Source: an archaeon (GTDB lineage Archaea; Asgardarchaeota; Thorarchaeia; Thorarchaeales; Thorarchaeaceae). Taken from it: DNA of 32,000 nucleotides. Where the stretch lies: positions 1 through 32,000 of the forward strand of contig JAJRZD010000120.1 of assembly GCA_024275415.1 (NCBI GenBank), written 5' to 3'. Of this stretch, positions 1 to 32,000 are shown piece by piece; within the stretch, counting starts at the first letter, position 1, and every line of letters begins with the position of its first letter. The position numbers and the translations under genes were made by a program. The notes under the pieces are model-generated. The model had not been told where the DNA came from and ran no database searches. It worked only from the letters and a program-made list of their open reading frames with translations.

Positions 1-342
1 TACAGCATTATCCTGTCGATATTAGGATACTTTGGGGGTTTAGGATTTACTACCTTATTGTTGATGCTTGCTATTCTGGGGGTTTTCTCAGGCATCACCG
101 CACCGGCAGCAATGGCTCTTGTAGGTGACAGTGTGGGACAAGAAGACTTGGCAATGGCAATGGGCTTCTTCAATTTCATGGGGAACATGGGAATAATCAC
201 TGGACCATTTACATTTGGAGTCCTAATGTTTGTAACCGATTTCGTGATTGCATTCATGGTTGCGGGACTCTTGGAGTTGATCACGCTGGTTATGGCCATC
301 GTGCTAATCAAGATAGTTTTCAAGGAGAATTTAAATTTTTGA
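1..342 (+). CDS. MFS transporter, C-terminal fragment (5' end outside window)
   Basis: Frame is open from base 1 (YSIILSILGYFGGLGF...). Hydrophobic helices with MFS C-domain patterns (PAAMALVGD, G.AMG.FN...N.G...GP..G). Ends TGA at 340-342. Confidence 0.75.
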   Translation, partial: YSIILSILGYFGGLGFTTLLLMLAILGVFSGITAPAAMALVGDSVGQEDLAMAMGFFNFMGNMGIITGPFTFGVLMFVTDFVIAFMVAGLLELITLVMAIVLIKIVFKENLNF

Positions 343-375
343 GTTAGCGGATCTCAGTACTATCTGAATAAGCAG

Positions 376-1107
376 TCACTCAATCGACAGACGATTCCCG
401 ACCCGCAGTGACATCTCATGGGCTGCGCTTGAATTCTTCGCGGCAATCTCAAGAGTACCATAGCTCCCCGTTGTCAGGAAGACCCCTCTGTCAGGCCCTT
501 CGCCATATGTTGGATGCCAAGTCATCTCCCAGCGAAGATCATCAGTCTTGAGGACATACTGCTCCTTGTCCAGAGGAGGGATATTCGTGATAACATTCCC
601 GAAGCGATCGACACGCACCACCACACCTGACCGACCTTCGACATCAAACTCAATGACCACGCTTAAGAATGGTTTGAATCCGCCGAGCATCTTGTTCGCC
701 TGATTCCGGAGCATGTAGGCTGCCATGGGAGCGAAGACATCACGCCCGTGGAATGTCCGTGAAGCAGAGGGCGGCACAGTGATGGTTGACACGTTTGTGA
801 TGCCGTCATCAGCAGCAGCCGGATAGAGAAGCCCGTTGTCCGGACCTACGAAAGCATAGTTCTTTGTCCTCACTACGACAGGGTCACGCGATGTCCCAAC
901 ACCTGGGTCAACCACACAGACAAATATCGTGCCCTTCGGGAAATAGCGGTAGTTCTTATAGAGAACCCAAGCACCTTCAAAGACAGATTGAGGAGGTATG
1001 GCATGGGTCAAGTCCACGATATCAGCAGAAGGGCACAGAGAGTGGATGATGCCTTTCATGACGCCAACATACTCAGAATCACCAAAATCGGTCAAGAGAA
1101 CAATCAT
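376..1107 (-). CDS. SAM hydroxide adenosyltransferase / SAM-dependent chlorinase-fluorinase family (DUF62)
   Basis: Family motifs LLTDFG, VVDPGVGTSR, GPDNGLL, TFHGRDVFAP, VDRFGNVITN, GSYGTLEIA. Confidence 0.92.
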   Translation of the reverse strand: MIVLLTDFGDSEYVGVMKGIIHSLCPSADIVDLTHAIPPQSVFEGAWVLYKNYRYFPKGTIFVCVVDPGVGTSRDPVVVRTKNYAFVGPDNGLLYPAAADDGITNVSTITVPPSASRTFHGRDVFAPMAAYMLRNQANKMLGGFKPFLSVVIEFDVEGRSGVVVRVDRFGNVITNIPPLDKEQYVLKTDDLRWEMTWHPTYGEGPDRGVFLTTGSYGTLEIAAKNSSAAHEMSLRVGNRLSIE

Positions 1108-1123
1108 TTCACGACACCAGCGT

Positions 1124-2251
1124 TCATTCCACCTTCACGAGGCGAATCTCATTATAGTCTGTGAGCACTCGAATATATCCTCGTAGCATCTCATTTGTGT
1201 GTTCCTGCCCAGTATCCACCTTGAGGGTGCCACCCTCGATGCCTCTGAGCTTTGATGGGGTACAAATCACGATGATGTGGGACTTGCCGACCATGTCAAT
1301 GACCTTGGGACTGATCTGCTGATTCCCACGACCGAACAGCATCCCCTGATGCCCGATGGGCGACACGATGATCCACGTCTTCTCAGGGTTTCTGACCTTC
1401 TCAAGCAGGGTGGCTTCGTTCACGTCGTTGATCACCTCACCGGCAGAATAGAGGTCAACGCCCAAGATGGTCTTCTTTATCCCGAGCATGTCAGCCACTG
1501 TCTTGACTGTGGTTCCCGGACCGAGGATATACATACCATCCGGTACCATCTCCTCGATGACAGACTTGGCAATGGCTTCCTGTGCCTCATGTTCGTTGAT
1601 AGTTTCGGGGCTTGCTTGCTTGGCACCTTGAAATCGCGCAGGGACAGCAGGGCCCTTCAGGTAACCGTAAAGACGGATGACGAAGCGATCCTCACGGAAC
1701 GCGACCTCATCAGCATCCATGACTTCGAACTCGGTTGGTGTCGCAGTCCCTCCCACTACAAGCCTGAGGACTTCCGCAGCGTCCTTTGGGTTCACCACAA
1801 AGATACCACTATACATCTTCACACCCGAGGGGACGCCAATGACAAGCAGGTCATCAATCCCGCCCTCATCGACCGCATCCAGTACATCCCTTGCTGTGCC
1901 ATCCCCTCCTACAAATACAAGTAGTCGAACCCCACAGTCGTAAAGGGACTTCACACAAGCCTTCGTGTCATCAGAAGTCGTATGTTCCCCAATCTTGGCG
2001 GTGATAGTTTCATGCATTATCCCTGCTTCTTGGAGCACCTCTGCTCCCATCGGGGCGGGACATGAGATGAAGCTCACTACTTCCAGAACTGACCTGTCCG
2101 CAGCGACAGATTCTGCGAACTCCCGCGCCCGGAGAGGTGCAACAGGCTCTGCTCCGAGCTCGAGTGCCTTAGCAACCACTCCATCAGTACCTTTCAACCC
2201 GACACGACCGCCCATTCCGGCAATGGGGTTCACCAAGAAGCCGACTTTCAA
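1124..2251 (-). CDS. ATP-NAD kinase family protein (COG3199-like)
   Basis: NPIAGMGG, GGDGTARD and GVKMYSG motifs; C-terminal LFGRGNQQIS. Ends 16 bp before the DUF62 start, operon-like. Confidence 0.85.
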   Translation of the reverse strand: MKVGFLVNPIAGMGGRVGLKGTDGVVAKALELGAEPVAPLRAREFAESVAADRSVLEVVSFISCPAPMGAEVLQEAGIMHETITAKIGEHTTSDDTKACVKSLYDCGVRLLVFVGGDGTARDVLDAVDEGGIDDLLVIGVPSGVKMYSGIFVVNPKDAAEVLRLVVGGTATPTEFEVMDADEVAFREDRFVIRLYGYLKGPAVPARFQGAKQASPETINEHEAQEAIAKSVIEEMVPDGMYILGPGTTVKTVADMLGIKKTILGVDLYSAGEVINDVNEATLLEKVRNPEKTWIIVSPIGHQGMLFGRGNQQISPKVIDMVGKSHIIVICTPSKLRGIEGGTLKVDTGQEHTNEMLRGYIRVLTDYNEIRLVKVE

Positions 2252-2321
2252 TCTTGAACACCCTTGGCAATCATCAGTGGCATCTATGCTTTAGACATTG
2301 CGATAGTGATGAAGACAATAT

Positions 2322-2915
2322 CTATCCTGTCATTACTTTGAGGGCACCGACCTCGGCAGCACTTTGTATCCAGAAGCTGACCCTCACCAAGATCTCCTCA
2401 AGGAACCGAGGCTTGTCGTCGGGCTTGGCGTCCTCTGGCCAGCGGTTCCTGCGATACTCGTCAAACTTCTGGAATGTTCGTCCGTATTTGGTGGTCAGGG
2501 GAATCTTGACGAACCTGTCGCACACGGTTACAAGAGAGCGAATCAGGAGGACATAATCCAAGTTCAGCCGCATCAGCCATTTCGTGATTGCCTTGAAGAA
2601 TGCACGCGAATCGGTCCCTTCCCAGCCCAAGTCCATCAGCGACTCGCGCGATGAGGCTTCTACTCGGTTACTGTTGAAATCACAGTCCTTGCTATACAGG
2701 CACCGTGCCCTTACGAAGACTTTCCTCTCGGAGAACCACAAGATGATGTGGTGTTCTCCCTTCGACTTGAGCATCTCCTTGTGCTGTCCTGCTGGGAACG
2801 TGAGTTCCAGCACATTCTTTCTCTTGTATTTCTTGTCCTTTTTGAAGTACAGCTTCAGCGCCCATGATATTGCAGGAATCGTATTCACTGGGTAGAGCTC
2901 TTCCTTGTTGACCAT
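2322..2915 (-). CDS. Hypothetical protein, 197 aa, basic and aromatic-rich
   Basis: Fills the gap between the Rab-like and NAD-kinase genes on the same strand; globular-looking composition; no family recognised. Confidence 0.7.
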   Translation of the reverse strand: MVNKEELYPVNTIPAISWALKLYFKKDKKYKRKNVLELTFPAGQHKEMLKSKGEHHIILWFSERKVFVRARCLYSKDCDFNSNRVEASSRESLMDLGWEGTDSRAFFKAITKWLMRLNLDYVLLIRSLVTVCDRFVKIPLTTKYGRTFQKFDEYRRNRWPEDAKPDDKPRFLEEILVRVSFWIQSAAEVGALKVMTG

Positions 2916-2978
2916 CTCAGATAAGATTCATATGACAAGCCCTGATAAGAATTGGGGAATCCGACAATACGGGTGGAA

Positions 2979-3527
2979 TCACACTTCACTTTGCGAGCGC
3001 TTATCCACCAAGGTCTTGGCGAGTTCCTCAAATATGTCAACAATGCCTTCACCAGTCTTTGCAGAACTCTCCAGATATGGCATCCCATGCTCATCTGCGA
3101 ACTTTCTGCCCTCTGAAGGCTCGATGACACGGTCTGGGAGGTCAGTCTTGTTTGCGACAAGGACGAGTGGAATCTGCTTTCCAATAGCCTTCTCAAGCTC
3201 CCGCAGCCATTCTTCCAGGACGATGAATGTGCGGCGCCGGGTCACATCATAGACAAGGATACCACCACTGGAACCACGGTAGTACATCGGACGAAGTATC
3301 TGGAACCGTGACTGTCCTGCAACATCCCAGATCTGCAATTTGACCGTATAGCGCGACCCAGAGTTGTCTGTAATATCGATATTCTTTACAGCGAACTGAG
3401 AGCCAATCGTGGTCTTGTAGTCAGTTCTGAAAAATCCATGTGAGAATCGAGTCACGACAGCGGTCTTTCCTACTGCTCCTTCGCCAAGCACGACGATTTT
3501 GAACAAAAAATCATAGCTGGAACTCAT
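2979..3527 (-). CDS. Rab-like small GTPase (Ras superfamily; eukaryotic signature protein)
   Basis: G1 GEGAVGKT, G2 T (TTIG), G3 WDVAGQ, G4 NKTD, G5 SSAK. RabF-like IGSQF, KLQIW, RFQIL, YYRGS, LVYDVT. Confidence 0.95.
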   Translation of the reverse strand: MSSSYDFLFKIVVLGEGAVGKTAVVTRFSHGFFRTDYKTTIGSQFAVKNIDITDNSGSRYTVKLQIWDVAGQSRFQILRPMYYRGSSGGILVYDVTRRRTFIVLEEWLRELEKAIGKQIPLVLVANKTDLPDRVIEPSEGRKFADEHGMPYLESSAKTGEGIVDIFEELAKTLVDKRSQSEV

Positions 3528-3745
3528 TGTTTACCATCTCGCTCTTGCAGTAGGTGAGTTGTACTTGTTCGATAAAGCGTACGGGTCTAATAAGCTTTCG
3601 TTCGATTGAACGCAGTGATGACGAATAACACCACCACAACGAAAAAGTAAATCTCTAGATGTGTTACCATCTACGATTACTGCATTTCTGCTGTCATTGT
3701 CACATCCAAGAGGTTCAGGAACCTGCTCATAACCAGCACAGGCCA

Positions 3746-4543
3746 CTAGGCCAAGTGTTCTGTTTCAAGCCACGAAAAGAACCGCTCAAGGTGAGCATTG
3801 AAGTTTTCGAACACCTCGACCATGGGCGAGTGATCGCCCCCCTCAACAATTGCATACTGGGAGCCCTTGATGGCATCGGCAAGTGCCTTCGCCCTCTTTG
3901 GTTTGATGATATCGTCGTCCTCACCGACCACAACGAGAGTGGGAATGGAAATCTCATGGAGCCGTTCGGTCACATCAAAGTCGTCACATGCATCAAGATC
4001 CCGAAGAATGGTACGGTCAAATGATACTGCGATTTTCTGATAGTCAGGTAAGATATACTTCTCAAGCTCGTCCTCGAGGTGAGAAAAGTCCTGTTTGGGA
4101 GAATGATCCTCCAAGGCCTCGATAACCAATCCAACAATGAGCTTTCGCAGGTCAAGATCTGATGTAGTATCTGCGAGCACTATTGCTAGAGGTTGTCTGA
4201 ATGACGGATTGAGAACGTACGACATGACCACTCCGCCGCCCATTGAGTGACCAACAAGGACAAACCGAACCAGTCCAAGATGCTCGACCAATGCAGATAC
4301 CTGTTCAGGGAACCCACGAATGACATCAGGATGGTCATCAATCTTCTCTGACTCGCCATGACCGTACAGGTCAAGTGCGATGACACGATGCTGCTTCCTG
4401 AAATGGATAAGCTGAAGAGACCAGATGAGGCGAGAAGAGCCTGCGCCGTGCACAAAGACTATGTCCAAACCTTTCGATCTGTCTTCTCGTTCGTCTAGTT
4501 CGATGTAGTGCATCCGCGCACCACGGAATTCGAAGAAAGGCAT
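3746..4543 (-). CDS. Alpha/beta-fold hydrolase
   Basis: Oxyanion HGAG, nucleophile elbow GHSMGG, acid in GEDDDII, His in GGDHSP. Confidence 0.93.
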   Translation of the reverse strand: MPFFEFRGARMHYIELDEREDRSKGLDIVFVHGAGSSRLIWSLQLIHFRKQHRVIALDLYGHGESEKIDDHPDVIRGFPEQVSALVEHLGLVRFVLVGHSMGGGVVMSYVLNPSFRQPLAIVLADTTSDLDLRKLIVGLVIEALEDHSPKQDFSHLEDELEKYILPDYQKIAVSFDRTILRDLDACDDFDVTERLHEISIPTLVVVGEDDDIIKPKRAKALADAIKGSQYAIVEGGDHSPMVEVFENFNAHLERFFSWLETEHLA

Positions 4544-4643
4544 TGTAGTGATCCCAAAAATCGAAGGGCTGTATCTACATTTAGGTGTATTTTGGATTTA
4601 GTTACCTTTTTCTGTCATCAGGTCGGGATATTCACTGACTATT

Positions 4644-6020
4644 ATGACAGGCAAGCTCTTTGGAACCACTGGAGTCCGAAAATTGTATGGAGAAGGGTTC
4701 ACGCTGGACATGGCACTTGACCTTGGGAAAGCAGTTGGTACGTACCTTAGAGAAGGCACCATTCTCTTAGCAAGGGATGCCCGAACCACTGGGAAGATGG
4801 TGGCCGACTCATTGTGTGCCGGAATAGTGTCTACCGGAGTCAATGTAAAACGCGCAGGAGTCATCCCCACACCGACACTGGCATTCCTAGCGAAGAAACT
4901 CGGGCTTTCAGCAGGGATAATGGTGACTGCCTCTCACAATCCCCCTGAATACACAGGTGTGAAGTTCTGGTCAGGGGACAGCATGGGCTTCACACCGGAT
5001 ATGGAGGCAGAGATAGAGAGGATATACGAGTCAAAAGAGTTCAAGGTAGCCGATTGGAGTTCACTAGGGGATATATCGCGAATCGACAACGGCGCAGAGA
5101 TTCACATCGAGGAACTCTTGAAACAGTGTGATGTCAAGAAGATCCGGAGCAAACAGTATCATGTCATCGTAGACCCGGGAAACGGAGCGGCCTGTGTGCT
5201 CACACCATACCTCATGCGGGAGTTAGGGTGCAAGGTGATAACCATCAATGGACAGCTCGATGGACATTTCCCAGGCAGGAGGTCTGAGCCTGAAGAGGAA
5301 ACGCTTGGCGACCTTATCAAACTGGTCAAGGATACAGCAGCGAACTTAGGTATCGCCCATGATGGTGATTCGGATAGAGTTGTGTTCGTCACAGAAAAAG
5401 GAGAGGTGGTTCGTGGTGACCGCACTATCGCCCTGTTTGCACGAAATGCGTTGGGAATAAGCAGGTCAAAGAAAATCATTACCACCGTGGACAGCTCAAA
5501 GGTCTTGGACGAGGTCGTTTCAGAGGTTGGAGGATCTACAGAAAGAACCCCTGTTGGCGACATCCAAGTGGCGGTCAAGATCAAAGAAACCGATGCAGTC
5601 CTTGGGGGCGAGGCGTGTGGAGTATTCATATTCCCTGAGTTCCACTTGGCTCCGGAGCCATTTCTTGCAGCATGTAAGATACTTGAGATGATGGCAGAGT
5701 CTGACCGGAGCTTCGGTGACCTGATTTCCGAAATCCCAATTTATCCGCTGAAGAAGACGAAACTGGCAGTTCCGAACGATAAGAAAGCCACGGTCATGAA
5801 TGCCCTTACGGAAAGCTTGCCAAAAGCTCTTGGTGATGTCAAAGAGGTCTTGACCGTGGATGGACTCGGCATCTCACTGACACAGGGGTGGGTTCTCGTG
5901 AGACCTTCTGGTACTGAGCCTGTCATTCGTATAACCTGTGAGGCGCCTACGGTGGAGATAGTAGAGGATATATTAGAACGCGCAAAGAAAGAAGTTGAAT
6001 CAATAATAGGCGATTCATGA
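4644..6020 (+). CDS. glmM: Phosphoglucosamine mutase / phosphomannomutase-phosphoglucomutase
   Basis: LFGTTGVR, phosphoserine loop TASHNP, metal loop DGDSDR, sugar loop GGEACG, C-terminal VRPSGTEP. Substrate specificity not provable from motifs. Confidence 0.9.
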   Translation: MTGKLFGTTGVRKLYGEGFTLDMALDLGKAVGTYLREGTILLARDARTTGKMVADSLCAGIVSTGVNVKRAGVIPTPTLAFLAKKLGLSAGIMVTASHNPPEYTGVKFWSGDSMGFTPDMEAEIERIYESKEFKVADWSSLGDISRIDNGAEIHIEELLKQCDVKKIRSKQYHVIVDPGNGAACVLTPYLMRELGCKVITINGQLDGHFPGRRSEPEEETLGDLIKLVKDTAANLGIAHDGDSDRVVFVTEKGEVVRGDRTIALFARNALGISRSKKIITTVDSSKVLDEVVSEVGGSTERTPVGDIQVAVKIKETDAVLGGEACGVFIFPEFHLAPEPFLAACKILEMMAESDRSFGDLISEIPIYPLKKTKLAVPNDKKATVMNALTESLPKALGDVKEVLTVDGLGISLTQGWVLVRPSGTEPVIRITCEAPTVEIVEDILERAKKEVESIIGDS

Positions 6021-6473
6021 ATGAATATATCATCGGAAATTCCGAGGCATTGTGCAAGACGCTCTTGAGTAAAAGATAATGCGTTTTCGGATTGTTCATT
6101 AATACGACAAAACCTACACCGAGGGTTGTCATGTGTTGCTTTGCTTTTTCGTACAACGTCATGATGCAACACATTTATTATAATTTGCAAGAAGTGCTGC
6201 GTGCGGAATACTCCTAGGCCAAGGAAGTAATCTGTTGTGCCCATGAATTGGATGTTATTCAATGTGGTTGTTTCGTTATATTCACTTTTTTATTCTCGCA
6301 CCAGTTCGCATTAACAGGTCGAGTTGCTGGTCTGCAGAGGTAGAAAGGGATACAAATAGGTCGTCCATAGTTAACATAGAGTCTATTAAATTCAAAAAAC
6401 TGATGGAAACTATACTGCTTTCACAATGGTAGACTTTTTATCATCATACTAAAGACTACGCTATCCGGACAAT

Positions 6474-6481
6474 CTTTATAG
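6474..6481 (+). promoter_or_regulatory. Putative TATA box for the 6525 gene
   Basis: CTTTATAG about 44 bp upstream of ATG 6525 in an AT-rich intergenic region. Confidence 0.45.
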
Positions 6482-6524
6482 CGATTTTAATCGAGAGTTC
6501 ACTTACTGACCTGAGGCATATCCA

Positions 6525-6923
6525 ATGGGCGATGAAGAAGATTTCATTATGGAAGAGTTCGAGTGGGCCCTGAAAGATCCTACCGAAGAGAAACTGAGAC
6601 AGCTTGGAGAAGTAGTCAGTATTATAACTGGGAAGCTCGTTGAAGCCTTCGGCCAGTTAGAGAAGCGTCTGGATGATATCGAAGGTCAAGTTTCACAACT
6701 GGGTTCTAGGATTGACTCCTTAAGTAGTAAAATTGCGTCTGGAGCGGTGGCAGCAAGTCCCTCAGCAGCCGCAGATGCAGCTCCGGCAATGGCCTCTGCC
6801 CCGATTCCAAAGGCACCCTCTCCGAAACCTGCTGGGGGTGGCGGGATGAGCATGATGGGCGAACTCAAAGCACTGCTTGCAGCTAGAAGGGCAAAGGCAG
6901 ACAGCGGGACAGATTCCGGCTAG
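6525..6923 (+). CDS. Small protein: coiled coil + Ala/Pro-rich linker + C-terminal Ena/VASP-FAB/WH2-like helix (putative actin-binding)
   Basis: Clean heptads L-EKR-L-DD-I-EGQ-V-SQ-L-GSR-I-DS-L-SSK-I; linker APIPKAPSPKP; GGGGMSMMGELKALLAARRAKA. Confidence is for the CDS; function is inference. Confidence 0.8.
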   Translation: MGDEEDFIMEEFEWALKDPTEEKLRQLGEVVSIITGKLVEAFGQLEKRLDDIEGQVSQLGSRIDSLSSKIASGAVAASPSAAADAAPAMASAPIPKAPSPKPAGGGGMSMMGELKALLAARRAKADSGTDSG

Positions 6924-7597
6924 ATAAGCGATTTCACACTGTTTCGAGGGTAGAATGGCCCTGCGTGGAAAGGCATCTCGATAGTGAATGCTTCCGCCCG
7001 CTGACATCCGGCCTGAACACCACGGAGAAGCGTCCGAACATCATAGAAACGCGGATAGAATCGGTTTGCTTTTCTGATTTGAGATTCATGACTGCATAGT
7101 GCATTCAGGGCAATATCATACGACTCGGTAATGTCCACAAGCACATGGGGTCGGGACAGAAGGCTGTTTATCTCCATATGGTAGATTCGTTCGACCCTGT
7201 GGGCATCCTCAAAGATTGTGGTATGAGATGCCCATTCCACAGCCTGACTCACAATCTCTGCGCAGGTGGCGTGATTCTGGTTATAGTCATCGCGGGAGTG
7301 AGTGATGAGGATTGAAGGGCGGAAATCCAAAATGGTCTGCACCACTTCATCCTTAACTGTCATGTCTATTGCAAAATCATCCCGTATCTTAGTTATGAGA
7401 TTCCTGACACCTAGTTCGTTGCAGGCTGCTCTCATCTCAGCTTCACGGGTTGTATTGCCTGTCAGACATAGCACATCAATGGGAACACCTCGCATGGTAT
7501 GAGAGGCAATAGTTCCTCCGGCCCCAAGACTTTCGTCATCAGGATGGGCGCAGACTACCAGAATAGATTGATCCATAGGCTCGGAACCCCATGTCAT
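6920..7597 (-). CDS. bshB: PIG-L/LmbE family deacetylase, probable BshB (GlcNAc-malate deacetylase); start at 7597 or 7576
   Basis: CAHPDDESLGAGGT motif, REAEMRAACNELGV, ALCSHESQ, AEAF; divergent from bshA-bshC. Confidence 0.82.
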   Translation of the reverse strand: MTWGSEPMDQSILVVCAHPDDESLGAGGTIASHTMRGVPIDVLCLTGNTTREAEMRAACNELGVRNLITKIRDDFAIDMTVKDEVVQTILDFRPSILITHSRDDYNQNHATCAEIVSQAVEWASHTTIFEDAHRVERIYHMEINSLLSRPHVLVDITESYDIALNALCSHESQIRKANRFYPRFYDVRTLLRGVQAGCQRAEAFTIEMPFHAGPFYPRNSVKSLI

Positions 7598-7685
7598 TCT
7601 AATCAATATTTGCTATCGAAGAAAAATGTCTTGACCATTTGCCTTAAAGGGGAAATCCTCATCCTCGATTAATAGGTCGTTTAGC

Positions 7686-8852
7686 GTGAGAATTGGCGTC
7701 AACCTATACCCTTCCGTCGGCGGTTCTGGATATCTTGCTACAAGACTTGGACAACACCTTGCTGAAAGGAATCACATCATCCATTTCATCACCTACCAGC
7801 GTCCGTTCTCTTTGATGTGGGAACAGACTCGTGGGGTCTACGTTGACCTCGTAGATAGCTTCGATTATCCACTCTTCAAGAATATTGGATCCCCCTATAC
7901 AATGGCTCTGACCTCTAAGATAGTGAAGTCAGTAAGAGATTCGCATTTGGATCTTATCCATTCTCATTATGCCATCCCACATGCGATGTCTGCATTCATG
8001 GCAAGGGAAATTACAGGGACACCCTATGTCGTGACTCTGCATGGGTCTGATGTCCATACACTCGGGACTGACCCCGCCTACAAACCGGTCGTGAAGCATA
8101 CCGTGGAGCAGGCTGATGCGGTGACATGCGTTTCAGAGTACCTCCGGGAGAAGGCACAGAATGATCTTGGCATCGAGCGTGATATCCATGTGATTCCGAA
8201 CTTCATCGATACTCGAAGGTTCACGCATCGCAGCGGAATCAGACTTGTGGTCGAGAGCGGCTGTGTGTCCTTGCGATCCGAGGAAGATGTCAGAGATATA
8301 GCACCTGATGAACGTGTCCTGTTCCATGCCTCGAATTTTAGGAGAATCAAAAGGGTTGTCGAGCTAATCGAGATCATGCGTATCGTTGTGGATCATTACC
8401 CGAAAGCAAGATTGATTATCGCTGGGGATGGCCCTACACGAATCGAGGTTGAACGCACAATCGAGAAGCTGGATCTTTGTAACAATGTCCATCTGCTGGG
8501 AATCAAGAGCAACATCCAGGATATCATGTGTTCGGCGGATATATTCTTGCTCAACTCGACACAGGAAGGGATGCCCTTAGTACTACTTGAAGCCATGGCG
8601 TGTAGTTTGCCCGTCATCACAACACCAGCAGGCGGAATACCGGAACTTGTCCGTCCTGATGTGGATGGAATAGTCACCAAGGACTTTGACAAGGAAAGAT
8701 TTGCAGAGGCGGTAATCAATCTTCTTGAGAACGACTCTCTTAGGAACAAATATGCGAGAGCAGGACGAAAACGTGTGGAAGAGAGTTTATCTGCTGATGA
8801 TATAGTGAGCCAATATGAGAGGGTGTTCGAATCTGTGCTAGAGTCTAGGTGA
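7686..8852 (+). CDS. bshA: N-acetyl-alpha-D-glucosaminyl L-malate synthase (GT4)
   Basis: YPSVGGSG..AT.LG..LA.R.H..HFITY..PF, HSHYAIPHA, TLHGSDV, HASNFRRIKRV, EGMPLVLLEAMA; closely follows the BshA pattern. GTG start. Confidence 0.92.
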   Translation: MRIGVNLYPSVGGSGYLATRLGQHLAERNHIIHFITYQRPFSLMWEQTRGVYVDLVDSFDYPLFKNIGSPYTMALTSKIVKSVRDSHLDLIHSHYAIPHAMSAFMAREITGTPYVVTLHGSDVHTLGTDPAYKPVVKHTVEQADAVTCVSEYLREKAQNDLGIERDIHVIPNFIDTRRFTHRSGIRLVVESGCVSLRSEEDVRDIAPDERVLFHASNFRRIKRVVELIEIMRIVVDHYPKARLIIAGDGPTRIEVERTIEKLDLCNNVHLLGIKSNIQDIMCSADIFLLNSTQEGMPLVLLEAMACSLPVITTPAGGIPELVRPDVDGIVTKDFDKERFAEAVINLLENDSLRNKYARAGRKRVEESLSADDIVSQYERVFESVLESR

Positions 8853-10573
8853 GAAGAATGGTAAAGCCAAGCGTCATGACAGTGTATGAGGAGTGTATCT
8901 GGACAAGCTCGAACCCAGAACTAGGAATACAGCTATATGGAAATCCTCCAAAGTCATTTGGTGCAAACAGGGCGAGAATGATAGCCCTACTTGGTGAATA
9001 TGACAAAACGGGGTGGCACACAGAAGATAGATTGACCAAGCTTGAGAACACTTTGCGACGCATCAATAGAGAATTAGGATCCCTAACTCCAAAAGTTGAG
9101 ATGAACATCAAGAACCTTCACAATGGTGCCATTGAGGCAGGTCATCAGTCTGTGGTTTTGGGAGGACCAGCTTTCATCCTTAACAAGGCCGCAACGGTCG
9201 AACGTGTCGCAGTATTGAATTCTACCGATGAGCACACGTTTGCTTCTTACTTCTTTGTTGCTGACTACGATGTAGTGCAGAACGAATTAACGCACATACG
9301 GACTCCTCTGATGGGTTCTGGTGGAACAGTAGTAACCATCCCCGTCCCGGAGGGGTTCGAGCATTCACCTGTAAGCATGATCCCCTTGCCAGGCTATTCA
9401 TGGTATGAAGAAGCTGAAGAGAGCATAAAAGCAGGCTATAGACCCTTGTTCAAGGTTCTAGAGGGATCCTCGCGATCATTGTTCGAGGAGCGGTTAGAGG
9501 AATGCTTCTCAGTGGTTCGACACGCGTTCATCAACTCGACTTCGTTAGGCGACTGGGCAGCAAGGATTCTTGCAAGTCTCTTCAATATCCATGGAAATCT
9601 AGGATTGCCGTTGCTATCTGCATCAGACGGCGAGATCAGAGAACTATTAGCATTCGGAATGGAGCTTCTTCTGCAAAAAGAGAACAGATTGAAATTCATA
9701 CGTGCTCACGAGTATGCCTCATCATTGATTGAGAGCAGAGGGTATGAAACAGGTATCGGAAGGCGAAGAAACGACTATGTCCCGTTCTATTACGAGTGCA
9801 GCAATGGTTCGTGCAACCGTAGTCGCACGGAACTATCATATATCGATAGAGGAACTCGTGCACTCCTTCAGGGCAAGTGTCCGAGCTGTGGAGAGAAGGT
9901 CGAGATAGAAATCGACGCAGTCTCGCCCGACTTGAGCGAAGTGGCACGTTTCCTTTCACCTCGTGTGGACACTCGACAATTGATTATTGATACCTCGTTT
10001 CCTATCGTGACCCATGTAGGGGGACCGGGAGAAACTGCATATTACGCTCAGGTCATTCCAATTGCCAGAGAGATTGGACATCCGTTCCCGCTCTATGTCA
10101 AGTATCCTCGAGTGTACTATAATACACCATGGAGCGAAAGATTGGGCAAGGAACTTCAAGGGCTTGGCTATCCTATCCTGCACAGGCCAGAGATGTTCAG
10201 GCCCCTTGGAAAAATCGCACGGTTTCGAAAGAAAGGTAGAATCGAGGAGATGAACGAGCATCTTCATGCGTTAGCACAGATCATTGATGAAACATATTTC
10301 AAACTCAATGATGTCTTAAACCGGCTGAGCGATGACATTAATCAAAAGAACCATGCCTCTAGCGAGGAACTGCAGAGGAAGATGGACTTGGAGAGGTATC
10401 TCAGCTGGGCATTTGGACAGTACACAGAAGGAAAGATTTCCCAAGAGTCCTCATGGGCATGGATCGATTGGGCAATCAATGCGGGATTCGCTGACTTGTT
10501 CGGGCCTTATGAACGGGCCTACGTGGAAGGCATGAGGCATGGTGCAAAGTACTTTGTGAACTTCATGGTTTGA
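8849..10573 (+). CDS. bshC: Bacillithiol biosynthesis cysteine-adding enzyme
   Basis: AGHQ...GGP.F...KA (GQQ..GP.Y..K-like), FFVADYD...E, VGGPGETAYYAQ, YVKYPR, C-terminal coiled coil. GTGA overlap with the bshA stop. Confidence 0.85.
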   Translation: MRRMVKPSVMTVYEECIWTSSNPELGIQLYGNPPKSFGANRARMIALLGEYDKTGWHTEDRLTKLENTLRRINRELGSLTPKVEMNIKNLHNGAIEAGHQSVVLGGPAFILNKAATVERVAVLNSTDEHTFASYFFVADYDVVQNELTHIRTPLMGSGGTVVTIPVPEGFEHSPVSMIPLPGYSWYEEAEESIKAGYRPLFKVLEGSSRSLFEERLEECFSVVRHAFINSTSLGDWAARILASLFNIHGNLGLPLLSASDGEIRELLAFGMELLLQKENRLKFIRAHEYASSLIESRGYETGIGRRRNDYVPFYYECSNGSCNRSRTELSYIDRGTRALLQGKCPSCGEKVEIEIDAVSPDLSEVARFLSPRVDTRQLIIDTSFPIVTHVGGPGETAYYAQVIPIAREIGHPFPLYVKYPRVYYNTPWSERLGKELQGLGYPILHRPEMFRPLGKIARFRKKGRIEEMNEHLHALAQIIDETYFKLNDVLNRLSDDINQKNHASSEELQRKMDLERYLSWAFGQYTEGKISQESSWAWIDWAINAGFADLFGPYERAYVEGMRHGAKYFVNFMV

Positions 10574-10614
10574 AGGAATGATTCCATTGTTCGTGGATGA
10601 AAGCGATGAGCGGA

Positions 10615-11883
10615 TTAGATATGCTCTGACAGGAGGTTCCCAAGCCGTTCTATCCCAATGGAAATGTCTTCTGGTACAGCATATGAGAATCCAAGTCGCA
10701 TGGTGTTCGGTCGTGGGACACTGGGTTCAACATCACTGCCGTCCTCGGTCATGGAGAATCCAGTTATTGGATAGAATGGGCCGCCAGGCACGTATAGTAA
10801 CTCGTTAGGAATTGCGATTTCCTTCATGAACTTGCTGCTGTCAAAGTCCTTGTTATCGCTCTCCCACCAGATAAAGAACCCACCAGTGGGATCAGTCCGG
10901 TCGCCTGCTGGGAACGAAGCGTCCATCGCCTTGGCCATTGCTTCATATCGTGCCTTGTAGAGGGGGATTGCCTTTCTCATCGCCTCGTCAATGTATTTGG
11001 AGTAGTACTCGTCAAGGATCCTCTGAACGAACGTCGAAGTGCAAAGATCAAGGTAGCCCTTGTCCTTTAGGACCTGCTCACGAACGTTAGGCGGGAGAAC
11101 CGAATACCCGACACGGAGTACCGCGGCTTCTTTACTGGTAGTGCCAAGATAGGCTACCCGATTATTGTCCTTGTCCAGTGCTTTGATGGGTTTGGGAGTT
11201 TCTTTGAACTGGATCTCTGCATAGGCGGAGTCCTCAATCAATAGAATGTTGTGATTCTCACAGATATCGAACAGTGCTTGACGCCTCTTTTGTGGGATTG
11301 TGGTGCCTTTCGGGTTGTCAGAGTCTGGCACGACGTAGACAATATCGGGTATCTTGCCAAACTTGGACTTGGAGAGATAGATTGCCTTCTCAACGAATTC
11401 AGGGATTATCCCATCATGGTCAGTCGGCACAGTCAGGATACGTCCGCCCAACTTCACTGCTGGAACAAGGAACCCAAGGTATGCAGGAGAGGGAGTTATG
11501 ATGATGTCCCCAGGGTCGATAAGTGTGTCAAGAAGGGCATAAATCGCCTGCTGGGAGCCATTCGTGATCGATACATTGTTCCACCCCTCATCACAGTCGA
11601 TTGGAATAGACCTCACATCACACAACCGTTTTGCTAGAGTCTTCAAGAACCAAGGTTGTCCACCGGTTGGCCCATAGTTGAAATCATCAAGAGCAAGCTT
11701 GGAGTCCTCAAGATACCTTACACTGAGATCCTGCATGATCTTGGCAAAAATATCTGTAGGCATGATGCCGGGTTTGCCACCGGCGAAGTAGTACTTCACC
11801 TTGTATCTCAACAACGCCCTAATCTGGGACTCTGCAATGAAAGAGGTCCAACTAGAAAAACTATATCCATTACTGTTTGCCAT
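10615..11883 (-). CDS. PLP-dependent aminotransferase class I/II (2-aminoadipate/aromatic aminotransferase-like)
   Basis: ITNGSQQAI, P.P.YLG, YVVPDSDNPKG, IEDSAYAE, PLP-lysine motif TTSK...LRVGY, GGFFIW, MRLGFS. Confidence 0.92.
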   Translation of the reverse strand: MANSNGYSFSSWTSFIAESQIRALLRYKVKYYFAGGKPGIMPTDIFAKIMQDLSVRYLEDSKLALDDFNYGPTGGQPWFLKTLAKRLCDVRSIPIDCDEGWNNVSITNGSQQAIYALLDTLIDPGDIIITPSPAYLGFLVPAVKLGGRILTVPTDHDGIIPEFVEKAIYLSKSKFGKIPDIVYVVPDSDNPKGTTIPQKRRQALFDICENHNILLIEDSAYAEIQFKETPKPIKALDKDNNRVAYLGTTSKEAAVLRVGYSVLPPNVREQVLKDKGYLDLCTSTFVQRILDEYYSKYIDEAMRKAIPLYKARYEAMAKAMDASFPAGDRTDPTGGFFIWWESDNKDFDSSKFMKEIAIPNELLYVPGGPFYPITGFSMTEDGSDVEPSVPRPNTMRLGFSYAVPEDISIGIERLGNLLSEHI

Positions 11884-12043
11884 AAGGATTTACTCCGTCG
11901 CCAATGAGGCATCCGCTATTGGATCTCTGCCTGATGCATGTACAGAGATGTACATGACCTGTGTCATTTCACGAACACCTTGCCTATATCCTTTTCCAAG
12001 AGAACATCGTTTTTCGGGTCGATTTGTGAGGTGTGATGCTCAC

Positions 12044-12835
12044 TTATGTACGCACGCCCATCGCCACATTGAGTGCCTTGGCGGCACTTGCAGGGTTATC
12101 TGCATTGACAATAGAACGAGCAACAATGACATAAGTCGCGCCAGCGTCCAATGCCTCTTTGGCACTCCCACCTTGAGCCCCAATCCCCGGACAGAGAATA
12201 GGAACTTCATCACCAAGTACTTTCTTAATCTCCATGATTTTCTCGGGATAAGTAGCCCCAACGATGACCCCGTCTACATCACGTTTTCGGGCAAGCATTG
12301 CAAATCTCAGGTAGAGAGGTTCTGCATTCTTCCCCTTCGGGTGATCGGAAACATAGAGGCCATATCCCTCAGCAGAAGCAGGATGCGACATATAGCAAAG
12401 GGTGATGATACCCTTTTGTTTTTCCTGTGCCATCTTGAACACACCGTCTAGACCTCCTTCCCAGCCAACGAAAGGATTCACGATGATAGCATCGAATCCT
12501 GCATCATAATAGTAGCGTGCGATGTGCACATTGGTATTGCCAATGTCATTGATCTTACAATCCATTATGGCAGTGAGTCCAAGGTCATGGATGCGGTCAA
12601 GGATTCGCGGGATGCCATCAAAAAGCCCTAATGGAAGGACGAGATGACGGTTAATCTTGAAAGCAACGGCATGTTCTGCAGTGGATTCCACTATTCGAAT
12701 TGCTTCCTTCTCAACACGTTCCCTTTCAGCAGAGCGTTCTGCCTGCCCCTTTGTCATGTCAGCAACAAGATCAAGACCTATGATCAGTTTGCTCTTCCGG
12801 ACAAAACTGGCAGCAGCAAGCTTACGTTTGTACAT
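12044..12835 (-). CDS. pyrF: Orotidine-5'-phosphate decarboxylase
   Basis: LIIGLD, FKIN, catalytic DCKINDIGNT, MSHP, VGATYP, PGIGAQGG, IVARSI. Confidence 0.93.
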   Translation of the reverse strand: MYKRKLAAASFVRKSKLIIGLDLVADMTKGQAERSAERERVEKEAIRIVESTAEHAVAFKINRHLVLPLGLFDGIPRILDRIHDLGLTAIMDCKINDIGNTNVHIARYYYDAGFDAIIVNPFVGWEGGLDGVFKMAQEKQKGIITLCYMSHPASAEGYGLYVSDHPKGKNAEPLYLRFAMLARKRDVDGVIVGATYPEKIMEIKKVLGDEVPILCPGIGAQGGSAKEALDAGATYVIVARSIVNADNPASAAKALNVAMGVRT

Positions 12836-12919
12836 CTCTCAAACACCTACTCGCGTACTCCATATAGGGCGGTCATACTTTATATGAGATGCGATGACAG
12901 ACAGACATGGTGAGTATCT

Positions 12920-13966
12920 GTGTCCCCAGACTGGCTTTACACACGGTTAATAGTCGTCATGGTCGCAATTATTGGCCCAATCTACTTCTTCCTTTTGATG
13001 TTACTCCTGCCATTCCAGATGGCACCATTTGGCGATCCGTTATACGACACCCTGTTTCACTTTGTTGCGGCGCCAGCGATATTCTCTCTGACATGGATTG
13101 GCCATATATACTACTCAAGATACAGGTTGGCTAACACTGTACACCACATGGATGAAACGATAGATGCGGTCCCACTGCGATGGAGGATATTCTATGGGAC
13201 AAATGCAGCCTTTGTCATCGGGTTCTTCGTCTTACCCATGATCATCGCACCTCTTGCAGTCCTCTCAGGACTTTACATAGCATTCCGTATCTTTCATACA
13301 ATCGGCATCGGAAAAATGGGAGGTGGCAAAGCTGCTTCTGCTCTCGGGATTATCGTTGCTATTGCATTGAGCATCCTGCCTGCACTGGTGGCCATCCAAT
13401 TCATCCCGCTGTACCTTCAGGTCTGGGAAGGGATACTTGCAGCATGGAGTGGTTTCTGGTTCAAGGTCGTTTATGGATTCGCACAATGCATTGTGAATGC
13501 TCTCAGCTTTGGAGCTCCGGTCTACTTCATCTATTTCGGCGCGCAGGAGTATGACAGGGGAGTATACGGCACGGTCTACACGCAGACACCAACAAGATGG
13601 ATCCGGTTCGGCGAGTTGATAGTATTCACCTTCTTTCTTGTCCTGTACCTCCCACCTATTCCCACACCGTTTGGCTTTGACATACCATTCGCTGATATGT
13701 CATGGCTCTTCTTTAATTACATCAACTGGATATCCCTTTCAATTGTGGCCATCATGATACTGATCAAGAAGAGGCTGGGTGTCGCGAATGACACCACTAT
13801 CGGAGGGCCTGTCAACATCATCATCGTGGCGCTATTCCTCATCGTGGAGATATTCTTCAAGCTGAACGTACTTATCGTCACGTTGACTATCTGGATGGCA
13901 TTCGTACTATTTGCAGTAATATTCACGGTGAACTTCCTACGGGCATCACCAAGGGAGATGTACTAG
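12920..13966 (+). CDS. Polytopic membrane protein of unknown function (about 8-9 TM)
   Basis: Multiple long hydrophobic segments; GGTGAG RBS upstream of the GTG start; 2 bp before the NUDIX gene. Confidence 0.8.
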   Translation: MSPDWLYTRLIVVMVAIIGPIYFFLLMLLLPFQMAPFGDPLYDTLFHFVAAPAIFSLTWIGHIYYSRYRLANTVHHMDETIDAVPLRWRIFYGTNAAFVIGFFVLPMIIAPLAVLSGLYIAFRIFHTIGIGKMGGGKAASALGIIVAIALSILPALVAIQFIPLYLQVWEGILAAWSGFWFKVVYGFAQCIVNALSFGAPVYFIYFGAQEYDRGVYGTVYTQTPTRWIRFGELIVFTFFLVLYLPPIPTPFGFDIPFADMSWLFFNYINWISLSIVAIMILIKKRLGVANDTTIGGPVNIIIVALFLIVEIFFKLNVLIVTLTIWMAFVLFAVIFTVNFLRASPREMY

Positions 13967-13968
13967 TC

Positions 13969-14409
13969 ATGTACAAGAATCCGAAACCAACCGTTGACAT
14001 CGTTATCCTCGATGGAACGCGAATCGTACTGGTAAAACGGGGGCGGGAACCATTCAAAGGAAAGTGGGTGTTTCCGGGCGGCTTCATCGACCATGGTGAA
14101 ACAGCAGAACATGCAGCTGTGCGTGAGGCAAAAGAGGAAACAGGGATGGATGTTGAGATTATAGGACTGCTTGGAGTGTATTCTTCGCCGGATAGGGATC
14201 CAAGAGACCATCACCTCAGCATCGTGTTCATTGCCAAGCCTATTCAGGGCTCACCGCTCGGAGGGGACGACGCCGATGAGGCAAAATGGCATGACCTACA
14301 CGAGCTCAGACCTGGGGATTTGGCGTTCGACCACGACTTGATGGCCAGTGACCTCGGAAAGTGGATAGAAGACCACTCCCTGACTTTCTGGTCTACTAGG
14401 CAACGATAA
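13969..14409 (+). CDS. NUDIX hydrolase (ADP-ribose pyrophosphatase-like)
   Basis: Nudix box GGFIDHGETAEHAAVREAKEETG; YSSPDRDPR; GDDA. Confidence 0.93.
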   Translation: MYKNPKPTVDIVILDGTRIVLVKRGREPFKGKWVFPGGFIDHGETAEHAAVREAKEETGMDVEIIGLLGVYSSPDRDPRDHHLSIVFIAKPIQGSPLGGDDADEAKWHDLHELRPGDLAFDHDLMASDLGKWIEDHSLTFWSTRQR

Positions 14410-14417
14410 ACAAAAGG

Positions 14418-14777
14418 TTATTCGAGCGCCAAGATTTCCAGTTTCTCAGCAAGCTTGATGACAGGCAGATGGACTACCATAGGCTCAGAGTCGATGGTGT
14501 TTGTGAACTCCAATGACTCCTTGGGGCGCGCCTTGTATGCAAGGAATGTTCCTGCTGGGGGAGAATCACTTTCGGTATAAATCCACATTGGTAGGCCGTA
14601 CATCTCATAGTAGCCGTGATTTGAGATTAACGTGCCGTAGATATGCTTACCTTGGTGTTCGAAATACAGCATACTTGCAGGCCTGTCCCTTTGGGACCAG
14701 GAAACTAGCATCCTTGCCAAATCGGTCATTGAAGATATCTTCAGGTTCACTGGGGGACGGATGTCGGATTTGCTCAT
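14418..14777 (-). CDS. Conserved-looking small archaeal hypothetical protein (reminiscent of crenarchaeal 'cren protein' family)
   Basis: 119 aa, compact alpha/beta pattern (KISSMTDLARML, YFEH.GKHIYG, LPVIKL); own TATA box upstream. Family resemblance is tentative. Confidence 0.7.
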   Translation of the reverse strand: MSKSDIRPPVNLKISSMTDLARMLVSWSQRDRPASMLYFEHQGKHIYGTLISNHGYYEMYGLPMWIYTESDSPPAGTFLAYKARPKESLEFTNTIDSEPMVVHLPVIKLAEKLEILALE

Positions 14778-14806
14778 TGTGGGTCATGTTCGTTGCGTAT
14801 TTTGCA

Positions 14807-14816
14807 CCTTATAAGG
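14807..14816 (-). promoter_or_regulatory. TATA box (perfect palindrome CCTTATAAGG) for the 14777 gene
   Basis: Located 30-39 bp upstream of the ATG at 14777. Confidence 0.6.
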
Positions 14817-15045
14817 ACATTCATACATCAGGCTCTCTGTGAGGTTTCCGCACTTTCTGCTCGTCGGGAGATGCATAATCCTCTTCATCTAGGAAGATAT
14901 CAGGGAGGGAGAAGAAATTGGGGAGCGCCAACGATGTTTCTGAAGAATCTTGCAGAAGGGGCTAAAAGGAGAGTAGTACCGTTCATTGTGTTTTTTGCAA
15001 ATCGACTTTTTCATACTTTTCCCGATATCAACGAGTTATCCGGGT

Positions 15046-17304
15046 CTAGCGTCCCTGTGCCAAGCGAATCTTGTCCATCATCGAAATGACCTGCTTCTTG
15101 TTATCACCCACGATGACAACAGGAATACTGACAGCGTCAAGTGAAATACCGACGGAAACAGACGCTCTCATTCCGTCCTTTCTAAGAAGAATGTATGAGA
15201 AATCATTCTCGGTCTGGACTCGGATGACCTTCATGCCAGCAGCCATGAGAACACCAAGGACTTTTTTCAGAAGCCGGATCGGATCCACACCCACACTATG
15301 GACAGATTCAACTTCACGGTGCTTCACTTCCGAATCGAACAGGAAACTATGTGATGTAGGATTATATAGCACACTCCTTTGCATCGCCTTGCCTAGAAGG
15401 GATCTTGCTATTGTGGGGAATGACTTGATCTGGATCGAAGATAGGTCAATCTGAGCATCAACGTCATCGCCTACGGGGGACTCGGGAATGTCTGTGATAG
15501 GTTCTGGTTCTTCCTTCTCGGTACGAGGTGCTGGAGTCTCAGTGATATGGAATTCCTGCATCCGCTCCATGAACACCTTCTCAACATACTGTTGCATCCA
15601 GTCATCTAGGATCTTCCAGTCCTCTTCACTCAGTTGGATGGGGGGGCGAGGGACATCAGGTAGCACGTCTTCTATCACTTCTTCCTCTGTCACTTCTTCC
15701 ATGATGTTCTCTTCATATCGTTTCTCTGGAGGCAAAAGTCGTGCAGCTTCGAATAAGCCAGAGAGCCGGTCTGCGCCACCATGTTGCGATACACGAGGGC
15801 GTACCTGCATCAGGAAACCCCGTTTGTTCTCTGTGACCTGATCGAAGACCAACGCCACGCCTTGGGGCAGGCTACTGATGAAGACCTTCTCTTTGAATTG
15901 GTCGAGCATTACGGCGGGCGCTCGTTGATGCAATGCCCTGATATCGCCATCATGTGACAATGAATGGGAGATTATGAGGTCAGCCTGCGAGATGGCATCA
16001 TCAGAAACCGCGGAGGGCTGCTGCGTACAGAGGACAAGGCTGCATCCAAAGCGTCGGCCAAGCTTGGCATATGCAACTATAGCGTCCTTTGCAGGCGTAC
16101 TGCCGGAACGGGGAACCAACGTGTGAGCCTCGTCAATAATGAGCCACGTTGGCGGGAGCTCCTCACGTGCACTTGTCCCGTCATCCGTCCACGCCATCCG
16201 ATATGTCAACACCTGCCTGCACAGCATGTTAGTCAGGATGGCAAGAACGGCCTCTGCATCAGAGCCAAGCGGTGCGACATCAATGATTGTGATCTGTCCT
16301 CCAACCGCTAGGTCTTGGGCACTGGTGCCTCCTTCATAGAATACGCCCAAGCGGTCTGCACTCTTCAAACGTTGTATGAGGGCAGTCCGTGTGGACGCCT
16401 GATAAAGCTCGATTATACGGGGGTGCTTCTCGATGCAGCGGATCATATCCCTGATACTGAAGTCGCGTTTCAGTGAAACTTTTTCGCCATCCTCAAGAAC
16501 ATATCCCTTCCTGACGAACTCGAGGACATCGCTGATCAGATTGTCCATCGTTGTACTGAGTTGTCCGCCTTTCTCGAGGACATAGCCCCAGTCACTTGAG
16601 GTGAGTTCTTTGGGGCTGATTGCCAGTGGATACAGGTTCTCTCGTTTCTTGACATCATCTGGAAGACCCATATAGGTGCTACGAGGAATATATACCGCAG
16701 CCTGTAACCCACAGGCATCGAGACCCCACTTCTCGAGGAGATCCTTCTGCCCCTCGTTCGGATCAGTCATTTGGCGGAACACATCCACAGTGTCGATTAC
16801 AACAGCGGCAACCTCAATCTCCTGTCGTTCCATCGCAAGCGCCAGTTCCTCTGCGATGACACCAAGCGTGTAGCTCTTGCCAGATCCCCTTTTGCCTGCA
16901 ACAAAAAGAACGTGTGGGCTCATCAAGTCGAGATAGACGGGTGTTCCAAAGAGTGATGCTAACACATCATCAGAGGTCTCAGTGACCGCGCCAATCAACC
17001 CCAGACCGAAACGTGGAAACTTCGAATTGAATGATTTTGTGCGACCCAAGATGACTCCCATGTCATTATCAATAAGAAGGGCCAACTCATCCGTGACTCG
17101 GGGATGATACTCAAGTACGTGTTTGGAAAGCAGATTGATCGGCCCCAAGATAGGCTCCTCGCTTGCCTCAGATGGAGTGTCGGTTTCGTCATTTGCTCCG
17201 GGTGGTAGTTCGCGTTCGTCCAAGGAGTACCCCCTTGTTCGAGAGATGACGAAATCCAATAAAGCTTTGGTGGTGGGCACTAATCGAATAATAGCACTCA
17301 GCAA
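15046..17304 (-). CDS. HerA/FtsK-superfamily ATPase (DUF87-type) with acidic/Pro linker and extra C-terminal domain; true start possibly TTG at 17223
   Basis: PVYLD...PHV, Walker A GKRGSGKS, Walker B LIIDEAH, arginine-finger LGRRFG, TQQPS. Confidence 0.88.
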   Translation of the reverse strand: MLSAIIRLVPTTKALLDFVISRTRGYSLDERELPPGANDETDTPSEASEEPILGPINLLSKHVLEYHPRVTDELALLIDNDMGVILGRTKSFNSKFPRFGLGLIGAVTETSDDVLASLFGTPVYLDLMSPHVLFVAGKRGSGKSYTLGVIAEELALAMERQEIEVAAVVIDTVDVFRQMTDPNEGQKDLLEKWGLDACGLQAAVYIPRSTYMGLPDDVKKRENLYPLAISPKELTSSDWGYVLEKGGQLSTTMDNLISDVLEFVRKGYVLEDGEKVSLKRDFSIRDMIRCIEKHPRIIELYQASTRTALIQRLKSADRLGVFYEGGTSAQDLAVGGQITIIDVAPLGSDAEAVLAILTNMLCRQVLTYRMAWTDDGTSAREELPPTWLIIDEAHTLVPRSGSTPAKDAIVAYAKLGRRFGCSLVLCTQQPSAVSDDAISQADLIISHSLSHDGDIRALHQRAPAVMLDQFKEKVFISSLPQGVALVFDQVTENKRGFLMQVRPRVSQHGGADRLSGLFEAARLLPPEKRYEENIMEEVTEEEVIEDVLPDVPRPPIQLSEEDWKILDDWMQQYVEKVFMERMQEFHITETPAPRTEKEEPEPITDIPESPVGDDVDAQIDLSSIQIKSFPTIARSLLGKAMQRSVLYNPTSHSFLFDSEVKHREVESVHSVGVDPIRLLKKVLGVLMAAGMKVIRVQTENDFSYILLRKDGMRASVSVGISLDAVSIPVVIVGDNKKQVISMMDKIRLAQGR

Positions 17305-17336
17305 GACTCAAAACAGAAGGAATTGAGACCTGAGAT

Positions 17337-18119
17337 ATGTCAAACACCATCGAGGATGGCTCATACGTTTACATTTTCCTTGATGCGAAGAGGAACTGGA
17401 TAAGAAAAGTCCAAGCTGGGAATAAGTTCCATTCAAACAAGGGTATCATCGATTTTGACGACCTGATCGGACGACCCTTCGGAATACGTGTCCAGAGCCA
17501 TTCGGGAACCATGTTCCAAATACACAAGCCTAGTCAGAATGATATCCAAATCTCAATGGGAAGAAACACACAGATAATCTACCCAAAGGACGCAGCCACA
17601 ATAATCAATGAAACGGGGATATGCTCGGGGTCTCGTGTGGTTGAATCAGGAACTGGTTCGGGATCTCTCACATGGGTGCTCTCAAGAGCCGTTGGTACAA
17701 CAGGACATGTCTACACCTATGAAGTGAGAGAAGACATGTACAATGGGGCAAAGAAGAACCTTGAGCGCTATGCAGACATGGAACGGATAACGATGCACAA
17801 TAAGGACATCCTCGAAGGCATCAACGAGATTGAGGTGGATGCAGTGGTTCTCGATCTGGCGACTCCGTGGCTGTTGGTTGATGAAGCGCACCGTGTCCTG
17901 AAGGCAAGTCACTTCCTCGCAAGCTATAGCCCGACCATTGAACAGGTCATGAAGACCTGCAAAGCCATGCATGAGAGCGGGAAGTGGGGGATGGTCAGAA
18001 CGCTAGAAGTCCTCCAACGAGAAATCATGGTGCGGGAGGGAAAGACCCGTCCTACCACATGGATGGTGGGACACACAGGATACATGACGTTTGCACGTTC
18101 AATGTCAACCGACAAGTAA
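17337..18119 (+). CDS. trmI: tRNA (adenine-N1)-methyltransferase, TrmI/GCD14 family
   Basis: TQIIYPKD, SAM motif VESGTGSGSLT, YEVRE, DAVVLDLATPW, MVGHTGY. Confidence 0.95.
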   Translation: MSNTIEDGSYVYIFLDAKRNWIRKVQAGNKFHSNKGIIDFDDLIGRPFGIRVQSHSGTMFQIHKPSQNDIQISMGRNTQIIYPKDAATIINETGICSGSRVVESGTGSGSLTWVLSRAVGTTGHVYTYEVREDMYNGAKKNLERYADMERITMHNKDILEGINEIEVDAVVLDLATPWLLVDEAHRVLKASHFLASYSPTIEQVMKTCKAMHESGKWGMVRTLEVLQREIMVREGKTRPTTWMVGHTGYMTFARSMSTDK

Positions 18120-18341
18120 ACGCGGACAACATTTCAAACTGCTGAACTTCATAAAGGGGGACGGGGAGTGAGATTTCACACAGGTATCAGATGAGAATAT
18201 GACAATTGGCGCATCGTCCAATCATAATGAATTATGTATTCTCTGCAAACCAATACTGTGTTTTGAAAAGTGTAAGGTAACAAGACATTTGGAACAAGTG
18301 GGAGTCACAGGAAACCACCACATGTAAACGTGATTAAGATA

Positions 18342-18574
18342 ATGAGCTCCGTGACTCACCGAGAACGAATTGTGAAGTATTCCCTTAAGAGACCTGTGAC
18401 TGCAGCCTCCATGGTGTTCGGTGGTTCCAGGTCTTCCGTCTACCTTGGCGCAAGGCCTACTCCGAAGGAGGTCGAGAAGGACTGCGGCCCGTGTCCACGG
18501 CAATCCGTGCATCGTTGGGCAGGAGAGCATACGATGGTTCTTACAACATTTTAGGATTAAATTTCTTGAGATAG
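18342..18574 (+). pseudogene. Frameshifted N-terminal HTH remnant of an IS transposase (IS481/IS630-like)
   Basis: Frame from 18342 reads MSSVTHRERIVKYSLKRPVTAASMVFGGSRSSVYL; after a -1 shift at about 18445 it continues WRKAYSEGGREGLRP. No DDE domain follows. Confidence 0.7.
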
Positions 18575-18797
18575 TAATATGAAAACACGAATTTTCTGTT
18601 GAGATATACTTGTCATTTATACATACCAATGCAATCGCTAGCTCCGGGTTTCGTGTGGTCGGGTAAAGAACTATCACAAAATCGCTTATGCGGGTACTTT
18701 CAGGAGCCGTTAGTACAACTGGACAATGCAGTGAACATTTGGAGATTTCATCATCTAACTATGACAATAGACGGCCCTTCCAGTGCCACTTGGTCAA

Positions 18798-19217
18798 CTA
18801 TACGGGATCAATGACATCTATTGTTGGTACACGTTTGAAAGCATGGTCATGGGTCATTATCTTGTTAATGGATTCTTTCTCCATCGTGGCCAAGATTGAT
18901 GCATCCCGCCCACCAATCCCCAAGTGCGAATATTCACATAGTTTCTCTCTTGTCAGGTTAAGAGTTTCCACATCCAATGCATATAGGGGGATTTCATAAT
19001 CCATGAAAACACGTGCTTTCTCTCCGCCTGCCAAAGGGCCTAGGCGTTTGATAAGATAATGAAGAGTTTCAACCACAATAGTACCATTGATGGCAGCTCG
19101 TCCCTGTCGTAGTGCGACCTCAACCGGTTTGATGACTTGTGTATGCTCTGAGAGAGTAGTATCAAAATAATAGGCCCAAATGTTGGTATCGATGAGGATC
19201 AAGGTACAGTTCTCCAT
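18798..19217 (-). CDS. vapC: PIN-domain toxin (VapC family); likely start TTG at 19202 overlapping the antitoxin TGA
   Basis: ILIDTNIW, IVVE, DASILA, IMTHDHAF: PIN acidic tetrad D...E...D...D. Confidence 0.92.
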   Translation of the reverse strand: MENCTLILIDTNIWAYYFDTTLSEHTQVIKPVEVALRQGRAAINGTIVVETLHYLIKRLGPLAGGEKARVFMDYEIPLYALDVETLNLTREKLCEYSHLGIGGRDASILATMEKESINKIMTHDHAFKRVPTIDVIDPV

Positions 19218-19432
19218 ATCTCCTTTAGCTTCAGTGGATCCAAATCGCCTTCAACTGTGATGCATCCTCTCAGCTCTTCCATGAAGACATTCAAATCAAC
19301 TGCTTTCGTTATAAGCACGCCGTCCTTCGTCGGTGTGATACGAACACTATCTCCAGGCTTGAAACCTGCTTTATCACGCAGCTCCTTCGGGATTGTGATA
19401 CGGCCGCGTTCGTCTACTACATTCTTACCCAT
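19199..19432 (-). CDS. vapB: AbrB/MazE/SpoVT-family antitoxin (VapB)
   Basis: VDERGRITIPKELRDKAGFKPGDSV signature; directly upstream of and overlapping the PIN gene. Confidence 0.92.
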   Translation of the reverse strand: MGKNVVDERGRITIPKELRDKAGFKPGDSVRITPTKDGVLITKAVDLNVFMEELRGCITVEGDLDPLKLKEIWRTVP

Positions 19433-19477
19433 TTAACCACCCATTCCCATTTCCAATCCCATATCTTTAAGCCTTTT
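19428..19477 (-). promoter_or_regulatory. vapBC promoter: BRE (AAAAGG) + TATA (CTTAAAGA) + ATGGG repeats + GGTGG RBS
   Basis: Minus strand reads CAAAAGGCTTAAAGATATGGGATTGGAAATGGGAATGGGTGGTTAAATGGG. Confidence 0.65.
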
Positions 19478-19872
19478 GCATCGTTATTGGATGCAGAATG
19501 GTCGAGCCTAGGCTATGCTATAGATAATTGCAGTAGCATGTTTTCCAGAATGTTGGTTCGAGGTTTGAGTACGTTGGGAAAATGACCCAGATATGTCATT
19601 CAGACCACCAAGATGAGATTGATGGTCTTTCTTAAGAAACAAATAGAAATCGAGTAAGGATCATGTGACAGGCTCAAATCATTTCTTAGACATTGTATTA
19701 GGTTACAAGGACAGTCAATTCGGTTCTGTGGAAAAAGTCCACCAACCAAAATTACTTGATACGATTGGCTCGCCGTTCTTATTTGGGTCGCCTGAAAAGT
19801 GACAAAACCGCGTGTTAATCTTACAACTTCCGTCCATATCATTCGACTTGTTCCATAGAGCCAGTCAATTCC

Positions 19873-19884
19873 AAAACCTTATAA
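19873..19884 (+). promoter_or_regulatory. BRE-TATA (AAAACCTTATAA) for the 19958/20335 operon
   Basis: Purine run followed by CTTATAA about 75 bp upstream of ATG 19958. Confidence 0.55.
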
Positions 19885-19907
19885 CTGGACAAACCCTTTT
19901 GATATGT

Positions 19908-19944
19908 TGACGGTTGTTGTCGATTGTTGTCGATAACTGACGGT
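19908..19944 (+). repeat. Four TG(A/T)CG motifs at exact 10-bp spacing, including a TTGTTGTCGA x2 tandem
   Basis: TGACG 19908, TGTCG 19918, TGTCG 19928, TGACG 19938; the outer two are both TGACGGT. Confidence 0.85.
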
Positions 19945-19957
19945 GGGACTGCGCTAA

Positions 19958-20323
19958 ATGACGTACAAGCACAAGAAGAACAAGTGCTTCAAGGAAACAA
20001 AAGAAATCCTTGAAGAGGTCTTAAACAAAAAAGAAGAAGCATACAGGTGTATCGACTGCGCTGAGGCGATCCATTTGGAGAATCCGATGGAGCAGATCAT
20101 CACAGAGGAAATAGATACCCCTGATGTGAGAAACCCGACCAATGCTATTTTTGAGGAAACTGTGGGGCAGGACGACAGTCTTCTGACACCCGAGGCAAAT
20201 CTAGAGTCATACCAAACACTCGAGGAACTGGAAGTGCCCGATGAGAAGGAGATAATCGAGATATCCAAGAAAGGAAAGAAGAATGGAGCCTACTCCCAAT
20301 TGAAGGATAAATTCACAGGATAA
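19958..20323 (+). CDS. Hypothetical protein, 121 aa (basic N-terminus, CxxC, acidic low-complexity C-half)
   Basis: ATG start behind a promoter; 11 bp gap and GGTGA RBS before the next gene. Confidence 0.65.
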   Translation: MTYKHKKNKCFKETKEILEEVLNKKEEAYRCIDCAEAIHLENPMEQIITEEIDTPDVRNPTNAIFEETVGQDDSLLTPEANLESYQTLEELEVPDEKEIIEISKKGKKNGAYSQLKDKFTG

Positions 20324-20334
20324 GGTGAACATGC

Positions 20335-20697
20335 ATGGGGGATAATGACGAGCTGGATAAACTCAAGGATGAAATCCGCGTCCTCAGAAAGACAGTGAAG
20401 AACCTCACCAAGACAATTGATGACCTTAGGACAAAGGTTTCAAGTAGAGAGATGAAGACGACTTCCTATCAGATATTCCCGAATTCAGAGAATTGTCTCG
20501 AGTATGATGCCAGCTGGCAGCGGCTGGTGAGCTTGCTAGAGGGGACTGGCTTGGGTCTTAGTGCTGCTGAGGCTGCAAGGATGTGGGGTAAATCACGTTC
20601 TAGGACAAGCGAGGTCTTGAACAAGCTCGTTGACCAGGGGCATCTGATGAAGTACAGGGATGGTAGGCAGATCAAATTCAGGGCTGTTGATGGATAG
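20335..20697 (+). CDS. N-terminal coiled coil + C-terminal winged-helix HTH DNA-binding protein
   Basis: Heptads LDKLKDEIRVLRKTVKNLTKTIDDLRTKV; wHTH GLSAAEAARMWGKSRSRTSEVLNKLVDQGHLMKYRDGRQIKF. Confidence 0.85.
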   Translation: MGDNDELDKLKDEIRVLRKTVKNLTKTIDDLRTKVSSREMKTTSYQIFPNSENCLEYDASWQRLVSLLEGTGLGLSAAEAARMWGKSRSRTSEVLNKLVDQGHLMKYRDGRQIKFRAVDG

Positions 20698-20856
20698 TAT
20701 AGCGAAAGTTCGGTTATCGGTAGTCTATCTGAGAACAGCACTAGTGGGAAAAGTGCATCTGCATCCTAGAAGATGTATAGTACAATTAAGCCAACTCAGG
20801 TAGTCTTAAGTATAATGTAGTGTAAAGACGGTTTAATACGAGCTGAGTGTACCGTC

Positions 20857-23166
20857 TTGAATAGAAAGAAAAACGCGCCCTCTTCCGAGGTCGAAGTATA
20901 TACGAGTCGTCTATACGAACTCAACGCAGCCGCACAGGAAGCCGTTCGGGACTTCTCACTACATGATATTGACGATATGGAAGGGTTAGAGAAGAAACGC
21001 CTGAGAATGCACGATGCATTCACGACCCTATATGATGAGCTGGCAGTGTTCAGCGAAACACTGATGGGAGAAGATTTTGACCTTGCGTTCATCCGCAACA
21101 GGCTTGCCACTGCTGAAGGCGAAGCTAAGGAACAACTAGAGCGGGCAATGTAGGAGATCCAAATTCAGATTCGGAACAATCTCGCCGACATCTGGATGGC
21201 AAAGGTACTGGCGTGGCTACACCAGGCTGCTGCTGCAAGTGGCCCGTTCACAGACGAGGAACATGAGGATGCGACAAAAAATGCATTGAAACACCTTGCA
21301 GTGGTATACACAATGCTTGAGAAGCCCTTCTCAGCAGTGCCTGCAACTGTGGATGGCACTCAGAAATTGCGTCGTGTTGCACTGGGCTACAGAGCATATA
21401 GTCTGACCAAGTCGGTTTTGGATGATGATGCTCCCGAGCTTGTGGAGATACTGGGAAAGAACAAGAGTGCTGAAGCCGAGTTCTTCGACGAGTTCGTGAA
21501 CGAGTTGATCAGTCTGGAGAGCACTTTCAGGCAGGCATTCAACCCGTTCGACGAGCTAATCTGGCGGGACATCCTCAATGCATTCATCTTTGAGAAAGCA
21601 ACCGACCTATACAACGAGGCAATCCCATACTACAAGAAATCAGAGTCAGCCGACAAACAGAGGATCACCCAACTCAAGGCATGGAAGCACAACACTGCGG
21701 GTCTGAGCGAGGTGTACTTGGGACTGACCTACCAGGACATAGCGGATGCTCAGATGCGCGCAGGGAATCTTGAAGATGCGTCGAAACTCTATCTTTCGGC
21801 GTCTGAAGCATTCGGTCGGGCTGAGAAGCTCTTCGCGGCCATCATTGCACTCCAAGGAAATGCAGACCAATCCCGTATCGATAAGGAGCATAAGAAGGCC
21901 CAAGCGTTGTTCTGTAAAGCAGAAGCTGCCGTTCAGACATTTTCAGACCTGCTTCAGGTCAACAATACAAAGGAAGCATTCTCCGTGTTGAAGGAGATAT
22001 CCAGAGACCTGAAGAAAGCAGAAAAACTGTCCAAGACACGAGAACTAATCGCAGCAATACGAGAGAACCTGCGCATCTTTTCCTTTGTGGGAGAACTTCT
22101 AAAGAAAGAGCCTACTGACAGCCGCGGGATCACTGAACAGATCAAGTTCGCGCAGGATCTCAGGAAAGAAGGACTTATCCAAGATGTGAACAAATCACTG
22201 GACGAGGCTGCGAATCGCCTAGGGGATGATCCCTCGGACGCGCTTGAATCGATCCGCGAGGCGCTAACGAGCCTTGGCATCCTCCTCAGCCTAAGCACTG
22301 GAGACGAGGATGTCACCATACTCAGAAACAAGACCCTCGCCATTCTGAGTAATGTCAAATATGTCATTCAGTTCAGATTGAGTTCCCAGCTCCAGCCAGG
22401 AGTCAAATTCATCACTTCTCGCATCCTTGAGAATCTCCATGCAAAGGAAGCCGCAAGCTATTACCGCAAGGTGGGACGAAACGAGACAGCAGACGAGCTA
22501 GAAGACCTTGGGAGGCTTGCATTGTCCACGGCACTCGCAACGGAGGCACAAGTATTTGCAAGACACTCGGAGCAGTGGGCAATCCGGGCACAACTAGAAA
22601 GGGCCAACTCGTTCGCTCGTCTTCAAGATGAGATAATGCAATTCGATGATGATAATGAAAACATCGAGGATGCCCTGAAAGCCCATGACGCCACTATCGA
22701 CAAGATCTCGCGCGCCATCGCGGCGTTCCATGCTGCCGCTACAGAACTGGACGGTGTTGTCGGCGAACTCGTCAGGCGTAAGAACAATGTCGATGGACAG
22801 GTGCAGCAGCTCAATGGTGTCGTGATGAAGTTCAAGGGCGACCTCCTTCGATTGGAAGGAGCCAAGAACGATTTCCTCGGGGAGTACCTTTCAAAGAAAG
22901 GGAACAAGTCAAAAGCAGAACGATACTTTGACAGCGCTAAGGACTTGTTCAGAGAAGCCGCTGGAAACTACACCGTTGCAGCGCAGGTGTTCCAACAGGT
23001 CGGAGACATCCAAGCCGCACAGAACGTCGATATGAGAGCCAAGACCTCGGACCTCCTTGCCCGTAGCACATGGGACAATCGACAGCGTGTCAGCAGAGAT
23101 CAAGAACCTGCCTACAAGGGCGAGTCTGAGCTCATCGCTCTTTACCTCGGCGGTACAGGACAGTAA
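20857..23166 (+). CDS. Large all-alpha helical-repeat (TPR/SNAP-like) protein; 98-aa and 656-aa ORFs in the same frame separated by one TAG at 21151-21153
   Basis: 21196-20857=339 (in frame); the 14 codons between the TAG and ATG 21196 are open. Repeated A..Y..A...F..A helices. The 21196-23166 part is clearly coding; joining the two is inference. Confidence 0.75.
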
Positions 23167-23230
23167 CTAATCCCGTTCCTTCGCTCTTTGTAATTCCTAT
23201 CGTCAAAAGGACTGCACACAGGTGCTCGGG

Positions 23231-25417
23231 CTATTGAACAGCTACCTGCTCAATGCCCGTTGCACCCGAAACGGCTGCTACAGTGAAATGACGTGTTGTC
23301 TTGAATGGTGTAAACGCAATCCCGCCTGCATGGTAGAACTTGCTGAACCATTCTACAAAGTGTAGCCTAAGTGTATGCATGAAAGCTAACAGACCTTCGA
23401 GTATTCCGACGATGAAGGTGCCAACGATGGCGCCGATGAGGGACATACCGGGCTGGATGAGTTCGCCATGATAGGGGACAGCCTCTGGGATGAGTTCAAA
23501 GCCGCCGATGGAGATGGGTGGAAAATTGATGACAAGGAGTCCGGAGGTGAAGGAGAAGAAGACACCGCTGAGGATGACATGCACGGTATTGAGGGCGAAG
23601 ATACGTGCATAGCTCACGGTGTGGCTAATCATTCCCAAGGCAGACTCGATGAAGTGAACGGCGCCGTCCATGCCATGCTTAAATGAGAGCAAAGCCATGA
23701 GGATCAATGGGACGAAGAGGCAAAAGATGGTGAACTGCATCGGTGCGATTGGGAGTGTCGGATAGACGCCATTGTTACCGATACCACGCCCGATACCGAC
23801 AATGGGCAACCAGAGATTCACAAAGCCATCAGAGCTAAACCACCTGTCGATGCTGTTGTAGCTCACACCGAAGAGGAGGTTGACGAACCCAAGGTAGAGC
23901 CAGAGATAGAAGAAGCTGGTAAGGGCTCCGTCGAGTTTCCTGTGCTTTGCCTTGTTATAGATGTCAAGAAGGATGCCCAAGGTGATGTGGATGATGCCGA
24001 CCTCAATGGACAGTTTCAGCATGTGGGCAGCACGATAGACATTTTGGGTCCCGTCGGGGAAGTAGTGTACGAAGATTGGCCACTGCGCTTCGATGACTGT
24101 TTCAGAGCCGAAGAAACTGCCGAACAAGAACCCGCCGATAATAGCGAAGATACCCATCATCACCAGTCCGTAGCCACCGTTCTGAATGTAGCCGAGGATC
24201 TGGCCCCAGTCGTCACCGCGTCGGTTTGCGCGGATGGCGGCAAGCCCGATGAGCAGGATGAGTAGTCCCTGTCCGATGTCTGCGAATACGAGCCCGAAGA
24301 TGACAGGGAATGAAAGCCACATGATCTTAGTGGGGTCAAGGTCATCCTTTGAAGGGACACCGTATGCAGCCACGACATCCTCTGTGGGTTTCATCACACT
24401 GGGATTGTCAAGATAGGTAGGAGAGTCTGTTTCTGCGAAATCGGGACTGTCGAATGTGAGGTCGTAGGCTGTGCCCACATGTTCCTTCAGCAACGAGTCA
24501 AGCTTCTTTTGAGTGCCATCAGGTATCCATCCCCATGCCTTGACAGAGGATTCCGTGTACACGAAATAGCTCTTGATGTTAACTCGTGCCTTCTCGATTT
24601 CGAGTACTTCCCATGCTGCAAGTACTTTCGGCCCCCATTCCTTTGCGATGAGTTCTTTCCTGTTCTCCAATCGCTCAATCTGGGTTTCCAAGTCTGCAAT
24701 CTTAGACTCGGCTTCATGCGCGATGTCAGTAGGGCTGCCGGTGTAGTCAGTGGGGACTGTGAAGGTTTCGAAACCAATGGCTGTGAAGATACGCTCAGCA
24801 GCTTCCTTTCTCTCAATGGGGATGCTGACACTGGCGATCATCATATTCTTCCCTTTCGGCGCGGGGACAGCCCTGAACACGTAAGCCCCGTCGGTAATCT
24901 CATTGAGGCTCCATTCCAGTTTGCTGAGCCGACCAGCCTCGATCCTTCCCGCGGTAGTAAAGGTATACTCGGAAGAGCCTATCATCTCAAGGTTCAAACC
25001 AAGGGGTTCCAAAGAGAGGGCGACATCGCGAACGCCCTTCTGGCTCTCCAGTTCGAGCATAAGGGCTGCAAGCTCGCTGTCGGTTTCGAGTACCTCGGAT
25101 TCAACAGCTTGGACGACCTCCGAAACGTAGGAGAGGGATCCTGAGATCTCTCGGTCATCGATTGTGATCCTCTCACGTGAACTTCTTGAGGTATCAAGCC
25201 CTAATGACTCAATGATGGTAAGGATTCTGTCGCTCACTGCAAAAACAGATTCCTCATCTCGTGTGCGTTTCGTGTCGATGATTCCTGCCTGATGACGGAC
25301 ATCGATGGGCTCAAAGAGTCCGAACTCCTCCAGGGCAAGGATCATCTTTCTGTCCAAGTCCTTATGAGAGATGACTTTGGCGACAAGCATTTTCGAGGGG
25401 CTCATTCTTAGGTTCAT
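23231..25417 (-). CDS. atpI: A/V-type ATP synthase subunit I (a)
   Basis: Soluble N-half; YGVPSKDDLDPT, FGLVFADIGQG, GFLFGSFFG, SHTVSYARIFAL with the essential Arg, LRLHFVEWFSKFY..GG..FTPF. Confidence 0.96.
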   Translation of the reverse strand: MNLRMSPSKMLVAKVISHKDLDRKMILALEEFGLFEPIDVRHQAGIIDTKRTRDEESVFAVSDRILTIIESLGLDTSRSSRERITIDDREISGSLSYVSEVVQAVESEVLETDSELAALMLELESQKGVRDVALSLEPLGLNLEMIGSSEYTFTTAGRIEAGRLSKLEWSLNEITDGAYVFRAVPAPKGKNMMIASVSIPIERKEAAERIFTAIGFETFTVPTDYTGSPTDIAHEAESKIADLETQIERLENRKELIAKEWGPKVLAAWEVLEIEKARVNIKSYFVYTESSVKAWGWIPDGTQKKLDSLLKEHVGTAYDLTFDSPDFAETDSPTYLDNPSVMKPTEDVVAAYGVPSKDDLDPTKIMWLSFPVIFGLVFADIGQGLLILLIGLAAIRANRRGDDWGQILGYIQNGGYGLVMMGIFAIIGGFLFGSFFGSETVIEAQWPIFVHYFPDGTQNVYRAAHMLKLSIEVGIIHITLGILLDIYNKAKHRKLDGALTSFFYLWLYLGFVNLLFGVSYNSIDRWFSSDGFVNLWLPIVGIGRGIGNNGVYPTLPIAPMQFTIFCLFVPLILMALLSFKHGMDGAVHFIESALGMISHTVSYARIFALNTVHVILSGVFFSFTSGLLVINFPPISIGGFELIPEAVPYHGELIQPGMSLIGAIVGTFIVGILEGLLAFMHTLRLHFVEWFSKFYHAGGIAFTPFKTTRHFTVAAVSGATGIEQVAVQ

Positions 25418-25604
25418 GGCCTATCACACCGCATTATTATAGCCGTAGTAGATATCAAGGCATCATGCTTGAAACTAGGCGTTGACACCGAAGAAAATCA
25501 CATTCCCTGATAAGCCTTATGACCCATATTGCCAAAAATGGCAAGCTTAATCTTTATCAAGGATTGTGACACGGGGACAGTAGTTTACCTTCAGAGGGAT
25601 AATA

Positions 25605-25925
25605 ATGGAATCGCCCCAAGACGGAGTTGATCAGATTCATGCCGCAGAAACGGCTGCTCGCGAAAAGATTGAAGAAGCAGAGAGGAGAGCAAGAGAAATC
25701 CGCGAGGAAGCCGAACGCGAGTCACGGATGATTCTGGAGCAAGCAAAAGAGTCGGCAAAGAGAGAATCGACGAGAATCCTAGAGAACATCTCAGACGAGG
25801 CACGTAAGGTGGAAGGCGAAATCCAGAAGGACACCGAAGCCAAGATCCAACAGATTGTTGCAGCAGCTGAGAAGAAGAAGAAAGACGCTATCAAAAATGC
25901 GGTCAAAATTCTATTGGAGGACTAG
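25605..25925 (+). CDS. atpH: A/V-type ATP synthase peripheral stalk subunit H (V-type G equivalent)
   Basis: I..AE..A...IEEA...A..I..EA pattern, E/K/A-rich helix, directly upstream of subunit E. Confidence 0.85.
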   Translation: MESPQDGVDQIHAAETAAREKIEEAERRAREIREEAERESRMILEQAKESAKRESTRILENISDEARKVEGEIQKDTEAKIQQIVAAAEKKKKDAIKNAVKILLED

Positions 25926-25928
25926 ACG

Positions 25929-26549
25929 ATGAGTGGTATCTCTACTATTATTGAGATAATCGAAACCAAGAGTGAAGACAAGGTCAAAGGCGTTATCCGA
26001 GAGGCCGAACTCCAGAAAGAGGAGGTCATTAAGAAAGCTAAGGAGAAAGCCGAGGAAATCCAAGCGGAACTCTTGAAGAAGGCAAAAGCGGAAAGCGATG
26101 CTGAGTTAGCCCGACAGGCAGCCAGCGCAAAGCTGAAGGCGAAATACAAGGTTCTTGAAGCAAAAGAAGCCATTATGAAAGAGGTTCTTGCCAGCGCAGA
26201 GGCTGATATCAAGATGCTTGTAAAGGGCGGTAAATACGAAGAAACCCTCACACGTCTTGCCGTAGCGGCAGGAAAAGCGTTGAACGAGGACAAGTTGGAG
26301 ATAGTCGTTCCTAAAGGTCAGGAGAAGGCGGTGAATGTCAGTGAGATATCCAAGATGCTATCAGACGAGCTTGGGAGAAAGATCACTGTCAAGATAGCAA
26401 AGGACACAATCAGATCTGTGGGTGGTTTGATCGTCAGGAACTCGGGCAACACCAAGTGGGTTGACAACACATTCGAAGCCAGAATTGAACGTCTAGAAAA
26501 GAAGATCCGTGATGCGACTGCCTCTTTTCTTTTTGAGAGTACGGAGTAA
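25929..26549 (+). CDS. atpE: A/V-type ATP synthase subunit E
   Basis: I...I...A...I..EA helix; C-terminal GGLIV...DNTFEARIE. Confidence 0.93.
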   Translation: MSGISTIIEIIETKSEDKVKGVIREAELQKEEVIKKAKEKAEEIQAELLKKAKAESDAELARQAASAKLKAKYKVLEAKEAIMKEVLASAEADIKMLVKGGKYEETLTRLAVAAGKALNEDKLEIVVPKGQEKAVNVSEISKMLSDELGRKITVKIAKDTIRSVGGLIVRNSGNTKWVDNTFEARIERLEKKIRDATASFLFESTE

Positions 26550-26612
26550 TAGAAAATCAGGTTGAAGCGAGAAGGATGGAGAAATCCATCCTCTACTTCG
26601 CTACTTGTTGTA

Positions 26613-27005
26613 CTAATGCATTAGTTGTGGAATATATCCAACAAGAAGGAAAGCGATAACGAAGCCATAAATTGCAATAGCTTCGATAAATACGACGTAC
26701 AGAATCGACTTTCCAAAGGTTTCGGGTTTCTCTGTGATAGCACCTAGTGCTGCAGCGGATGCGGTTCCCATGCCCAGGCCACCGCCAATACCGGCGAGTC
26801 CAATGGCAAGACCTGCACCAACTGCGAGACCCATTATTGCCCATCCAGTTGTGTCAGTGGTTGCATCTTGAAGTGCGGAGAAGCCTGATCCAGAAGTGAT
26901 GCCAGCCGCGGATGCGGGTAGAAGTATCAGGGACATTACTATTGAGAACAGGACCGCGCCCAAGATGAACAACATGAAGCTGCTTGTTCGTGTGTCTAAT
27001 TTCAT
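26613..27005 (-). CDS. atpK: A/V-type ATP synthase proteolipid subunit K (c), single hairpin with N-terminal hydrophobic presequence
   Basis: GLAGIGGGLGMG glycine helix, loop EKPETFG, carboxylate helix FIEAIAIYG; AAGGAG RBS. Confidence 0.95.
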   Translation of the reverse strand: MKLDTRTSSFMLFILGAVLFSIVMSLILLPASAAGITSGSGFSALQDATTDTTGWAIMGLAVGAGLAIGLAGIGGGLGMGTASAAALGAITEKPETFGKSILYVVFIEAIAIYGFVIAFLLVGYIPQLMH

Positions 27006-27024
27006 CGGGTATATCTCCTTTCTA

Positions 27025-28089
27025 TCACCATAACGTGATCATTCGTCTAATATTCTCGGCAGACTCGCCACGTTCAATCCCCACGGCAATCGACCGAATG
27101 TTGCGGATTTCATAGAACTTCAGGTTAAAAAACCCAATGACCGAGCCCAGTTGGAAGGGGTAGGCTGTCATCTGTAGTTTAACGCGCTGAGCGATATAGT
27201 CCTCAATCGCTAACTCGACAGACACAAGACTTTTTGACTCCTCATAGAGTCGCGCAATCCTGCCAGCAAGCTCCCGGTAACGGGTTCCTTCCAGTGCTGA
27301 GAGTACCTCACGCCAATTGGGCTTGGTCTTAATGCTTTCCAAGAGGGCCTTTGACCGTCCCGTGAACTCCACGAGGGAAAGCTCTATCGCTCTTGATTCC
27401 AGCTGCAGTGCCAGTGCTCTGAGCATCGTTAAGACATTACGGAGGTCAACACGTGCCTCGACGATATCGAGTACACGTTTCTTATCGTCATTAGAAAAGC
27501 CGTCAAGTGCCTTCAACAGGCTGCGTAAGAACCAAGTTTCGGCGGCAACCTCAAGGGGTGCCGTCGAGTCGAATTCCTCATACACATGCATCTTGGTCAG
27601 GAGAGCGATCTTGAGATCCCAGTACGGGAGATTCTCGATTAGCGCTTGGACTGAACCAAGTTCTGCAAGACGTTCGAACTCCTCAGCCTGTTCCGCAGAA
27701 GTTGGTACCGCGAATCGAAGTATCTCACCTTTGTCAAGCCCTACATGAATACCGCGTATCATGGACTTGATGCTCTCTGTCAAGAACATCCTCATGTACG
27801 CCGTAGTAAAGTCACTAATCTTACCAGACAGCGATTTCGCAAGGCTGTAGCTCACATTCGCAAAATCCTCCGAGAGAACCAGTGCTAGTTCATCAGGGCC
27901 CGGCGTCCCGGAAGGATGCGCCTTACTAATGATAGGACCATAATACGTCCCTGCAAGCAACTTGATGAAATCATCATATGACTCTGATTGCAGCAGCGAT
28001 TCATACATGTCCAAGCTGAGAAAACGGGACAGCATCCCACGTATCCTCGCGTTCGCAAATCCATATTCGTTCGCTGCCTTCAAGCTCAT
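27025..28089 (-). CDS. atpC: A/V-type ATP synthase subunit C (d / AC39 family)
   Basis: YGFANARIRGM...L, D..N...LR, PFQLG...F..LK..EIRNIR.I..G; GAGGGTGAG RBS and TATA-like CCTTATAT upstream. Confidence 0.93.
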   Translation of the reverse strand: MSLKAANEYGFANARIRGMLSRFLSLDMYESLLQSESYDDFIKLLAGTYYGPIISKAHPSGTPGPDELALVLSEDFANVSYSLAKSLSGKISDFTTAYMRMFLTESIKSMIRGIHVGLDKGEILRFAVPTSAEQAEEFERLAELGSVQALIENLPYWDLKIALLTKMHVYEEFDSTAPLEVAAETWFLRSLLKALDGFSNDDKKRVLDIVEARVDLRNVLTMLRALALQLESRAIELSLVEFTGRSKALLESIKTKPNWREVLSALEGTRYRELAGRIARLYEESKSLVSVELAIEDYIAQRVKLQMTAYPFQLGSVIGFFNLKFYEIRNIRSIAVGIERGESAENIRRMITLW

Positions 28090-28302
28090 GATATCTCACC
28101 CTCGGAGTAGGTCGATGGGGTTTGACGCTGTGATGTAGTGCACAGTTGGTCTGTGATATAAGGTTGACGTTAGAGAGGGGCATCATAATTGATAAACGTG
28201 GAACAAGTCATTTTTGGCTCTCGGAAAGTAAAACACATTCTGCCAAATTCTTGACGAAGATTCTTATGCGTGCTATACCTTAGTCAAGAGCGGTTGGGAA
28301 TC

Positions 28303-28890
28303 ATGTCTAATGATGAATTTGGTGAAGCAGAAACTCATGATATGTTTGACATCGGCAGTCTGTTCAGGACATCAGCGACCCTGACATTCGTGGTTCAAAT
28401 CATATCGGCAGTGGTGATGCTTGGAAGCCTTACAGGATATTACGTCGGGGATCTCATTCCTGGCTTGGATCCAGATTTTCAGGTGCTCCTTTTCCTAGTA
28501 GCTAGTGCTGCAGCTATCATGGTCTTCTTAGCAGCGTTGAGCGTGTTCCTAAGGTTCTCAAGGCGGATTGGGAACAAGGTCATTGGGCCTGGAATCGAGA
28601 AGGTCAGGCTCGACAGCCCAAAGGTGAAGCTTGTCGTCTACGCCTATGGCATCCTTGTCTTCATCATGGGAATCATTGGCGTTTACATCTGGTGGATCGT
28701 CCACATCCGAGTCCTGACTCCGTGGATAGCAGCTAACGGCGGTTCGATTCTCTTGGCCATCTTCTCATATGCCCTCGGAGCATTCTTCATTGCGCTCTTG
28801 ATCCAGATAATCATCGCAGGAGTAGGAAGATCCTCCACTAAGATCATTATTGAAGTGCTTGACGCTGATGATGCTGAGTTCTTGGAGTAA
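28303..28890 (+). CDS. Four-TM membrane protein of unknown function
   Basis: Four hydrophobic helices arranged as two hairpins; acidic termini; ATG at 28303 preferred to the track's 28270. Confidence 0.75.
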   Translation: MSNDEFGEAETHDMFDIGSLFRTSATLTFVVQIISAVVMLGSLTGYYVGDLIPGLDPDFQVLLFLVASAAAIMVFLAALSVFLRFSRRIGNKVIGPGIEKVRLDSPKVKLVVYAYGILVFIMGIIGVYIWWIVHIRVLTPWIAANGGSILLAIFSYALGAFFIALLIQIIIAGVGRSSTKIIIEVLDADDAEFLE

Positions 28891-29220
28891 TTAGTCATGT
28901 TCCTCGGGGATGTCGAACTTGACATCCTCGAAGATCTCTTCTTTTGGAGGCATGTAGGTTCTCCGTATCTTCGCTTCAGCCTCCATCCGGTCGTAGTATT
29001 TGATGGTGGCATACACCCCGTAGGAACCAAGGAAGAAACCCAATATGGCGCCAAACAGGGCTCCTGTCACAGCTCCAGACGGACCAAATATGGACTGCCC
29101 TGCGACCTGTCCGACTAGAAGAAGGGCAATTACGGAACAGGGCAATTCGCTTCCCACAGCCAACCATTTACCCATGCTTCCTATCCGTTGTTCCTCGCTC
29201 GCTGAATCCATGACACCCAT
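28891..29220 (-). CDS. AtpZ/AtpI-family (ATPase gene 1-like) two-TM protein
   Basis: GSEL...V...LLVG...G......GALFGAILGFFLG.YGVY..I pattern typical of ATP synthase gene-1 proteins. Confidence 0.65.
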   Translation of the reverse strand: MGVMDSASEEQRIGSMGKWLAVGSELPCSVIALLLVGQVAGQSIFGPSGAVTGALFGAILGFFLGSYGVYATIKYYDRMEAEAKIRRTYMPPKEEIFEDVKFDIPEEHD

Positions 29221-29309
29221 ACACAGTACTATTCGTTATCAGTCTTATCTAGCACATAGTGCAATACTTTTCTGAGTGAACCATATAGGATTGACAGAGG
29301 AATCAATCG

Positions 29310-30596
29310 ATGAAACTTGAAGTGACCTATGGCGACAGCAAAATCCCCATTGAGATACCTGACGAGAACTTTGCTGGTCGGGTCGTGCCAAAGCCAATAA
29401 AGACGATTTCAGACATCCGAAAGGAACTTGATAGGGTTCTTGATAATCCCCATGGTCCATCGCTTGAAGAACTCTCCAAGAGCAAGAGTGTTTGCGTTCT
29501 TGTCGAGGATCACACTAGGGACGAGCCTCACTGGGACTTGCTCAGCACAGTCATCCCCAGACTGCAGGATGCCAACAAGGTCACGTTCATGATAACCACA
29601 GGTTCCCACGAGGTCGAACACCCTGAGAACCTGAAAATCGCTGATATGATCAAGCGAATATCTGCTGATGTCGGGCTCCGGAACTATGTTGTGAAAATAA
29701 ACGACTGCCATGACTCTGATGTCGTGGATCTCGGAAAGACCAGCAGAGGGACTCCTGTTATCATCAGTGCTATGGCAGCTAACCATAATCTCTATGTGCC
29801 TATTGCAGACATGAAGGCACACTATTTTGCAGGGTACTCAAACGCCTTGAAAGACTTCCTTCCGGGCATCTGCGCGTTCGATTCAATCGAAGCGAACCAT
29901 TCAATGGCGCTGGATCCGGACTCCACCTTCGGAATGCATCCGTATCATCCTGATGAAAGAAAACGGGATAATCCTTTGGCAGATGACATGCGAGAAGCTA
30001 TGGAGATGATCACCAAGGATGCAAAGGTGTTCACTCTGTCAGTCATATCGGCAGGCTCAAAGCTTGCATGGGCAGATGCAGGAAACATAGAAACGGTCAC
30101 CGCTGCAGGTATTGAATTTCTTGACGAAACTGCAAGCTTCACTGTCGAGGCGACGACACACATCATCGTATCGCCCGGGGGGTATCCACAGGATAAGAGC
30201 CTCTATCACGCCCAGCGCGCGATAGAGCTTACAAAGAACGCTGTGAAAGAAGGGGGCGAGATCCTATTCATCGCTGAATGCCGGGATGGAGTCGCTCCGG
30301 AGTCGGCTATCGAGAACTTCTATGACAAGCTGACTGCGCCTTTGGACGAGGTGTTAGAATCGATAAGCTCCAAGTATCACCTTTACGAGCATAAGGCCTA
30401 CAAGTTCGCAGACCTGATGAAACGGGTTTCCAAGATCACGATGTTCACGAACTTGGACAAGGCGACCGTCGAGTCGGTGCACATGGAGAAAGCCGATGAC
30501 CCACAGACAGTCATTGATGAGTGGGTTTCTAAGAACCCAGACGTGCAGATTTTAGTGCTTGACAAAGGGAACAAGCTGGCAGTCTATGCTAAGTAG
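29310..30596 (+). CDS. larA: LarA-family nickel-pincer-nucleotide racemase/epimerase (DUF2088)
   Basis: MKLEVTYG, EDHTR, TTGSH, HYFAGYS..LK..LPG, IEANH, GGYP.D..LY, AECRDG. Substrate probably not lactate-specific. Confidence 0.88.
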   Translation: MKLEVTYGDSKIPIEIPDENFAGRVVPKPIKTISDIRKELDRVLDNPHGPSLEELSKSKSVCVLVEDHTRDEPHWDLLSTVIPRLQDANKVTFMITTGSHEVEHPENLKIADMIKRISADVGLRNYVVKINDCHDSDVVDLGKTSRGTPVIISAMAANHNLYVPIADMKAHYFAGYSNALKDFLPGICAFDSIEANHSMALDPDSTFGMHPYHPDERKRDNPLADDMREAMEMITKDAKVFTLSVISAGSKLAWADAGNIETVTAAGIEFLDETASFTVEATTHIIVSPGGYPQDKSLYHAQRAIELTKNAVKEGGEILFIAECRDGVAPESAIENFYDKLTAPLDEVLESISSKYHLYEHKAYKFADLMKRVSKITMFTNLDKATVESVHMEKADDPQTVIDEWVSKNPDVQILVLDKGNKLAVYAK

Positions 30597-32000
30597 AGTC
30601 CCACTTGATCTCGGAAAGAGCTTGGTATATCTCGTTGAATCTCTTGTAGCCGGCATCATAGACCTCTCTGTTCTCGGCCCTTGGACGGAGCGAGTCTTTT
30701 TGGGCGACCATCGTGTCCGCTGCCTCGTTCATTGTCTTGTAGATGCCCACACCTATGCATGCCAGTATCGCTGCACCAAGAGCCGTCGCCTCCTCGAGTT
30801 TTGTCCGTATGACCGGGATGCCTAGGACATCAGATTGTATCTGCATCCACACGTTGCTCCGCGCAGCCCCTCCAGTGACACGCACCTCATGGGTCGGAAG
30901 GCCGAGGTCTCTCATGACCTCGATATTGGATCGGATGTCGTAAGACACCCCTTCTAGGACAGCACGCATCAAGTGGCTCCTGTTATGCCCTAGGGAGAGA
31001 CCTGCAAATACACCGCGCGCATGAGGGTTCCAGTGTGGTGCTCCAGCACCCACGAAATGCGGGAGATGGATAACGCCTTCAGAGCCGGCAGGGACTGATT
31101 CTGCTGTTTCAGTTATAACCTCGTATGGGTCAACACCACGGTCGCCAGCCACATGACGCTCCTCGGTAGCAATGTGATCTCTAAGCCATCTCAAGGCAGA
31201 CCCAGTGGTGAACATGCTAGCCTCCACCACGAAAGCGTCAGGCACAACATGACGGCTGCATAAGACCCTGCGTTTCCGATCCAATTTGACATCCTGAGAG
31301 AAACCCAGTATGAAGGTGCCAGTCCCCGTTGTCGCCTTGATGGTGCCTTCTCTGACCACACCCACGCCGAGAGCTGCACATTGCTGATCTCCGCCTCCAG
31401 CGACCACTGGAGTGCCCTCTTTAAGCCCTGTTTCTTTTGCGGCAAATCTTGTAATCTCACCAATGGTCGTACCGGACTGCACCGGGTGAGGGAGTTTCTC
31501 CTCGGGGATCCTGAAGGCATCCAACAGTTTCTCGGACCACTCGGCCTTGACGATGTCAAAAAGCATCGTCCTGCTTGCATTGGAATAATCTGTGATGTAG
31601 TCGCCTGTAAGCTTGAACAGAAGATAATCGTGGACAAGGAGGAACTTCTCGACACTCTTGAAGACCTCGGGCTCGTTCTGCTGAATCCATAGTATCTTAG
31701 GGGCCGAGAAATAAGGATCAATAGTGAGCCCTGTTATCGAGTAGACTTTCTTTGGGGATACCTTCTTCCTGATCCATTCACATTGTGAGACCGTCCTACG
31801 GTCCTGCCACACAATAGCGGGACGTAGTGGGTTCCCCTCCTCATCGATAGGAACGATTGTTTCACGTTGGTTTGTCACACTAATCGCTGAAACGCTCTCA
31901 GGGCTAATCCCCCTCGCAGATAACGAGTGCGTCAGTGACTGACAGGCGGTTTCCCACCATAAAGGAGCGTCCTGCTCGACCCAAGAGGGATGGGGATAGG
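30589..32000 (-). CDS. FGGY-family carbohydrate kinase (xylulokinase-like), 5' end outside window
   Basis: Frame is open past 31878 to the edge (YPHPSWVEQDA); TNQRET, WQDRRT, TDYSNASRTMLFD, GGGDQQCAALG, GGAARS, EATALGAA. Confidence 0.93.
   Translation of the reverse strand, partial: YPHPSWVEQDAPLWWETACQSLTHSLSARGISPESVSAISVTNQRETIVPIDEEGNPLRPAIVWQDRRTVSQCEWIRKKVSPKKVYSITGLTIDPYFSAPKILWIQQNEPEVFKSVEKFLLVHDYLLFKLTGDYITDYSNASRTMLFDIVKAEWSEKLLDAFRIPEEKLPHPVQSGTTIGEITRFAAKETGLKEGTPVVAGGGDQQCAALGVGVVREGTIKATTGTGTFILGFSQDVKLDRKRRVLCSRHVVPDAFVVEASMFTTGSALRWLRDHIATEERHVAGDRGVDPYEVITETAESVPAGSEGVIHLPHFVGAGAPHWNPHARGVFAGLSLGHNRSHLMRAVLEGVSYDIRSNIEVMRDLGLPTHEVRVTGGAARSNVWMQIQSDVLGIPVIRTKLEEATALGAAILACIGVGIYKTMNEAADTMVAQKDSLRPRAENREVYDAGYKRFNEIYQALSEIKWDST

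Follow-up and report, generated by a model that had tools for sequence, protein, structure and literature searches.

A conserved and undescribed Asgard protein family with a basic C-terminal helix: a possible oligomeric adaptor with a docking tail

INTRODUCTION

Asgard archaea are the only prokaryotes possessing a regulated actin of the eukaryotic type (PMC9433394). Since published work to 2026 names profilins and gelsolins alone as the regulators of this actin, there is a gap that an additional actin-binding factor might fill. The locus described here lies in a window of 32,000 nucleotides, that is, the whole stretch of DNA that was analysed, from a member of the Thorarchaeaceae (assembly GCA_024275415.1, contig JAJRZD010000120.1, positions 1 to 32,000 of the forward strand). 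A first-pass annotation had interpreted the open reading frame (ORF) at 6525..6923 on the + strand as a candidate minimal actin regulator of the Ena/VASP kind, composed of a coiled coil, a Pro-rich linker and a helix resembling the F-actin-binding (FAB) motif of VASP. The question which this locus raises is whether that helix binds actin or whether it serves some other purpose in the cell.

RESULTS AND DISCUSSION

The gene and its family

The ORF is a complete gene (P0001) specifying a protein of 132 amino acid residues, which represents Thorarchaeota in an Asgard family that has no name. The hexanucleotide TTTATA at 6475..6480 (+), 45 nt upstream of the ATG, is from its sequence a candidate archaeal TATA box. 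Comparison with 11 Thorarchaeota relatives gave pN/pS values of 0.12-0.38, with synonymous sites near saturation, and 330 homologues of the protein were found, from which the sequence data indicate a real gene under purifying selection. The named homologues are without exception annotated as "hypothetical protein" and, bar one record labelled Bathyarchaeota, all originate from Asgard metagenome-assembled genomes. Because the latter is a typical Thor-type sequence on a 4.1-kb contig, it has probably been misbinned.

A profile search of 400 Asgard genomes located the family in 79 of the 85 genomes belonging to the window's own GTDB family, and weaker matches came from many others; the window's own genome contains a single copy of the gene. 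The distant loci retain the same layout, but with true poly-Pro tracts, and the cultured strains Lokiarchaeum ossiferum and MK-D1 each carry an orthologue. No Pfam model for the family matches P0001 or 24 aligned members, and profile searches of the PDB revealed no relative that would name it: the whole-family profile retrieved generic coiled coils only, which are mostly trimeric. A profile search against 1.84 billion representatives returned family members and coiled-coil noise, with no match outside the family spanning both its N-terminal head and its C-terminal tail, and a search of the ESM Atlas recovered the protein's own unnamed clusters and nothing else. No paper describing the family emerged from a literature search. 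The family is real, old, widespread in the Asgard phylum and undescribed.

Homology of the head and coil to HSBP1, BRK1 or CCDC53 was considered and rejected, the Pfam matches being confined to two, none and one, respectively, of 24 members and all falling below the curated cut-offs (E 0.025 for HSBP1); HSBP1 is also absent among the best 60 PDB profile matches.

In Thor genomes the gene order consists of a phosphoglucosamine/phosphomannomutase-type (GlmM-like) gene, the family gene, and a bshB/bshA/bshC-like cluster; no functional link between the family gene and these neighbours was seen. A longer, fused form of 472 residues, in which the family protein is joined to the product of the upstream phosphoglucomutase-type gene, was found on a single 2.1-kb contig. 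It was rejected as probably an artefact of assembly or gene calling, and indicates no more than the adjacency of both genes in Thor.

Architecture of the protein

The AF2 model of the 132-residue protein was built on a 41-sequence alignment. The N-terminal head (residues 1-38; 6525..6638, +) bears the conserved motif FEWALxDPTEEKLRxLGEVVSIITxKL and is modeled as a helix (residues 3-17) and a turn at D18-P19, after which a long helix begins. In 24 diverse Thor-type sequences the head residues F12, W14, A15, L16, D18, P19, G28, V30, V31, I34, T35, K37 and L38 are invariant. The heptad coiled coil follows (residues 38-71; 6636..6737, +), variable in sequence yet retaining its heptad pattern. AF2 predicts one helix across residues 20-71 with a pLDDT of 88-98 (93-98 within the coiled coil), in which the hydrophobic residues L45, L49, I52, V56, L59, I63, L66 and I70 observe strict 3-4 spacing. 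The near-perfect heptad repeat that had been ascribed to this ORF is thus borne out, and the protein presumably self-associates through it.

Residues 72-109 (6738..6851, +) constitute an Ala/Pro/Gly-rich linker ending in GGGG, predicted to be disordered (pLDDT 48-64) and containing single prolines only. It leads into a C-terminal basic helix, here termed the tail, with the sequence MMGELKALLAARRAKADS (residues 110-127; 6852..6905, +; pLDDT ~82). The overlapping segment GGGGMSMMGELKALLAARRAKA (residues 104-125) was correctly placed at nt 6834-6899, behind an Ala/Pro linker, by the first-pass annotation, and the helix predicted at 110-127 covers most of it. Among 24 Thor-type members the tail is invariant as M111-G-E-L-K-x-L-L-A-A-R-R122, and while head and tail stay invariant the coiled coil and linker between them vary.

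Conservation of this C-terminal motif extends across the Asgard archaea. The general tail pattern is [ILM]-x-[GSDN]-E-L-K-x-L-[LF]-[AS]-[AKR]-R-[RK], and its E-L-K core persists in 98-100% of the 166 members compared. Among 268 Asgard genomes with a completeness of at least 85%, the tail profile matches 213, representing 18 of 28 GTDB families. Outside Thor the consensus reads S-[LA]-R-[GSA]-[AS]-[IL]-[MQ]-x-E-L-K-x-L-F-[AS]-[KR]-R-[RK] and is found after PPPPPG repeats. Runs of at least four prolines are present in 29/43 non-Thor members vs 1/123 Thor-type members; in the other 122 of the latter the longest run is at most three residues.

The tail as a shared module

The tail is not restricted to this small protein. 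In Lokiarchaeia, Arf/Rag-like GTPases of 410-475 residues carry it at, or at most nine residues from, the C-terminus: L072 and L073 in one genome (G147) and L085 in another (G123). The same holds for the Arf/Rag-like pair L082 and L088 (G170), whose genes lie approximately 1.5 kb apart on one contig. A HEAT-repeat protein (L090, G128) ends in the tail, and a 306-residue protein with no recognised domains (L081) has it nine residues from its C-terminus; two further proteins with no recognised domains (L087, L092) gave weaker, internal matches. L072 contains the whole module behind its GTPase domain, namely the head helix (SLTDPTLEKVEGLGKIL...), coil, arm and tail, and the paralogues L048 and L049 share the head alone. 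Since the tail occurs once in the window's own genome, its modularity is a feature of Lokiarchaeia only.

One further case concerns a 697-residue protein from genome G143, which ends in a transmembrane segment and contains the motif internally, after PPPP. The motif lies some 390 residues away from the transmembrane segment, a spacing that argues against a plain membrane anchor. As homologues of this membrane protein do not contain the motif, its insertion is lineage-specific.

The presence of one tail on Arf/Rag-like GTPases and on other heads points to a general docking signal. Asgard small GTPases are reported to lack the terminal lipid-anchor cysteines of eukaryotic Rabs (PMC10933270) and would therefore need another localisation device, a role that a docking helix shared at the C-terminus could plausibly fill. 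All the tails are weakly amphipathic, with hydrophobic moments of 0.18-0.36 (0.18 in the window protein) and a net charge of +2 to +4; their Glu is invariant, and in MK-D1 and L. ossiferum poly-Asp follows the tail. Weak amphipathicity, an invariant Glu and trailing poly-Asp are unusual for a helix that binds lipid directly, and these properties agree better with a specific protein partner, which may be situated at the membrane, than with simple binding to lipid.

Known localisation tails provide a partial parallel. The hypervariable region of GTPases and the terminal helices of MinD and FtsA likewise place a basic helix after a flexible linker at the extreme C-terminus. MinD/FtsA-type helices, however, are strongly amphipathic and usually poorly conserved in sequence, whereas the tail of this family combines a low moment with very high conservation; the invariant Glu, and in some members the acidic end, likewise set it apart from all three. 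A second parallel is with the ribosomal stalk proteins P1/P2, in which a dimerising head is followed by an Ala/Pro hinge and a conserved C-terminal peptide. In P1/P2, in FtsZ with its C-terminal peptide and in this family alike, an oligomerising domain is joined through a disordered hinge, whose length varies, to a short and invariant end peptide that recruits, or in this family would recruit, a partner. There is no homology to either, and the family tail is basic rather than acidic. Weak matches to the Pfam model Ribosomal_60s, by way of the hinge, were observed in two of 24 members. A PIP-box (Q-x-x-L-x-x-L-F) in some non-Thor tails was rejected as an explanation: the Gln occurs in 23% of them, and the proteins that carry the tail make PCNA an unlikely partner.

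A BAR-like neighbour in Lokiarchaeia

In the Lokiarchaeia family f22 and in genome G132 the family gene adjoins a gene for a conserved protein of 206-211 residues, which is present in 38/40 f22 genomes and in 0/43 Thor genomes searched. It lies directly upstream of the family gene in approximately 30 genomes for which both coordinates are given; the exceptions are G137, where the two are not adjacent, and G132, where their order is swapped. The AF2 model of this neighbour comprises three long helices (pLDDT 89.5), and its best structural matches are nearly all BAR proteins: arfaptin (Z 13.3, TM 0.61-0.64), followed by FAM92A, SNX1, Lsp1/Pil1, amphiphysin, MIM and IRSp53. With Foldseek E values of 0.01-0.08 and a Z score within the range of generic helical bundles, the protein can be called BAR-like by modeled fold likeness, which is not decisive.

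The arrangement is reminiscent of MIM/ABBA and IRSp53, where an I-BAR domain is combined with a Pro-rich region and WH2, or recruits VASP, as the BAR-like gene of f22 lies beside one encoding a coiled coil, poly-Pro and a basic helix. It differs in that two separate genes are involved in f22 and, being absent from the 43 Thor genomes, the parallel is not applicable to the window.

The orthologue in Lokiarchaeum ossiferum

The L. ossiferum family member (genome G138; 2,628,799-2,629,257) is a protein of 152 residues with three PPPPPGR repeats. In G138, actin and the two-domain gelsolins lie where the GNAMCCOK numbers of L. ossiferum B35 predict. Locus tags were mapped by monoisotopic mass: the product of the gene upstream (24.01 kDa) equals GNAMCCOK_02218 and that encoded 50 ORFs downstream in our own ORF list (53.82 kDa) equals GNAMCCOK_02268, from which the family gene is GNAMCCOK_02219. 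The gene upstream of the family member, both here and in the MK-D1-like genome G135, specifies an Elf1-like zinc-ribbon protein.

GNAMCCOK_02219 was detected in 16/16 proteome columns with a mean log2 intensity of 18.47 (10.1101/2025.11.30.690169, Supplementary Table 2), which ranks it roughly 400-480 among ~3,061 detected proteins. The authors place the L. ossiferum gelsolins and profilins in the top 500 (10.1101/2025.11.30.690169). The proteins significantly enriched by co-immunoprecipitation (co-IP) with Lokiactin included actin, five gelsolin-homology proteins, profilin and an Arf GTPase (10.1101/2025.11.30.690169). GNAMCCOK_02219 is absent among the co-IP rows listed, which run from a log2 ratio of +10 to -1.06 in a sheet sorted by ratio and comprising 841 further rows beyond them. 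That so abundant an orthologue is missing from these rows, although the actin had been cross-linked, speaks moderately against a stable association with actin. It falls short of proof, since binders that are weak or compete for the epitope may drop out and, according to the authors, the co-IP under-represents membrane-associated proteins (10.1101/2025.11.30.690169).

A possible oligomeric adaptor

The reading which we favour, tentatively, is that of an oligomeric adaptor: on its arm it would hold out a helix, shared with other proteins, for docking or localisation, and the likeliest place for this is the membrane or cortex. The protein would be the stand-alone form of a four-part, Asgard-specific module that runs from the conserved helical head through the oligomerising coiled coil and the flexible Ala/Pro-rich arm to the near-invariant basic end helix. 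The last would be a docking or localisation peptide and not a homologue of the VASP FAB motif. By presenting several tails, the oligomer could fix itself, together with cargo bound to its heads, to a single conserved place in the cell. This would most likely be the inside of the cell membrane or the cortex, reached via a conserved partner protein or acidic lipids. In Lokiarchaeia such a tail, borne on an arm of this kind, is attached to Arf/Rag-like GTPases, to a HEAT-repeat protein and to other heads.

We counted in favour of such an adaptor the invariance of head and tail alongside a varying coil and linker, the modeled succession of long helix, disordered arm and end helix, the spread of the tail over the phylum and its occurrence on GTPases and other heads, the position of the f22 gene directly downstream of a BAR-like gene, and the abundance of an orthologue that is nevertheless absent among the actin co-IP rows listed. 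Counted against it were the weak amphipathicity of the tails, with their invariant Glu and the poly-Asp that trails them in MK-D1 and L. ossiferum, the spacing in the G143 protein and the single tail of the window's own genome, as well as the lack of the BAR-like neighbour in 43 Thor genomes and a fold match that is not decisive.

Another protein hub, or self-binding

The tail may instead dock onto some other conserved Asgard protein hub unrelated to actin or membrane, or onto the family itself, a possibility that we regard as real if rather doubtful. The candidate hubs are the MIT domain of Vps4, to which the tail would bind in the manner of an ESCRT-III MIM-like helix, a roadblock/longin platform, and an EF-hand (calmodulin-like) protein. 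In the self-binding version the tail would bind the family's own head, resulting in head-to-tail assembly or autoinhibition. The phylum-wide, near-invariant E-L-K and its flanks do suggest a specific protein interface, and the low hydrophobic moment of the tail, its occurrence on several unrelated heads and its internal position in a membrane protein are all congruent with one; that head and tail are both invariant, and stand together behind one GTPase, would agree with self-binding. Moreover, what MIT and calmodulin-like domains usually bind is a basic amphipathic helix.

The detailed comparison with ESCRT-III is less favourable. The MIM1 consensus, (D/E)xxLxxRLxxL(K/R), is situated in an acidic C-terminal tail, but the family tail has neither the acidic start nor the R-L pair: it keeps the 4-3 hydrophobic spacing, with E-L in place of R-L and F/L in place of K/R after the last Leu. 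No Pfam match to ESCRT-III (Snf7) was obtained with P0001 or 24 aligned members. Nor does any conserved neighbour suggest ESCRT or an EF-hand protein: in Thor the adjoining gene is GlmM-like, in f22 it is BAR-like and in f21 it is Elf1-like.

Is the tail an actin-binding helix?

The actin reading, as developed from the first-pass annotation, is that a WH2- or VASP FAB-like tail binds actin with avidity conferred by the coiled coil, that the poly-Pro of Loki-type members recruits profilin-actin, and that the protein bundles, elongates or nucleates Lokiactin filaments; on the GTPases the tail would then be an actin-targeting signal. We consider this unlikely.

Its starting point was a position-by-position alignment with VASP. 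The human FAB motif comprises residues 259-278 (PMC10340426), and its sequence is correct in the first-pass annotation. The ungapped alignment of the window tail with VASP 263-277 indeed yields 7/15 identities, and the tail is preceded by GGGG just as the VASP FAB is preceded by a Gly run; its BLOSUM62 score is 33, and so short a motif does not lend itself to testing for homology. Against the VASP core, a pair of unrelated six-frame ORFs from this genome attain 34, and 143/300 shuffles of that core reach at least 34 somewhere in the genome, so that genome-wide the resemblance does not exceed chance. What carries weight is how well orthologues conserve the tail, rather than its resemblance to VASP.

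Nor was homology detected by profile searches. WH2 (PF02205) gave no Pfam match at E values up to 10 with 10 whole proteins and 10 isolated tails, and searches of Pfam and PDB profiles for VASP homology, isolated tails included, were equally without result. The tail profile matched in the PDB designed coils and, at E 0.75, the N-terminus of twinfilin-2, and no WH2-bearing chain. Pfam likewise revealed no WH1/EVH1 domain in P0001 or 24 aligned members. The motif LKK[TV] is absent from the window protein, and the second, G-actin-binding (WH2-like, KLRK) site is not present in the window protein; by comparison, Asgard gelsolins carry WH2-like LKKT motifs (PMC9433394). Every testable defining feature of Ena/VASP or WH2 membership fails, the FAB motif being too short to decide in either direction.

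What survives is an analogy of layout. An oligomerising coiled coil, a Pro-rich linker and a short helix, basic and preceded by a Gly run, are common to the EVH2 region of Ena/VASP and to this family. The architecture proposed in the first-pass annotation (coiled coil, flexible linker and conserved C-terminal basic helix) stands; VASP/WH2 homology has no support from Pfam or PDB profiles. The annotation was right, too, that the window linker has no poly-Pro tract, that there is no EVH1 domain and that the coiled coil precedes linker and tail, unlike the C-terminal tetramerising coil of Ena/VASP. The latter possesses an EVH1 domain, a GAB/WH2 (KLRK) site and poly-Pro, of which the window protein has none, and it begins with EVH1 where the window protein has a helical head of 38 residues; its true poly-Pro tracts are matched in non-Thor relatives only. 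WH2, too, is a short helix in which hydrophobic residues three to four apart precede basic ones, and its helix is resembled by the start of the Loki-type tail, R-[GS]-A-[IL]-x-x-E-L. The basic cluster of the tail is, however, inside the predicted helix, whereas in WH2 it occupies an extended segment.

Circumstantial evidence can be cited on both sides. The order of PPPPPG and WH2-like helix in non-Thor members is that of eukaryotic assembly factors, and the family is confined, bar the one probably misbinned record, to the sole prokaryotes with a regulated actin of the eukaryotic type. Between the actin of the window's own genome and those of eukaryotes the identity is 58-62%. The BAR-like neighbour recalls the MIM/IRSp53 systems, and in abundance the L. 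ossiferum orthologue is roughly on a level with the gelsolins and profilins. That orthologue, however, goes unrecorded among the co-IP rows listed, where five gelsolin-homology proteins and profilin are enriched, and together with the chance-level motif this leaves the claim of actin binding at the core of the annotation unsupported.

Recruitment of profilin would predict the opposite distribution of poly-Pro. Poly-Pro tracts sit in Loki-type members and are missing in Thor, yet poly-Pro binding has been reported for the profilins of Thor and Heimdall and not for those of Loki and Odin. The family also fails to follow gelsolin (PF00626), which is encoded by 253 of the same 268 Asgard genomes. 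In GTDB family f8 gelsolin was found in 19/21 genomes and the tail in 1/21; the corresponding values are 3/3 and 0/3 in f9, 5/5 and 0/5 in f10, 4/5 and 0/5 in f13, and 2/2 and 0/2 in both f30 and f33, whereas f29 has the tail in 4/4 genomes and gelsolin, at the Pfam level, in 0/4. The family is therefore no universal companion of a regulated actin system, with the proviso that detection of the tail in distant lineages may be incomplete. That the tail does something else altogether, neither docking as proposed above nor binding actin, appears quite improbable.

Implications

We doubt that the E-L-K helix genuinely binds actin, which would make the family the missing Asgard filament bundler or elongator. 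In that case the family would be a convergent or ancestral counterpart of the VASP/WH2 factors, and its tail, working with a BAR-like membrane partner, would bring Arf/Rag-like GTPases and further proteins to the Lokiactin cytoskeleton. Because its invariant terminal helix is common to Arf/Rag-like GTPases, this abundant, widespread and undescribed family would represent either a missing cytoskeletal factor or an unnoticed localisation signal for Asgard signalling proteins.

Genomic neighborhood of the family gene

The window carries a complete bacillithiol-type gene set of a Thorarchaeota genome at 6920-10573, in which a PIG-L/BshB-like gene (6920-7606, minus strand) is divergent from the GT4/BshA-like (7686-8852, plus) and BshC-like (8849-10573, plus) genes, the latter two overlapping by 4 nt. 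An adjoining gene (4644-6020) encodes a phosphoglucosamine/phosphomannomutase-type (GlmM-like) enzyme; its location upstream of the family gene is conserved throughout Thorarchaeota and in genome G311. The family gene is preceded, at a distance of 3 kb, by a gene for a Ras/Rab-type small GTPase (2979-3527, minus; Pfam Ras, E = 2e-49) that lacks the near-invariant basic C-terminal helix of the family (E-L-K tail). Elsewhere in the window, a HerA/DUF87-type ATPase of 752 residues (15046-17304, minus) adjoins a GCD14/TrmI-type tRNA methyltransferase gene (17337-18119, plus).

The family gene occurs as two tandem copies in a single genome belonging to GTDB family f17 (L017, G124:C202; 327-701 and 781-1215, both minus), and two adjacent copies are also found in genomes G127 and G126 (loci L077 and L078).

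Related architectures and neighbors in other Asgard genomes

Five Arf/Rag-like GTPases of 410-475 residues possess an N-terminal extension, and their C-terminal parts consist of a coiled coil, a Lys/Pro-rich arm and the E-L-K tail known from the family: L082 (1492-2775, minus), L088 (1489-2733, minus), L072 (1492-2727, minus), L073 (199-1623, plus) and L085 (1480-2712, minus). The first two lie on one contig, G170:C10, approximately 1.5 kb apart (about 626.9-628.4 kb).

In Lokiarchaeia family f22, the family gene adjoins a gene for a conserved BAR-like three-helix protein of 206-211 residues, as at L036 (5299-5919, plus), L037 (5183-5815, plus), L038 (5218-5853, plus), L041 (6504-7136, minus) and L035 (5341-5961, minus). 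Its AlphaFold2 model (pLDDT 89.5) suggests a resemblance to arfaptin (Z 13.3); within f22 the protein was found in 38 of 40 genomes, and it was absent from all 43 Thorarchaeota genomes searched.

Directly upstream of the Lokiarchaeum ossiferum orthologue lies GNAMCCOK_02218 (G138:C1:2628036-2628656, plus), a 206-residue protein with an Elf1-like zinc ribbon and a long acidic C-terminal extension; a further such gene is found at L034 (6664-7284, minus). GNAMCCOK_02218 was significantly enriched in the published Lokiactin co-immunoprecipitation (log2 ratio 1.36, adjusted p 0.034; 10.1101/2025.11.30.690169).
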